Source: an uncultured Chthonomonadaceae bacterium
GTDB lineage: Bacteria > Armatimonadota > Chthonomonadetes > Chthonomonadales > Chthonomonadaceae
Length of the DNA stretch: 64,000 nt
Reading direction: 5' to 3'
Assembly (NCBI GenBank): GCA_963817895.1
Contig: CAWFQB010000002.1
Span: forward strand, 32,001-96,000
Part shown: positions 1-64,000 of the stretch, piece after piece
Layout: each line of letters begins with the position of its first letter
How positions within the stretch are numbered: position 1 is the stretch's first letter
The notes under the pieces: model-generated
Told to the model about the DNA's origin: nothing
Seen by the model: the letters and a program-made list of their open reading frames with translations, nothing else
Database searches by the model: none
Position numbers and translations under genes: made by a program

Positions 1-411
1 CGAACAGGCGCTTTCTTATGCGGACACAGACTGGCCGGACCAGAAATGGGGCATCGGGCAAAACGGCAGCATTGCGGGCATCGTCTATCATGTCGCAGCA
101 TGGAAACATCTAACTCTGCCGTTGTTCCTGCCGGACGGCAAAGCGGGCGGGCGAAGGATTTTGATGCTACCGCCGCGCCCGCGCTCCGAAGACTGGCCCG
201 CCATTGTCGCCTGGCTGGAACAAATCGGCGCGCTCTGGCTGGAACGTCTGAACCAATTGCCCGATGAAGATTTCGACGCCAAACGCGAATGGGAAGGCAA
301 TGACAATTACCCCTTGCGGACTACGTATCAGAGATGCTGGAACACGATATTCAACATGCGGCGCAGATTGAGTACCTGCGACAGCGATTGCAGGCGCAAC
401 GTGTTGTATAA
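1..411 (+). CDS. DinB/YfiT-like protein, 5'-truncated by the window, frameshifted near 330
   Basis: Frame 2 reads ..SIAGIVYHVAAWKH..; after a shift it reads EMLEHDIQHAAQIEYLRQRL, the conserved His positions of DinB-family four-helix bundles. Confidence 0.6.
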
Positions 412-589
412 TACAGGAAGAACTTGCGCGTCAGGGCTGGTATCGGGTTACAGTCGCCGATTTCGCCCCATCTGTCTGTGTTTAGACGCGCCGACGGGTT
501 TGCAAGTTACACCCTGAGCAAGCCTGCTTATCGTTTGTATTGAACGCTCTCCTTCATTTTACCTGCGCGTTTGCGTGGAGCCATTTTTT

Positions 590-1855
590 ATGAACAAATC
601 GCTGTCCAATTCTCTTACACTGATATTCGCCGTCATCGGCTGCCTTGTATCCCTGCTGCTGACGTTTGGCGAACATGTTGCCAGTTCCGCCACCGGCTGT
701 TTCAGAACGGCGAGGGCTGCGCGTCCACAACCGGGAGCGCGTACGGGCATGTCGGCCCCGTGCCTACGGCTGTCTTCGGAATTTTGATGTACGTCGCGTT
801 CATCGCGCTCTGCGTCACGCGGGGCAAGCGCCTGCGCCTGATGCGGGACCGGGAAGCGGCGCGGGCGGCGGCGTATGCGTCTTCCGCCGTCCTCGGAATT
901 TGAGAACGCGAACCTGAGCGACGACGAGCGGCAGGCCGTTCATACCCCGGACGTTGCGGATACGAGCAGCGGCGTTTTGTCCGGCGGCGTTTCCACGCGA
1001 ACACTGGACGCCGCGACATGGGGACTGGCGCTGCTCGGCTTCGGCATTTCCGTGTGGCTGCAATATGTCGCCATCTATCAACTGCACAGTTTCTGCAAAT
1101 ACTGCTTCGCTTCGGCAACTCTGGTCACGCTCATTTTCGCCCTCGCGTCTCGCGATTATCCTGCTCGACGGACGCAAACTGAACGGCGAGCAGAAAATGA
1201 TCGGCGGCGTGCTGGCGCTGATACTGGTGTTGGGCAGTTTCATGGTGATTCCCGATATTATGATGTATTCTCGATCATCCGCCGCCGCGCACGCCATCCG
1301 ATTCCTGATGCGCGCGGCGCGCTGACCAATTCTCTGCTGCATTTCAAAGGCAATCCCAACGCCAAATACATGCTGATCGAGTTTGCGGATTACCAGTGCG
1401 GACATTGCGCGTTGGCGGCGAAAGAGATGGACAAATTGCTGAAGTCCACGACCAAAGATATTCGCTTTGTCTTCCGCAACAACCCGTTTCCCAACCACAA
1501 GTGGGCGCATGAGGCGGCGGCAGTTGCGGAAGCCGCCGGGGAACAGGGCAAATTCTGGGAAATGCACGACCTGCTGTTCAAGCATCAGCAGGATTTGGAA
1601 GGGGCGCTGTTTACCGGCGCGGAGTTTGAAAACTACGCCCGCGAACTGCATCTCAACATCGCGAAATTCAACAAAGATCGAACGTCGGACGCCATCGAAA
1701 CACGCATTAAAGCGGATCTGGCCGCAGGCATGGTCGGTCACGTCGAATTCACGCCGACGTTCTTTTTCATCGCGCCGACGCACGTCACCAGCCTGCCCGG
1801 CACGGTAGAGTTGGGCAAATTTCTGAGCAAGCCCAACAGCAAAGAGTGGGAATAG
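590..1855 (+). CDS. VKOR (vitamin K epoxide reductase)-DsbA/thioredoxin fusion, several frameshifts
   Basis: Pieces in different frames: TM helix + GC..C..SAYGHVGPVPTAVFG; VKOR CxxC (FCKYC); then DsbA-like EFADYQCGHC, FRNNPF, QGKFWEMHDLLF, TPTFF. Confidence 0.75.
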
Positions 1856-1911
1856 GGTATTCGGTGTTCGGTGTTCGGATAGTGTCGCAGGCGGTTTTTG
1901 TGAGGCAAACT

Positions 1912-3045
1912 ATGGTCAAACTTTCACAGGGTTCGGGGGCGGGTTTTCAGTTACGCATGCAGGGATTCCTCTCGGTTATAGCGTTGAGCGCGGCGTTGTT
2001 TGCGCCCCGCGTCGTCCGGGCGGATCAGCCGGTGTGGGCGACCGGGCATATTCTGGACGCGCAAAACCGTCCCATGGCCGACGCGATTATCGCCGTTTAT
2101 GATGATAACAACAAAGTCGTGGATTACGCGCGAACGGATGAAAACGGTGAGTATGCCCTTGCCGTGCCACGCAACGCGCTTCACCTGCAGGAGCATCACT
2201 CGCCCGGATTTTTCGCGGAAGTGTTCGGCGGCGTGACGCGGTTTGTGGGCAGCACAGTAGGATTTGTCGCCAATCCCCTGCGTTCCGGGGTGAAAGCCAT
2301 CACGTCCGCCGAGGCCGCGAACTTTACCGGCCCCCTGACCAAAGGCGGCATCGCGGTTGGCGGCGCAGTGGTGGATCAGGCGCTATTCGCCGTCAGTCCC
2401 AAACCCAGACGCCCCGTAGATTTGGAAGCCCGGAAAATGCCGGGTTCCTTATTCATCAAGGTCATCGCCCCGCAGCGCAACGATCTTGTCGGCGTCACTC
2501 GCGTGCTACTGGGTGCAAAAAGAGACATTCAAGGCGCATGGCAGGCAGACGAGACTTTAGCCGCCTGGCTTGACCCGGTGCAATTGACTCCCGCAGATTC
2601 GGACAAGCCCTCCACGTTTCAATCCACCTATTTTAACTTTACGTCCGCCCGTTTGGAGCCGAGTTTGGCGCAGCCGGGCGCTGTCGTTCGTATTATGGCT
2701 ATGCTGCAAACGCCGCCCGAACCCGCCGCGCATGTGATTGTGGTCGCGCAAAACAACCGCACGGGGCAGAAGTGGGAGTTGCAGCCGGTCGGGAATGGCC
2801 GCTATCAGGCGGAATTTGTGGTGGACAAACATGCCCCGCATGACGATCACAACATTACCATTCTGGCCTACGCCGCCAGTGAATTGAAGCCGGGGCGCCG
2901 CCCGGATGTGGAAAAAGGCATCGAAGGCGCGGGAATGTGGAACTCCAAAAAGCCTTATATCTACAATCCCCTGCTGGCCGTCAGCCGCAACCGCGCCCAA
3001 CTCGCGCTGACGATTCTGGGACCGAGCAAGCATAATAAAGATTAG
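1912..3045 (+). CDS. Secreted protein with an N-terminal carboxypeptidase-regulatory-like beta-sandwich
   Basis: Signal-like segment followed by GHILDAQNRPMADAII...ARTDENGEY. A local compensating frameshift is possible near 2505-2545. Confidence 0.55.
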   Translation: MVKLSQGSGAGFQLRMQGFLSVIALSAALFAPRVVRADQPVWATGHILDAQNRPMADAIIAVYDDNNKVVDYARTDENGEYALAVPRNALHLQEHHSPGFFAEVFGGVTRFVGSTVGFVANPLRSGVKAITSAEAANFTGPLTKGGIAVGGAVVDQALFAVSPKPRRPVDLEARKMPGSLFIKVIAPQRNDLVGVTRVLLGAKRDIQGAWQADETLAAWLDPVQLTPADSDKPSTFQSTYFNFTSARLEPSLAQPGAVVRIMAMLQTPPEPAAHVIVVAQNNRTGQKWELQPVGNGRYQAEFVVDKHAPHDDHNITILAYAASELKPGRRPDVEKGIEGAGMWNSKKPYIYNPLLAVSRNRAQLALTILGPSKHNKD

Positions 3046-3075
3046 TTGCCCTCAACCCCCTCCTAGTTTGAATAT

Positions 3076-3259
3076 ACCTCACCCCCGGCCCCTCTCCTGG
3101 CCGCGCAACGCGCCAGGAGAGGGGAGACGCTTTCATTGGACGAGATGAACGAAGTTCGTAATGAACTTCGCTCTTAACGATGAAGGAGGGGAGCGGGTAA
3201 CTTCAATTAGCCCCTCTCCTAGCGCGTTGCGCGGCCAGGAGAGGGGCCGGGGGTGAGGT
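3076..3259. repeat. Inverted pair of 49-bp palindromic REP-like units (CCCCTCTCC...GGAGAGGGG family)
   Basis: 3076-3124 and the reverse complement of 3211-3259 differ at one base, and each unit is itself a hairpin. Relatives at ~17951-18000, 18216-18266 and 29966-30014. Confidence 0.85.
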
Positions 3260-3288
3260 GTATGAGTGAATAAGGACATAATAGGTTT

Positions 3289-4887
3289 ATGATTGTCGAA
3301 GTGGACTATCTCGTGATCGGGAGCGGGTTGGCGGGGCTGACGTTCGCGCTGAATGTGGCTCCCAACAAACGTGTCGCGCTGCTGACCAAAAAGACGCGGG
3401 CGGACGCCAACAGCAGTTGGGCGCAGGGCGGGATCGCGGGCGTCCTTGCCGACAACGACAGTTTCGCGCTGCATGTGCAGGATACCCTTGTCGCGGGCGC
3501 GGGATTGTGCCATGAGGACGCGGTAGAGATTCTGGTGCGCGAAGGGCCGGAGCGCATCCGCGAACTGATGGACATGGGCGCGCAGTTCAACATGGAAACC
3601 GATGATGAGGGGCAGGAGGTGCTTTCGCTTGGGCGCGAGGGCGGCCATTCGCGCAACCGTATCGTGCATACCGCCGATTACACGGGTTGGGAGTGTGAGC
3701 GAACCCTGCTGGAAGCCGTGAAATCCTGTCCCCAAATCGAGGTGCTGGAACACTATTTCGTGACGGATTTGGCCCTTGAAGACGGCCCGAATGGAACTGT
3801 TTGCGTGGGGGCATATGCGCTTAACGGCGAAACAGGTGAACAGACTACCTTTCGCGCCCGCGCTACGCTACTGGCAACCGGAGGCTGCGGACACGTTTAC
3901 CAGCATACCACTAACCCGCTTGTAGCAACGGGCGACGGCGTGGCGATGGCGTGGCGGGCGGGCGCGATTGTGGGCAACATGGAATTTATTCAGTTCCACC
4001 CGACCACGCTGTACCATCCCGCCGCCCGCGCCTTTCTGATTACGGAAGCCCTGCGCGGCGACGGCGGCATTTTGCAGCATGGCGACGGCGAGCAGTTCAT
4101 GGAGCGGTATCATCCCCTGCGCGAACTGGCCCCGCGCGACATCGTAGCCCGCGCTATCGTGGCCGAATTGAAGCGGCGCAACGTGCCGTGCGTGTATCTT
4201 AACGTCACGCATCTTGCCCCCGAACATCTCCGTTCCCATTTCCCCACTGTGTATGAGAAATGCCTGAGCGTGGGCATTGACATTACCCGTGATCCTATTC
4301 CCATTGTACCCGCGCAGCATTACCAGTGCGGCGGCGTGGTCACGGACTTGAACGGAGCCACCAACATTACACACCTGTACGCGGCGGGCGAAGTAGCCTG
4401 CACGGGCGTGCATGGGGCGAACCGGCTCGCCTCCAATTCCCTGCTCGAAGCGATGGTGTACGGCTATCGCGCCGCCCATCACGCCCTGCAATCTCCGAAC
4501 GAAAAAGCCCCTGTGTGGCAAGCCGATCCGGTTGATTTGACCGGAAACGTTGCTTCCGCGTCTATTTGTAATGCTGACATGATTTCTCACATCCGCGAAC
4601 TGGTTCAAAAAACCATGCAGCAGGACGTAGGAATTATGCGGACGACGGCGGAACTGCAAGCGGCGCAGGCTGTTCTTCAGGAGTGTCTTGCTCTGATTGG
4701 TTCCACTCCCCTCCCCACCCCCGAAGCGTGGGAAGTTCTCAATATCGCGCAGGTCGGCGCGCTAATCATCGAATCCGCCCTGCGCCGCCACGAAAGTCGC
4801 GGCCTGCACTTCACCCGCGATTTCCCCGAATCTCTTGACAATGAACGACATGATACTATGTTGTTAAAAGGAGCGTTATGTCAATGA
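3289..4887 (+). CDS. nadB: L-aspartate oxidase
   Basis: GSGLAG, SSWAQGGIA, REGGHSRNRIVH, QFHPT, ITEALRG, ELAPRDIVARAI, GVHGANRLASNSLLE, ESRGLH. Confidence 0.95.
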   Translation: MIVEVDYLVIGSGLAGLTFALNVAPNKRVALLTKKTRADANSSWAQGGIAGVLADNDSFALHVQDTLVAGAGLCHEDAVEILVREGPERIRELMDMGAQFNMETDDEGQEVLSLGREGGHSRNRIVHTADYTGWECERTLLEAVKSCPQIEVLEHYFVTDLALEDGPNGTVCVGAYALNGETGEQTTFRARATLLATGGCGHVYQHTTNPLVATGDGVAMAWRAGAIVGNMEFIQFHPTTLYHPAARAFLITEALRGDGGILQHGDGEQFMERYHPLRELAPRDIVARAIVAELKRRNVPCVYLNVTHLAPEHLRSHFPTVYEKCLSVGIDITRDPIPIVPAQHYQCGGVVTDLNGATNITHLYAAGEVACTGVHGANRLASNSLLEAMVYGYRAAHHALQSPNEKAPVWQADPVDLTGNVASASICNADMISHIRELVQKTMQQDVGIMRTTAELQAAQAVLQECLALIGSTPLPTPEAWEVLNIAQVGALIIESALRRHESRGLHFTRDFPESLDNERHDTMLLKGALCQ

Positions 4888-5207
4888 TTACCCTGAATGG
4901 CGAGTTTTATCTGAAAGGCATAGATGGTGATCCAGTCGTTTTTATTGCTGCCAATGACCAACCCCGCCTGCTGCAATGGTGGAATGACAACAGCATATTC
5001 ACGCAACTTTTTTATCATCCTTACCCAACTACTAAGGTTTCTACTCCGACCATTTACTTTGCAAAAAGCCTCATTGGTCAGTTACAAGAAGGCGATAAGG
5101 TCACTATCACTATTAACCAAAGTTGCTACCCTGATTTCTCAATCTCGAAGGTTTGGCGCAAAATGCCACTTTCAGAACGCTGCTATCTCAAAAACGGTTT
5201 AAGGTAG
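4878..5207 (+). CDS. Hypothetical protein (AT-rich)
   Basis: 109-aa ORF with RBS AAGGAG, overlapping the nadB stop; no recognisable motif. Confidence 0.4.
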   Translation: MSMITLNGEFYLKGIDGDPVVFIAANDQPRLLQWWNDNSIFTQLFYHPYPTTKVSTPTIYFAKSLIGQLQEGDKVTITINQSCYPDFSISKVWRKMPLSERCYLKNGLR

Positions 5208-5298
5208 CAACTTGGGTTATTAATCTACGTCCTGAGAGTCGTGGAAATGGGATAAAGACTCTAAGTGTCTTATACGCCTCGCCAACACGAAAAGCCTC

Positions 5299-5440
5299 GT
5301 AGTCCGTCAAGGTAGAACGTATGGAAACACCGTAGGGGTTCTGCTTGCTGAACCCTCCTCAAACAAGGCACAGCAACCGTTCGCAGAGTGCGCAGCAAGC
5401 AGTGCCCCTACCCTCGCCTTCTATCTTGATGGTGTGCTAC
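5299..5440. repeat. Degenerate MITE copy containing a GTAG-REP doublet
   Basis: Core GTAGGGGTTCTGCTTGCTGAACCCT...GCAGCAAGCAGTGCCCCTAC (5332-5411) inside decayed outer inverted repeats CCGTCAAGGTAGAA / TTCTATCTTGATGG. Homologous to 33221-33363. Confidence 0.75.
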
Positions 5441-5528
5441 AAATTCTCCTCACCTAACAACTAACAACCTAACAACTATCCTTTCCTCCTCAACATGTCT
5501 CTAGTACGTGGAAGGAGCGGGAAGCGGC

Positions 5529-6254
5529 ATGGCGATTGCGCGGCGGTTACAATATCTCAGCGATGCGGAAGTGGTCAGTCTGGCGCAGATGGGCAGTCTG
5601 GAAGCCTGTGACGAACTGGTGTTGCGGTTCCGAAACGCCGCTGTGCTTGTCGCGATGCAGATTGTGGACTGTAGGGAAACCGCGCATGATGTGGCGCAGG
5701 AGGCGTTTCTGCTGGCCTTTCGCGCCCTGCCGAACCTACAGGAACCGGGCAAGTTCGCGGGCTGGCTTCATGCCATTACCCGCAACCATGCGCGGCGAGT
5801 AGGAGCGCGGAACAAACGCCAATCGCCAACCGAATCGGACAATCTGGAACTGCTGCTGACCCAACAGCAGGAGCCTGCAACGGGCGAACCGCTGGAACAG
5901 ATACTGGAAGCGGAGCGCGAAACGGCTATTCGTAACCTGTTGTCCGATTTACAGCCGGATATTCAGATGGCGATGCGCCTGTTCTATTATGAGCAATGGC
6001 CCGCCGGTCGGATTGCCGACTTCCTTGCCCTTCCTCTCACTACGGTAAAATGGCGGCTGCATGAGGGACGCCGACGGCTTGCGCCCCGCCTTGCCGAACT
6101 CTTGGAGAAGGAGAAACCCGATGCCCGAACGCAACCCAAAACAGGAAATCAGAAGAATCCGCAACCTGCTGCTGAAAATGGCGGAAACATCCGAAAAGTC
6201 GGAACTGACCGGCAGCTTCGAGGGCGGAATCCGCAACTATGTGAAACGCTATAA
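5529..6254 (+). CDS. ECF-type sigma-70 factor
   Basis: Region 2 (AHDVAQEAFLLAF..FAGWLHAITRN) and region 4 (IADFLALPLTTVKWRLHEGRRRL); RBS AAGGAG. Confidence 0.9.
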   Translation: MAIARRLQYLSDAEVVSLAQMGSLEACDELVLRFRNAAVLVAMQIVDCRETAHDVAQEAFLLAFRALPNLQEPGKFAGWLHAITRNHARRVGARNKRQSPTESDNLELLLTQQQEPATGEPLEQILEAERETAIRNLLSDLQPDIQMAMRLFYYEQWPAGRIADFLALPLTTVKWRLHEGRRRLAPRLAELLEKEKPDARTQPKTGNQKNPQPAAENGGNIRKVGTDRQLRGRNPQLCETL

Positions 6255-6960
6255 CGCGATTGTGGAGCATCTGGAAGAGGAAGACATCGTACCCGAAGAC
6301 CTGTTTTCCGAACTGGATGAGGACGAAACCAATTTCGGGCAGTTGGGCGCGGAAGCCACCCTGCTGGCCGACTACATCAGCGAAGACGCGGAAGAATCGC
6401 CCAAAGAAAACGCCAAGCGGGAACAGAAGGAGGGATTGGGGCCATTAGTCGCCCTTGCGCCGTTCCTCGGCTCGTCGGAATTGTCGAAACTGGTGCGCGA
6501 ACGTTTGGGCGTGACCGTCACCGTCTCGTCGGATCAGCCCACGCCGCCGAAGCCGCCCGTGCCTCCCGTACCGCCTGTACCGCCACACGGAACGACACCG
6601 CCTGCGCCGTCACAGGGCCCGGATTTGAGTACCATTGTCGTGCTGGCTCCGTTTCTGGATGCGGAAGCCGTCAGCCAGATGGTCTTTGCCGCCGTGTCTC
6701 AGCGCAAAGTCAGCGATCCCAACGCTCTGGTCGCGCTGGCGCCCTTTATGGACAAAGCCGATTTCAGCCGTCTGGTGCGCGAGCAACTCCCCGGCTGGTT
6801 TGGCGCGCAGCCCAACGCGCCTAACGCGGAAAACACGCCTGAACCGCAACCGCCCACTTCCGGCGGTTCCAGTTCCTCGTGGTCCACGCTGCCGGATTCC
6901 AACGCCGACAAGTGGCCCACGCCGCCAACGCCGCCCACCCCTCCCAACGAACTGCGCTGA
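6121..6960 (+). CDS. Hypothetical protein with three 'LAPF' helical repeats and Pro-rich linkers (possible anti-sigma)
   Basis: RBS AAGGAG before ATG 6121; repeats LVALAPFL, IVVLAPFL, LVALAPFM. Confidence 0.7.
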   Translation: MPERNPKQEIRRIRNLLLKMAETSEKSELTGSFEGGIRNYVKRYNAIVEHLEEEDIVPEDLFSELDEDETNFGQLGAEATLLADYISEDAEESPKENAKREQKEGLGPLVALAPFLGSSELSKLVRERLGVTVTVSSDQPTPPKPPVPPVPPVPPHGTTPPAPSQGPDLSTIVVLAPFLDAEAVSQMVFAAVSQRKVSDPNALVALAPFMDKADFSRLVREQLPGWFGAQPNAPNAENTPEPQPPTSGGSSSSWSTLPDSNADKWPTPPTPPTPPNELR

Positions 6961-6991
6961 CAGCTTGACTTGCAACCCTATCGGTCAATAG

Positions 6992-7029
6992 AAACGGCGA
7001 CGCTTTTCCAGTCGAAAGCGTCGCCGTTT
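6992..7029. terminator. Intrinsic terminator between convergent genes
   Basis: AAACGGCGACGCTTT-N8-AAAGCGTCGCCGTTT. Confidence 0.8.
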
Positions 7030-7097
7030 TATGGCTCAGGCAAACACCTTCAAGCCTTACTGAAGGTTATTCATGAAAGTTTAAGCGTAGATGTTTG

Positions 7098-8197
7098 TCA
7101 AACTGGGAATTCGATCACAACGTTTGCGCCGCCTTCCGGGCGGTTCTCATATCTGATTCGTCCACTCAGGTCAATACGAACAATGTGGCCCACAAGATCA
7201 AGCCCGATGCTGGAGTCGATCAACGGGTCAAATGTCGCTTTAAACCCCGGCCCATCATCACACACCTGAAGTGTTACCATCTCCTCATCCGCAGTGAGGG
7301 TCACGATCACGCTGCCCGCGCTATATTTCAGGGCATTGGTGCAGATTTCATTCGCAACCAGCGCCAAAGCCGTCACCTGCTTGCCCGTCAGGCGCACAGG
7401 CGCGAGTTGGTGTTTGAGGAGTTTCTGCCCTGCGGTGTTTTGCAGCAATGCCAGCAGTTTTTCCAAAACAACATCTGCGGGTACTGTTACCGACGGCCCT
7501 TCCGGGGTCACTTCATGGGTGAGAAGGTCATGCACTTCCGCCAAAGCCCGCACATGGGCGACAATCTGTTGAACTTCCTCGACAGGAAGAGTGCCTTCAT
7601 GTTCCGCCGCCTGCATCTCTACCAGAGCGGCGACCATGTGAAGATTGTTCTTTGTTCGGTGCAGCCCGTCGCGAATGCCGCGCTGCAACCGCGCGTTCAG
7701 CGCTTCAATATGCTCCTGCGCCTGCTTACGGGCCGTAAAATCGCGTAAAATTTTGATGTATCCACATAGCAAGCCCGCATCATCGCGCAGGCCGGTCATA
7801 ATGCCGCTTGCCCACAGGCGCGTGCCATCCTGCCGCTGATGCCAGCGCTCATCCTCCGCCCGCCCTGTGGCCGCCGCCGTTTTCAACTCACCGGCAGACG
7901 TGTCCCGCGCCTCGTCTTCGGGCGTAAAAATGAGGGCAATGGGGCGTCCCAGCGCCTCATCCTCATGTAGCCCAGAATACGCTCGGCCCCGGTGTTCCAG
8001 GCCACAATGCAGCCTTCAATATCCAGAACAATAATGGCGAAGTCACGCACGTTGTCTTCAATGAGGCGAAGGCGCTCCTCGCTGTTCATCAGCGTGGCAA
8101 TGCTTTGCAGGTGTTCAGAGTTTTTCAGAGGAGATGGGCGCGCGTTTTGGTTGGATACACTCGCGTACCGCGTGACCGCCGCGTGTTCATTATTCAT
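7098..8197 (-). CDS. PAS sensor histidine kinase (HisKA_2/HWE-like), frameshifted
   Basis: PAS segment (DFAIIVLDIEGCIVAWNTGAERILGY...RQDGTRLWA), H-box HRTKNNL, N-box NEICTNALKY, DDGPG. Frame breaks near 7965 and 7890. Confidence 0.8.
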
Positions 8198-8490
8198 GGT
8201 GTTTATCATACAAACTCCTGGCAAGCGCAACGCTCAGGTTGTTGAAATAGATACATTAAGATGATGGCTGCGTCAGAGGCAGAAAAGAAAAAGCGCAGGA
8301 GCAGGGCGGGGCAGATACAATGGATACGCAGAGTTGCCGAATATTAAATGTTCGGCAGAAAACATTCAAAAATATAGCGCAACGCATCGGATTTCTCAGG
8401 TAATCATACCATAGAATCAGACCCGGCGCAGGATTAATTTGTTATCTACACTTTTAATGCGTCACTATCTGGCATGGTATAATACTTTGA

Positions 8491-9739
<1,249 letters not shown>

Positions 9740-9779
9740 AGATGAATGAAGAATACACGACATTATCGCTGAAGACCGC

Positions 9780-10583
9780 GTGGCCGTGCCTGTGGATCAG
9801 CTCAACGTTCCCGTAAAGACAGACAATGACCGTTCACGCAATGGACGGCATGAGACTGTGCCTGTCAAAGAGGGTTCCAAAGAGGCTGCCAACGCGGTTC
9901 AGGCGGCAGAACAGGCCGCGCCCCGCCCGGTCACGTACCGCGACGTTCGCAGCAATCCCAAAATCCGCGCCTACATCGAAAAAGCCAACGAGCAGATGCT
10001 GGAAATCGGCTACAGCGAACACGGCCTGCGCCACGCCGCCCTGTCCGCCGCCATTGCCCGCAATATTCTGCTCGAACTCGGCATGGAACCGCGCGTAACC
10101 GAACTTGCCGCCATTGCCGGGTATATGCACGACATCGGCAACTGTGTCCACCGCATCTACCACCCGCAAATCGGCGCGACAATGGCGATGCAGTTGCTCG
10201 ACCAGATGGGCATGGACGCGCGGGAAATCGGAACCGTGCTGGGCGCTATCGGCAACCACGAGGAACCGGAAGGCGTTCCCATCAACGCCGTCACCGCTGC
10301 CGTAATTATCGCCGACAAGTCCGACGTTCACTTTACGCGCGTGCAAAACCCCGATCCGACGACCTACGACATCCATGACCGCGTGAACCATGCCGTGCAG
10401 AAATCGCACATTATGATTGACCGCGAAGCCAAAATCATCACGCTCGACTTGATCATTGACGTGAAGGAGGCGACCGTGATGGAATACTTCGAGATATTCG
10501 TGATTCGCATGAGGCTGTGCCGCCACGCCGCCGCCAAACTCGGCTGCCAGTTCCGCCTCATCATCAACGGCACAGAACTATAA
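9780..10583 (+). CDS. HD-domain phosphohydrolase
   Basis: GYSEHGLRH, YMHDIGN, AIGNHEE, IIADKSDV, DIHDRVN. Confidence 0.85.
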   Translation: MAVPVDQLNVPVKTDNDRSRNGRHETVPVKEGSKEAANAVQAAEQAAPRPVTYRDVRSNPKIRAYIEKANEQMLEIGYSEHGLRHAALSAAIARNILLELGMEPRVTELAAIAGYMHDIGNCVHRIYHPQIGATMAMQLLDQMGMDAREIGTVLGAIGNHEEPEGVPINAVTAAVIIADKSDVHFTRVQNPDPTTYDIHDRVNHAVQKSHIMIDREAKIITLDLIIDVKEATVMEYFEIFVIRMRLCRHAAAKLGCQFRLIINGTEL

Positions 10584-10652
10584 AAACCAGCAGGAGTTTT
10601 CTCCGTTCTTGTGTAATATTGGCGGTAACGCTAAACTTTGAGGACAACTGCC

Positions 10653-11975
10653 ATGCTACGCCTGCATCGTTACACTCTTTTCTTGCTTTTACTCTGCCTT
10701 TCTGCCTTTTGCGGTTTGGCGCGGGCCGACGATAAGGGGTTTGTCAAAATCTTCGACGGAACCACGCTCAACGGCTGGACTCTCGTCGGCGGAGCAGGGC
10801 CGGGATACGTGCCGCAGAACGGCATACTGGACTGCCCCGCTGATGGCGGCGGCAACCTGTTCACCGTCAAAGAGTACAGCGACTTCGTGTTCCGGTTCGA
10901 GTTCAAACTGTTCGCCAACAGCAACAACGGCATCGGTCTGCGCGCGCCCTTAGAGGGGGATGCCGCGTACATGGGCATGGAGTGTCAGGTTCTGGATGAC
11001 AGCGGCTCGATGTACACCAAACTGGAACCCGGCCAGTACCACAGTTCCCTGTACAAAATCGTGCCTGCCAAACAGGGTTCGCTCAAACCCGTAGGCGAAT
11101 GGAACCGGGAAGAGATTACCGCCATTGGGCGGCACATCAAAGTGGTCGTCAACGGCAAAGTCACCGTTGACGCGAACCTTAATGACATTACCGATCCCGC
11201 GATACTGGCGCAGCATCCAGGTATGATGCGCGACCGGGGACACGTCGGCTTTTTGGGACACGGGCCAAGCGAAGTGCAGTTTCGCAGCGTCTTTATCAAA
11301 GATTTGGGCAAGGCGGAGCGCGAGAACACGCCGCCGATGGGCTTTACCGCGCTGTTCAACGGCAAGGATTTGAAGGGCTGGAAGGGGCTTGTCGCCGATC
11401 CGCCGCACCGCGCGCAGATGAAGCCGGAAGAATTGGCGGCAGCCGAAGCAAAGGCGACAGTGGAAGCGCTCAAGCACTGGAAAGCGGAAAACGGCCAGAT
11501 CGTTTACGACGGCAAAAACAACAGCCTGTGTACGGTCAAAGATTACGGCGACTTCGAGATGCTGGTGGATTGGAAAATCCCCCCGCGCGGCGACAGCGGC
11601 ATCTATTTGCGCGGCAGCCCGCAGGTGCAGATTTGGGACCCGATCAATCATCCCGGCAGGCCGAACGAGGGTTCCGGCGGGCTTTACAACAACATGAAAA
11701 ATCCGAGCGGCCCGACGCACACGGCGGACAATCCCGTTGGCGAATGGAATCGCTTCCGCATTTTGATGGTCGGGGATAAAGTGACCGTGTACCTCAACAA
11801 TCAGCTTGTGGTTCAAAACGTCACGATGGAAAACTACTGGGAGCGCGACAAACCGATTTATCCGACCGGGCAGATCGAACTTCAGCATCACGGCGACTCG
11901 CTGTACTTCAAGAACATCTACATTCGGGAAATAAAAACCGGTACATCTTCCACCACACAAAACACGCGGCAATAA
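10653..11975 (+). CDS. Secreted tandem DUF1080 (3-keto-disaccharide hydrolase family) protein
   Basis: Signal peptide and two domains, each with F[DN]G..L.GW, N/DSGI, GEWN, G...LQ.HG..FKNI-type motifs. Confidence 0.88.
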   Translation: MLRLHRYTLFLLLLCLSAFCGLARADDKGFVKIFDGTTLNGWTLVGGAGPGYVPQNGILDCPADGGGNLFTVKEYSDFVFRFEFKLFANSNNGIGLRAPLEGDAAYMGMECQVLDDSGSMYTKLEPGQYHSSLYKIVPAKQGSLKPVGEWNREEITAIGRHIKVVVNGKVTVDANLNDITDPAILAQHPGMMRDRGHVGFLGHGPSEVQFRSVFIKDLGKAERENTPPMGFTALFNGKDLKGWKGLVADPPHRAQMKPEELAAAEAKATVEALKHWKAENGQIVYDGKNNSLCTVKDYGDFEMLVDWKIPPRGDSGIYLRGSPQVQIWDPINHPGRPNEGSGGLYNNMKNPSGPTHTADNPVGEWNRFRILMVGDKVTVYLNNQLVVQNVTMENYWERDKPIYPTGQIELQHHGDSLYFKNIYIREIKTGTSSTTQNTRQ

Positions 11976-12116
11976 CAGTTTTTGTGTCATAATTCTTGCT
12001 GTTATAAGGTATGGACAGCCCTGACGTTTTTCGCGTTCAGGCAGGGGTAAGGCATTTTCGCTCAGGGATGGAGCGGGAACCGTTTTGTTCGGCACGGATT
12101 GGCAGTGAGGTTCGGT

Positions 12117-14978
12117 ATGGTGACACTGGATGCGCGAATTGCCCCCGCCGGCGACGTAACGCTGATGTTCACGGACATCGAGGGTTCCACGCGGGGATGG
12201 GCCACTTATGAGGGACGCTTTCATGCGGCCCTGCTTCGCCACAACGAATTGCTGCGGAAGGCCATTGCCGCGTACAACGGGTATGAAGTAAAAACCATCG
12301 GCGACGCTTTCATGGTCGCTTTCGACAGCCCGCTGGCCTCCGCTCTCTGCGCGCTGGAGATCGAACGACTGATCGAGGCCGAACCCTTTGAGGAGGTGAA
12401 CGGCCTGCGCGTTCGCATCGGCCTGCATACCGGTGACATACAGCCGAGCGACGGCGATTATTTCGGCAACCCGGTCAACCGAACCGCGCGTATTGAGGCC
12501 GCAGCGCACGGCGGCATGATTCTCATGTCCGAAGACACGGCACAACGACTAACAGAGGATTTGCCGGATGGGGCCAGCCTGATTGATCACGGCTTCCACA
12601 CGCTCAAAGATTTGGGCGCGCCCCTCAAACTGTTCGGCCTGACGCACATTGACCTGCCGGTTCGAGACTATCCGCGCCTGAATACGCTGCCGCCCGAACT
12701 GCACAACTTTCCCGCCGAACTGACCAGTTTCGTGGGGCGTGACCGCGAAATCCGAGAACTCACCGAAATGCTCATTGAGGGCAAAAAGCGGCTGATTACC
12801 CTCACCGGGCCGGGGGGAACCGGTAAAACACGCCTGTCGCTGCAAGTGGCGGCAGAGTGCGTACAGCATTTCAAGCATGGTATGTGGCTGGTAGAACTGG
12901 CGGGCGTGTCGCGGGCGCAGGACGTGCCGGGCGCAGTCGCAATCGCGCTTGGCATCCCCCTTTCCACGGATGGCGATGTCAAAACGCAGGTGATTGCGCA
13001 TCTCAAAACCCGTACCTGCCTGCTGGTTCTGGACAATTTCGAGCAGGTGGTGGAAGCCGCCCGCTTTGTCAACGACCTGATGAAGCAGTGCGCCAAAGTT
13101 TCCATTATCGTCTCATCGCGGGAACTGCTGCAAATCGCCGGGGAACAGGAGTACCCGCTGGAACCGCTCGGCCTGCCCCCGGACAGCGTAACCGTGAAAA
13201 CGTGGCAGCAGTACGCCAGTCTGCGCCTGTTCGTGGAGCGCTGCATGGCCGCCCGTCCCGCTTTCAGCGTCACGGAAGACAATCTGGGCGATGTGGTCAC
13301 GATCTGCCGCCGCGTGGATGGCCTGCCCCTCGCGATGGAACTGACGGCGGCATTGTCGCGGGGAATGACGCCGCAGCAGATTGTACCCCGTTTGCAGGAC
13401 AGATTGCGGCTGCTGGCCTCGTCGCGCCGCGATCTGGAACCCCGGCAGCGTTCCATGCGAGGCGCGATTGACTGGAGCTACGACTTGCTCACGGAGGACG
13501 AGCGCACACTGTTCGCGGAGTTGTCTGTATTCGTCGGCGGGTTCAGCGCGGAAGCCGTAGACGCCGTATGCGAAACCCCGATGGCGTTCGACCTGATCTT
13601 CACCCTGCGGGACAAATCGCTCGTGCGGGGCGTGGAAGTAGACGGCGAAATGCGTTACGCCATGCTGGAAACTCTCCGCGAATACGCAAGAGAAAAACGC
13701 GAAGCCGACAATGCCAGTCCCGACCTGAATTTCCGCCACGCCACGTACTATCTGGAACAAGCGCAGAATTGGAGTTCGCAACTGGACGGCTCCGAGGCGG
13801 CAATGGCGCAGCGCCATTTTCAGCGTGAAATTGACAACATGCGAACCGGCATGGATTGGGCGGTCGGGCAGGACGATTGCGAAATGGTGTCCAGGTATGG
13901 CCGCGCGCTTGCCCGGTTCTTTCTCGCCAAAGGCTTGTATGAGGAGGGCGACCAGCGATTGGCAACAGCAGCGGAAGCCTGTCGGAATGGCGGCGATCAG
14001 CAATCCTTAGCTCTGCTGCTGCTACAGCGCGGACGTGTCGCCTTTCGACGCATGCTTTTAGATGACGCAAATCAATTTTATCAGGCAAGTTATGATATAA
14101 GCAAACAGATTGAGGACACACAGCGATTGATTCCGGCTCTCGGAAACCTGGGCAACGTCGCGTGGGCTAAAAACGATCATCAAAAGGCGCAAGCATTTTG
14201 GGAGGAGGGACTGATGCTTGCGCGGGAAACCCGACAACCCCGCTACGAAGCCGGAATGCTTGACAATCTTGGTATTCTCGCCACCAATAAGGGCGATTTT
14301 GAGGCTGCGACCCTTTACTATGAACAAGCTTTGTACATTCACCAGCAGGCTAAAGATAAGCGATTGACAGCATACGCGCTCATGCATCTCGGAGAAGCAC
14401 TACAGGGACAAGAGCAGTACTCGCAGGCATTCGCGAGTATGCAGGAGAGCCACAATCTATTCCTGGAGCTTGGGGCACGAATGGAAACTGCCATCACTGC
14501 CATTAATTTGGGCCAACTCCTTCTGGAAACCAGCGATATACAAAATGCGGCGCGGCATATTGACATGGGACTGGCAACCGCGCGCGAAATCAAGGACGCG
14601 CGTTGCGAGATGTACGGCCTGACGGCGCAGGGTTGTCTCTACTTAAAACAAGATGATCCCCGGCAGGCTCTTTCCAGCCTGCGCCAATCCCTGCGCCTTG
14701 CGCACCGGATTGAAGATCACAAGCAGACCGTACAAATTTTGTACCATGCGGGCTTATGCTTACAGATACAGGAGCAGTGGAAAGCCGCATACCGGATTTT
14801 TGCGGTTGCGCAACGGGAACACCGGGCGCACAATTTGTGGGGCGATCACCTTCTTGAACCTGTCATGCGCCAGTTGCGAATTGTTTTGAACGCTGCTGCC
14901 GTGCATTCGCTCGAGGAGCAGGCGGAAACCTGCGAGATTGTGTCTCTGCTAGATATATTTGAGCCTATTTCCCCGTAA
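12117..14978 (+). CDS. Class III adenylate/guanylate cyclase - STAND NTPase - TPR protein
   Basis: FTDIEGST, KTIGDAFM, RVRIGLHTG, NRTARI; Walker A GPGGTGKT, Walker B LLVLDNFE, GLPLAMEL; C-terminal TPRs. Confidence 0.9.
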   Translation: MVTLDARIAPAGDVTLMFTDIEGSTRGWATYEGRFHAALLRHNELLRKAIAAYNGYEVKTIGDAFMVAFDSPLASALCALEIERLIEAEPFEEVNGLRVRIGLHTGDIQPSDGDYFGNPVNRTARIEAAAHGGMILMSEDTAQRLTEDLPDGASLIDHGFHTLKDLGAPLKLFGLTHIDLPVRDYPRLNTLPPELHNFPAELTSFVGRDREIRELTEMLIEGKKRLITLTGPGGTGKTRLSLQVAAECVQHFKHGMWLVELAGVSRAQDVPGAVAIALGIPLSTDGDVKTQVIAHLKTRTCLLVLDNFEQVVEAARFVNDLMKQCAKVSIIVSSRELLQIAGEQEYPLEPLGLPPDSVTVKTWQQYASLRLFVERCMAARPAFSVTEDNLGDVVTICRRVDGLPLAMELTAALSRGMTPQQIVPRLQDRLRLLASSRRDLEPRQRSMRGAIDWSYDLLTEDERTLFAELSVFVGGFSAEAVDAVCETPMAFDLIFTLRDKSLVRGVEVDGEMRYAMLETLREYAREKREADNASPDLNFRHATYYLEQAQNWSSQLDGSEAAMAQRHFQREIDNMRTGMDWAVGQDDCEMVSRYGRALARFFLAKGLYEEGDQRLATAAEACRNGGDQQSLALLLLQRGRVAFRRMLLDDANQFYQASYDISKQIEDTQRLIPALGNLGNVAWAKNDHQKAQAFWEEGLMLARETRQPRYEAGMLDNLGILATNKGDFEAATLYYEQALYIHQQAKDKRLTAYALMHLGEALQGQEQYSQAFASMQESHNLFLELGARMETAITAINLGQLLLETSDIQNAARHIDMGLATAREIKDARCEMYGLTAQGCLYLKQDDPRQALSSLRQSLRLAHRIEDHKQTVQILYHAGLCLQIQEQWKAAYRIFAVAQREHRAHNLWGDHLLEPVMRQLRIVLNAAAVHSLEEQAETCEIVSLLDIFEPISP

Positions 14979-15028
14979 AAAGACGTGGATTTTCTTTTTT
15001 TATAGCAAAACAAGGAAAATGCGCTGAT

Positions 15029-15044
15029 TGGCACGAATTATGCA
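15029..15044 (+). promoter_or_regulatory. Sigma-54 (-24/-12) promoter of the PEP-CTERM gene
   Basis: TGGCACGAATTATGCA has GG-N10-GC spacing and lies ~95 nt upstream of the ATG. Confidence 0.7.
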
Positions 15045-15138
15045 ATCTATTATGTTGATAGATTAAGCACTGCCATTCTGCGGCACAAACTATATCCAAC
15101 ACTTTTCGCGTTCGTAATCCTTCACCCATGGAGTTCTG

Positions 15139-15816
15139 ATGAAACCACTTTTTCTGCCGCTTCTCGTATCTGCGCTCGGCCTCGCGCTTTCTGCCGCTCC
15201 CTCGCTTGCGCAATCAATTGGCCCGCCCGCGCCAACGCCTGTGACCGCGACATATACCATCCCTACGGATTTCGATCCCGATTCGGTTACGTTTACATCC
15301 ACCGGGCAGACGTTTGCCATCACGGATCAAACCGACCCGATTACCGGGCAGTTGTTGTCGCCGCTGTCGAATGGCGGCGGTGGTCTTAACATTTTTGCCG
15401 CTGTTCCCAATCCTCTCGGCGCCAATTCCGCTACCATACCGATTGTGGAAGTAGATTTCTTCACAACTTACACCGGACCAATCACGCTTGTCAGCCTGGC
15501 CGGTTTTGGTTCCGGCGCCACTCCCTGGTTTGCGGAGATGTTGAATCCTCCCGTCGGGCAGGCGTTTCGCTTCTACAAAACCCTGCCCACGCAGGCCAAC
15601 ATCAACACCACCAATCCCAGCATTGACCCTACCGAGTATGCTATTTTCACTCTCACTCCCCGCGATCCTAACGACGCGGTGTTCTTGAATTCATTGTTCA
15701 CTATCAGCGGCTTCACGTCCGTTCAGAACGTTCCCGAACCAGGGACAATCGCCCTTTTCGGCGCGCTTGCCGTCAGCGGCGGCGTGGCGTGGCGACGGAG
15801 AAGGCGGACTGTCTGA
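15139..15816 (+). CDS. PEP-CTERM sorting-domain protein
   Basis: Signal peptide; C-terminal VPEPGT + hydrophobic helix + WRRRRR. Confidence 0.92.
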   Translation: MKPLFLPLLVSALGLALSAAPSLAQSIGPPAPTPVTATYTIPTDFDPDSVTFTSTGQTFAITDQTDPITGQLLSPLSNGGGGLNIFAAVPNPLGANSATIPIVEVDFFTTYTGPITLVSLAGFGSGATPWFAEMLNPPVGQAFRFYKTLPTQANINTTNPSIDPTEYAIFTLTPRDPNDAVFLNSLFTISGFTSVQNVPEPGTIALFGALAVSGGVAWRRRRRTV

Positions 15817-15955
15817 ACCATGATCAGGCATGATTTTGATGATTACCATGATGCTGCGCTGTTTTAATGTGTGATTTGTCTGATTAGCGAAAGGCTATGA
15901 GGAAGGCGCCTCCTCAATCATGGTAATCACAAAAATCATGCCTGATCATGGTTCA
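15814..15955. repeat. MITE-like element with ~39-bp imperfect terminal inverted repeats
   Basis: TGAACCATGATCAGGCATGATTTT..GATTACCATGAT / ATCATGGTAATC..AAAATCATGCCTGATCATGGTTCA. Confidence 0.75.
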
Positions 15956-17152
15956 AGACAATAAAGCCCTGTCCAGATCATCCCACAGGTCTTCAACGGT
16001 TTCCAACCCGATGTGCAGGCGGATGAGCCAATGCGGTTCGGCTTCTCCGATGGCCGCGCCTGCTGCAAGGGAGGGGAGCGCGAGGCTTTCGAAGCCGCCC
16101 CAACTGCACCCGATGGCGAAGTAGCGCAGGGCGTCCACCACGCGGTACGCTTCTTCTTTGCCCGGTTTCTTCAGCATCACGCTCATCAGGCCGTTCGTTC
16201 CGCGCAGTTGTTTGCGCGTAAGTTCGGCCTGCGGGTCGTCAGGCAGGCCGGGATAAAACACCCGCGCCACGCTCGGATGTTCGCGCAGGGCGTTGGCGAT
16301 GCGCTTGCCGCTCTGCTGATGGCGTTCCATGCGTATCGGAAGCGTTCGCAGGCCGCGCAGCAGCAGCCACGCGGCAAACGGATCGAGCATCGCGCCGAGC
16401 AGACAGCCCTCGTCGAACGTCAGTTTCCGCATCCGCTCCGCGTTTCCAACCACAACCCCTGCTGTAACGTCGCTATGCCCGCCGAGATATTTGGTGGCCG
16501 AATGTACGACCAGATCAATGCCATGCGCGAGCGGGTTCTGGTAAATTGGCGTCGCCCACGAGTTGTCAATCACGGTGGACGCGCCCCATTCGCGGGCAAG
16601 GTGGGCTATCGCGCTCAAATCCTGCTGCTTCATCACCACGCTTGATGGCGATTCCAGATACAGGAGGGTAGTATTCGGGCGCAGCGCGTCCGCCCACTCC
16701 TGCGTATCACCCCCATCCACAAACGTCACGCCGATGTTGAAGCGTTTCAAATAGTCGCGCAAAAACTGCCGGGTCGGGCCGTATGTGGTTTCCGGCGCAA
16801 TTACATGGTCGCCCGCTTTGACACAGGCCAGTATCGCGGCGGAGACCGCGCCCATGCCGCTGCCAAAGCACCGCGCCCGTTCCCCACCCTCCAGAGCGGC
16901 AATCTTCGCCTCGGCAATATCCGTTGTCGGGTTGCACACCCGCGAGTAGTCGTACACTTCGGACACGCCGCCCGCTGGATGCCCGTCCTCCTCCGAAGTG
17001 GGCGCGTAATTACGCTCCCGCGCCGCGCAGTTCGGAAAGGTAAACAGCGAATTCTGGTAAATCGGCGGAATCACCGCGCCCCGGTACTCTTCAGGGTTCT
17101 CGCCTAAATGCGCGCAAATAGTTTCAAAGTGGGGTCGTTCGTCGGAAGGCAT
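15953..17152 (-). CDS. PLP-dependent trans-sulfuration enzyme (cystathionine beta-lyase/gamma-synthase family)
   Basis: PPIYQNSLF, YSR..NPT, SGMGA, DNSWATP, HSATKYLGGHSD, SWGGFESL. Confidence 0.9.
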   Translation of the reverse strand: MPSDERPHFETICAHLGENPEEYRGAVIPPIYQNSLFTFPNCAARERNYAPTSEEDGHPAGGVSEVYDYSRVCNPTTDIAEAKIAALEGGERARCFGSGMGAVSAAILACVKAGDHVIAPETTYGPTRQFLRDYLKRFNIGVTFVDGGDTQEWADALRPNTTLLYLESPSSVVMKQQDLSAIAHLAREWGASTVIDNSWATPIYQNPLAHGIDLVVHSATKYLGGHSDVTAGVVVGNAERMRKLTFDEGCLLGAMLDPFAAWLLLRGLRTLPIRMERHQQSGKRIANALREHPSVARVFYPGLPDDPQAELTRKQLRGTNGLMSVMLKKPGKEEAYRVVDALRYFAIGCSWGGFESLALPSLAAGAAIGEAEPHWLIRLHIGLETVEDLWDDLDRALLS

Positions 17153-17164
17153 TGGCAACTCCGG

Positions 17165-17282
17165 TGTTCAGGTATTCAGGTGTTCAGGTGTTCAGGAACT
17201 AAACTGCAAGCCTGCCGCGCAAAAGCAAACATGTGCCTCTTGCATTGTCCTGAACACCCGAATACCTGAATACCTGAATACC
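17165..17282. repeat. Inverted arrays of the octamer (GGTRTTCA)n / (TGAAYACC)n
   Basis: About four copies on each side in opposite orientation; related GGTGTTC repeats at 1856-1879. Confidence 0.75.
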
Positions 17283-17288
17283 CTCTCC

Positions 17289-17873
17289 TTATATCTTCGT
17301 CATTTTATCCTGGATGTCGTCCACGCCAAAGCCAAGATCGTCTTCGCTCGGCGCGGGATAGTCTTCAATATACCATTTCGCGCCCACTTTGCGGCATTTG
17401 ATCTGGCGGATTCGCTCCACTTTGTATTTGCCGTCCTCGTCCGTGTAGGTCCCTTTTTCCGTCACGGACGCGACAATGTGCGTGGCGTCCCCCGGCGTCA
17501 TGCCGCGCAGGGTGTAAGCGGTGGGTATGAACGTGCCGCGCGGACGCTCGAACAGAATGGGCGGATGCTTGCTGCCGGGCATATCTTTCGGACCATACCC
17601 TTGCAGCCACTGATACCGCTTTTCCACCATCAGGTCGTCGGGGTTGGGCGTCATCAGCTTTTTAATCATCGTCACTTTGTCTTTGCGCTGATACGCTTTC
17701 TCGAACTGCGTGACAAGCGCGGTCACTTCCACTTTCGCGCTGCCGCCCTTTTCCGCAGCCGCCGCTTTGGTTTTGCGCGGCGGTTTGGCGTAGGCGTTCA
17801 TGCTGCCTGCGCCTACTATAACTCCCATCGCGCTCACCACCGCCAGCGCAGATTTAGCCAAATTTGTTCTCAT
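17289..17873 (-). CDS. Secreted hypothetical protein (possible NTF2-like fold)
   Basis: Signal peptide MRTNLAKSALAVV..AYA; ends ..CRKVGAKWYI; RBS GAAGGA. Confidence 0.6.
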   Translation of the reverse strand: MRTNLAKSALAVVSAMGVIVGAGSMNAYAKPPRKTKAAAAEKGGSAKVEVTALVTQFEKAYQRKDKVTMIKKLMTPNPDDLMVEKRYQWLQGYGPKDMPGSKHPPILFERPRGTFIPTAYTLRGMTPGDATHIVASVTEKGTYTDEDGKYKVERIRQIKCRKVGAKWYIEDYPAPSEDDLGFGVDDIQDKMTKI

Positions 17874-18288
17874 GTCTTTCCTTCCTTCATAGTTCATTTT
17901 GGTACTTAGCCTCCATATGCGATTAGCACTCTGTCACATGAAATTAGCGCCTCCCCTTCTCCCAAGCTTTTTTGGGAGAAGGGGCCGGGGGTTGAGGGCT
18001 ACTCTCTTTACTTCGTCACGCGCTACCGAAAACCCTTCTTCGCCATGAGTACGTTCCCTCGCTTGCGTCGTGACACTATCCCTGAATCGGACAACATTCC
18101 TAAAATAAAGTGTCAGGAGATGAAAAACACGTCAAATGCGCCAAAAACCTGTAACAGCAGGAGAAACCAGACGACAAATAGAATATCACCTTTGTGCTTC
18201 TTAAATTAAAGATTAGCCCCTCTCCTAGCGACGCAGGAGCGGTCAGGAGAGGGGTTGGGGTGAGGTAAATTCAGGACAGGAGCGGCAG

Positions 18289-19617
18289 ATGCTGACGATT
18301 GCAGGCGGGAAACGGGGCGGATTTTGTGACGGCGTGACGCGGCGCGAATTTTTGAAGATCGGCGGGCTGGCATTGGGCGGATTGGGCCTGACCGACATAC
18401 TCGCGGCGGAAGCGCGGGCGGGCATTCGCTCGTCTCACAAAGCCATTATCATGGTCTATTTGCCCGGCGGCCCGCCGCATCAGGATATGTTCGATCTGAA
18501 GATGGACGCGCCGAGCGAAATACGCGGCGAGTTCAAGCCCATCAAGACCAAAGTGCCGGGAATTGAAATTTGCGAACACCTGCCCAAAATCGCCGCCATG
18601 ATGGACAAGTTTGCCATCATTCGTTCGCTTGTCGGGGCGCGGGATGAACACGATGCCAGCGTTTGTCTGAGCGGCTATTCGGCTGCCGAGTTAGCCCAAA
18701 ACCACGCGCCCTGTCTTGGCTCGGTCGTGTCCTACCTGAACGGGCCGGTTGACAAGACCGTACCCGCGTTTGTCGGACTTTCGCCGCGCATGGGCCACAT
18801 GGAATGGGCGCTATCGGGCGATCCGGGCTTTTTGGGACTGGCGCACAGCCCGCTCAAACCCGAAGGCCCCCTCATGGCCGACATGACGCTCAATGGCATT
18901 TCGCTTGACCGCCTGCGTGACCGCCGCCTGCTGCTCAACAGTCTGGACCGCTTCCACCAGAAAGTAGACACGTTACAGGGCATGGACGCGCTGCATCAAC
19001 GCGCGTTCGACCTGCTGACTTCGCGCAAACTCGTGGACGCGCTGGACGTGAGCAAGGAAGACCCCAAAATACGCGCCCGTTATGGCGTGGGCGATGTGAA
19101 ACTTGTGGACGACGGCGGGCCGATGGCGAACGAGCATTTTCTAGTAGCGCGGCGTCTGGTGGAAGCAGGGGCGCGGTGCGTTACTATCGGCTACGGACGG
19201 TGGGACTATCACGACAAGAACTTCGCGCAATTGAAACTGCGCCTGCCGATGTTCGATCAGGCCGTGAGCGCGCTTGTGCAGGATATTTACGACCGGGGCA
19301 TGGATAAGGACGTTTCCGTTGTCGTGTGGGGAGAGTTCGGGCGTTCGCCGCGCATCAACAAGGACGGCGGGCGCGACCACTGGCCCCGCGTGGCAAGCGC
19401 ATTGCTGGCGGGCGGCGGCATGAGAACCGGGCAGGTCATCGGCTCCACAAACCGCTTCGGCGAAGAACCCGACTCGCGCCCCGTTCACTTCAAGGACGTG
19501 TTCGCGACCCTGTACCACAACATGGGCATCAACATCAAGGATACGCCCGTGATGGATTCGCTTTCCCGTCCCCACTACCTGCTCGACGACCACGACCCGG
19601 TTCAGGAACTCATTTAA
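18289..19617 (+). CDS. DUF1501 family protein (Tat-like leader)
   Basis: TRREFLKIGGL, GGPPHQDMFDLK, ARRLVEAG, WDYH, WGEFGRSP, GGRDHWP. Confidence 0.9.
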   Translation: MLTIAGGKRGGFCDGVTRREFLKIGGLALGGLGLTDILAAEARAGIRSSHKAIIMVYLPGGPPHQDMFDLKMDAPSEIRGEFKPIKTKVPGIEICEHLPKIAAMMDKFAIIRSLVGARDEHDASVCLSGYSAAELAQNHAPCLGSVVSYLNGPVDKTVPAFVGLSPRMGHMEWALSGDPGFLGLAHSPLKPEGPLMADMTLNGISLDRLRDRRLLLNSLDRFHQKVDTLQGMDALHQRAFDLLTSRKLVDALDVSKEDPKIRARYGVGDVKLVDDGGPMANEHFLVARRLVEAGARCVTIGYGRWDYHDKNFAQLKLRLPMFDQAVSALVQDIYDRGMDKDVSVVVWGEFGRSPRINKDGGRDHWPRVASALLAGGGMRTGQVIGSTNRFGEEPDSRPVHFKDVFATLYHNMGINIKDTPVMDSLSRPHYLLDDHDPVQELI

Positions 19618-19618
19618 C

Positions 19619-19660
19619 GAAAAAGGGGCGGGTGGTTCGCGAACCACCCGCCCCTTTTTC
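19619..19660. terminator. Bidirectional terminator (perfect 42-bp palindrome)
   Basis: GAAAAAGGGGCGGGTGGTTCG|CGAACCACCCGCCCCTTTTTC, between the DUF1501 gene and the convergent tRNA. Confidence 0.9.
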
Positions 19661-19662
19661 TA

Positions 19663-19745
19663 TGCCGAAGATGGGAGTCGAACCCATACGAGGTTGCCCT
19701 CGACGGTTTTTGAGACCGTTGCGTCTGCCATTCCGCCACTTCGGC
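19663..19745 (-). tRNA. tRNA-Leu(CAA)
   Basis: Minus strand GCCGAAGTGGCGGAATGGCAGACGC-ACGGT-CT CAA AA-ACCGT, long variable arm, GGGTTCGACTCCC-ATCTTCGGCA; CCA not encoded. Confidence 0.95.
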
Positions 19746-19757
19746 TTAACTCTTCGT

Positions 19758-19787
19758 ATTATACGGCACGTTCCCCTCTTCTGTCAA
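19758..19787 (-). promoter_or_regulatory. Sigma-70 promoter of tRNA-Leu
   Basis: TTGACA-N18-TATAAT on the minus strand. Confidence 0.8.
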
Positions 19788-19788
19788 T

Positions 19789-19911
19789 GTTAGGTTGTTA
19801 GTTGTTAGGTTGTCAGGTGTTAAGTTCTCAAGTTGTAATCTTGTCGCGCTGAAGTAAATGCCTTTCTTCACATTGTCCTGAAGACCTAACAACCTAACAA
19901 CTAACAACCTA
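19789..19911. repeat. Inverted arrays of 7/8-mer (GTTAGGTT/GTTAGTT)n ... (AACCTAAC/AACTAAC)n
   Basis: Visible directly; the same unit occurs at 5454-5477. Confidence 0.75.
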
Positions 19912-19936
19912 CCCCTTCCCTTGGTATAATAGAAGC

Positions 19937-20828
19937 ATGACTTCTTCGAGCCTGACGCCTGCCAACCTTGCCGCTGCCTCAAAAAGGGTTCCTTTCGTCG
20001 CCGTTTATTCGCGCATTGTTTGGAACAATGGCGCGGCGCGTTGTTACTCTTGTAATCGTGAGCTGCGGCAGTGGAGTGGGCTGTTGTGGTTCAATCAGCA
20101 TCGGCGTATGGGATGGCGGGAAGCGGTCAGTCCGGCGTACTGGGTGGCGCGTTCGCGGGGCGAAGATTTGTACGATCCGGCAAAAGGCTTGCTGATGCAC
20201 GGCAACCGGCAGCTTCGGAAGTGGCTTTGACCTTTGACGATGGGCCGCATGTGGAGAGTCGCGGGCGAAATTTTAGATACGCTGAAACAGTATGGGGCGC
20301 ACGCCACTTTTTTTGATGTGGGCGAACATATGACTCGCGCAGCCGGAGCTGGTAAAGCGCACCCTTGCCGAAGGACATGAGATCGCCAACCATTCCAATA
20401 CGCACCTGCGCCTCGACGGACTTTCCCCTCGTGACCGCCACCGCGAAATAAACGACGCGGCCATTGCCTTTTACCGCGTGAGCGCACAGCATTTGACCCT
20501 GTTGCGCCCGCCCGGAATGAGAGTCAATGATGCCGTTTTTGCCGATTGCCGCGATCTAGGCTATACCGTTGTCGGCTACAACACGGTTGCCCGCGACGCC
20601 GACCCGGAAACCGAGCCAGATTTCATTGTGCAGCGCACCTGTGACCGCGTAGAGAACGGCAGTATCCTGCTTCTGCACGATTACCCCGCAACCGCTAGAG
20701 CTTTGCCGGAAATTCTCAAACGCCTGAAATCCGAAGGTTATCATTTCGTTACCGTATCCGAAATGATTGACCATCTTCCCCCGCTCCCGCATCAGCAGGT
20801 TCTCGCCTTTCAGCAAGCGCATCCGTAG
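19937..20828 (+). CDS. Polysaccharide deacetylase (NodB/CE4), frameshifted
   Basis: VALTFDDGPH, EGHEIANHSNTH, LRPPG and ILLLHD spread across frames. Confidence 0.8.
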
Positions 20829-20856
20829 CAGTATCAACAGCAAGGCTGACAGGTTC

Positions 20857-21231
20857 CTATGGCACGGGCAGACGCCGCAACGTGAACACGCCGCCGTCCA
20901 CAATCGGCATATCCAGATGATAGCCATACATCAATGAAATACCAATGAGCGCGTCTCCATTAGTTTCATTCACAGGAACCGCCAAAGGCTGTCCGTCCCA
21001 CATAACAGTTGCTTCATAAACCCGAAGCGCTATGGAACTTCCGTCCGCAAGCGTTCCTCTGCCCGCTCTTCTGTAGCGCAGGCCAAGCGCGGCGATTATG
21101 TGAGGCGGTAATGTCAGCCATGCCGTAAAGCCGGTATCTAAAACTCCGTCAATTTCGTGTGGATGTCCGGCGGCATCCAAAACTATCAGCCGCAAAATTC
21201 CTTCGCGGTGAGCGGTCATAACTCCATTCAT
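20857..21231 (-). CDS. Clan AA aspartic protease (AF_0612-like)
   Basis: VLDTGFTAWLTLP, TLADGS, ALIGISLM. Confidence 0.85.
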   Translation of the reverse strand: MNGVMTAHREGILRLIVLDAAGHPHEIDGVLDTGFTAWLTLPPHIIAALGLRYRRAGRGTLADGSSIALRVYEATVMWDGQPLAVPVNETNGDALIGISLMYGYHLDMPIVDGGVFTLRRLPVP

Positions 21232-21497
21232 TATCGCGCGCGTCCTCCACCCAAGCGGTGCGTGTAGCCGTATCCGACCCGAACCATCCAGACCTGAGCC
21301 ATTGGAAGTCGCGCCTCCATTTTCGCGGCAGCGGAAAGTTCATCCTCGCCGATTTCCCACGCGCCGGTGTCAAGATCAATCATCACCCATTCGCCATTGT
21401 GGTCAGGTTCAACGACAGGCTTCACGGCGCGATTGTATATTTCGTCTCCAAGCCGCGCGGCTTCTTCGGGCGCATACCGGGGTTGCAATACGGGCAT
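21231..21497 (-). CDS. Small DUF5678-like protein paired with the aspartic protease
   Basis: EEAARLGDEIY..GEWVMIDLDTGAWEI..VRVGY; RBS GGAG; paralogue at 63210. An in-frame upstream extension runs to 21638. Confidence 0.7.
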   Translation of the reverse strand: MPVLQPRYAPEEAARLGDEIYNRAVKPVVEPDHNGEWVMIDLDTGAWEIGEDELSAAAKMEARLPMAQVWMVRVGYGYTHRLGGGRAR

Positions 21498-21719
21498 TGT
21501 TGTTTCTCCTTCGCCGTTCTTATCTGGTTGAAATTCATTTATCAAATGCGCGGCAAAGCGGTTTGGACGCGCGGTTGCATAATCTACATGGTACTCAGGC
21601 CGCAGTTCTTCCGTATCATGTTGCTTATGCGCCGACATTGTATGACTCCTTTTCTTCCCGCGTTTTCGCGTTGTTGCCTATCAGTATAGCAAATGCGGAT
21701 GGGTTTGACAAGCGCGGGT

Positions 21720-23642
21720 TTAGCGGTAGTGTTGTGCCTGCATCTCAAATAGGTGAGCATACTTGCCGTTTAAGAGCATCAATTCGTCGTGTGAACCGCT
21801 TTCTACGATTTCGCCGTTTTCCAGCACGTAGATGCAGTCGGCCATGCGGACGGTAGAAAAGCGGTGGCTGACGAGAACAGTGGCGCGGTCTTTAGCCAGC
21901 AGGCGGAAATCGCGGAAGAACTCGTATTCGGCGCGGGCGTCCATCGCGCTTGTCGGCTCGTCCAGAACGATGATCTGGGCGTCGCGCAGAAACGCCCGCG
22001 CCAGCGCCACTTTCTGCCATTGCCCGATACTCAATTCCGCGCCGCCCTCGAACATTTTGCCCAATGTGGTTTCGTAACCCTCTTTGAGTTCCGAAATCAC
22101 GGCATCCGCGCCCGCGTACCGCGCCGATTCGATGATCTGTTCGCGTACCGCCTCTTCTTCCAGTGGTAACGCGATATTGCCTAACCAGATGTTTTCCCTT
22201 GCGGACAGTTGGTACTTCTCGTAATCCTGAAAAATCACGCTGATCTGCTGTCGCAGGTCGTTGGTATGAAAGTCGCGTATATCCGTGCCGTCCAGCGTGA
22301 TGCGCCCGCTTGTCGGGTCGTACAGGCGGCACAACAGTTTGGTAATCGTGGTTTTTCCGCTCCCGTTTTCGCCGACAAGCGCGATCATTTTACCCGGTTC
22401 CACATGCAGCGTCACGTCTTTCAGCACCGTTCGGCGGCTGTTCGGGTAGTCAAAGGCGACGTTTTCAAACACGATTCCGCGCTGCATCGGGTTGGGAACC
22501 GATTGGGGATTTACAGGTTCCGCCACTTTGCGCTCGATTTCCAGAAACTCGTCTAAATCGGACAGGAAGAGGCTGCTTTCGTACAGGTCGGCAAGGTTGC
22601 TCAACATCTGCTGAACCAGTCCCTGCCCCCGCTGAAACGCGCCGAAGTACATGGTCAGGCCGCCGAGCGTGGTTTGCCCCTGTAGGGTTCGCCACGCGGC
22701 AAACGCATACGCGCCGTACATGGCAACGGTTGCCAGCACCTGCGCGGCGAAATCGAGCAGGGCGTTGCGGGATTGCATTTGCAGGCGTTCGCGCCGTATT
22801 TCGGTTCGCAGGGTTTTCGCCCGTTCGAGAAACAGTTTGCCCAACTGGAACAGGCGGATTTCTTTGGCGGACGAGCCGCCCGTCAGCAGCGAGTCGAAGT
22901 AGTTGGAGAGCCGTTCGGTTGGGGTTCGCTTGCGCTGCCAGCCGTACATGCGTCCGCTGAATCGGATACGAACCAGCGCGCCGGGAACGGTGGATAGAAA
23001 CAGCAACAGCGCAATAGCCCAGTGCAGCGACAGCAGCAGGCCGACGAGGGCGAGGAGAGAAAACGCGCTTTGGGCGGCGTACAGCAGATTGTTGACGATG
23101 CTGACGGGGCGATACGACGCCTGACTCTGCGCCCGCCGCAACGTATCGTAAAAGCGGGCGTTCTCATAATACTCCAAATCCACTTCGATAGATTTGGCGT
23201 GAACCACTTCCGTTACATAATCGGTAACATGCGCGGCCTGCCCGTTGCGTATCAGACTGCTGATAGCCGTCAATACCGCGCTGAGTAGCATTACGCCGCC
23301 CTGTAGTCCGATGTACCAGCCTACCTGCCGGAACGCGAACTCCCGCGATGGCGAACGCAGTCCGTTGGCAACGGCATCCACCACCAGTTTGCTAAAATAA
23401 ATCGGCAGCGTGGTGAGGATGGCTTGCAGGGGCAGGAGGGCGATACTTGCAACCGTCCACGAGGGCGCTCCCTTCCAGACAAGAACAAGGGCGCGTTTAA
23501 TCGTCTTCAGCTTTTGTTTCGCGCTTGTCGCTTTTGCCGTCTGCTCCTCGCCCTCCTCTTCAGGATTGCGTTTTTTGCCGCCCCCGCCCCCTTCCGGTTT
23601 ACGTCCGGGCGGCATATCCCCTTTTGCCTGCATGTTCGCCAT
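21720..23642 (-). CDS. ABC exporter, fused permease/ATPase
   Basis: TM domain, GENGSGKT, ELSIGQWQ, LDEPTSAMD, SHRFSTV. Confidence 0.92.
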   Translation of the reverse strand: MANMQAKGDMPPGRKPEGGGGGKKRNPEEEGEEQTAKATSAKQKLKTIKRALVLVWKGAPSWTVASIALLPLQAILTTLPIYFSKLVVDAVANGLRSPSREFAFRQVGWYIGLQGGVMLLSAVLTAISSLIRNGQAAHVTDYVTEVVHAKSIEVDLEYYENARFYDTLRRAQSQASYRPVSIVNNLLYAAQSAFSLLALVGLLLSLHWAIALLLFLSTVPGALVRIRFSGRMYGWQRKRTPTERLSNYFDSLLTGGSSAKEIRLFQLGKLFLERAKTLRTEIRRERLQMQSRNALLDFAAQVLATVAMYGAYAFAAWRTLQGQTTLGGLTMYFGAFQRGQGLVQQMLSNLADLYESSLFLSDLDEFLEIERKVAEPVNPQSVPNPMQRGIVFENVAFDYPNSRRTVLKDVTLHVEPGKMIALVGENGSGKTTITKLLCRLYDPTSGRITLDGTDIRDFHTNDLRQQISVIFQDYEKYQLSARENIWLGNIALPLEEEAVREQIIESARYAGADAVISELKEGYETTLGKMFEGGAELSIGQWQKVALARAFLRDAQIIVLDEPTSAMDARAEYEFFRDFRLLAKDRATVLVSHRFSTVRMADCIYVLENGEIVESGSHDELMLLNGKYAHLFEMQAQHYR

Positions 23643-23946
23643 TGTTGCCTTCACCTGTAGGTCGCATCGTTGTTCAAACGATTGTTAAACATTTGTTTGC
23701 TATTCCGGTTGATATTGTAGACAAATTTCGCGCTTTCGTCAACCCATGCTTTCGAGCAGGCATGGCTTGAAACGCGCTGTTGCCTGTCGCTGAAAAATAG
23801 GTCGAAAATAAACTAACAGGTGGTTTAGCAAATTAAACAGAGGCCGCGATAAGGAGGGTGGGAATTCGCTTTCATGCTCCCTGTTTCAGGATGCCGGCCC
23901 TGACAGCGAACGGCGCAGGAAGTGCCCAGGAAAGGAGGTGGGTAAG

Positions 23947-23997
23947 TTGGTTCACATAGCCCTTACTCACTTCCGACACGTTGCGGTTCGCCGCTAA
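23947..23997 (+). other. Possible 16-aa small ORF (MVHIALTHFRHVAVRR) inside a structured RNA
   Basis: Perfect SD AAAGGAGGTG 6 nt before TTG; terminator immediately downstream. Confidence 0.4.
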
Positions 23998-24015
23998 CGT
24001 TTCGGAACGTGAGCC

Positions 24016-24061
24016 AAACACCCCGTCAGCGTTGCAAAACGTTGCCGGGGTGTTTATTTTT
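24016..24061 (+). terminator. Intrinsic terminator
   Basis: AAACACCCCG...CGGGGTGTTT followed by ATTTTT. Confidence 0.8.
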
Positions 24062-24128
24062 ATGGATATTTCGAGAGGGGCAATATACCGGTTTAAGGTT
24101 CGCTTCCAATCGGCTATCTTATCTCGCT

Positions 24129-24158
24129 TTGAAGTGGAAGATGGGAACATGGTATACT
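24129..24158 (+). promoter_or_regulatory. Probable sigma-70 promoter of cimA
   Basis: TTGAAG-N18-TATACT with extended -10 TG. Confidence 0.55.
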
Positions 24159-24303
24159 GTTGACACTTTTCAATTGATTGGAAGCTGGATAAAGTTTGAG
24201 TTCCCTGCACTGTTCTGTTACACAACACGGATGCGGCGGGGATGATTGTCAATTTAACTATGCACAGTGAACGCAACAATGCCGTTTGCGAAAGGAAAAT
24301 CTT

Positions 24304-25982
24304 GTGAACAGTCAGAACGCGCAAAAACAGTATGTGGAAATCTACGATACGACACTCCGCGACGGATCGCAGGGCGAGGGGATTACCTTCAGCGTCGAGG
24401 ACAAGATTCGCATTGCGCGGCGTCTGGACGAGTTCGGGATGGACTTTATCGAGGGCGGCTGGCCCGGTTCCAATCCGAAAGACGCCACGTTCTTCGAGCG
24501 CATGAAAACCGTAACGCTGCATCATGCGCGGCTGGCCGCTTTCGGCAGCACGCGCCGCGCGGGATTGCGGGCGGAAGACGACGCGCAGTTGAAAATGCTC
24601 GTGGACGCGGCAACCCCGGTTATCACCATCTTCGGCAAATCGTGGACGGAGCATGTGCTGCACGCGCTGAAAACCACGCCCCACGAAAATCTGGACATGA
24701 TTGGCGACAGCGTGGCGTTTCTGAAAAGAACATGCGCCGACTGTGATTTACGACGCCGAGCATTTTTTCGATGGCTACAAGAGCAGCGCGGCGGAGGGTG
24801 TGAACGCTTTCGAGTCTGGAAATTACGCGCTGGCGGGGTTGAAACGCGCATTGGACGCGGGCGCGGATCGCATTGTTTTGTGCGATACCAATGGCGGCAC
24901 ACTGCCGTATGAGATGGCCGCGATTGTGCGCCGCGTTCGTGAAGCGTTTCCCGAACGTGCGCAATTGGCATCCACACGCACAATGACGCGGAATGCGCGG
25001 TCGCCAACGCTCTTGCGGCTGTTCAGGAGGGCGCGATGCATGTGCAGGGTACGGTGAACGGATACGGCGAACGGTGCGGCAACTGCAACCTGCTGCCCGT
25101 GATCGCGTCCCTGCGCCTGAAACTCGGCTTCGACTGCCTGCTGCCCGATTCGCTGGAGCATCTGGCCGCTCTTTCGCAGTACGTGGACGAAATCGCGAAT
25201 CTGACGCCGGACACGCGCCGGGCGTATGTGGGGCGCAGCGCGTTCGCGCACAAGGGCGGCGTTCATGCCGATGCCGTGCTGAAGGGCGCGAGTTACGAGC
25301 ATATCAACCCGGAACTGGTCGGCAATTCGCGGCGGCTGCTGGTTTCGGAACTGGCGGGCAGCAGCAGCATCGCGGGCAAAGCGACGGAATACGGCTTCGA
25401 CCTGAACCGCAAATCGCCGCAAACCCGCGCTTTACTGCAGTCCATCGCGGAACGGGAACACGAAGGCTACAGCTACGAGGGCGCGGAGGGTTCGTTTGAA
25501 CTGCTGTTGATGCAGGCGATGGGGACGTATCCGGCAGATGTTCGAGTTGAAAGGGTTCCGCTGCATCGTGGAACGCCGGGGCGACGATCAGGAACCGATC
25601 ACGGAAGCGACGGTAAAACTCGTCGGTAGACGGCGTGGAAAAACTGACGGTTGCGGAAGGGGACGGTCCCGTTCACGCTCTGGACGGCGCATTGCGCAAG
25701 GCGCTGCTGGAATTCTACCCGGAGTTGGCGCACATCAAATTGACCGACTTCAAAGTCCGCGTGGTCAATACGCGGGAAGGCACGGCGGCCAAAGTGCGCG
25801 TCATCATTGACAGCACGGACGGCGAGCAGGCGTGGAGTACGGTCGGCGTGTCCACCAATATGATGGAAGCAAGCTGGCACGCCCTCGTGGACAGCGTTGT
25901 GTACGGCCTGCTGCGACGTCAGGAATCCCTGTCGAAACTGTTGCCGTCCGGTCTTGAAGTAGCCGCGAATGAACGCAAATAG
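24304..25982 (+). CDS. cimA: Citramalate synthase, several frameshifts
   Basis: [80 protein letters not shown]. Confidence 0.9.
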
Positions 25983-26940
25983 ACGCGAATGATAAATGAA
26001 CATGCAAAACCGCGCTCTGGAAGTCCGCCGCGAACCCTTCGCCCTCCCCAACGCGCCCTACGGCTTTGGCTACGGCGCCCTAACCATCGATCTGGAATGA
26101 GAACCGTAACGCCCCTTGCCCTGCCCCATGCTGAAATCCGCGTACGCGACCTGTTACCGCCATCCCCTGCGCTATAATTTCCACTCTTCGCGTTTCTGTT
26201 CCATTGTGACGGTTTCGCCTTGCATCCAGGCATAATGCGCGGGCGGGTTGTCACCGATCCAGCGCGGGTCTACAGGTTCGTTAGCGCGTTGGTAGCGAGT
26301 GTCGCAGCTGATGCGGAAGCGCTTGCTTGTATTACTCACGCTGCCGTGCATGGTGTACATGCCGAAAATCAGCGCGTTGCCCGCCTGAAACTCGGTTGTC
26401 TGCCATTGCCCGCCGAAGCGGTCTATCATTTCTACGGCGTCATTGGAAAACGCGCCCGTAACGTGGTCGCGGTCAACATCCATTTTGCCATAGGTTTCCC
26501 TCACGCGCTCGAACGCCTCGCCCCTGTGGGAACCAACAAGAACCGCAAGCGGCCCCATATCGTAGGAAACGTCGCCAATCGGAGTCCAGCAGGTGTACAG
26601 ATTCTGTGTTCCCCGCCCCATGTACACAATGTCGTAATGCGCCCCTGTGAAATCCCCCGGCCCGACCACGCGCAGCCACTTGTAATCGAACGTCAGCGCG
26701 TCGCCTTGCAGAAACCGGGCAAAGAAGCCCATCACTTCGGGCGATTCCACAAGATTCAGGAAGGCCGGGTTGCGCGTCGTCGCCTTGCTGCCGCCTAGAA
26801 ATCCGCCCCGCGCCCCGTCTGCCGGAACCGCCAATTCCAGCGGATACTCGTGGCTGATTTGCCCGTTCTGATCCAGATTGGCAAGCAGCATTTTCCGCGC
26901 CGCGTTTACTCTCTCCCGGTCGTGCAGCCCGCGTATCAAT

Positions 26941-28004
26941 AGATACTCCGACAAATAAGTTTGGATTTATTCTTGGCGCGGGTAGAATAGACGTATGAAC
27001 CTTCACGAACTTGGCCGCTATCCCGAAAACAAAGTCCGTTCGCTCTTCGGACTACCCCACGCCGCCTTAGCTGAACTCTTCCTGGCAGCGCTTCCCGAAA
27101 TCGAGCGCCGTCGCCAACAAGAACAGGCCAACAAGCCCACGCGCCGCCGCAAGGTGGGAGGCGGCCGCAAACGCCTGCTCAAGCCCTACCAGGAAGTGTT
27201 GCTGACGCTGCTGTACCTGCGCCACAACGTCGCCTTCTCTGTGGTGGGCATGCTGTTTGGCGTCAGCGCCGATGTGGCGGAGAACACCTTCCATGAGATT
27301 GTCGGCGTCCTCAAAGACGTGTGTCCGGCCAACCGCTGGGAAGCGGAGAAACGCTGGACCAAGAAAGAACCCTCCTGGAAGCCCGAGGAGGTGGATCAGG
27401 TGATTGTGGATAGTTTCGAGACGCCGGTTCCGCGTCCCTCGATTGAACCCAAGCAACGCGCCTTCTACTCGGGCAAGAAGAAAGACCACACGCTCAAGAC
27501 CGAGGTCATCACCAACCGCAATGGCGACATTCTTGATGTGGATGCGGGCTATCGCGGCCCGAAGTCGGACAAGAAAGTGCATGAGCAGAGTACGGTTGCC
27601 AAGCAGTTTCCCCATGCGACGGTCAAAGGCGATCTGGCCTATCAAGGCTTACCCCACAGCGAAGTGCCGCACAAGAAGCCACGCGGAGGCGCGTTGAGCG
27701 CTGTGCAGAAAGAAGAGAACCGCGCCTTTTCCTCAGGGCGTGTGCGTGTCGAACATAGTATCCGGCGCGTCAAAGCGTTTCGGATGGTGCGTGATGAATA
27801 TCGTCTGGCGACGGGATTGTTCCGTCGCACTTGCTTCTGTGTGGTGGGTCTGGTGCAATTGATCGCGCTGACACGCGAGCCGCAAGGCGCGTAAGCCGGG
27901 AAAAGTAAACGCGGAAAAAGGGTTTTCGACGGGTGGAGTGTGTCTGCTCCACCTGAGCGCTAGCCTGCCTCAAAACAGCCTATATACTATTTGTCGGAGT
28001 ATCT
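26941..28004 (+). mobile_element. IS5-family (ISL2-like) insertion sequence, 1064 bp
   Basis: Perfect 17-bp TIRs AGATACTCCGACAAATA / TATTTGTCGGAGTATCT; AAT duplicated on both sides; single transposase ORF. Confidence 0.92.
26995..27894 (+). CDS. DDE transposase (HTH_Tnp_4 + DDE_Tnp_4 type)
   Basis: GGGRKRLL, LLYLRH, IVDSFE, YSGKKKDHTLK, GDLAYQG, RVRVEHSIRRVK. Confidence 0.92.
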   Translation: MNLHELGRYPENKVRSLFGLPHAALAELFLAALPEIERRRQQEQANKPTRRRKVGGGRKRLLKPYQEVLLTLLYLRHNVAFSVVGMLFGVSADVAENTFHEIVGVLKDVCPANRWEAEKRWTKKEPSWKPEEVDQVIVDSFETPVPRPSIEPKQRAFYSGKKKDHTLKTEVITNRNGDILDVDAGYRGPKSDKKVHEQSTVAKQFPHATVKGDLAYQGLPHSEVPHKKPRGGALSAVQKEENRAFSSGRVRVEHSIRRVKAFRMVRDEYRLATGLFRRTCFCVVGLVQLIALTREPQGA

Positions 28005-28280
28005 AATAAATAACCGTCTTCCTCCATACGCGCCTGTAACTGCGCCGGGTCATGCAGCAATTCGTTCGCGTCGCGCAACTCGCCTAAATACTTGGCGCCC
28101 ATTTCTAATTCATGTTTGCCGATTGTCAGTTTCATGGCGTGTTCCTAACCTTCGATGCTACGCATAGTTTATCTTAGGGGATCATCTTAAACGGACGAAC
28201 AGTTACACAGACACGTCGGGTTGAAGCCCTGCGCTGCAAAGTACGAGTGACCTGCGGACACAACACGCCCAGGCCTGCTT

Positions 28281-29132
28281 TCATGTATCGCGGGAAGCAA
28301 TACTGTTGTCCGCCCGCAGCAATTGATTCGGCTCTATGGCGTCAGGGATAGTGGCGGCTCGCAGCAGCATATCGGGACGGGAAGAGGACGCGGAAGGCCG
28401 CAGCAAAGACTGGCTTGCCTGCTGTTGTTCCAATCGCTGTTTGAGATATAGCAAACATTCCTGCGCCGCTTCGCGCGTTTCCGGTTCGGTTGTGGATGCC
28501 ATAGCAAGGCTCTCCACATACGGCACGGCTTTGCTGTCGCCAATCTGTTCGAGCGCCTTCAAAACGGTTCGTATCCATTCCGTATTCTTGTTATTGAGCG
28601 ATTGACAAAGCAAGGTTTGCTGCTGTTCGTTTAATAAGCCTGCGTCCGAATGTTGTAACTGCGGTAACAGTTCAGACAAGCTTTTGATGATAACAGAACG
28701 CACTTCTTGATACCGATACGCCTCTACAAGCGGCCCGATAAACCGCTTATCGTACAGATTCGAAACAATATTCAGCAGCAATTTCAGACGGGGATGGTTG
28801 GTCAAGGGCATTATAAATGCTGCAATTATTCCAAAACCGCCAAGCATTATGTGTAAGGCTGCCTCCCATCTATATCGAAGCAAATCGCGAAACATATACA
28901 GCAAAGCACATGTAGCAACAAATTTGTACCATTGCAGCATACGCTGGACACGGCATAAATCGTGTTCAAGCCAAACTAACAAGGTATTCAAGCGTTGGGT
29001 GTCAGCAGCAATAGCAGTAATAATCTCCTGCTTTGCCTGTTCGCGCTTTGCGGTATCTTTATGGCCCAACTGCTTGATTAGCGGATTGAGTTTTTCGTCT
29101 GAAGTGGCGGGCCGTCTGTTCAGAAAGGACAT
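28281..29132 (-). CDS. HEAT-repeat membrane protein
   Basis: Two TM helices; LKALEQIGDSKAVPYVESL; C-terminal 'LLRP/LLRA' repeats. Confidence 0.7.
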   Translation of the reverse strand: MSFLNRRPATSDEKLNPLIKQLGHKDTAKREQAKQEIITAIAADTQRLNTLLVWLEHDLCRVQRMLQWYKFVATCALLYMFRDLLRYRWEAALHIMLGGFGIIAAFIMPLTNHPRLKLLLNIVSNLYDKRFIGPLVEAYRYQEVRSVIIKSLSELLPQLQHSDAGLLNEQQQTLLCQSLNNKNTEWIRTVLKALEQIGDSKAVPYVESLAMASTTEPETREAAQECLLYLKQRLEQQQASQSLLRPSASSSRPDMLLRAATIPDAIEPNQLLRADNSIASRDT

Positions 29133-29138
29133 TAGGAC

Positions 29139-29959
29139 TTACCCTCTTGCGGGTTCGGACATGGTGGCGCGGGCGCGGTTGGAGGCTTCTACCAGACAGT
29201 CTTCGTTGTCCATGACCTGCTGTAAATGCTTTTGGCGTTCGGGGAGTTGCCGTGTCGCGCATAATGTCGGAATGGAGATGGTCAATCCAGAAGCGGCCCT
29301 GCGCGGCGATGAAACTGCGCAAATCCTTTAATTCCGCGTCCGTTGTGGCCTGATTACATAAGTTCAGGGTGAACATGCGCCGGGAACTTCCCCCGCCGAA
29401 CGCGGAATGTTGCAGGTTGTGGTTGAAAACGACCACATCTCCCGGCTGCGATTCCAGCGGTACGCAGGGAACGTCGCGCTGCGCGATCCCGAACGCGGAT
29501 TCGGATTGATTGACGCGCCGCAAAGAGGAGAGAATGGGATTGCCGACGACGTGACTGCCCGGTATCACGCGCAGGCAGCCCGTATCTCTTGGCAACGGGA
29601 TCGAGATACAGCGCTATTTTAATGTAGGTGGCCTCGTCGTGCCAGCCGTCGGAGTGCCAGCCCGTATTGCCGGTGTAATAGTTGCCGTCGCCGCCGATGT
29701 AGTTGAAATCATCGCCAAGCAGACCCGACGCGATGCCCTCAACAACCGGATGATCCAGCAGCGTACAGAGTTTCGGGGACTGGTCAATAAACGGCACGAT
29801 GCACGTCCGGCGCGAACCGTCGTGTTTGGGACCGGCAGCGCGGGCGTGGATGCCGGTAAACTCGTCCGTAATCCATTCAACATCCGTCTTCAACGCGCCC
29901 GGAAGCGCGAGATACCCGAACGTTTGGAAGAAATTACGCTGTTCTTGTGACAGTTGCAT
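29139..29959 (-). CDS. PhyH-family dioxygenase, frameshifted
   Basis: FFQTFGYL, GWHSD, GCLRVIPGSH, PGDVVVFNHNLQH; frame breaks near 29592 and 29245. Confidence 0.8.
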
Positions 29960-30061
29960 TGTTGACCTCACCCCCGACCCCTCTCCTTGCCGCGCAACGC
30001 GCTAGGAGAGGGGAGAATGTTGTTGTTAGATGGCACGGTAGATGTAGTTGGCAGACGCCCC

Positions 30062-30722
30062 TCAACCCTCAATCACAAACACCGGCCTGCACCACGCGCC
30101 GGAGTGTCCTTTCAGATTGATGGGCAGGGCCATGAAGGTTTGCGGCAGGGGCAGTTGGTAGGCTTCGGGCGGGAAGCGCAGTTCTTCCACGATCCAGATA
30201 CCCTGACCGAGCAGGATGGTGTGTACGGCCGCGTCGTTTGCTTTGTCCCAGCCGCCGATGCCCCAGTGATCCACGCCCAAGCCCGCGTATTTTGCGCTCG
30301 GCAAGCCAGTGCGCGGCATCGGGCGTCAGTTTGGGCGATTGGTACAGCCACATTTCGCTGCGTTCGCGGATGTCGCCCCACCCGGTCGCCATAAGAATAA
30401 TGCTGTCGGGCGGAAGCGGGTCGGGCAGCGCGGCGGCCAACCGTTCCGGCGTAATCAGGGCGGAGGGTTCCAGGGGGCGTAAATCCGCAATATAGGCCGG
30501 ACCGACAAAACTTTCCAGGGGCAGCATATCTATGGACGCGCCGCCCGCGATTTTGTGGAGGGGCGCGTCGAGATGGCTTCCCGTATGGCTGGCAAGCGTC
30601 AAGGTTTCCCAGTGCCACTCCGCCCGCTCATGGTCGGAAGAAACCTCCGAACGCACGGGAGGATGCGCGGGGCAATTCGGACCCGCATCATAAATAGGCT
30701 GCGAAAGATCAAGGAAGCGCAT
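30062..30722 (-). CDS. Cyclase family protein (kynurenine formamidase-like), frameshifted near 30280
   Basis: DLSQPI, HTGSHLDAPLH, GVDHW, IWIVEEL, ALPINL..GAWCRPV. Confidence 0.85.
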
Positions 30723-30908
30723 GGTAATGAATTCCAGTGAGAGTGAGAGTGGAGAGTGAGAGAAACAACGCATTGACTCTCACGCTTCACTCTCCACTCT
30801 CGCTATTTCTATTGGAAACGGCTAAAATACCTGTCATACTATCAGCAGAATACGCGATAATTCGCGTTTGCAGTCGTTCATTCCTCTGTTTTTAGATAAG
30901 GGAACTCC

Positions 30909-33168
30909 GTGAAGCAAAATATTCTTCGCCTGTTGTTGGCAAGCGGTCTTGCGCTGTGCCTGATAGGGAAATCCGGGCAAGCGCAGGAAACTGAACGCGC
31001 CGAGTTGCTGAAAGATGTCAGCAAACTGGTCGCGCCGGGGTGTATTCCGGGGGATTTTGCCGTGTTCGGCGACAATGCTTTTGTCGTCGCTGACCGGACG
31101 GCAGGGCAAAACGCGCCTGCCCATGCTTGCCGCCACGCGCTACGGCATTGGACGCGCCGCCGCAATCGGACACGAGGGATTTTTCAGCGCGGACGCATTG
31201 GAAAACGCCGACAACGCGCATCTTGCCCGCAATCTGGCGCTGTGGGCGGGGCAAAAGCCGCTCGCGGGCCTGCGCATCGGCCTGCATGATCAGAGCGAGG
31301 GGACTGGCGAACGCGCTTACCGCGCTTGGCTGCCATGTTACCGTTCTGCAAGCCGCCGACCTGCCCGCGAAATTGAACGCGCTGGACGTGTTATGGCTGA
31401 ATCAGAGCAGTCTGGACGGGGCGGGCAATCCGGCGCGAATTGAAGCCGTACAGCAGTGGGTGCGCAATGGGGGCGGGCTGATAGTGGACGGGCCGGCGTG
31501 GGGCTGGCAAATGACGCATCCCGGCCTGATGCTGCCCCGCGACCATAGTGGCAACATTTTGCTTGCGCCAATGGGCATTGTGTTCGCGGGCGGTATGCTC
31601 GACGCAGGCAACGCGCAGGGATATACCCCCGATACCGCCAATACGGAACTGACGCAGGTAAACCGCGCGCTGGACGCCTTAGAGCAAATGAGCGGCCATC
31701 GCCGCCTGCTGACCGGCCCGGAACTGGAACAGGTGACTGCCACGCTTGGCGAAGCGGTTGCCGCCCTGCCCCCTTCGCAGGAAATGCTGGTACAGCGCAT
31801 CGAAACCCTGTGCGCCGACAAAGCGGGCAATGTGGTCCCAACCCACGAAACGCCTGTTACCATTTCCATGCCGTTCGCCCGCCTGAAAGCCGTGCTGGAC
31901 GCGCAGCAGTTCCGGCGTTTGCCGCCCGAAAAGATCATCGCGCACCCCTCCGCCGCCTCGTTTCCCGGCGCGGTTCCCGCACGGCGCGAAACGCGAAACG
32001 CGCGTCTATTACGGTGGATATGAAGCAGCCCGCCTGGCACGGCACGGGGTTGTACGCCGCGCCCGGCGAAGTGGTCACGATTTCCGTGCCGCCAGAGCGC
32101 CATCAAGCGCGGCCTGTCCGTACAAATTGGCGAGCATACGGACACGCTCTGGCATCTGGCGGCATGGGGCCGTTTCCCCGAAATCACGATGCGGCGTCCG
32201 CTGAACGCGCCCGAAGTACGCGCGTTGCCAGTCCGTTCGGCGGCACGATTTTCATTGACTCGCCGTCTCGCTCTTCTGCGGCGACGAAGTACCCGTCACC
32301 ATTGCCAACGCCGTTGCCGCGCCGCGCTTTGTGCGGGGCGTGACCAGCCTTGCGGAGTGGAAGCAAACGCTGCGCAACGCGCCCGGTCCCTGGGCGGAAC
32401 TCGTCGGCAAACTGGTAATTCTGTCCGTGCCGTCCTCCGCCGTGCGCGATCTGGACGACCCGGAAGCGCTGATGGCCTACTGGGATGAGGTAATGGAGCA
32501 CTGCTATGCGTTTTACGCCGCGCCCAAACGCAACCGCCCGGAACGCTACTGCGTGGATCGGCAGATCAGCGCGGGCTACATGCACTCCGGCTACCCGATT
32601 ATGACGGGCGACGACGTGGCGAAAACGTTCTGCGACCTGAACATCCTGCGCGGCAATACCGGCATCAAGTGCTGGGGCTTTTACCACGAGATGGGACACA
32701 ATTTTCAGCAGCCGGAATGGACGTGGAGCGCGTTCGGGGAAGTGACCAACAACCTGTTTTCGCTGTACGGCACGGAAACCCTCAACGGCGTCAAAGTGGG
32801 GGCGCACCCCGCTATGACGCAGGCCGAAATTGACAAACGCCTGCTAGCTCATCGCCGCCAACCCCGGCAAATCCAAATACTACGAGCGCGATCCCTGGTA
32901 TCCGCTCACAATGTTCTGGCTGCTGCGGCAGGAGTTCGGTTGGGAGCCGTTCACCAAACTGTTCGCAGAATTTCGCGACCTGCCGCGCAGCGAACGCCCC
33001 CAGACCGAGCAGGAGAAGCACGACCAGTTTTTAATCAGGTTCTCCAGACTGACCGGGCATAATCTAAGCGAGTACCTGTCCGCATGGGGCGTGGAACTCT
33101 CCCCGGAGGCGCGTCATTCCGTCGCAAATCTACCCGTCTGGATGCCCGCCAGCCTGTCCGCCCGCTGA
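30909..33168 (+). CDS. Secreted M60-like (enhancin) metallopeptidase, many frameshifts
   Basis: TGLYAAPGE, SPFGG, PWAEL, QISAGYMHSGYP, WGFYHEMGHNFQ..GEVTNNLF. Confidence 0.82.
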
Positions 33169-33220
33169 AACTCTGCGGACGGTTCCAAACGGATGGCAAC
33201 CTCCCGCGCCACAACTAACG

Positions 33221-33363
33221 TACTACTCTGTCAAGGTAGAATAGAGGGATACGTTGTAGGGGTTCTGCTTGCTGAACCCTCCTCGAACAGGGCGCAGCAA
33301 GCCGCCATTTGGGGCGCAGCAAGCAACGCCCCTACCTGACTATTCTACCTTGACGGAGTAGTA
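33221..33363. mobile_element. MITE with 24-bp TIRs enclosing a GTAG-REP doublet
   Basis: TACTACTCTGTCAAGGTAGAATAG / CTATTCTACCTTGACGGAGTAGTA (23/24 match); inner GTAGGGGTTC...CCCCTAC at 33256-33335. Confidence 0.78.
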
Positions 33364-33473
33364 GGGACACAACATCTTATGTTCGCCAACTGTGGGTTAC
33401 GGGGCGGTAGGCGACGCGGCAGAGGACGCGGACAATGGCTCTGCCGAATTTACAGCGACATCGCCGCGCTTGC

Positions 33474-33854
33474 TCATCCTGTAGATATCTGCACGGGCTG
33501 ATTTTCATGCAACTGCGCGAATTGGCGAACGCTGTTGACCTTGTACAATCCGCCTCGAAAGCGCACGTTGATAAACCCGTCGCCCTCTTGTTTCAGCCCG
33601 CCCTCCACGTTCGTCGGCTGCACAATCATCGCCACCGTTGCAATTCCCCGTTGCGGAACCGCGCCCTGAAAATTACTCTTGCGGAAATGGCGCAGTACAG
33701 GATCGGCAGCCAGAAAACACACAAATACAACCGTGCCGAACACCACAAGAACGCCGCGCACCCACTTCTGCTGCGGCGTTACGGGACGGCGCGACGCGCC
33801 CCTGTCATTGCTGTCGCGCTGCGTAGACCCAACCAATTTTTGAACTGAAGTCAT
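33474..33854 (-). CDS. Hypothetical single-TM protein (3' end possibly frameshifted)
   Basis: RBS AGGAG; one TM helix (WVRGVLVVFGTVVFVCFLAA). Confidence 0.5.
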   Translation of the reverse strand: MTSVQKLVGSTQRDSNDRGASRRPVTPQQKWVRGVLVVFGTVVFVCFLAADPVLRHFRKSNFQGAVPQRGIATVAMIVQPTNVEGGLKQEGDGFINVRFRGGLYKVNSVRQFAQLHENQPVQISTG

Positions 33855-33975
33855 TGCCTCAATCTCCTGTGAAACTTACCTTTCTATTATACCTGTTCCG
33901 TCAAGTGAGAGGAGGCAAAATGCGCCGCGCCTCGCTTCCTGTTTCGCCGCATCCCGCGCGGTATGCTATACTGAA

Positions 33976-34107
33976 AGGTAGAGGGTAGATAGGTAGATAA
34001 GTAGACGGTAGAAACTACCGCCTGCCAAAAGTTTTGCGCAAGAATACAGCAGACAAGAGTAGCCGAATCACCTACCTATTTACCCTCTACCCATCTACCT
34101 ATCTACT
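33976..34107. repeat. Inverted arrays of degenerate (AGGTAGA)n ... (TCTACCT)n
   Basis: Visible in the ispG leader. Confidence 0.65.
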
Positions 34108-34123
34108 ATTGAGAGGTTTTCCT

Positions 34124-35422
34124 ATGTCTTTACCGGATGTTTCTTATAGCCGCCGTCCCACCCGCGCCGTTCGCGTGGGCGACATTTATATTGGTGGGGC
34201 GCACCCCGTTGTCGTACAGTCCATGATTACCGAGGAGACGCATAACGTCCCCTCCGCTGTGGAGCAGATCATTGCCATGCACAAGGCGGGCAGTGAAATC
34301 GTGCGGGTCACCACGCCCAATCTGGCGGAAGCGCGGTGTCTGGCGGAAATCAAGGCGCGGCTCAAGCAACAATATATGGATGTGCCGCTCGTGGCGGATG
34401 TGCATCATCAGGGCAGCGATATTGCCGTCGAGGTGGCGAAGTATGTGGACAAAATCCGCATCAATCCCGGCCTGTTCGTGTTCCGCAAGCGCATTGCGCG
34501 GACGCTGGACTACTCCCCTCTGGAAGTGGAAGAGGAGCAGGCGGCGATTGAAAAAGAACTGTTGCCCGTTATCAACGCCTGCAAACAGCGCGACCTTGCC
34601 ATGCGGATTGGCGTCAATCACGGCAGCCTTGCCGAACGCCTGACCGTGATGTACGGCGACACGCCCGAAGGCATGGTGCAGTCCGCTATCGAGTACATTC
34701 AGATTTGCGAACGGCACGATTACCGCAACATTGTTATCTCGCTGAAAGCGAGCCGCGTCCCCGTGATGCTGCAAGCCAACCGGCTGATGGCGCAGCGCAT
34801 GGCTGAGTTGAGTATGGATTACCCGCTGCATTTGGGCGTGACGGAAGCGGGCAGCGGGCAGTACGCGCGCATCAAAAGCACGGCAGGCATCGGCACGCTG
34901 TTGGCTGAAGGTATTGGCGATACGATTCGCGTGTCCCTGTCGGAAGACCCGGTGGAAGAACTCCCCGCCTGCTACGACATTTTGCAGGCGTTGGGCATCC
35001 GGCGCACCAAAGTAGAACTGATTTCGTGTCCCTCGTGCGGGCGCACGAAGTTCGATCTGCCCATTGTGGCGAACTGGGTCGAGTCGGCAGTGAAGCACCT
35101 GGCGGGCAATCTGACGGTTGCGGTCATGGGCTGCATCGTGAACGGGCCGGGCGAAATGGCGGACGCGGATTACGGTTATGTTGGCAAAGCGGGCGGCAAA
35201 ATTTCGCTGTACCGGGGCCGCGAAGAGGTGAAAACCGGCATCCCGCAGGAAAACAGCATCGAGGAACTGGTCAACCTCATCAAATCCGACGGCAAATGGA
35301 TACAGCCGCACGAGGGCTGGCAGATTCCCCCGCCGCCGCAAGCCCTGCGCGACCGCATCACCGTCGCCAGTGGTTCCGGCGCGAACAGCAGCGTCAACGT
35401 CATCCCGCTTGTCGTGAAGTAA
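34124..35422 (+). CDS. ispG: (E)-4-hydroxy-3-methylbut-2-enyl-diphosphate synthase
   Basis: [58 protein letters not shown]. Confidence 0.96.
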
Positions 35423-35440
35423 GCGTGAAGCAGGAGCGCG

Positions 35441-36025
35441 ATGTACATAAGCGATGTCACAATGGGACAACTTGAGCGCGTCCTGACGAAATTCGATTTC
35501 GTCAGGCATGTTGTGTCCGGCCTGACGACTCCGGGGCCAGATGCGTGCCTCTATTTCGACAAGCCGAACAGCAAACATGCCTTCACATTCCCTGTATATG
35601 GGGAGCAGGAGCGTATCCCGTTGGTTCATGTTATGTCCACAGCCTCTTTTCTGGATGCTTGGGATTACATTGACCGGGCGGAATTCCCGAACCTGCTGAC
35701 GGAAGGCCGAGGCCCGCTTCCCTACAAGGAACTGCGGGCAATCACCCCGGCAGATTTCAGGAATGTGACCTATGCTATGCTCGAAGCAACGCTGCTGCGC
35801 TTCGGCTTTGTCAGGTTTGTAGCCCCGTCGGGACATTTCTGTTATGAGCATCCAGACGGCGCAACGGTCACAACGGGCAAGTTTGCGCCGGAACAGATTG
35901 CCCATGAAGTCCATGTATTGGGCGCGCGGTCTACTGTTGACAATTGGGGCATTGCGGAGCGGGAAACCTTCGAGAAGATGCTGGCGGAGTGCAGCGCAGG
36001 TTGTTTCCAATGTTGCTGTTCCTGA
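35441..36025 (+). CDS. Protein with two tandem HicA-like domains
   Basis: Internal repeat VT...LE.vL..F.FVR...; second domain SGHFCYEHP..VDNWGIAERETFEKML; homologous to 39473-39793. Fold assignment from recalled pattern only. Confidence 0.55.
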   Translation: MYISDVTMGQLERVLTKFDFVRHVVSGLTTPGPDACLYFDKPNSKHAFTFPVYGEQERIPLVHVMSTASFLDAWDYIDRAEFPNLLTEGRGPLPYKELRAITPADFRNVTYAMLEATLLRFGFVRFVAPSGHFCYEHPDGATVTTGKFAPEQIAHEVHVLGARSTVDNWGIAERETFEKMLAECSAGCFQCCCS

Positions 36026-36142
36026 ACCGGCGACGGCGTAGAACCCAATGCCGTATGAGGTTGAAAGCCGTATCAGAGTCGTGTAGAAGCCGCGCAAGAA
36101 GAGCCGTGCAATACGGTAGAGTCCGTGCAATGGCGCAAGCGT

Positions 36143-36194
36143 CCGTGCAATAAATTGCGCGGCTGTGATAACGAAACCCGCCTTCGCGGGTTGA
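36143..36194 (+). repeat. Left 52-bp REP-like inverted repeat of the Y1 transposase
   Basis: 47/52 identical to the reverse complement of 36675-36726; two internal hairpins. Confidence 0.85.
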
Positions 36195-36221
36195 GCGGGT
36201 AGAATTTGTTGTGGAGAAGAC

Positions 36222-36782
36222 ATGCCACGTTCTTGTTCGCACATCTATTTGCATTTTGTTTGGGCTACGTGGGACCGCTTGCCGCTCATCAAGCCGGAGT
36301 TGGAAGCGCAGGTATATGCCTGCATGTCGCAAAAATGCGAGGAACAACGCTGTAAACTGATTGCTATTGGCGGCACAGCCAATCATATTCACGCGCTCGT
36401 TCGTATCCGCGCTCTCTCATGCCCGATGGACATTGTCAAGAACATGAAGGGTACATCGTCACATCTAATGACGCATGTACTGATGCCCAACCATTTCTTC
36501 AAGTGGCAGGGTACGTATGGCGTTCGCAGTGTTGACCCGAATGGCGTGGAAACCGTTCGCGCCTATATTCGCAACCAGAAAGAACATCACGCCAACAACG
36601 ATGTCTGGCTCGAATGGGAACAGTGCATGGCCGAAGACGACGAGCCTGCGTTCGATTGGTCCTTGCCTCCACCTTCAGTCCGCGAAGGCGGACTTCGTTA
36701 CCACAGCCGCGCAATTTATTGCACGGCTCAGTCCTTCATCATTGAAACACATTCTGAATGTAACTCATTGAGCAAAGTATGA
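36222..36782 (+). CDS. tnpA: HUH Y1 transposase (IS200/TnpA-REP/RAYT type), no TnpB
   Basis: HFVWATWDR, GGTANHIHAL (HUH), KGTSS, FKWQGTY, YIRNQKEHH (catalytic Tyr). Confidence 0.9.
   Translation: MPRSCSHIYLHFVWATWDRLPLIKPELEAQVYACMSQKCEEQRCKLIAIGGTANHIHALVRIRALSCPMDIVKNMKGTSSHLMTHVLMPNHFFKWQGTYGVRSVDPNGVETVRAYIRNQKEHHANNDVWLEWEQCMAEDDEPAFDWSLPPPSVREGGLRYHSRAIYCTAQSFIIETHSECNSLSKV
36675..36726 (-). repeat. Right 52-bp REP-like inverted repeat (inside the tnpA 3' end)
   Basis: Reverse complement reads CCGTGCAATAAATTGCGCGGCTGTGGTAACGAAGTCCGCCTTCGCGGACTGA. Confidence 0.85.
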
Positions 36783-38155
36783 CATCTAAACCTTTCTCAG
36801 CATGGATAAAAGAGCAACGTGAAAAACGCAATCTTACACCCTCTGATTGCATGAAGAGAATCAATGACAAGTTCGGTACGAAATCGAACAGTAATGCGTG
36901 GTCAAACTGGGAAAGGCGAGATAACAAAGATAAAATTAATACTGAAAGAGTCCGTAAAGTCGCCTGTGGCCTACAAGTGTCGGAGGCTGAAGTTTTTGCT
37001 GCTGGAATGCCAGTAAGTGATGAAGTTTTATCGGGCAATACGCCTGATGTTGATAGCAATTATATTGAACCACTTGTGTCAAACTTGCCACTGGACAGTA
37101 TCCCGACGCGAATTGAAGCCGTGTTGGGGCGCAAGGGACAGGTGATTTTGAAGGGGCCGCCGGGAACGGGCAAAACGTATTGGGCGGAGATTGCGGCTCG
37201 TGAACTAGCTGCGCATTCTGCGTTCGGGAAGGCGTTTGACACGCTGACGCCGGAGGAGCGTACCGTTGTCAGTGGCGACAATACCAATATGGGACTTGTG
37301 CGCTGGTGCTGTTTTCATCCGGCTTACGGGTATGAGGATTTTCTGGAAGGGTATCGGCCTCACGCGCAGGATGGGCAGATGCTGTTTGAACTGCGCAATG
37401 GCATTTTCAAGACGCTATGTGAGGACGCCCACGCGAACCCGAACCATAATTTTTACCTGCTTGTGGATGAAATCAACCGGGGCGACATTCCGCGCATCTT
37501 CGGGGAACTGCTCACCATTCTGGAAAGCAACAAGCGAGGCAAAACGGTTGTCCTTCCCCTGAGCAAAACGCCGTTCGCCGTACCGAAAAATGTGTACGTG
37601 ATTGGAACGATGAACACGGCGGATCGTTCCATTGCCCTGCTTGACGCCGCCCTGCACAGGCGCTTCGGCTTTATCGAACTCATGCCCGACAGTTCCACAT
37701 TGGGGCTGGCGTTTATTGAAGGTATTCCTCTTGCGGCGTGGCTGGACGCGCTGAACGCCCGCATTTGCAAACACATCGGGCGCGATGCCCGCAACCTGCA
37801 AATTGGTCACTCCTACTTTCTGGAAAAAGGGCATCCCATACGCGACTTCGCCCATTTGCGCCGCGTGTTACGCGAAGACATTGTTCCCCTGCTGGAAGAA
37901 TACTGCTACGAAGATTACGCCGCGCTGGAAAAGATATTGGGCAGCGGTCTCGTGGATATGCAGAAGCAGCAGATACGCGAGGAGTTGTTTGATCCGGCGC
38001 GACAGGATGAATTAGTGACTGCGCTGTTGGAACCCTGTCCCGAAATCATCGCTACACCGCAGGCTGTAAAGATGGAAGCGGAAGCCGAAAACGAGGCGCA
38101 GGAACTTGATAACGAAGCCGAGGACGATATTGACACGATGGACGGCAGCGAATGA
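36779..38155 (+). CDS. mcrB: McrB-family AAA+ GTPase with an N-terminal XRE-like HTH
   Basis: GPPGTGKT, FHPAYGYEDF.EG, DEINRG, MNTADRS, GHSYF; N-terminus FSAWIKEQREKRNLT...WSNWER...KVACGLQV. Confidence 0.9.
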   Translation: MTSKPFSAWIKEQREKRNLTPSDCMKRINDKFGTKSNSNAWSNWERRDNKDKINTERVRKVACGLQVSEAEVFAAGMPVSDEVLSGNTPDVDSNYIEPLVSNLPLDSIPTRIEAVLGRKGQVILKGPPGTGKTYWAEIAARELAAHSAFGKAFDTLTPEERTVVSGDNTNMGLVRWCCFHPAYGYEDFLEGYRPHAQDGQMLFELRNGIFKTLCEDAHANPNHNFYLLVDEINRGDIPRIFGELLTILESNKRGKTVVLPLSKTPFAVPKNVYVIGTMNTADRSIALLDAALHRRFGFIELMPDSSTLGLAFIEGIPLAAWLDALNARICKHIGRDARNLQIGHSYFLEKGHPIRDFAHLRRVLREDIVPLLEEYCYEDYAALEKILGSGLVDMQKQQIREELFDPARQDELVTALLEPCPEIIATPQAVKMEAEAENEAQELDNEAEDDIDTMDGSE

Positions 38156-39471
38156 ATTTCCCGGTCAACATTCGGCTTGCTGAGTGGGAAACCCGGACGC
38201 CGCGAACAGACCCGACATTGCGCGATGTACGGCTTGTGGATAATGCCGATACGCGGCTTGTCGTAGCAAAACTGGCGCAGGCAGACATTCTCAACATCGT
38301 GGAACTGCGCGACGGATTGAGTATTCAGGCGTTTGCGCATGTCGGCAAAATCGAAATCGGCAATGTCGCCGTCACCATTCGCCCCAAAATACCCGCGCCC
38401 TCCCTGCTGCATCTGCTGCGCTACGCTTACGACCTGCGCAACCTTGACTTGTTCGCGGACACCACATTCGACAGCGAACCCGAAGCGTTTCAAGACCTGC
38501 TCCTGCATCAACTGGCGGAAGAAGCGGCGGAACTGCTGGCGCGGGGTTTGCATCGTCAATACCGGCGCACCGAGGAAGAGTTGGCGAGTCCGCGCGGCAG
38601 CCTCGACATGCGCAAACTGGCGCGAACAGGCGGCATGGTAAGCGCGACACTCCCCTGCGTCCACTATCCCCGTTCGCAAAACACGCTGCCCAATCAGGTA
38701 TTGCTCAGTGGCTTGCAATGGGGCGCGAATATGGCGCTATCGCCGCGCTTGAAAACGCGCCTGCATCGCCTTGCCGGAACCTTGCGCGAGGACATGACGC
38801 CCGCTCTCCTGAACCGCGAAACGTTTGCCCGCCTCCGCGCCCATTCCACGCGCCTGACCGCCGCCTACCGGCCCACCTTTACGCTCATCCAACTGTTGCT
38901 GGCAGGCGCGGGCATTCATCTGGAATCAGACGAAAACACGCTGCCATTGCCCGGTTTCTTGTTCGATATGAACCGTTTCTTTGAGGCTTTGCTGTCGAAG
39001 TTTTTGCGCGAAAATCTATCTGGTTATGTGGTTCGTGACCAAATGGCACTGCGCGGCGTGGTGGCGTACAATCCGTTGTATAATCCCCGTCGTCGTTCGG
39101 CGCGGTCGCCGCGCCCGGACTACATTGTTCTTAAGGGGAGCAAAACCGTCGCTATTCTGGACGCGAAGTATCGAGACTTGTGGGAAAAGCCCCTGCCGCG
39201 CGAAATGCTGTACCAACTCGCCATGTACGCCCTGCTTGGCGGCTGTCCGCAGGCAGCCGTGATTTTGTATCCGGCTTTCAACTCCGAAGCCTCAGAACAG
39301 CGCATAGATATTTGCGCCCCGCTTGCCGGGACGCGGCAGGCTCAGGTGATCTTGCGTCCTGTCCCCCTGAACCTGCTGGAACAAGCAACCCTGCAAACAA
39401 CAGGCGCACAGGCGCAACGCGTCCGAACCGCTCTGGCGCAAAAGTTTGCTTTTGGCGAACAGGAAGGGTAA
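38152..39471 (+). CDS. mcrC: McrC-family PD-(D/E)xK nuclease
   Basis: IRPKI, FLFDMNRFFE, RPDYIV..ILDAKYR, LYQLAMYA; ATGA overlap with mcrB. Confidence 0.9.
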   Translation: MNFPVNIRLAEWETRTPRTDPTLRDVRLVDNADTRLVVAKLAQADILNIVELRDGLSIQAFAHVGKIEIGNVAVTIRPKIPAPSLLHLLRYAYDLRNLDLFADTTFDSEPEAFQDLLLHQLAEEAAELLARGLHRQYRRTEEELASPRGSLDMRKLARTGGMVSATLPCVHYPRSQNTLPNQVLLSGLQWGANMALSPRLKTRLHRLAGTLREDMTPALLNRETFARLRAHSTRLTAAYRPTFTLIQLLLAGAGIHLESDENTLPLPGFLFDMNRFFEALLSKFLRENLSGYVVRDQMALRGVVAYNPLYNPRRRSARSPRPDYIVLKGSKTVAILDAKYRDLWEKPLPREMLYQLAMYALLGGCPQAAVILYPAFNSEASEQRIDICAPLAGTRQAQVILRPVPLNLLEQATLQTTGAQAQRVRTALAQKFAFGEQEG

Positions 39472-39472
39472 A

Positions 39473-39793
39473 ATGCGTAAACGCCGCACACGAGAACACA
39501 TCATTACCGTAACAATGGCTGCTCTTGAGCGCGTCCTGCTTGAACTTGGTTACATAAAGCGCGTTGTTGCGAACTCGCATCTGCGCTTCGAGCCGAGCGA
39601 ACAGCAGGGGGGCGTGATTTTGCTGCCGTTGTTCAAGGCTGATGAAGTGGTTCCGTCCATTGATCTGCTGATGGCGGAAGTCACTGTAGATAATTGGGGC
39701 ATTGCGGACCGGGAAACGTTCGAGCGTATGTTGTCGGAAAGCGTTCATCCGAAGACGCTGGCGAAGCCGGAGCCGGTGGAAGCCGCCGCATAG
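39473..39793 (+). CDS. HicA-like protein
   Basis: Starts 1 nt after the mcrC stop; LERVLLELGY..NSHLRF..LLP..VDNWGIADRETFERML. Confidence 0.55.
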   Translation: MRKRRTREHIITVTMAALERVLLELGYIKRVVANSHLRFEPSEQQGGVILLPLFKADEVVPSIDLLMAEVTVDNWGIADRETFERMLSESVHPKTLAKPEPVEAAA

Positions 39794-39812
39794 AAGGAAT
39801 ATTACGGAGTTT

Positions 39813-41075
39813 ATGAAGCGAACAGAGTTTACAGGGACTTTTCTGGCGTTCGGCGCGTTTGTCGCGCTTGCCGGATGCAGGCAGGCAGCCGTCTCGCCCG
39901 CGCCCGCGCCAAATTCCCTCGCCGTTTCGTCCGCAAAACCGGGGATGGGTTCCGCCGCGAAGCCAAACAGCGCAGCCGAAGCGGGCGCGACGGGAGAGAA
40001 CAGCGTTGCGCCCACTGCTGCGCCTGCTTCTGCCGATATGTTCGCTGTAACCGCAGGCGCAGTGCCGCCGCTTGTGGAAGCGCGGGACGTATACGCGGCA
40101 AACAGGCCGAACAATCTCAGCCCGTTCATGCGCAAAGTTCTCAATCGCGTGTACGTGCCGAACAGCGGCAGCAATACGGTAGACGTAATTGACGCGAATA
40201 CGTACCGGATTGTAGACCATTTCGCGGTGGGGAAACTGCCGCAGCACGTCACGCCCGCATGGGACATGAAAACGCTGTGGATTTCCAACGATTTAGGCAA
40301 CAGCCTTACGCCCGTCGATCCGGTTACGGGCGTTCACGGCAAACCTGTTTCTGTGGAAGACCCGTACAACCTGTATTTCACGCCGGATGGACGGTACGCG
40401 ATTGTGGTTTGCGAACGGTTCGAGCGGCTGGATTTTCGGGACGCGCATACCATGAAACTCGTCCATTCCCTGCACCTTCCCGGCAAGGGCGTGGATCACA
40501 TGGATTTTAGCCGGGACGGCAAGTATCTGATTGCGAGCTGCGAGTTTTCGGGCGACGTGGTAAAAGTGGATGTGGAACACCAAAAGGCGATGGGTTCGCT
40601 GAAATTGAAAACCGGCGGGATGCCGCAGGACGTAAAATTATCGCCAGACGGCAGCGTATTTTATGTGGCGGACATGATGAGCAATGGCGTGTGGCTCGTG
40701 GACGGCGACAAATTACAAAAAATCGGGTTTGTGACGACGGGCGGCGGGGCGCACGGCCTGTATCCGAGCCGCGATTCCAAAACGCTGTACGTGTCCAACC
40801 GGCACGAGGGATCAATAACCGTCCTCTCGTTCGCCACCCGCAAGCCGATTGCCAAATGGCGTATTCCGCATGGCGGCAGCCCGGATATGGGCAACGTGTC
40901 TTCGGATGGCAAAACGCTCTGGCTGTCTGGTCGCTACAATTCCGAGGTGTACGCCTTCGATACGAGTAACGGCAAACTCCGCGCCCGAATTCATGTCGGC
41001 AAAGGCCCGCACGGATTGTGCGTATACCCGCAGCCAGGACGGTATTCGTTGGGGCATACGGGTGTGTTTCGCTAA
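39813..41075 (+). CDS. YncE/YVTN beta-propeller lipoprotein
   Basis: Lipobox LAGC; YVPNSGSNTVDVID, DPYNLYFTPDG, GAHGLYPSRD, GRYSLGHTG. Confidence 0.85.
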   Translation: MKRTEFTGTFLAFGAFVALAGCRQAAVSPAPAPNSLAVSSAKPGMGSAAKPNSAAEAGATGENSVAPTAAPASADMFAVTAGAVPPLVEARDVYAANRPNNLSPFMRKVLNRVYVPNSGSNTVDVIDANTYRIVDHFAVGKLPQHVTPAWDMKTLWISNDLGNSLTPVDPVTGVHGKPVSVEDPYNLYFTPDGRYAIVVCERFERLDFRDAHTMKLVHSLHLPGKGVDHMDFSRDGKYLIASCEFSGDVVKVDVEHQKAMGSLKLKTGGMPQDVKLSPDGSVFYVADMMSNGVWLVDGDKLQKIGFVTTGGGAHGLYPSRDSKTLYVSNRHEGSITVLSFATRKPIAKWRIPHGGSPDMGNVSSDGKTLWLSGRYNSEVYAFDTSNGKLRARIHVGKGPHGLCVYPQPGRYSLGHTGVFR

Positions 41076-41181
41076 ACATCACGCAAGCAACGAAACAAAT
41101 TTCTTTGCTATGGGGCGTTCCGCCCAACGTCCGCTTGCGCGGACACAAACTGTTGTATTAAGGCGCGCTATTACACTACAT

Positions 41182-41262
41182 GTAGGGGCGCTGCTTGCTG
41201 CGCCCTACTTTATTGCTTGCTGCGCCATGCTTTGGGGAGGGTTCAGCAAGCAGAACCCCTAC
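41182..41262. repeat. GTAG-REP doublet (REPIN-like), opposite orientation to the copies at 5332 and 33256
   Basis: GTAGGGGCGCTGCTTGCTGCGCCC...GGGTTCAGCAAGCAGAACCCCTAC, between convergent genes. Confidence 0.85.
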
Positions 41263-41277
41263 ATGTATCTATCTGTT

Positions 41278-43665
41278 CTACTTTGAGATGTTCAGCGGAA
41301 CGTCTACGACTGCTTTTGTAGGAGACAGGCAGGCGCGGTCGTTGCAGGACTGATACGTCAGTTCAAAATGCAGGATATGCTTGCTCGGCGACAGTTTGGA
41401 AGCGATTTGTACAACGGCTTGCAGCGTGATTTCGCCCTGATACACGGACAGCGTTTCTTTTGCGAAGGACGTTTTCAGGGTTTGGCCGTTTGGGTATTTG
41501 ACACTCGTAAGGGCGGCGTCCGGGGTGGCAGACAGGCGCAGGGTTGTGGGTATCAGAGTGGCGTCCGAAGCGACATGCGCGTTGACGTGCCAGCCGGAGG
41601 GGATACGAACTCGGATGGCGATAACGGCCTTCGCGCCGGGTATGGCCGTGATTGGCGCGGCCTGCAATTGCGCGGTTCCGGGGGCGTTGCCAACTTCTGC
41701 GCCTGCGCCGAGGGACTGGTACACGGTCAGCAGCAGGGGAAAGGCAGCGGGCGCGCGGGTTTCCAGACTGCCGAACGCCTGCACGGTTCGCGCCGCTTCC
41801 GTTCGCCACTGCGGTTTGCCCGTCAGCGCGGCAAGACGGGCGCAAACCTGCGCGGCCATGCCGTTTCCCGATGGCGTGGCGTTGTCGTCACCTGTTTTCA
41901 ACCGCGCCAGCAGATCGCTCTGATCCGATGTGTTGTAGAAGCCGCCGTTTGCCGTATCCCCGAACTGCGCGGTCATGCGGGTTGCCAGTTCCCCGGCGGA
42001 GGTCAGCCATTGCTTGTCCCCCGTAGCCGCGTACAGATCCAGCAGGCCGTTAGAAACAAACGCGTAATCCTCCAGCATCCCCCCGACTTCCGTTTTGCCG
42101 TCCCGGTAGTTGTGCATCAGTGTGCCGTTGATGGTCATTTTCTGAGTGAGAAAGCGGGCGGCTTCCACCCCCGTTTGCCGGTACGCGGGATTGATCAGAA
42201 CCTGCGAAGCGCGGGCGAACGCGCTTATCATCAGGCCATTCCAGCTTGCCAGAACTTTGTCGTCCGTATGAGGGCGAACCCGCTTGTTCCGCGCCGCCAG
42301 CATTTTCGCGCGCAGGCCGTTCAAACGAGTCGCCAGTTCTTCCGGCTTGAGGCTGTACTGCCGCATGAGTTCTGGCGACACTTCCGCCGAGTCTGGATTC
42401 CGGTGCAGGACACTTTTGCCGTCCAGATCGCCCATTGCCGTTATGCCATACGCTTCACAAAACAGCGCGGCATCATCGCCAAGAACTTCGACAACTTGCG
42501 CGGGCGTCCATAAATAGAACTTGCCCTCCTCGCCCTCGCTATCCGCGTCCAGCGTAGATTGAAAGCCGCCAGTGGAATCGCGCAATTCGCGCTGAACGAA
42601 CGCCAGCGTTTCTTCCACAACTTGGCGGTAGCGCGGGTTGTGGGTCAGTTCGTAAGCGTCCAGATACGCCTGCGCAAGCTGCGCCTGATCGTACAGCATC
42701 TTTTCAAAGTGCGGCACGCGCCAGAATTTGTCCGTGCTGTAACGATGAAAGCCCCCGCCAATCTGATCGTAAATGCCCCCTTCCGCCATGCGATCCAGCG
42801 TGGTTGTCGTCATTTCCAGCAGGGGCGCGGAATGAGTAGCGCGATAGCGGGCCAGCGCAAATCTCAATTTCGGCGCTTCGGGGAATTTCGGGCGCGTTCC
42901 AAAACCGCCGTTTTGCGCGTCGTATTCGTGGTTCAGGGTGGCGACAACCGTTTCCAACAGGGCGGGAGACACTTTCGCGCTCGATTTACCCGATGCGGAC
43001 GCGGATTTGGCAAGGGCGCGGGCGAGATTGTCCGCCGAGGCGCGTATCTGTTCCGGCTGCGTTCTGTTCACCTCGACAACTTTTTCCAGCAGCGGTTTGA
43101 ACTGAACCGGCGGGAAATACGTGCCGCCGAAAAACGGCTTGTGGTCGGGCGTGAGAAACACGGACAGGGGCCAGCCGCCCGAACCCGTCATCAGCTGCAC
43201 GGACAGCATGTACTGCGCGTCCAGATCGGGCCGCTGTTCGCGATCCACCTTGATGCAGACGAAATTGGCGTTCATAATTTGCGCGATCTCTTCGTTCTCA
43301 AAGTCCTCCCGCGCCATGACGTGACACCAGTGGCAGGCCGAATAGCCGATGGAAAGGAAAATAAGTTTGTTTTCCCGTTTGGCCTGCGCCAGCGCTTCCG
43401 CGCCCCAGGGCTGCCAGTTCACGGGGTTGTGCGCGTGTTCCAGCAGGTACGGGCTTGTCGCGCCGATCAGTTTGTTGGTGTATTTATAGGTTTGCGGTGT
43501 CGCCTGCTTCGATGCAGCGGGCGTTGCCGACGGCACATTGAGTTTTGGCGTTTCATCCCTCATGGGTTGTGGGGAACTGCATGCCAGCATGGGCGCGAAC
43601 GCGAGGAAACCGAACGCGCCAAACGCGCCAAACCGTTGAGGTCGTTGAGAATGATTGTATTGCAT
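41278..43665 (-). CDS. YyaL/SPATA20-like thioredoxin + (alpha/alpha)6 protein with C-terminal DsbD-N-like domain
   Basis: [53 protein letters not shown]; tail GWHVN...[10 protein letters not shown]; possible lipobox MLAC. Confidence 0.9.
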
Positions 43666-43866
43666 AATGCTGTTCCTGTTCGCCACGCCTTGAGCAATCT
43701 CCTGCAAGCCCGCGATTCTAAAATCCTGACACAGAACTTTGGAACGCGCCTGTTGGTTGAAGCAGACATACGAAGGGCGCAGACAATAATCCTGCAAACA
43801 ATATAGAAGCGAAAATATAGCGCAAGAGAGCATAAAAGCAGGAATACAGGCGCGGGAGAACAAAAC

Positions 43867-44100
43867 ATGATACGAATCAGCGAGTGTTCTGAGACGGCAG
43901 GCGGGAAACTGTTTCTGGCAGGGCATCTCACGCCGCCCGGACTGTACGAGGACATCGAAACCCACCGGGAAATTCAACTGGAACAGGATGGTTATTTGCC
44001 TGCCCGTTTGGATGGGAGTATCGCCTGCTACGCCCGCGTGGAATCGCTGCCTTTCCCCGCAATCCTCTTGTCGGCGGAGGGCAAACACCAGAAGAGATAG
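43867..44100 (+). CDS. Small hypothetical protein
   Basis: RBS GGAG; 77 aa; [13 protein letters not shown]. Confidence 0.5.
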
Positions 44101-44121
44101 GTTCACGAAGGGGTGACATTT

Positions 44122-45738
44122 ATGTCGGTTCGCGCTCATGCTGCGGCATGGTTCTGCATGTTGCTTGTTTTTACAGGCTGCCTTCCACTCGCTTTTGCGG
44201 ATGAACGCTCAACCGCAAAACGCTTTGAAGCCGCCAAAATGGATGAGCCATCGCTTATCGCGTTTGTCAAAGCCATGCCCAAAGGGGCCGATCTGCATGT
44301 CCATGTGAGCGGCGCTGCGTATGCGGAATTCGCGCTCGACAACGCCATTGCCCGTAATCTTTTTTACGATCCTGTTACGAACCTGTTCAGCGCGGATGCC
44401 ACAACCCCGCATATTTTGGCGCAAGACCTGCTCAAAGGATCGAACTCCGGCCTGCTCGGCAAATTTCTGGACGCGGCCAGTATGCGCGGCTGGAAACCGG
44501 ATGCTGAAAGCGGACACGACCATTTTTTCGCCGCATTTGGTTTCATTGACAGCGCGCAAACCAATCGCCCGGACATAGATGTCAATGCCGAAGTGATTCT
44601 CCGCGCCCTGTCGCAGAACGAGCAGTACATGGAGTTGATGACGCGGGTTGCGCCCGACAGCGCGTATGCCCTGCTGCAATCGCCGCCCCCGATTGGCAAC
44701 GTCAACTCCGTATCGGATTTGCAGGCCGCGCTCACCCTGCTGAAGCCGCGCTTGAAGGAGTTCGCCGCGCAGTCGAAACTTTTTCTGGACGATTACGACG
44801 CGCAATTGGGGCAGCGCGTGAGCAAAGCGCAGGCGGAAATTTTACGGTTGCAGGCCGCGTCTGCAAACGCGCAAGCAACGGCGGGGCCGGTTTCCAGCGC
44901 GCCTGTCACCAGCCCGCAAAGCCCGATTACGGCGCGTTACATCGTATCAGCCAACCGACTGAAAGCGGACAGCGACTTTTTCGCCGTACTCGCGGCGGGA
45001 ATGGCGCTGATGCAAACGGACAAGCGCGTTGTCGGCGTCAATATCGTCGCGCCCGAAGATCACCCGTTCGCGCGGCAGCATTTTACCAGCCAGATGCGGA
45101 TACTGGATTTTCTCTGGCAGCAGTTCGGGCATCCCAACATCACGCTTCACGCGGGGGAACTGACGCCCACGATTTCACCCATCGAAACCATGCAAACACG
45201 CATCCGCGATTCCATTCAGGTCGGACATGCGCGGCGTATCGGACACGGCGTATCTATCGCGTGGGAGGATAATCTGGCAGAACTGCTGCGCGATATGCGC
45301 AAACAGGGCGTAGCCGTCGAGATTTGCCTGACCAGCAACGCGGCGATTCTGGGCGTGGAGGGCAGCCGCCATCCGTTCGCGCTGTATCGCAAAGCGGGCG
45401 TACCCGTTACGCTCAACACGGATGATGAGGCTATCAACCGCAGTTCGCTGACAATGGAGTTTGTCCGGGCCGCCCGAACTTATAATCTCTCGTATGCGGA
45501 CGTGAAAACGCTGGCGCGTAACAGCATCGCGTACTCGTTCCTGTCCGGTGACAGCCTGTTTCTGGACAGGCAATACCATAATCTGCGCCCTGCATTTGCC
45601 GGAATCGCGCATCCCGGCTGGAAACCGTCTGCGGAAGCGCAACACCTGCTCGACGCTTCGGAAAAGATGCAGGTTCAGGCGCGATTGGAGCAGGCATTCG
45701 CGCGTTTTGAAGACCTACCCGCTGATGATACGCCATAG
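44122..45738 (+). CDS. Adenosine deaminase family protein with signal peptide
   Basis: [36 protein letters not shown]. Confidence 0.9.
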
Positions 45739-45867
45739 GAAGATACGCCATAGGCGTATAGTAAAATACGCCGTTTGTAGTGTCACATTCAGAGCATACT
45801 GCCGTATTTTAGCAATGTGCCGCGCCGTTGCGGATACAATCAAAATACATACAGGAGCCACATTGTC

Positions 45868-46194
45868 ATGAAGCAAATGTCAACATCTTCTCGCGCCGTT
45901 CGTTTCAGCGCGGTTCTCGGCCTTGCCGGGGTGTTCGCCGGATTGACCACTGCCATGCCCGCCGAAGCGCAGGACTGGCACTACCATCACTGGAAAGACA
46001 ATACTGTTCAGCGTCTGGATCGCGAAGCGATTCGTCGCGACGAGAACAAACTGCGCGATCTGTACGACCAGCGCAGCATCGCGCAACGCAATCACAACCG
46101 GGACCGCGTCCACAGTCTGGATCGCCGTATCAGCGACCTGCGCCTGCGTCTCGATAGCAACCGCTACGAACAGCGCCGCGACATGCATCGGTAA
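45868..46194 (+). CDS. Small secreted Arg/Asp-rich helical protein
   Basis: RBS AGGAG; signal peptide ending AEA. Confidence 0.65.
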   Translation: MKQMSTSSRAVRFSAVLGLAGVFAGLTTAMPAEAQDWHYHHWKDNTVQRLDREAIRRDENKLRDLYDQRSIAQRNHNRDRVHSLDRRISDLRLRLDSNRYEQRRDMHR

Positions 46195-46279
46195 CGGCTT
46201 CGCAGGCGTAAACGCCGAAGCTTCTACGGTCTTGCGCCGTTTCCACACCGCCCTGTGGAAAGTCTGTTCGTGATACAGG

Positions 46280-46323
46280 AAATCGCCAATCCCCCTTGAT
46301 TTATCAAGAGGGATTGGCGATTT
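46280..46323. terminator. Bidirectional terminator
   Basis: AAATCGCCAATCCC...GGGATTGGCGATTT between convergent genes. Confidence 0.8.
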
Positions 46324-46331
46324 GAATTCTG

Positions 46332-48500
46332 CTAAAAGTTGAAGCAGGGAAGGGTGATTGCGCCGAAGGTGGCGTCCGGTCTGGCGACGTACAGGAGGGA
46401 ACCGCCCGCGCCGCGGAAATCCAGCGAGTTTACGCCCGTTCCAAGCTGGTCGTCATAGCGCAGGGCTACTGTGCCGTCGTAAATGTTCAGCGCGGTCAGG
46501 ATGCCGTTACGCCGTCCCGTGTTCGTGTCCAGCGTGTAGCCGCCGAAAATCAGATGCTCGCCGGAGGGACTCAGCTTCATGCTGCTGATGGTTTCCGGGG
46601 TATCCAGCCGATGGATTAGTTTGAGGTTCGCGTCATACGTTTGTACCGCGCCGGAAACGGCAAGGGTTTTATAGTTGCTGGCCGATTCGCTCATCAAAAC
46701 GCGCTTGCCATCGGGGCTGAAAGCGAGCGCTATGACATACAGCGCGGTATCGGTGGGATGCAGGGCGGCAAGATTGGTCGTCGCCAGCGGTTTCCCATTT
46801 TGAACGTTACAGGTCGTCAGACTGCCCACTGTGGAACTGCCGGTCGCGTCCAGACCGTCCACGCCGATTGCGATCTGCTGATTGTTCGAGGAGAAGGCGG
46901 CGGCAATGTCTATGCCCTGACTGACTTCGCCCGCCGCGAACGCGAAGGCGTTGATTTGCCGTTGTCGCTGCCAGTCGGATACCCGGAAAATCTCTACGGA
47001 TTTATACTGAATGTTGTTGACAGCCTTCGAGATTCCCATGACCGCCGCCAGAGTTCCATCCGGGGAGAAAGCCACGTCCACGACAACGCTCAACTGCGAA
47101 GTGACGGCGAAGGCTGTCGCGCCATCCGGCTGAATGATCTTGATCTGCTTTTTCGCGCCGCCATCCAGAAAGACCATGTTCGCGCTGTTCGGCACGAAGC
47201 GGTTGAAGCCGGTTGTGCGGGGCGGCGCGGGCAGGGGCTTGCCGGTACACGCGCTGTAAAAGGCGAGTGTGCCGTAAATATCCTGCACGGCAAGGGTATC
47301 ATTGACATCGCAAACGGCGACTGTGTTCACGCCATTATGAATTCGGGTAAACGCGCCCTGAACGGAAGCGTCGGATGTGGCGTAGCGGTTTACGTCCAGA
47401 TCATTGCTGGACGCGCAGAAGGTTTTACCGTTCGGGTCAAAGGCCACCGCGTTGATAAGGCTTTGCGTCAAAATGCCGCTGGTGTAACTGCGCTGCCCGT
47501 TCACGCCCCATAACTCCACAGCCCCGCGATGATAGGTAAGATCGTAAGTGGCATCGTACACGTCTTTGTACCCGCCGCCCAGAATGTTCTTGCCGGTCGC
47601 ATCGAAAGTAACCGCGTCAATGTAGGCCAGTTTACCGGTCAGCGTGGATTGAAGTTTCAGGGTCGCGCTGTTCCATAGCTCGATAGTTCCCATTCCCGCC
47701 GCATTGCCGCCGCACACGGCAAACGTGGTTTTGTCGGGCGAGAAGGCGAGTCCACGCGCGTAATTGAGTTTGGTCGGCAGGTCTTTCAGCAGGATTCCCG
47801 TGACCGGGTTCCAGCGCTGCAAAACCGGAGTTCCCTGATTGGTCGTGTAGTCGTAGTGATAGCCTGCGGCGAGAAGCGTCTGGCGATCCGGCAGATAGGC
47901 CAGTTTGCCGATGCGCTCCGCCGTGTCCATCGTCTTCAGCAACGTATGGTCGGCGATACGATACGTTTCAATCTTGCCCTCGTCCAGAGAAGTGCTTGAA
48001 TTGTGGAGGTATCCGGCGTCCACCAGTTGGGTTCCATCGGGCGAAAAGGCGACGACGGTAATGTCCCATCGGGTTGTCGGCAAATTGGCGATCTGGTCGC
48101 CGGAGGCCACATCGTACACGCTGACCGCCCCGTTGAAACCCGCGTTGCCGGGAACCGCGATATAGGTCGAGCCGCCGGCAGCGATTTTCGCGCCGTCCGG
48201 TGAAAACGCCACGCAGTACAGGGAGGTCGCGTCTGTGGAAATCGTTCGGAGAAGCTGCGTGGTTTTGGCGTCCCAAATCTTGATGGTTCCGTCCGGCGAG
48301 GCGGTCGCCAGCAGTTTGCCATTGGGAGAAAGCGCGAGTTCCTCGTAGCCATAGTCCGGGTTTCCCGTGTGTCCGCCCACTGTCCACCGGTACGGGGCTT
48401 CGTTCTGCCCGAACTGCGCCCTTGCGGGAACCGTCAGTACGCCCGCGCAGGCCGTCAGCGAGAAAAGGGTAAGGGGGATTGTGTTTATTCTAAGTCTCAT
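46332..48500 (-). CDS. Secreted WD40-repeat protein
   Basis: Signal peptide; repeated AFSPDG and DGTIKIWD. Confidence 0.88.
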   Translation of the reverse strand: MRLRINTIPLTLFSLTACAGVLTVPARAQFGQNEAPYRWTVGGHTGNPDYGYEELALSPNGKLLATASPDGTIKIWDAKTTQLLRTISTDATSLYCVAFSPDGAKIAAGGSTYIAVPGNAGFNGAVSVYDVASGDQIANLPTTRWDITVVAFSPDGTQLVDAGYLHNSSTSLDEGKIETYRIADHTLLKTMDTAERIGKLAYLPDRQTLLAAGYHYDYTTNQGTPVLQRWNPVTGILLKDLPTKLNYARGLAFSPDKTTFAVCGGNAAGMGTIELWNSATLKLQSTLTGKLAYIDAVTFDATGKNILGGGYKDVYDATYDLTYHRGAVELWGVNGQRSYTSGILTQSLINAVAFDPNGKTFCASSNDLDVNRYATSDASVQGAFTRIHNGVNTVAVCDVNDTLAVQDIYGTLAFYSACTGKPLPAPPRTTGFNRFVPNSANMVFLDGGAKKQIKIIQPDGATAFAVTSQLSVVVDVAFSPDGTLAAVMGISKAVNNIQYKSVEIFRVSDWQRQRQINAFAFAAGEVSQGIDIAAAFSSNNQQIAIGVDGLDATGSSTVGSLTTCNVQNGKPLATTNLAALHPTDTALYVIALAFSPDGKRVLMSESASNYKTLAVSGAVQTYDANLKLIHRLDTPETISSMKLSPSGEHLIFGGYTLDTNTGRRNGILTALNIYDGTVALRYDDQLGTGVNSLDFRGAGGSLLYVARPDATFGAITLPCFNF

Positions 48501-48765
48501 TGTCGCGTATCCTTATGTTTGCAAGCGATTGGGAACTCTGCCGCGAATTCCTTGCAAAGCGCCATTCGGCAACATCCCGCGCGGACACGCCATTGATGTC
48601 CGGCATCGCGCTGCCTGATGTTGATAGCAGGATACGCGCCCCGCGTGACACTATCATAACAGTATCGTGATATTTGGCGGTCAATTCGTGATATAATAGT
48701 TAGGACTTATCCCCTTTGCCAATTTGCCGTTTTACCGGCTGCCCTCACTTTCTGAAAGGCCGAAT

Positions 48766-49863
48766 ATGAACACTGATCCCACGCGCGCTCTGGAAGAGGG
48801 CGTCCGTCTGCTGCAATCCAATGATTTTACCAATGCCCTTGCCGCCTTGCAGCAGGCCATACAGCAAAACCCGCAGGATGGCCGCGCATACGGCTTTATG
48901 GGCATCGCGTATGCGCGGCTGGGCGACCTGAACGCGAGCGTCTGGGCGTTGCAGGAGGCGGCGCGATTGCAGCCGCAGGATTCCACCGCGCAGTACAATC
49001 TGGCTGTCGGACTGATGCAGGCGCAGCGAACAGGGGAAGCGCAGGGCGCTCTGGAACAGGCGCTTCGCCTGAACCCGAACAATGACCGCGCCCACGCCGC
49101 TCTGCAAAGCCTGTCCGCCGCGCCCCTGACTCCCGCACCGTATCCGCAGGCGCAACCGCAAGCTACCGCGTATCCCGCGCCCGCATACCCCACGCCGCCC
49201 ATGCCCGCGCCTGCGCCACAGCCGGGTTACGCTCCCAACGCTGCGCCTGCGCCCATGCCGCTGAATGTGCCCCCGCCTATGTCGTTGAGCGGCGAACCCA
49301 TGCCCGCGCCCGCCCCCAATTACGCCAATTATTCGGTTCCTTCCGCGTCCAACATGCCGCCGCCAAATTATGCCGGGACAGCGGGCGGCATGGGTTACGC
49401 GCCGACGGGAACCCCCGCGCCGAACATGGGCGGGATGCAGTACGCTCCGCAGCCACAAGCGCAGCGGCGCGTTTCCGAGCCGCCCTCCGCCGGTAAGCGC
49501 GTTCTGCGCGGCCTAGGTTGGGGCGCAGTGTTCGGGCAATGGTGGACGCTGTGGGAGATGATTTCAAGTCTGCTCTGGCATAGCGGCGAACACGCCTTCA
49601 TCTATTATGTTATTGCTATCCTGATTTTAGCGCCTATTTTTGCCGTTATGGGCAGCATTATGGGGCTGGTTATTGGAGCGATGGATGCTCATCAGGACAC
49701 CGGAGCCATCGTTGGAGTAGTGTTTGGATTGATTATTCTGGGACTGAAGTTTTTCCTGATGCAGAGTGGCACAGTCTTTCTCGGTATATTCTTCTGGGTG
49801 GTTACGGGCCGATTTATTGGCAGTAACATCGCCATGCGCGTACAGCAGTTCGTCGAGGCATAA
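48766..49863 (+). CDS. TPR + Pro-rich linker + C-terminal multi-TM protein
   Basis: Three TPRs, a PAPA/PPM-rich linker and about four hydrophobic helices. Confidence 0.8.
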   Translation: MNTDPTRALEEGVRLLQSNDFTNALAALQQAIQQNPQDGRAYGFMGIAYARLGDLNASVWALQEAARLQPQDSTAQYNLAVGLMQAQRTGEAQGALEQALRLNPNNDRAHAALQSLSAAPLTPAPYPQAQPQATAYPAPAYPTPPMPAPAPQPGYAPNAAPAPMPLNVPPPMSLSGEPMPAPAPNYANYSVPSASNMPPPNYAGTAGGMGYAPTGTPAPNMGGMQYAPQPQAQRRVSEPPSAGKRVLRGLGWGAVFGQWWTLWEMISSLLWHSGEHAFIYYVIAILILAPIFAVMGSIMGLVIGAMDAHQDTGAIVGVVFGLIILGLKFFLMQSGTVFLGIFFWVVTGRFIGSNIAMRVQQFVEA

Positions 49864-49881
49864 GTCTGACGGGAACATCTA

Positions 49882-52236
49882 ATGCAAACTGAAACCATTT
49901 CCGTTTCTTGCGCAGCCTGCCGTCGCCTGAACCTGCCGGGGGGCGTCCGCTGCATCTATTGCGGTACGCCCTATCCGCCTGTTGTGGATTTCGATCTCGG
50001 GCTGTCGCCTGCGCCCGCAGTGGCGGTTCCCCCATCTGCCCCTGCCGCAGCTACGCCAAATACGACTACTTCGGCAGACGCGGCGCAGCAACAGGGCAAA
50101 AAGACGGGACTGCTCGGTTCCCTTGCTCTGCTGCTGTTCAAAGGCAAGTCGCTGCTGTCGCTGCTGAAACTGGGCAAGGTGGCGCTCACGCTGTCCACGA
50201 TGATACTCTCCATCGGCGTGTACTCGCGGCTGTATACATGGCGGTTCGCGATTGGCTTTGTCGTTTGTATTCTGATACACGAACTCGGCCACGTGGTTGT
50301 CTTTCGCCGCTATGGACTGAAGCAGACCGCGCCCATGTTCATACCGTTTGTGGGCGCGTTGATTTTCCTCCGGTCGTTCCCCGAAAACCCCACGATTAAG
50401 TCGGAGGGCGGCGCGGGCGGGCCGATTGCGGGCGCGTTCGCCGCCGTTGTTTGTGTCTTGATTGGCAACGTCACCCATCACCCGTTCTGGTACGCGCTTG
50501 CCGCCAGTGGATTCATCATTAACCTGTTCAACCTGATACCGATTATGCAGTTGGACGGGGCGCATATCCTGTCCGTATTTTCGCCCAAAGTCTGGAACGG
50601 CGCGATGCTGGCGATGCTGCTGATCGCCATTAAAGCCCCGGTTCCTATGGTATGGATAATTCTGGCGACAAACGTGATGGCCCGCCTGACGCAGCAACCG
50701 AGTCCGCGTTACCTGTTGGCGCGTCCCGGCGCGCGGCTGCGCATGGCATTGGTCTACGTTCTGCTGTGCGTCGGGCTGAGTTACGGTATTCAGATAACCT
50801 CCAACTTCCGTGGGACGGAAGTTCGTCCCGAATTTGCAGGTAGGAGTGTCCGCGAGTCACAAACGACAGGCAACGATTTACAGGTTCCCGCAACAACGCG
50901 CCCCCCCAACCCACTGGATACGATTTTCGGCCAATTCGATCCTGAATTGACGTATCAGCAGTCCAACACGATCACCATCTTTATCGTTGCAATGGGAAGC
51001 GTAGGCGTGGTGGCGGGAGTTCTCTGGACATTTACCTCCTTTCTGCTGGCGCAGATTTGCGGGCTACGGTTTGGTCCGCGCTTTCTCGCCCCTGCCGGAA
51101 GCATGGTCGCCCTGTTCGCGCTGACAATCATAGTGGAAAAACAGTTGTCCGCGTCGTGGCATGATTTTCTGGTTACGGTGGGCGCGTACATTATCGCTGC
51201 CTTGACCGCACTCATTTATGCCGGGGTTCAATCGGCGCAGGCGAAACGAAAACAAACCCATTTGCCATATTTGATGCTGCTGGCAGGGTGTTTGAGTTGG
51301 GCGGGCGGGGGCGCGTTGCTTGTCGCGTATGCGTTCGACAGTTGGATCGCGGCGGGAATAGTGGGGATGTGTGCGATAGTTTTTCTGGCCCGTTACCCGT
51401 TTCTGGCGGTGGGCAAGGCGGCGGAATGGGCGAACGATCTTGGCGAACACGCCCGCGCCGAGGCATTGCTGCGCCGCGCCCTCGCATTCCGCCCGGAACC
51501 CGCTGCGCAGGCGCAATTGTGGGAACGGTTGGGGCGAATGTGCCTGTTGCAGGACCGGGGCGGCATCGCGCTGGAAGCGCAGGACGCGAAAGAGGCGCTG
51601 TTCGCCGCCAATGCCGCTGACGGGCAGCCGTTCGCGCCAACCCTTTCCGACTTGCAGCAGCGGGCGTCCGCGCTGATGCTGCTGGATCGGTTTGAGGACG
51701 CGCTGGCCTGCTGCGAACGGATGCTGCAGCCGACCCCGGAGGGCGCTTCCGGCGGATTACGGCTGCTCACGGTTCATCTGCGCCTGAGCCGCCTCGCCCT
51801 GCTTCGGGGCTGGGGCGATGAGGCCGTCGCGCAGTCCGACTGGTGTTTGCGCGCGTCCGCCCAACTATCGAAAATATTCACGGCCCGTATTCACGCGGGA
51901 CGCGCCGCCGCTCTGGTTCAGCAGGGACAGACGGACGCGGCTTTGCAAGAGTGCAGGCTGGCCGGTGAGGCGGCGAGTGAAACGTATACGCAGGCGTGGA
52001 TAGCCGCAATGGAAGCGCAGGCGCATTTGCTGGCGGGAAACGCGGCGCAGGCGGAGAAGGAGGCGCAGCGGGCCACGCGGCTGATGCCCGAAAACCTGCA
52101 ATTTCGTTACTGGCGCGGGCGCGTTCTGCTGGCGCAGGGGCAGGCGGAGGGCAAAACCCTGCTGGCGGAGATGGCAGCCACATTCCCGCAGGAGCATTGG
52201 GGCCGCGCCGCAAAGAACGCGCTTTCCTCTGGATAG
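49882..52236 (+). CDS. Site-2 protease (M50) with N-terminal Zn ribbon and C-terminal TPRs
   Basis: CAAC..CIYC; HELGH; GGP; NLFNLIPIMQLDG; additional TMs, then TPRs. Confidence 0.88.
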   Translation: MQTETISVSCAACRRLNLPGGVRCIYCGTPYPPVVDFDLGLSPAPAVAVPPSAPAAATPNTTTSADAAQQQGKKTGLLGSLALLLFKGKSLLSLLKLGKVALTLSTMILSIGVYSRLYTWRFAIGFVVCILIHELGHVVVFRRYGLKQTAPMFIPFVGALIFLRSFPENPTIKSEGGAGGPIAGAFAAVVCVLIGNVTHHPFWYALAASGFIINLFNLIPIMQLDGAHILSVFSPKVWNGAMLAMLLIAIKAPVPMVWIILATNVMARLTQQPSPRYLLARPGARLRMALVYVLLCVGLSYGIQITSNFRGTEVRPEFAGRSVRESQTTGNDLQVPATTRPPNPLDTIFGQFDPELTYQQSNTITIFIVAMGSVGVVAGVLWTFTSFLLAQICGLRFGPRFLAPAGSMVALFALTIIVEKQLSASWHDFLVTVGAYIIAALTALIYAGVQSAQAKRKQTHLPYLMLLAGCLSWAGGGALLVAYAFDSWIAAGIVGMCAIVFLARYPFLAVGKAAEWANDLGEHARAEALLRRALAFRPEPAAQAQLWERLGRMCLLQDRGGIALEAQDAKEALFAANAADGQPFAPTLSDLQQRASALMLLDRFEDALACCERMLQPTPEGASGGLRLLTVHLRLSRLALLRGWGDEAVAQSDWCLRASAQLSKIFTARIHAGRAAALVQQGQTDAALQECRLAGEAASETYTQAWIAAMEAQAHLLAGNAAQAEKEAQRATRLMPENLQFRYWRGRVLLAQGQAEGKTLLAEMAATFPQEHWGRAAKNALSSG

Positions 52237-52306
52237 GCCATCATTGGGCGCGTTGCAAATTTAAGGCGTTGCCGCGCCGGGTATTGATAATACCTGACAG
52301 GAAAGC

Positions 52307-52336
52307 GCAAGCGTCCCGCGTTCGCGGGACGCTTGC
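52307..52336. terminator. Hairpin between convergent genes
   Basis: GCAAGCGTCCCGCG-TT-CGCGGGACGCTTGC. Confidence 0.6.
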
Positions 52337-52353
52337 TAGAGAGTTGCGTCCGC

Positions 52354-52986
52354 TCATCCCTGTATCCGATACGTACACGTATGGTCGCCGGCCAGAATGT
52401 ACTTTTCACGATGGACTTCAACATCGCCAAGCAGTTGTTTCAGCATTTGCATCTCGTTGCGGCAGCAGGCGTTGGGATACAGACTGGCGACGGCGCATAT
52501 CGAACAGTTATGCTGCACAAGCCGCCACTCGCCCGCCTCTTCTCCTTCTATTGCTTCCGCCATGAAGCCGAATTCCGTCTGAATACGGGCCAACTCCTGC
52601 ACCCTGTCCCGCAGTGGCTTGTCGGCCAAACGGCGCTGTAGTCTCTCTACGGTTCGTTCGCGCATACGGGCAAACAGCGTTTGTATGGCTTCCTCGCCCT
52701 GCAACTCGCTCAAACTCTCCAGCAGAGCGTTGGTCAGGCCGGGATAGCGGCGAGCAAACGTCTCGTCACCATGCGGCGTCAGGCGATAACGGTGCGAAGG
52801 CCGGCCCAGACCGCGCCGCTCCACCGAAATAGAGATGATATTCTCGGCTTCCAGGGAGGCAAGGTGCTGACGTACCGCAACCTGAGAAATGGACAACTCC
52901 CGCGCCAGTTCTTCGGCGGTCATTGTTCCCTTCCACTTGATGGCAGTGAGTATCTCCTGCCGGGTAATTCCATTTGCGCGTGACAT
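52354..52986 (-). CDS. SufR-like / ArsR-type HTH regulator with C-terminal Cys cluster
   Basis: AVRQHLASLE, GRPSHRYRLT, HNCSI..ACCRNE..HTCTY. Confidence 0.8.
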   Translation of the reverse strand: MSRANGITRQEILTAIKWKGTMTAEELARELSISQVAVRQHLASLEAENIISISVERRGLGRPSHRYRLTPHGDETFARRYPGLTNALLESLSELQGEEAIQTLFARMRERTVERLQRRLADKPLRDRVQELARIQTEFGFMAEAIEGEEAGEWRLVQHNCSICAVASLYPNACCRNEMQMLKQLLGDVEVHREKYILAGDHTCTYRIQG

Positions 52987-53411
52987 AATGTTTCCTTGCC
53001 GGGTGGTCTACAAGCCTTTGTCTACAGGCTTTCGAGGAAAGCGCGTCTTTCGGACGCTGCTTTCAACGGCGTTCTAACGAATAATACTGCCATTCTGAAG
53101 AACGGATGGCGCAAAAGCATTACTGCCCAATGATGCTTTACTCTTCTAGTGTAGCCTAAAAACTCCGCAACAGGCAAGTGGGACTACTGATATTTACAAC
53201 ATTTCCAACGTTTTAGTTACAAGTTTAGTGAATTCACCTTAAAATTACGGGTAGAAATGCCACTCCTGAAGCGAATATACGGCAAAAGCGGGCAAGCTAC
53301 TAATGATTATGACATATTAGAAGGGAAATGCAGACGTGGCTCACAGGCGAAAGCGCTGCCGATGCGCGAACGGGGCGTGTGGTGTACAATACAGGTGAGG
53401 AGTCTCTTCTA

Positions 53412-54596
53412 ATGCCTGAACCTGTGCCGCCGCTCGCGATTTATGTTCATATTCCGTTTTGTGTCCGCCACTGCGCGTACTGTGACTTCAACACGTATGT
53501 GGAAAAGGCGCAAAGCGCGGTTGTTCACGCCACTGTGGAAGCGATTTGCAGGGACATCGCGCAGGCAAGTCAGGAACCCGGCGAAGCGATAACCGGTCAC
53601 CGCGTATTGGGCGAACGGCCTGTACGAACCATTTTTTTTGGCGGGGGGACGCCGACGTTTCTTGAAGGGGCGCAATTGGAACGGATTGTCCGCGCCATTG
53701 GCGACCATTTCGCGGTGTTGCCCGATGTGGAGATTTCCAGCGAAGCCAATCCGGGTTCGTCCGACGCGGCCCGCTTTGAACGGATGCGAGACGCAGGATT
53801 TACTCGCCTGAGCATCGGCGTACAATCCTTTGACGACGCGTTGCTTGTCGCGCTGGACCGTTTTCACACCGCGAACGAAGCCGAAAACGCCCTGTGCCTT
53901 GCGCGTCACGCCGGTTTTGATAACGTGAGCCTTGACCTGATGTTCGCTCTGCCCGGTCAAACAACGCCCTTATGGGAAGACTCATTGGAACGCGCTCTTG
54001 CGCTCGGCACAAAGCATCTGTCGCTGTACGCCCTCACTCTGGAAGCCGGGACGCGCTTTGAGCGGCTGTACGCGGGCGGCAAACTGGATTTGCCGGACGA
54101 GGATACGGAACTGGAGATGTATGAGCGCAGCATCTCCCTGTTGACCGAAGCGGGCTTCGAGCATTACGAGGTCAGCAATTTCGCCCGTCCCGGTTTTCGC
54201 TGCCGCCACAATCTCGTGTACTGGCACAACGAGGAATATCTCGGCATTGGACCGGGCGCGGTTTCCTATATCAGCGGGCGGCGATGGAAGCGCGAACGCC
54301 TGCCTGCCCGCTACATCCAAAAAGTAAACGCGCAAGCCGACCTTGCGGTGGAATCGGAACACCTGACGCCGGAAGCAACGCTGGGCGAGACCATTATGCT
54401 CGGCCTGCGCCTGCGCGACGGTCTGCCCCTGTCGCGCCTGCGTGACCGTTTCCATATTGACCCGCTTGCCCGCTTCGCGCCCCAACTGGAACGCCTGACG
54501 CGGCGCGGCCTGCTCACCCTCGAAGCCGATACCCTCCGCCTCACCCATCGCGGCCTGCTCCTCGCCAACGATGTCCTGAGCGAGTTTTTATTGTAA
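53412..54596 (+). CDS. hemW: Radical SAM heme chaperone
   Basis: YVHIPFCVRHCAYCDFN, FGGGTPT, YEVSNFA, HNLVYW (HNxxYW). Confidence 0.9.
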   Translation: MPEPVPPLAIYVHIPFCVRHCAYCDFNTYVEKAQSAVVHATVEAICRDIAQASQEPGEAITGHRVLGERPVRTIFFGGGTPTFLEGAQLERIVRAIGDHFAVLPDVEISSEANPGSSDAARFERMRDAGFTRLSIGVQSFDDALLVALDRFHTANEAENALCLARHAGFDNVSLDLMFALPGQTTPLWEDSLERALALGTKHLSLYALTLEAGTRFERLYAGGKLDLPDEDTELEMYERSISLLTEAGFEHYEVSNFARPGFRCRHNLVYWHNEEYLGIGPGAVSYISGRRWKRERLPARYIQKVNAQADLAVESEHLTPEATLGETIMLGLRLRDGLPLSRLRDRFHIDPLARFAPQLERLTRRGLLTLEADTLRLTHRGLLLANDVLSEFLL

Positions 54597-54776
54597 ATTC
54601 TTCACCACAGAGACACAGAGGGAATGAAGAAACAGAAAAAAGAGAACAGAATAGCAAACGTTTTCCATTCTTCTACAATACTGCCCATCCTGAAAAATCC
54701 TGTTAATCCTGTCTATTCTTCTCTTGTTCTTTCTCTGTGACCCCTCTGTGTCTCTGTGTCTCTGTGGTGAAGAATT
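54596..54776. repeat. MITE-like element with 25-bp perfect inverted ends and a nested AATCCTG repeat
   Basis: AATTCTTCACCACAGAGACACAGAG / CTCTGTGTCTCTGTGGTGAAGAATT; inner ATCCTGAAAAATCCTGTTAATCCTGTC. Confidence 0.8.
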
Positions 54777-54779
54777 CTC

Positions 54780-55676
<897 letters not shown>

Positions 55677-55772
55677 CTCGTCGCTCCTTCCAAACGCGAA
55701 AATGCCGTCACTCGCGCAACAGCGAAAGCAACGGCAGCCAGTGGGGAATGAATATTCCGGTGGCGGCGTTTG

Positions 55773-55860
55773 GTCGCTTCCCTCCGTCGGTATTATCCGA
55801 ATCAGGTAGTTCAGGGTTAGGCAGAATATGCCTTCTCAGCTTTGCAGCACCCCTAGCGGT
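55773..55860 (-). promoter_or_regulatory. TPP (thi-box) riboswitch
   Basis: Minus strand CGCTAGGGGTGC-TGCAAA-GCTGAGA-[AGGCA..TGCCT]-AACCCTGAACTACCTGATTCGGATAATACCGACGGAGGGAAGCG, with the diagnostic GGGGUGC, CUGAGA, ACCUGAU..AUAAUAC..GGGA and P1 CGCU/AGCG. Confidence 0.92.
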
Positions 55861-56091
55861 AGTTGTCAACGCGCTATTTGGTTGTGAAATCTCTGGAAAC
55901 GGTTTTGGCGTCTCAGCCTTTAGTCGTCTCTTAATAAATTGTACCTCACTTCGTCCGCATTGTAAAGAAAATTTGCCGTGAAATTCACGCGCAACGCGCA
56001 TAACTGCAAAGGCTGAACCGAGAGCGTCTGTATTTCCGTTGCGAAAGCGGGGATTTTAGCGGCTAATCGGCCATAAAAGCAAAGTTCCATC

Positions 56092-56121
56092 TTGACAGAA
56101 GGCGGTTGCCTGTGTTATCAT
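56092..56121 (+). promoter_or_regulatory. Sigma-70 promoter of tRNA-Asn
   Basis: TTGACA-N18-TATCAT with extended -10 TG. Confidence 0.7.
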
Positions 56122-56198
56122 ATTTACACCATCGGGAAGCGCGTTCCGATTCGTAAAACGCGGCTTCAAATGAACCCTGTGGCGTGTTTGCAAACTGA

Positions 56199-56270
56199 TC
56201 CCTGTTAGCTCAATGGCAGAGCGTTCGGCTGTTAACCGAAATGTTGATGGTTCGAGTCCATCACAGGGAG
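56199..56270 (+). tRNA. tRNA-Asn(GTT)
   Basis: TCCCTGT-TAGCTCAATGGCAGAGC-TTCGG CT GTT AA CCGAA-GATGGTTCGAGTCCATC-ACAGGGAG. Confidence 0.95.
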
Positions 56271-56374
56271 TACCAACTCCCTATCGGCATAGTTAATTTT
56301 CTACTTGATAATAAGGGTAGGAAAGGACACTATGCCGATTGTCGTTTAAGGACTTTGAAGAAGGATTTAAAGTG

Positions 56375-57610
56375 ATGATGGAACGGGTAAGTCTGGTTTC
56401 ATGCGCGTCTACCGCCTCGGACAGTGAGGTTGTCACGCGGGCGCAGGCGGCGATACAGCAGTTGGGCGATTATGGCAAAGGGTTGCGAAATGCCAGCTGC
56501 ATTGCCGTGAAAATCAACGTGGGCGGCCACCACCTCACGCTTACGGACGGCAAGCAGACGGAATTGACCGAACCGGCTGTGGTCGAGGGAGCCATACGCG
56601 CCATTCGGGATGTGACCGACGCGCCCGTTGTGATTGGCGACGGCACGACGGACGGCGACTCGTTTGGCCTGTATGCCCAATTGGGCTACCCGGAACGACT
56701 GGCAAAGTACGGCGGGGTCCGCCTTATAGACTTCAACCAGAGCGAACTGGTAGATGTCACGATGCCCCACGCGCAGGCGATGTTCCGCTCCTACAAAATG
56801 CCGCGCGAACTGACCGAGGCCGATGCGTTCGTTTCTCTTGCCAAGATGAAAGCGCATGTCAGTCTGGGCTGTACGCTGTGCATCAAGAACCTGTTCGGCT
56901 GGATGCCCATATCCGTTTACGGCGCGCCCCGCGAGTATCTGCACGACCGCCTGATACGCCTGCCCCGCGTTCTCGTGGATATGGCGATGTGGATGCGCCC
57001 CTGTCTCAATGTCGTGGACGGCATTGTCGCCGCCAACAAAAGCGAGTGGAACGGAACTCCGATGCGCCCCGGCGTGATTGTGGCGGGAACCAATTGCGTG
57101 GCGACGGACAGCGTTGGCGCGAGAGTGATGGGCTTCGACCCGAACGGCGATTATCCCGACCATCCCTACTTTTACCGCCGCAACGCCATTAAATTAGCCG
57201 CAGAAATGGGGTTGGGGCCGAACCGGGATGAAGATATTGAAGTCATTGGTCTTGCGCCGGAGGGATTGTGCGAACCGTTCCGGGTGGAAGCGCATGAGGG
57301 CGAAACGAACCGGGACGCGCAACTGCAAAAGGGGGCGGAGTGCGTGGCCCGCTATCGGGAACAGCAGGATAAACTCGCGCAAACGTATCGGCAGCAGTAT
57401 CTCGCGCTTTTGGATGGACAGGTGTTGTGGCGCGGGGTGGACATGCGGGCGATGCAGAAACAGCAGCAGGCAAGCGGGCGCGACTGGCACAATTCGCCGC
57501 AATTCATCGTTCGCTGCGTTCCCGTTGAAGAAGAGGTAGAGCAAATGGACTGGTACGGCGTGGAAGCCGAGTATGCCGCCAATCTCACCAGCGCAGCAGC
57601 AGTTTCTTAA
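56375..57610 (+). CDS. DUF362 family protein
   Basis: VKIN, TEPAVV, SLAKMKAH..TLCIKNLFG, NVVDGI, VATDSVGARVMGFDP. Confidence 0.85.
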   Translation: MMERVSLVSCASTASDSEVVTRAQAAIQQLGDYGKGLRNASCIAVKINVGGHHLTLTDGKQTELTEPAVVEGAIRAIRDVTDAPVVIGDGTTDGDSFGLYAQLGYPERLAKYGGVRLIDFNQSELVDVTMPHAQAMFRSYKMPRELTEADAFVSLAKMKAHVSLGCTLCIKNLFGWMPISVYGAPREYLHDRLIRLPRVLVDMAMWMRPCLNVVDGIVAANKSEWNGTPMRPGVIVAGTNCVATDSVGARVMGFDPNGDYPDHPYFYRRNAIKLAAEMGLGPNRDEDIEVIGLAPEGLCEPFRVEAHEGETNRDAQLQKGAECVARYREQQDKLAQTYRQQYLALLDGQVLWRGVDMRAMQKQQQASGRDWHNSPQFIVRCVPVEEEVEQMDWYGVEAEYAANLTSAAAVS

Positions 57611-58097
57611 CCTGAAAGACAGCCAATCCGGTCATATCCGTCCCCGGCTGATGCACCCATACGACTGGATAGAGAACGCGCGGAGGAGAAGCGGAGGGCG
57701 TTTCATGAACCACCTGCGTACTGGTCAAGGATGAGTTGGCGGCAATCTCGTCGTGATTGCAGACGATCACTTCGCGATTGCCGTTCACAAACCGGAACCA
57801 GGGCTTGCCGGTCGTGTCTTCCGTAAAGCCGAGCGGTAGCAGCTCCTTGCGAATCCCTGCCGCAATCTGCGTCGCGCTTCCCTTCATCCGCCCCGGCCCG
57901 TAGTAAAACCACCGCCCGCTGTGATCCCCCATCACCGAAATCGGATGATCTATAGTCTGCATAAATTGATAGGGAACATCCCCAGATGGCTTCAGCAGCA
58001 GAAACAACATGAGAAGCCCAATAACCCCGCCTGCTATCAGCAGCCAGGGCAGGAATCGAACCCGGCGGGGTTTACGGCTGGTTTCTTCCTGCATCAT
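57585..58097 (-). CDS. Hypothetical membrane-anchored protein
   Basis: RBS AGGAAGGA; N-terminal TM helix. Confidence 0.55.
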   Translation of the reverse strand: MMQEETSRKPRRVRFLPWLLIAGGVIGLLMLFLLLKPSGDVPYQFMQTIDHPISVMGDHSGRWFYYGPGRMKGSATQIAAGIRKELLPLGFTEDTTGKPWFRFVNGNREVIVCNHDEIAANSSLTSTQVVHETPSASPPRVLYPVVWVHQPGTDMTGLAVFQVKKLLLRW

Positions 58098-58464
58098 GCG
58101 GTTCCTTCCTGCTCGTTCTTTTCCGTTCTTTTCAGGGGCAACTTGCGTCACCAACTCCCGACAATCAACCCTTCTCTTGTTTTCAGCGCTTCCTCGCATC
58201 CCACGCTCAACGTCCGCATTTCAACCCTCCGACACTCTTCCAAAAGTCGGGATACATCTTCCAATTTGTAATGCGCGTGTTCCCAGGCGTACCATAGCCG
58301 CCCTAGCTGTGACAAATCCGCTATCGCGCCCTGAAAATTGTTGCAAAGGAATTTCCTATTCTACACATCGTAGAGTAGTAGAAAATTACTTCTAATTTCA
58401 GGAATAACTCAACAATGTGAATGGGATTTGCTGATCCACAGATTAGAAGTCAGGAATACGTACT

Positions 58465-60042
58465 ATGGCGATTGATTTCAATAATTTATCCTTGTCTACA
58501 ATCAATGAAATAACGGATGAACTCAGTAAAAGCTCTACATGCCTGATTGAGTTCCATCTTTCCAATGTGAATAGTACGCAGTATCACGGGGATATAGCGT
58601 CAGATTTTTTGGCCGCAATGTTTATATGCGAAACCATTGTATCCTTGTGTAGTCATTTTGACTACGAACTTCACGAGGAGAATTGGAAGTTCTATATTCG
58701 TTTCAAGGTAGCCCCGACTGAACCGGTATCTTTTGCTTCCAAGTTGTTATGGTTAGCTAATGGACTATGCCCATCAGATGAAGTAACAGATACCGATTTT
58801 GAACAGCAAGTTTTCGAATTTGTTCAAAACATCAGGTATAACGTCAAACACTGCCTGGATTTGGCGGATATCTATATGGCAAACCATGTCGCGGGACTGC
58901 ACGAATGGTATTCGGAGGATCCGGAAGGAGTTGAAGCGGCCTTTAACGAATTTCCAGAATACCGATTTCACTTTTGGAAGCCTTTCAGCATCAAACAGAA
59001 TGACATTTTAATGTCAAATGATGCTTGGATTGTTCCTTTTAACGTTGACATACATAGATTACTAAATGAATACGATGGCATATCTAAACTCGGCATAGCG
59101 TTCACTCACGCATTATTGGTTTCGCTCGGAGAAAAACAAGTGGTCATCACCAATGAAATTGCGCTTGCTTATCCGAAGAGGGAAATCGAAGAAGCGCAGC
59201 ATTGTGCCGAGTATATGTTAAAGCCCGATTACGAAGCGGATTCGTGGTCTTTACCCGATCTTCAATTTGCCATTGAACAGGATGCAGAAGTTCTTATTGC
59301 TTCGACTCCCCTCTATCAAATAGTTATTTTTGCAGGGAGGGGTGAATATGGAACCGCTGCTTCATTGTCACAGCCAAACATCAAAAATATTCTCGCCGCT
59401 GTTTTTGATGCTGAATGCAAATTAAAACGATTAAGCGGGGAAGAGCAGTTGCTTAATTTGGACTGGAAAAATCTTGATGATGGACAATTTGAAGACTTGT
59501 GTTATGAAATTTTAAACCGTAAGCACAGTCCAAATTTTATTCGTAAAATGGGGAAGTCGCGTTCACGTGATGGAGGACGAGATATAGAATACCAAATATC
59601 AGGACGACCTGGTACGTATCCGCAGAAGCAGAAATGGATTGTTCAGTGTAAATTGATAACAAACGGTTCTTCATTGGGAAGTAATCGTCTGAATGTCTCT
59701 GACACGATAGACCAATATGAAGCAAGCGGATATTGTGTTATGACTTCGACAGTTATTGATCCCACTCTATATGATAAGCTGGACGCGATTAGCAAAAACC
59801 GTCGAATCACCATAGAGGCATACTCTCGGTATGAGTTAGAACTTTTCCTGTCACGACATAAAGACATACTAAATAGATATTTTATTAAACGTCTGGTGCA
59901 AGTGCCTTCTCTGTTCTACAGAACTCGTAGTCGCTTTCTCTCCAATTTATGCAGTATGCGCTACTATGTCGTTTCATTACGGGTGAAGAAATCGCTGGCC
60001 TCGTCGTGGCAGTATTCGCCTTCGAACTTGTTGCATCCATGA
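58465..60042 (+). CDS. AT-rich protein with C-terminal Mrr-like restriction endonuclease domain
   Basis: LDDGQFEDLCYEIL..SRDGGRDIE..WIVQCK (D-QxK); N-terminal ~330 aa unrecognised. Confidence 0.8.
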   Translation: MAIDFNNLSLSTINEITDELSKSSTCLIEFHLSNVNSTQYHGDIASDFLAAMFICETIVSLCSHFDYELHEENWKFYIRFKVAPTEPVSFASKLLWLANGLCPSDEVTDTDFEQQVFEFVQNIRYNVKHCLDLADIYMANHVAGLHEWYSEDPEGVEAAFNEFPEYRFHFWKPFSIKQNDILMSNDAWIVPFNVDIHRLLNEYDGISKLGIAFTHALLVSLGEKQVVITNEIALAYPKREIEEAQHCAEYMLKPDYEADSWSLPDLQFAIEQDAEVLIASTPLYQIVIFAGRGEYGTAASLSQPNIKNILAAVFDAECKLKRLSGEEQLLNLDWKNLDDGQFEDLCYEILNRKHSPNFIRKMGKSRSRDGGRDIEYQISGRPGTYPQKQKWIVQCKLITNGSSLGSNRLNVSDTIDQYEASGYCVMTSTVIDPTLYDKLDAISKNRRITIEAYSRYELELFLSRHKDILNRYFIKRLVQVPSLFYRTRSRFLSNLCSMRYYVVSLRVKKSLASSWQYSPSNLLHP

Positions 60043-60103
60043 CAGCAGTGAACGAGGTGATCTATCTCATCATTGCCACTAATAGATAGCGGATAAAAAT
60101 GAT

Positions 60104-60595
60104 TTAGTCGTTGTTGGTGTTACCCTTGGAAGCGCGTCGCATTTGCGCCTGAAGATTTTCGATTTTGCGGGTCAACTGCTGGATTTTCTGGGAACTTGCT
60201 TGCTGCTCTGCCTGCGCTTCTTTGTCGCGCTGCTTGCGCCTTCGGTTTGCAATTAGAGCAGGGCGGTTTAGATGCAGATGGATAATATGAAATCTGCCTG
60301 TTTCAGTCAGGGCTTGCAGTCGTCCGTTTTTCAGTTCCGCAATATGCTCCGCCAATGCGTCACGCAAAGGATGAAGAATTCGCTCCGCGCTTCCCGGCTG
60401 CCAGTAATCTCCTTTGAACTGATTGCAGGCATTGCAGCAATAGACAAGATTATCGAGTTCGTCACTTCCATCGCGTGAACTCGGCTGAAAATGATCTACG
60501 GTCAGTTCGGCTCCGACATCGGTTTCATCAACGCCGCAGTAACCGCAACGGTACTGGTAGCGGGCGCGAACAGCCTCTCGTGTCCTTTTGCGCAC
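60104..60595 (-). CDS. HNH endonuclease with coiled-coil tail
   Basis: RCGYCG, TVDHFQP, NLVYCCNACNQFK, LTETGRFHI..LNRP. Confidence 0.9.
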   Translation of the reverse strand: MRKRTREAVRARYQYRCGYCGVDETDVGAELTVDHFQPSSRDGSDELDNLVYCCNACNQFKGDYWQPGSAERILHPLRDALAEHIAELKNGRLQALTETGRFHIIHLHLNRPALIANRRRKQRDKEAQAEQQASSQKIQQLTRKIENLQAQMRRASKGNTNND

Positions 60596-60937
60596 TTACA
60601 ACCCTGCTCCCACTTGCGACACTTGCTCCGCTAAAACACGCTTAACTTCCCTGTCAATAGATTGTTGTTCTTTTTGTGAGTCGGCAAGGAGGCGTTCCAT
60701 GCGGCGGATGATTGTTTGCTGGCGTCGCGCGAGATTTTTGAGGATGCGATTTTGCTCTTGTGTCCGGCGAATTTTGGCGTCAAGGCGTTGATTGGCAGGG
60801 CGCAGGTACGCGGCTTCTTCCGCTTCCAGTTCATGTATCATGCGGGCGAGTTCCGTCTTTTCCGGCGTGGTCAACTCCTGCCGCAGTTCACGGTTTCGCA
60901 GCTCTTGAAAGCGTTGTTTTTGCGTGTCATTCCACAT
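60596..60937 (-). CDS. Coiled-coil hypothetical protein abutting the HNH gene
   Basis: Its stop is directly adjacent to the HNH GTG start; E/Q/R-rich heptads. Confidence 0.65.
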   Translation of the reverse strand: MWNDTQKQRFQELRNRELRQELTTPEKTELARMIHELEAEEAAYLRPANQRLDAKIRRTQEQNRILKNLARRQQTIIRRMERLLADSQKEQQSIDREVKRVLAEQVSQVGAGL

Positions 60938-61073
60938 GGCGATTTCCCTTATCGCTATCATAATACAGTTCAAATCATAATAAAAGTCAATATGTCGGGC
61001 TACGCGCCTCACAGGTTTCTATCCCTGCATTGCGAATACCCTTATCCTTCAACCCTGTCAACTCTCAACCCAA

Positions 61074-62066
61074 TCAATGCGCGCCGCGTCCGGCATGGAA
61101 CAGGGCCAGCGCAGTGATGCACAGCAACAGGGTCACGCTGTAAATGAACCAGACGACCTGCTTTTGACTCCAGCCCAATTTCAACAGGCGGTGGTGCAGG
61201 TGACGCTGATCGGCAGCCGTCAGAGCCGCGCCATCCATTAAGCGGCGCGTCAGCACATGCGCGTAGTCGAAAATCGGGACGCCCAACACAAGTACCGGAA
61301 CCAGCACGGAAACCGCCGCCGCGCCCTTGAACGCGCCCATAATGGAAATCGCCGCAAGCGCCAGCCCCAATACCTGTGCGCCAATCGTTCCCATAATAAT
61401 TTTCGCGGGATAGTAGTTGTGCCGCAGAAAGCCCAGACACGCGCCCATGACCGCAGCGGCCAGCAGGGCCAGCGTCGGCCCGTCGTGGGAGCGCAACAGG
61501 GTCGCCATCAACGCGAGGGTTGCGGCGGAAATCGCGCACACGCCCGATGCCAGACCGTCCACGCCGTCAATCGCGTCCACGGTTTTCGTCACGGTAAACA
61601 CCCATATTATGGTCAGCACAACGGAGATGAGAGGCGTGAGTTCGTGCCATGTGCTGCTGCCCACGCCGAACGGGTTGGTGATGCCCTCGATGCGAACGCC
61701 GAACTTGACCAGAATCAGCGAAGCGACAATAATAGCAAGCGCCTGCCATTTGGCTGACAGGTCTTTGAAATCGTCAATCAGACTGGTAATGGCGATAAAC
61801 GTGGTGGCGAGGAGTACGCCCGTAACCTGCATCGTCCAGGTATGCTGTCCCGTGTTGACGTGCCGCACTCCGACCGTCAGCAGCACGGCCATAACAAAGC
61901 CAAGATAGATAGCAATGCCCCCGGCGCGCGGCTTCGGGTCCGTGTTGACGCGGCGTTCGCCCGGCATATCTATCGGGCCGCGCTTCAACACCCAGTCGCG
62001 CACATAGGGTGTCATTTTGGAAGTCAGGAACGCGGCCACAAACGCCGCAATGATTATGCCATACAT
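61074..62066 (-). CDS. MraY/WecA/TagO family polyprenyl-phosphate GlcNAc-1-P transferase
   Basis: PRAGGIAI, LIDD, IDGVDGL, PAKIIMG, ADQRHLHHRL; multiple TMs. Confidence 0.88.
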   Translation of the reverse strand: MYGIIIAAFVAAFLTSKMTPYVRDWVLKRGPIDMPGERRVNTDPKPRAGGIAIYLGFVMAVLLTVGVRHVNTGQHTWTMQVTGVLLATTFIAITSLIDDFKDLSAKWQALAIIVASLILVKFGVRIEGITNPFGVGSSTWHELTPLISVVLTIIWVFTVTKTVDAIDGVDGLASGVCAISAATLALMATLLRSHDGPTLALLAAAVMGACLGFLRHNYYPAKIIMGTIGAQVLGLALAAISIMGAFKGAAAVSVLVPVLVLGVPIFDYAHVLTRRLMDGAALTAADQRHLHHRLLKLGWSQKQVVWFIYSVTLLLCITALALFHAGRGAH

Positions 62067-62097
62067 CTCGGTTCCCCGATAATTCGCGGATTTCCGG

Positions 62098-62925
62098 CTA
62101 CTTGGCGCCCGGAGTGAGCAAATCCTTGACGCTTTTCTGCTCCGTCACGCCGCTCGAAGGCGTAAACACGAAGGTTTTATCATCCATTGGCGGGTTCGGT
62201 TTAGGATCAATTACGGAAGCGCGCATCATCAATGTTACCGCCAAACGCGCCTTGACCACTTTGCCGTCTTTTTGTTTTACCGGCTGCTGAAGCATGCCGG
62301 GAACACTCGCCTCTATCTTTTGCAGCAGGAAATTGGCTTTGTCAATCCACAGCGTCCAGCGCGCGCCCTTGCGCATAAACACGTTACCGGCGGCATACGC
62401 TGGCACCTCTCCCGTCCAGGCTCCGCTGACAATGGAAACGGGACGGCCATTCACGGTCCCGCTGCCCTGTATTTTGAGGTTGGTAAATTGCGCGGGCAGG
62501 GACGTGACGCTGAGAAAATAGAGGGGGTCGAGCATGCTGTCAATGCCCGCGCGTTCCCGCAGCAGGGGCAGCATTGCGGCCATATTGGGCGCGGTCGAGC
62601 CGGTCGAGTATTTCTTGAAATTGTCCAGATACACGATCATCTTGCCGCCATCGCTGTACACGGACGTGTCGCTGGAGCGCGAGGAGACGTTCAGCACTAT
62701 TTTGTTCGGGCGCTTATACTGCAAAAACGCCGAAACCGCGCTCAACGCCTTGCTGTTTTTGGCGGCGACGACGTTGACATCTGTGCTGAGTTTGCCCGAA
62801 TAAGAGTTCAAGTCGTGGTACGCTTTGAGGGTTTTGTCGAGCAGCGCTTTCGCGTCCTGCGCCTGCGCCCCGATGCCTGCCACGCACATCCACCCGATTA
62901 CCGCCATTCCTGCCAATCGCCGCAT
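62098..62925 (-). CDS. Secreted LolA-like / DUF2092 protein
   Basis: Signal peptide; YKRPNK, YSDG, LWIDK, FVFTP. Confidence 0.7.
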   Translation of the reverse strand: MRRLAGMAVIGWMCVAGIGAQAQDAKALLDKTLKAYHDLNSYSGKLSTDVNVVAAKNSKALSAVSAFLQYKRPNKIVLNVSSRSSDTSVYSDGGKMIVYLDNFKKYSTGSTAPNMAAMLPLLRERAGIDSMLDPLYFLSVTSLPAQFTNLKIQGSGTVNGRPVSIVSGAWTGEVPAYAAGNVFMRKGARWTLWIDKANFLLQKIEASVPGMLQQPVKQKDGKVVKARLAVTLMMRASVIDPKPNPPMDDKTFVFTPSSGVTEQKSVKDLLTPGAK

Positions 62926-63148
62926 TCTGTTATCCTTATTCCCGCCGCGTATTTTGCGCGGACGCGCGCTTGGAAGCCCCAACCCTGCAAATACACAGAG
63001 TAACGCATGTCCGCCAGTGTCATTCCAACGCAGTGTCCTTTTCAGTATAGCAGACAGCGTACTTCGCGTCAACAGGCGGCCCCGTTTTCCCACGAATTTC
63101 TGCGGTCAGCATTGTATAGACTGCCGGTAGATAGCCAATATAAGACTC

Positions 63149-63178
63149 TTGACGCTGTTCCTGATTAGCGCGTATACT
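63149..63178 (+). promoter_or_regulatory. Sigma-70 promoter of the DUF5678/TA cluster
   Basis: TTGACG-N18-TATACT. Confidence 0.65.
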
Positions 63179-63209
63179 AAGTTGATGATAATATCAGAGG
63201 AGTTACCTT

Positions 63210-63488
63210 ATGCCACATCCACGTTTTAGCAGTGAAGAGATTGAGCAGCGCGGCGAAGGTTTGTATGAGCGCAATATTCGGACACAGGCGCAAGATTCAT
63301 TCGACGGCAAGATTGTCGTGATTGATGTTGAAACAGGCGATTACGAGATTGCAGACACTACTTTACAGGGCGCGGACAGACTGCTGGCGAAGCGTCGTGA
63401 CGCGGCGCTCTATAGCCTGCGTATTGGTTACGATGCCGTATATAGTTTTGGCGGTTCCACGCTGAAGCGTAAGACTGAAGGCGCATAG
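63210..63488 (+). CDS. DUF5678-like small protein
   Basis: EEIEQRGEGLY..GKIVVIDVETGDYEI..LRIGY; paralogue of 21231-21497. Confidence 0.75.
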   Translation: MPHPRFSSEEIEQRGEGLYERNIRTQAQDSFDGKIVVIDVETGDYEIADTTLQGADRLLAKRRDAALYSLRIGYDAVYSFGGSTLKRKTEGA

Positions 63489-63523
63489 GAAGATTGCTGC
63501 TGAAAGCAGAAAAGAGGAAACAC

Positions 63524-63757
63524 ATGACTCTGACGATGGAGGGCGTTTATACACAGGGCAGAATTGAACTGCCTGCCCCGCCGCCGGGGGTTCGTGATGG
63601 ACGTGTTCTGGTGACATTGACGCAGGAAGAGGCTGCGCCTGCGCCCTGCTATCTGGTTCGGGGAAAATACAAGTCCGAGCGCATGTCCACGCTGGAAGAC
63701 TTTGCCGATGCGCAGTGGCATGGCGAAGAGGAATTCGACAATCAGTATGGCAAATGA
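63524..63757 (+). CDS. Antitoxin (AF2212/DUF104-like)
   Basis: TMEGVYTQGRIEL..PGV..RVLVTL; overlaps the downstream PIN gene. Confidence 0.65.
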   Translation: MTLTMEGVYTQGRIELPAPPPGVRDGRVLVTLTQEEAAPAPCYLVRGKYKSERMSTLEDFADAQWHGEEEFDNQYGK

Positions 63758-64000
63758 TACGGAGGAAACAGAAGAAGCCACTTTGATGGAGAGTATCTAC
63801 GATGAGTATGTCGTTGACGCCCATACGCTGATTTGGTACTTTGAAGATAATCCACGATTGGGAGCAAAGGCAGGCGAAATTATGGATGCTTCACATAGCA
63901 TACTGCTGCTTCCTCTGATCACCCTTGCCGAAGTCTGCTGGGCAGTAGAACGCGGCAAATGCGCTATTCCATCTGTTGCAGACCTGCTCAGAGATGTAGA
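63747..64000 (+). CDS. vapC: VapC-type PIN toxin (3'-truncated by the window)
   Basis: YVVDAHTLIWYFEDNPRLG..LPLITLAE; alternative start at 63786. Confidence 0.82.
   Translation, partial: MANDTEETEEATLMESIYDEYVVDAHTLIWYFEDNPRLGAKAGEIMDASHSILLLPLITLAEVCWAVERGKCAIPSVADLLRDV

Follow-up and report, generated by a model that had tools for sequence, protein, structure and literature searches.

The window analysed here is a stretch of 64,000 nucleotides from a 7.5-Mb genome that is 81% complete. It contains an mcrBC locus behind ispG in which the frame encoding the McrB GTPase opens with a helix-turn-helix (HTH) domain. The gene order is ispG, gene X1, a repeat, a Y1 transposase, the inverted repeat, a leader, HTH-mcrB, mcrC and a DUF4365 remnant joined to gene X2. 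The features are as follows:

34124-35422: ispG, to the left of the cassette
35441..36025, + strand: gene X1, 194 aa, a paralogue of X2 doubled in tandem; it forms the left edge of the cassette, behind ispG
36143..36194, - strand: left arm, 52 nt, one member of an inverted repeat pair; the repeat is multi-copy, REP-like and forms a double hairpin
36222..36782, + strand: Y1/HuH transposase-like gene (TnpA-Y1); Pfam Y1_Tnp E 1e-20, NF033573 above cut-off
36675..36726, + strand: right repeat arm, folding z -4.1
36727..36778, + strand: AT-rich leader, 52 nt, with a 6-1-6 palindrome at 36749-36761 as a possible operator
36779..37051, + strand: XRE/Cro HTH domain, AT-rich, aa 1-91 (fold aa 3-78)
37052..37108, + strand: linker, aa 92-110, in which the last part repeats the McrB helix-1 entry in diverged form
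37109..38155, + strand: McrB AAA+ GTPase domain from aa 111, placed by motifs and homology to solved McrBs
38152..39471, + strand: McrC, PD-(D/E)XK nuclease partner, 439 aa; Pfam McrBC (PF10117) E 5e-31
39473..39793, + strand: DUF4365 remnant plus X2, with the first 11 DUF4365 codons in frame with X2

In the ORF list of the window, positions 36779-38155 of the + strand are a single open frame of 458 aa, which consists of an XRE/Cro HTH, a short linker and the McrB GTPase, all in frame. Likeness to the E. coli and Thermococcus McrB proteins starts at about aa 110 and Walker A at aa 126, which bears out an earlier note on this DNA that had placed only ~110 aa before the GTPase domain. The XRE-like peptides quoted in that note are present in the translation, and its GC counts (24/60, 21/60 and 37/60) were exact on recount. 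The composition break that it described inside one ORF was also recovered: GC is 42% in the first 330 nt and 55% in the remainder (GC3, 38% and 64%), with the best change point at 37087. Of the 1497 long ORFs in the genome, 8 showed a GC step as large as this and 3 a GC3 step of such size, counts that presumably take in the fusion gene itself; among family loci, 2 of 79 (from the best 80 of 203) showed such a GC step, the median being 0. DNA identity to the mcrB of a genome of the same genus (G002) starts at 37109, and the join lies at 37087-37109.

An assembly chimera near 37090, which the earlier note had kept in view, would fit the sharp GC step, the multi-copy repeat 360 nt upstream of the join and a genome only 81% complete. 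However, P0001, a protein from another assembly encoded on a different contig (396 kb), carries the same HTH and linker with the same join, and is 94% identical overall to the window fusion. In addition, a 4293-nt contig of sequencing run X1 covers 36697-39505 in one unbroken piece, with 289 differing letters and 7 gaps; runs X2-X4 yielded no long piece across the HTH. The chimera is largely refuted by the second assembly and this contig, and we consider it highly improbable. The fusion is known from two proteins and one run contig, all from one strain cluster, in which the fusion-bearing strains differ by up to ~10% in DNA. Since it is limited to this lineage, it should be fairly recent.

The nature of the N-terminus was addressed with several types of search. 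Pfam HTH_3 gave a weak match (E 0.018-0.024, below the cut-off), the top matches in the Atlas search (0.94-0.95) were HTH_3/HTH_31 clusters, and a profile built from eight HTH relatives matched an immunity repressor (E 4e-4). An alignment-based model (pLDDT 74) shows five helices (6-16, 21-32, 40-46, 55-65 and 69-76); folding aa 1-110 from the single sequence gave a model of low quality (pLDDT 50), which was set aside. The 50 rows listed in a wide structural search with the model are mostly lambda-repressor-like domains, and C.BclI reached Z 7.9 in this search; against DdrO, the model scored Z 8.2 (rmsd 2.2, 66 aligned). Foldseek returned no match at E <= 0.001, its best rows being mostly of lambda-repressor-like fold. 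Profile, Atlas, model and structural searches therefore agree with the earlier note that this is an XRE HTH: as modelled, the N-terminus is an all-helical XRE/Cro fold and not a known modified-base reader.

Relatives of this HTH are scarce. Among 1.84 billion 50%-identity cluster representatives, only six matches were obtained at E <= 0.001: P0001, which is the sole fusion, P0126, three distant free regulators and a 1503-aa repeat protein (P0128) discarded as a chance match. P0126 is a free-standing HTH of 95 aa, ~69% identical to the fusion (28 differences in 91 positions). Because the alignment reaches aa 91, with P0126 ending just beyond, the fusion contains practically an entire small gene, and a free-standing HTH like P0126 is the likely donor type, though P0126 could itself be a broken fusion and might be an older member of the XRE-McrB fusion lineage. 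When 401 genomes of the phylum were searched with a broader HTH profile, 15 of them yielded a total of 19 matches, 17 of which lie in frames of 120-254 aa (three of these 17 are members of the search profile itself); within the 3-kb loci around the 19 matches, only that of the window adjoins McrB/McrC. In 68 genomes of the class, the HTH was found only in its own genome, next to one weak and distant free-standing match. A length-restricted protein search (251-802 aa) returned one fusion among 25 candidates, the known one, and a second such search for further close free HTH copies gave nothing new (1 of 29 candidates), the two together leaving out 176-250 aa and >802 aa. Searches for close relatives with DNA context gave two weak, spurious matches among 221 stretches from JGI metagenomes, 0 of 152 genome contigs, 0 of 132 viral contigs and none in plasmids or phages. 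The linker (aa 85-103) showed no significant likeness to that of P0002, a full-length McrB homologue (shuffle p 0.67), which leaves a derivation from the McrB linker unsupported.

The N-termini of McrB proteins are interchangeable, and the earlier note had raised the possibility that close GTPase homologues carry different ones. They do, and in most cases a much longer one. A GTPase homologue search gave 7976 matches among 8000 candidates, of which the best 120 listed were analysed; Walker A lies past residue 400 in 99 of these. Among the 118 top homologues with a testable N-terminal stretch, 112 match the N-terminus of P0002 (P0002 counted in), and only P0001 matches the HTH of the fusion. 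The P0002-type N-terminus comprises ~420 aa, a helical domain of ~240 aa followed by DUF8426 (PF28530), and the usual length of this McrB subfamily is ~770 aa. Atlas matches (0.87-0.89) provide a lead that DUF8426 may be EVE-like. The family N-terminus lost from the fusion gave no Pfam match and none among the 60 PDB rows listed. Aa 1-240 of P0002, N-terminal to DUF8426, may be an uncharacterised reader or catalytic domain; the subfamily is 50-59% identical across phyla over the whole protein.

The same picture emerges from the best 80 of 203 genome loci of the family. Both N-terminal parts are fused to the GTPase in 70 of the 80, both lie upstream with a broken frame in four, one part is present in two, and four have neither; L080 and L081 have other N-termini, that of L081 being EVE. 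McrC is present in 77 of these 80 loci and the XRE HTH in none. As the relatives keep a long, conserved N-terminus, ~420 aa have been replaced by ~110 aa in the fusion. Its GTPase is 93% identical to that of full-length P0002 over aa 111-375 (19 differences in 265) and has the same McrC partner, and this ~770-aa subfamily is, judging by sequence, the direct source of the 3' part, minus the ~240-aa helical domain and DUF8426. Of the recent domain swap proposed earlier, the recent part holds, in keeping with the limited lineage. With ~420 aa lost for ~110 gained, the change could equally be a stray gene that took the place of the N-terminus or a clean exchange of readers. The possibility that an XRE controller normally stands upstream of mcrB in this subfamily and became fused by deletion was rejected, as no XRE gene was found among 117 upstream ORFs of 64 family loci (a count that leaves out 9 of 126 candidates, situated inside broken mcrB genes).

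In G002, mcrB (L020:10127-11588) is frameshifted and mosaic; it contains the N-terminus/GTPase boundary twice and has a GC of 46% in its N-terminal part versus 56%, suggesting allele exchange at this boundary. Given the two copies, the boundary may be a recurrent exchange point in the genus. Altered or swapped N-termini (EVE, TPR-like) were also seen in the subfamily mcrB of four methanogen loci (L069, L080, L081 and L091); three of these stand behind an FKBP gene, and two methanogen loci have the largest GC steps of the family set.

The GTPase of the fusion matches TgMcrB (E 5e-46) and EcMcrB (E 5e-43), as well as PRK11331 (E 5e-42, short of the 637-bit equivalog cut-off). Its catalytic motifs are intact: GPPGTGKT at 126-133, the Walker B DE at 230-231 and MNTADRS at 278-284. 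R294/R295 are also kept and correspond to Arg425/Arg426 of Thermococcus gammatolerans McrB, given as sensor-II/arginine-finger residues in the available text of PMC7680126. The residue before them, at position 293 (codon 37655-37657), is His in the fusion and Arg in 118 of 118 top homologues and in 80 of 80 family loci (best 80 of 203). It maps to Tg Arg424, the first Arg of the RRR motif and an inter-subunit contact. Ala changes at the Arg424-type interface raise the basal GTPase of TgMcrB about twofold, so R293H need not kill the enzyme, and uncoupling rather than death would be expected. The fusion also carries Y125K, a Lys seen in 0 of 118 top homologues, and Ser in place of Gly107, which is 91% conserved. 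The linker/helix-1 entry reads guanine in solved McrBs; the replaced stretch takes in this part, and by analogy the fusion may be affected there. P0001 shows a private change of its own, R338H (His in 0 of 118), and the protein ends at 376 aa, before the equivalent of Tyr530, on its 396-kb contig, an end that could be a contig end or a sequence error. With both readable fusion copies damaged, a disarmed system seems likelier than one with a new target.

On a wider view, the GTPase departs at 7 of 167 conserved columns, which lies inside the spread of the family (median 3, maximum 10), and dN/dS against G002 is 0.15 for the GTPase and 0.24 for McrC, which indicates purifying selection over the long run. 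The mcrC start overlaps the mcrB stop (38152 versus 38155), and McrC looks intact: it departs at 2 of 81 conserved columns, a count equal to the median of 71 homologues. The window fusion and P0001 differ at 20 of 265 GTPase positions, at 4 of 110 in the HTH and linker, and the transposases of the two strains at 5 of 145; pooling the latter two (9 of 255), the contrast with the GTPase is borderline (Fisher p 0.056), and recombination among alleles could be its source. The GTPase of P0001 is nearer to full-length P0002 (12 differences in 265) than to the window copy (20 in 265).

Upstream of the fusion, the arms at 36143-36194 and 36675-36726 are double hairpins, 90% complementary to each other, and this REP-like repeat occurs at 34 places in the genome. 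The earlier note had suggested the left arm as a binding target of the protein; the arms, however, flank the Y1 transposase and belong to that gene, and the left arm is not an operator. The AT-rich block starts directly 3' of the right arm, and in G002 a copy of the repeat also lies just upstream of the mcrB start. The transposase relatives P0123 and P0124 end at 145 aa; the window copy, at 186 aa, has lost the usual stop and reads through the right repeat, its stop overlapping the start of the fusion (ATGA). The HuH, WQ and Y---Q--HH motifs, present in P0122-P0124, place the transposase upstream of the fusion, by motif only, in subclass 1.2, for which Table 1 of PMC6006769 gives these motifs and ~148 aa. 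In the 52-nt leader, the palindrome stands 17 nt before the fusion start; a comparable one appeared in 4.5% (spacer up to 3) to 10% (spacer up to 10) of 5000 shuffles, and its pattern occurs three times in 7.5 Mb. We found no clear ribosome-binding site before the fusion ATG and no sigma-70-like promoter in 35900-37150.

The slot behind ispG varies among relatives: it is occupied by DUF4365-X in G001 and by X alone in G002, and we therefore regard the mcrBC cassette as a mobile guest. Gene X1 is 39% identical to X2 (E 6e-19), and neither has a Pfam, PADLOC or NCBIfam match. In the window, the DUF4365 body has been deleted; it is intact at the same place in G002, and sequencing run X1 has ~480 extra letters at this site, with DUF4365 apparently intact there. 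No methyltransferase of three families (PF01555, PF00145 and PF02384) was detected in the 64-kb window, the nearest match on the contig being ~165 kb off; genome-wide, these families have 9, 5 and 18 matches. Beyond weak partial matches, no separate reader gene of the family type was found in the 81%-complete genome.

As regards the gene family of X1 and X2, it comprises proteins of ~100 aa with several copies in the genus, often behind DUF4365. Intact DUF4365-X pairs were seen in G001, G002 and at G000:C1:163607-164413, and the same kind of deletion, with the first ~11 DUF4365 codons joined in frame to X, was seen in the window (39473-39510) and in L050 (G002, behind ispG).

Taken together, we favour, with little more than even confidence, the view that the capture of a repressor gene cost McrBC its reader and left it disarmed, and that the GTPase is starting to decay. 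A mobile mcrBC cassette of the widespread ~770-aa subfamily would have settled in the variable slot behind ispG. In an ancestor of the small strain cluster, an AT-rich piece with a complete XRE repressor gene and its leader would then have recombined in between the REP-like repeat and the GTPase start, replacing the ~420-aa reader with the frame kept. If produced at all, the protein would still be able to assemble into a hexamer and to bind McrC. It would lack a modified-base reader, like E. coli McrB-S, described in PMC12707154 as the GTPase-domain product of an internal start, so that restriction would be off or much weakened. The HTH would be a passenger and the GTPase half would now be drifting, reader loss being tolerated or even favoured in a host with many methyltransferases. 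The rarity of the fusion (the six matches in 1.84 billion clusters and 0 of 80 of the best 203 loci) argues for this course of events, and so do the damage in both readable copies, the lack of a methyltransferase match in the window, the deleted DUF4365, the lost transposase stop and the free-standing state of the closest HTH relatives. On the other hand, the 458-aa frame is open, the catalytic motifs and McrC are intact, the fusion persists across strains, the 7 of 167 departures fall in the family range and the long-run dN/dS is 0.15-0.24.

Other readings keep a function for the HTH or separate it from the GTPase. It might act as a controller in the manner of a C protein, tuning operon expression from the palindrome of its own leader, with GTPase-McrC either without a reader or served by one in trans, as in R1 of LlaI/BsuMI. 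C.BclI, C.AhdI and C.Esp1396I are among the best structural matches of the HTH, but every XRE domain matches C proteins at such a level, and the palindrome 17 nt before the start is of borderline significance (p 0.045-0.10). Although the HTH is better kept than the GTPase between the two fusion copies, and natural C-REase fusions exist, one of which works in both roles according to the text available of PMC3850674, such fusions retain the nuclease's own specificity, while here the reader is gone and no separate reader gene appears in the genome beyond the weak partial matches. With no XRE gene in the 117 upstream ORFs of the 64 family loci either, we hold this role to be rather unlikely. The XRE HTH could instead be the target-recognition domain of a methyltransferase-free, sequence-specific McrBC, with six HTHs on the hexamer binding an unmodified, operator-like sequence of a phage or mobile element and McrC cutting nearby. 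The modular N-termini of McrB include one in which a B3 domain acts on unmodified DNA; the position of the join coincides exactly with the domain boundary, where G002 and L080/L081 are mosaic too; McrC and the catalytic residues are intact; and if the operator is long, its sites might be so few that the host is spared, as the three occurrences of the palindrome pattern in 7.5 Mb illustrate. Against this stand the missing nearby methyltransferase, the failure to find the fusion beyond one strain cluster, the damage in both readable copies, and the replacement of the guanine-reading linker/helix-1 entry together with Gly107 to Ser, so that such re-aiming seems unlikely. The earlier note had expected a working McrB that is sequence-specific or autoregulatory; given the damage at near-invariant GTPase positions and the lack of a methyltransferase nearby, that expectation is unsupported. 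The frame could also be incidental, with the HTH and a GTPase-only McrB expressed separately or hardly at all, the latter as an McrC sponge like McrB-S, a known internal-start product. In-frame starts are available shortly ahead of the GTPase (GTG at codon 100, TTG at codon 103), and a clear ribosome-binding site is missing at the main ATG; yet the internal starts have none either, no stop separates the two parts in the window fusion or in P0001, and in this strain the transposase frame runs on over the ATG, so that translation of the two could be coupled, which makes an incidental frame quite improbable.

Compared with canonical McrBC, the locus has the AAA+ GTPase with MNTADRS, the sensor-II/arginine-finger pair, an overlapping mcrC of the PD-(D/E)XK type and a variable N-terminal module. 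It differs in having a lambda-repressor-like HTH and no modified-base reader (DUF3578, EVE, YTH or PUA-like), where E. coli K-12 McrB has DUF3578, T. gammatolerans McrB has YTH and EVE-McrB has EVE, and in the His as first residue of the RRR motif. With C protein-REase fusions of the CR.NsoJS138I type, as presented in the available text of PMC3850674, it shares an XRE HTH in frame ahead of a restriction protein, a short linker and a candidate palindrome upstream; there, however, the Type II nuclease is whole and a methyltransferase is present, whereas in the present fusion a Type IV motor has had its specificity domain replaced by the HTH, and there is no linked methyltransferase. LlaJI, LlaI and BsuMI likewise combine an McrB-type motor with a DNA-binding module that is not for modification, but they use B3 or separate R1 modules, their restriction has been demonstrated, and all come with linked methyltransferases (bioRxiv 10.64898/2026.08.31.748284, in the part available), unlike the fusion locus, which has no linked protective one. 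E. coli McrB-S shares the GTPase without a modified-base reader and could in principle tie up McrC; in E. coli, however, a single gene yields both McrB-S and the full-length protein, while the fusion locus encodes no full-length form.

No N-terminal XRE-McrB fusion was found in the searchable literature (without subscription papers, figures and bioRxiv supplements), in the available text and supplement text of the McrBC census (PMC11090510) or in the available part of the EVE survey (PMC7641849). The census text reports C-terminal HTH fusions of Type III-A CoCoNuT GTPases and states that the classification of several branches is still to be published (PMC11090510). The XRE-McrB fusion is thus real, and its architecture is apparently undescribed; it is probably not a working new specificity. 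Intermediates of McrB N-terminus exchange are seldom seen. This locus provides one that can be dated and for which close relatives represent both states, namely P0002 at full length, P0121/P0001 as fusions and P0126 as the free HTH. It also allows a test of whether an arbitrary repressor HTH can steer the McrBC motor. If steering works, McrBC would be a programmable platform and operators possible defence targets; were retargeting true, a Type IV motor-nuclease would have been caught being re-aimed by the capture of a transcription-factor gene. If steering fails, the fusion would illustrate a simple route by which a methyltransferase-rich host can switch off a modification-dependent nuclease.

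Two further observations concern transposase genes. A second subclass-1.2 TnpA-Y1 gene is present in the genome at G000:C5, about 223360-224150; both it and the copy in the window are flanked by inverted double-hairpin repeats of ~52-56 nt, each with its own sequence. The available part of PMC6006769 tabulates subclass 1.2 without REP-like flanks. By their organization, both genes look like REPtron-type units of an understudied subclass. Elsewhere in the window, the ORF at 26995-27894 encodes, judging from its translation, a DDE transposase, which we take to be IS5/IS4-like.
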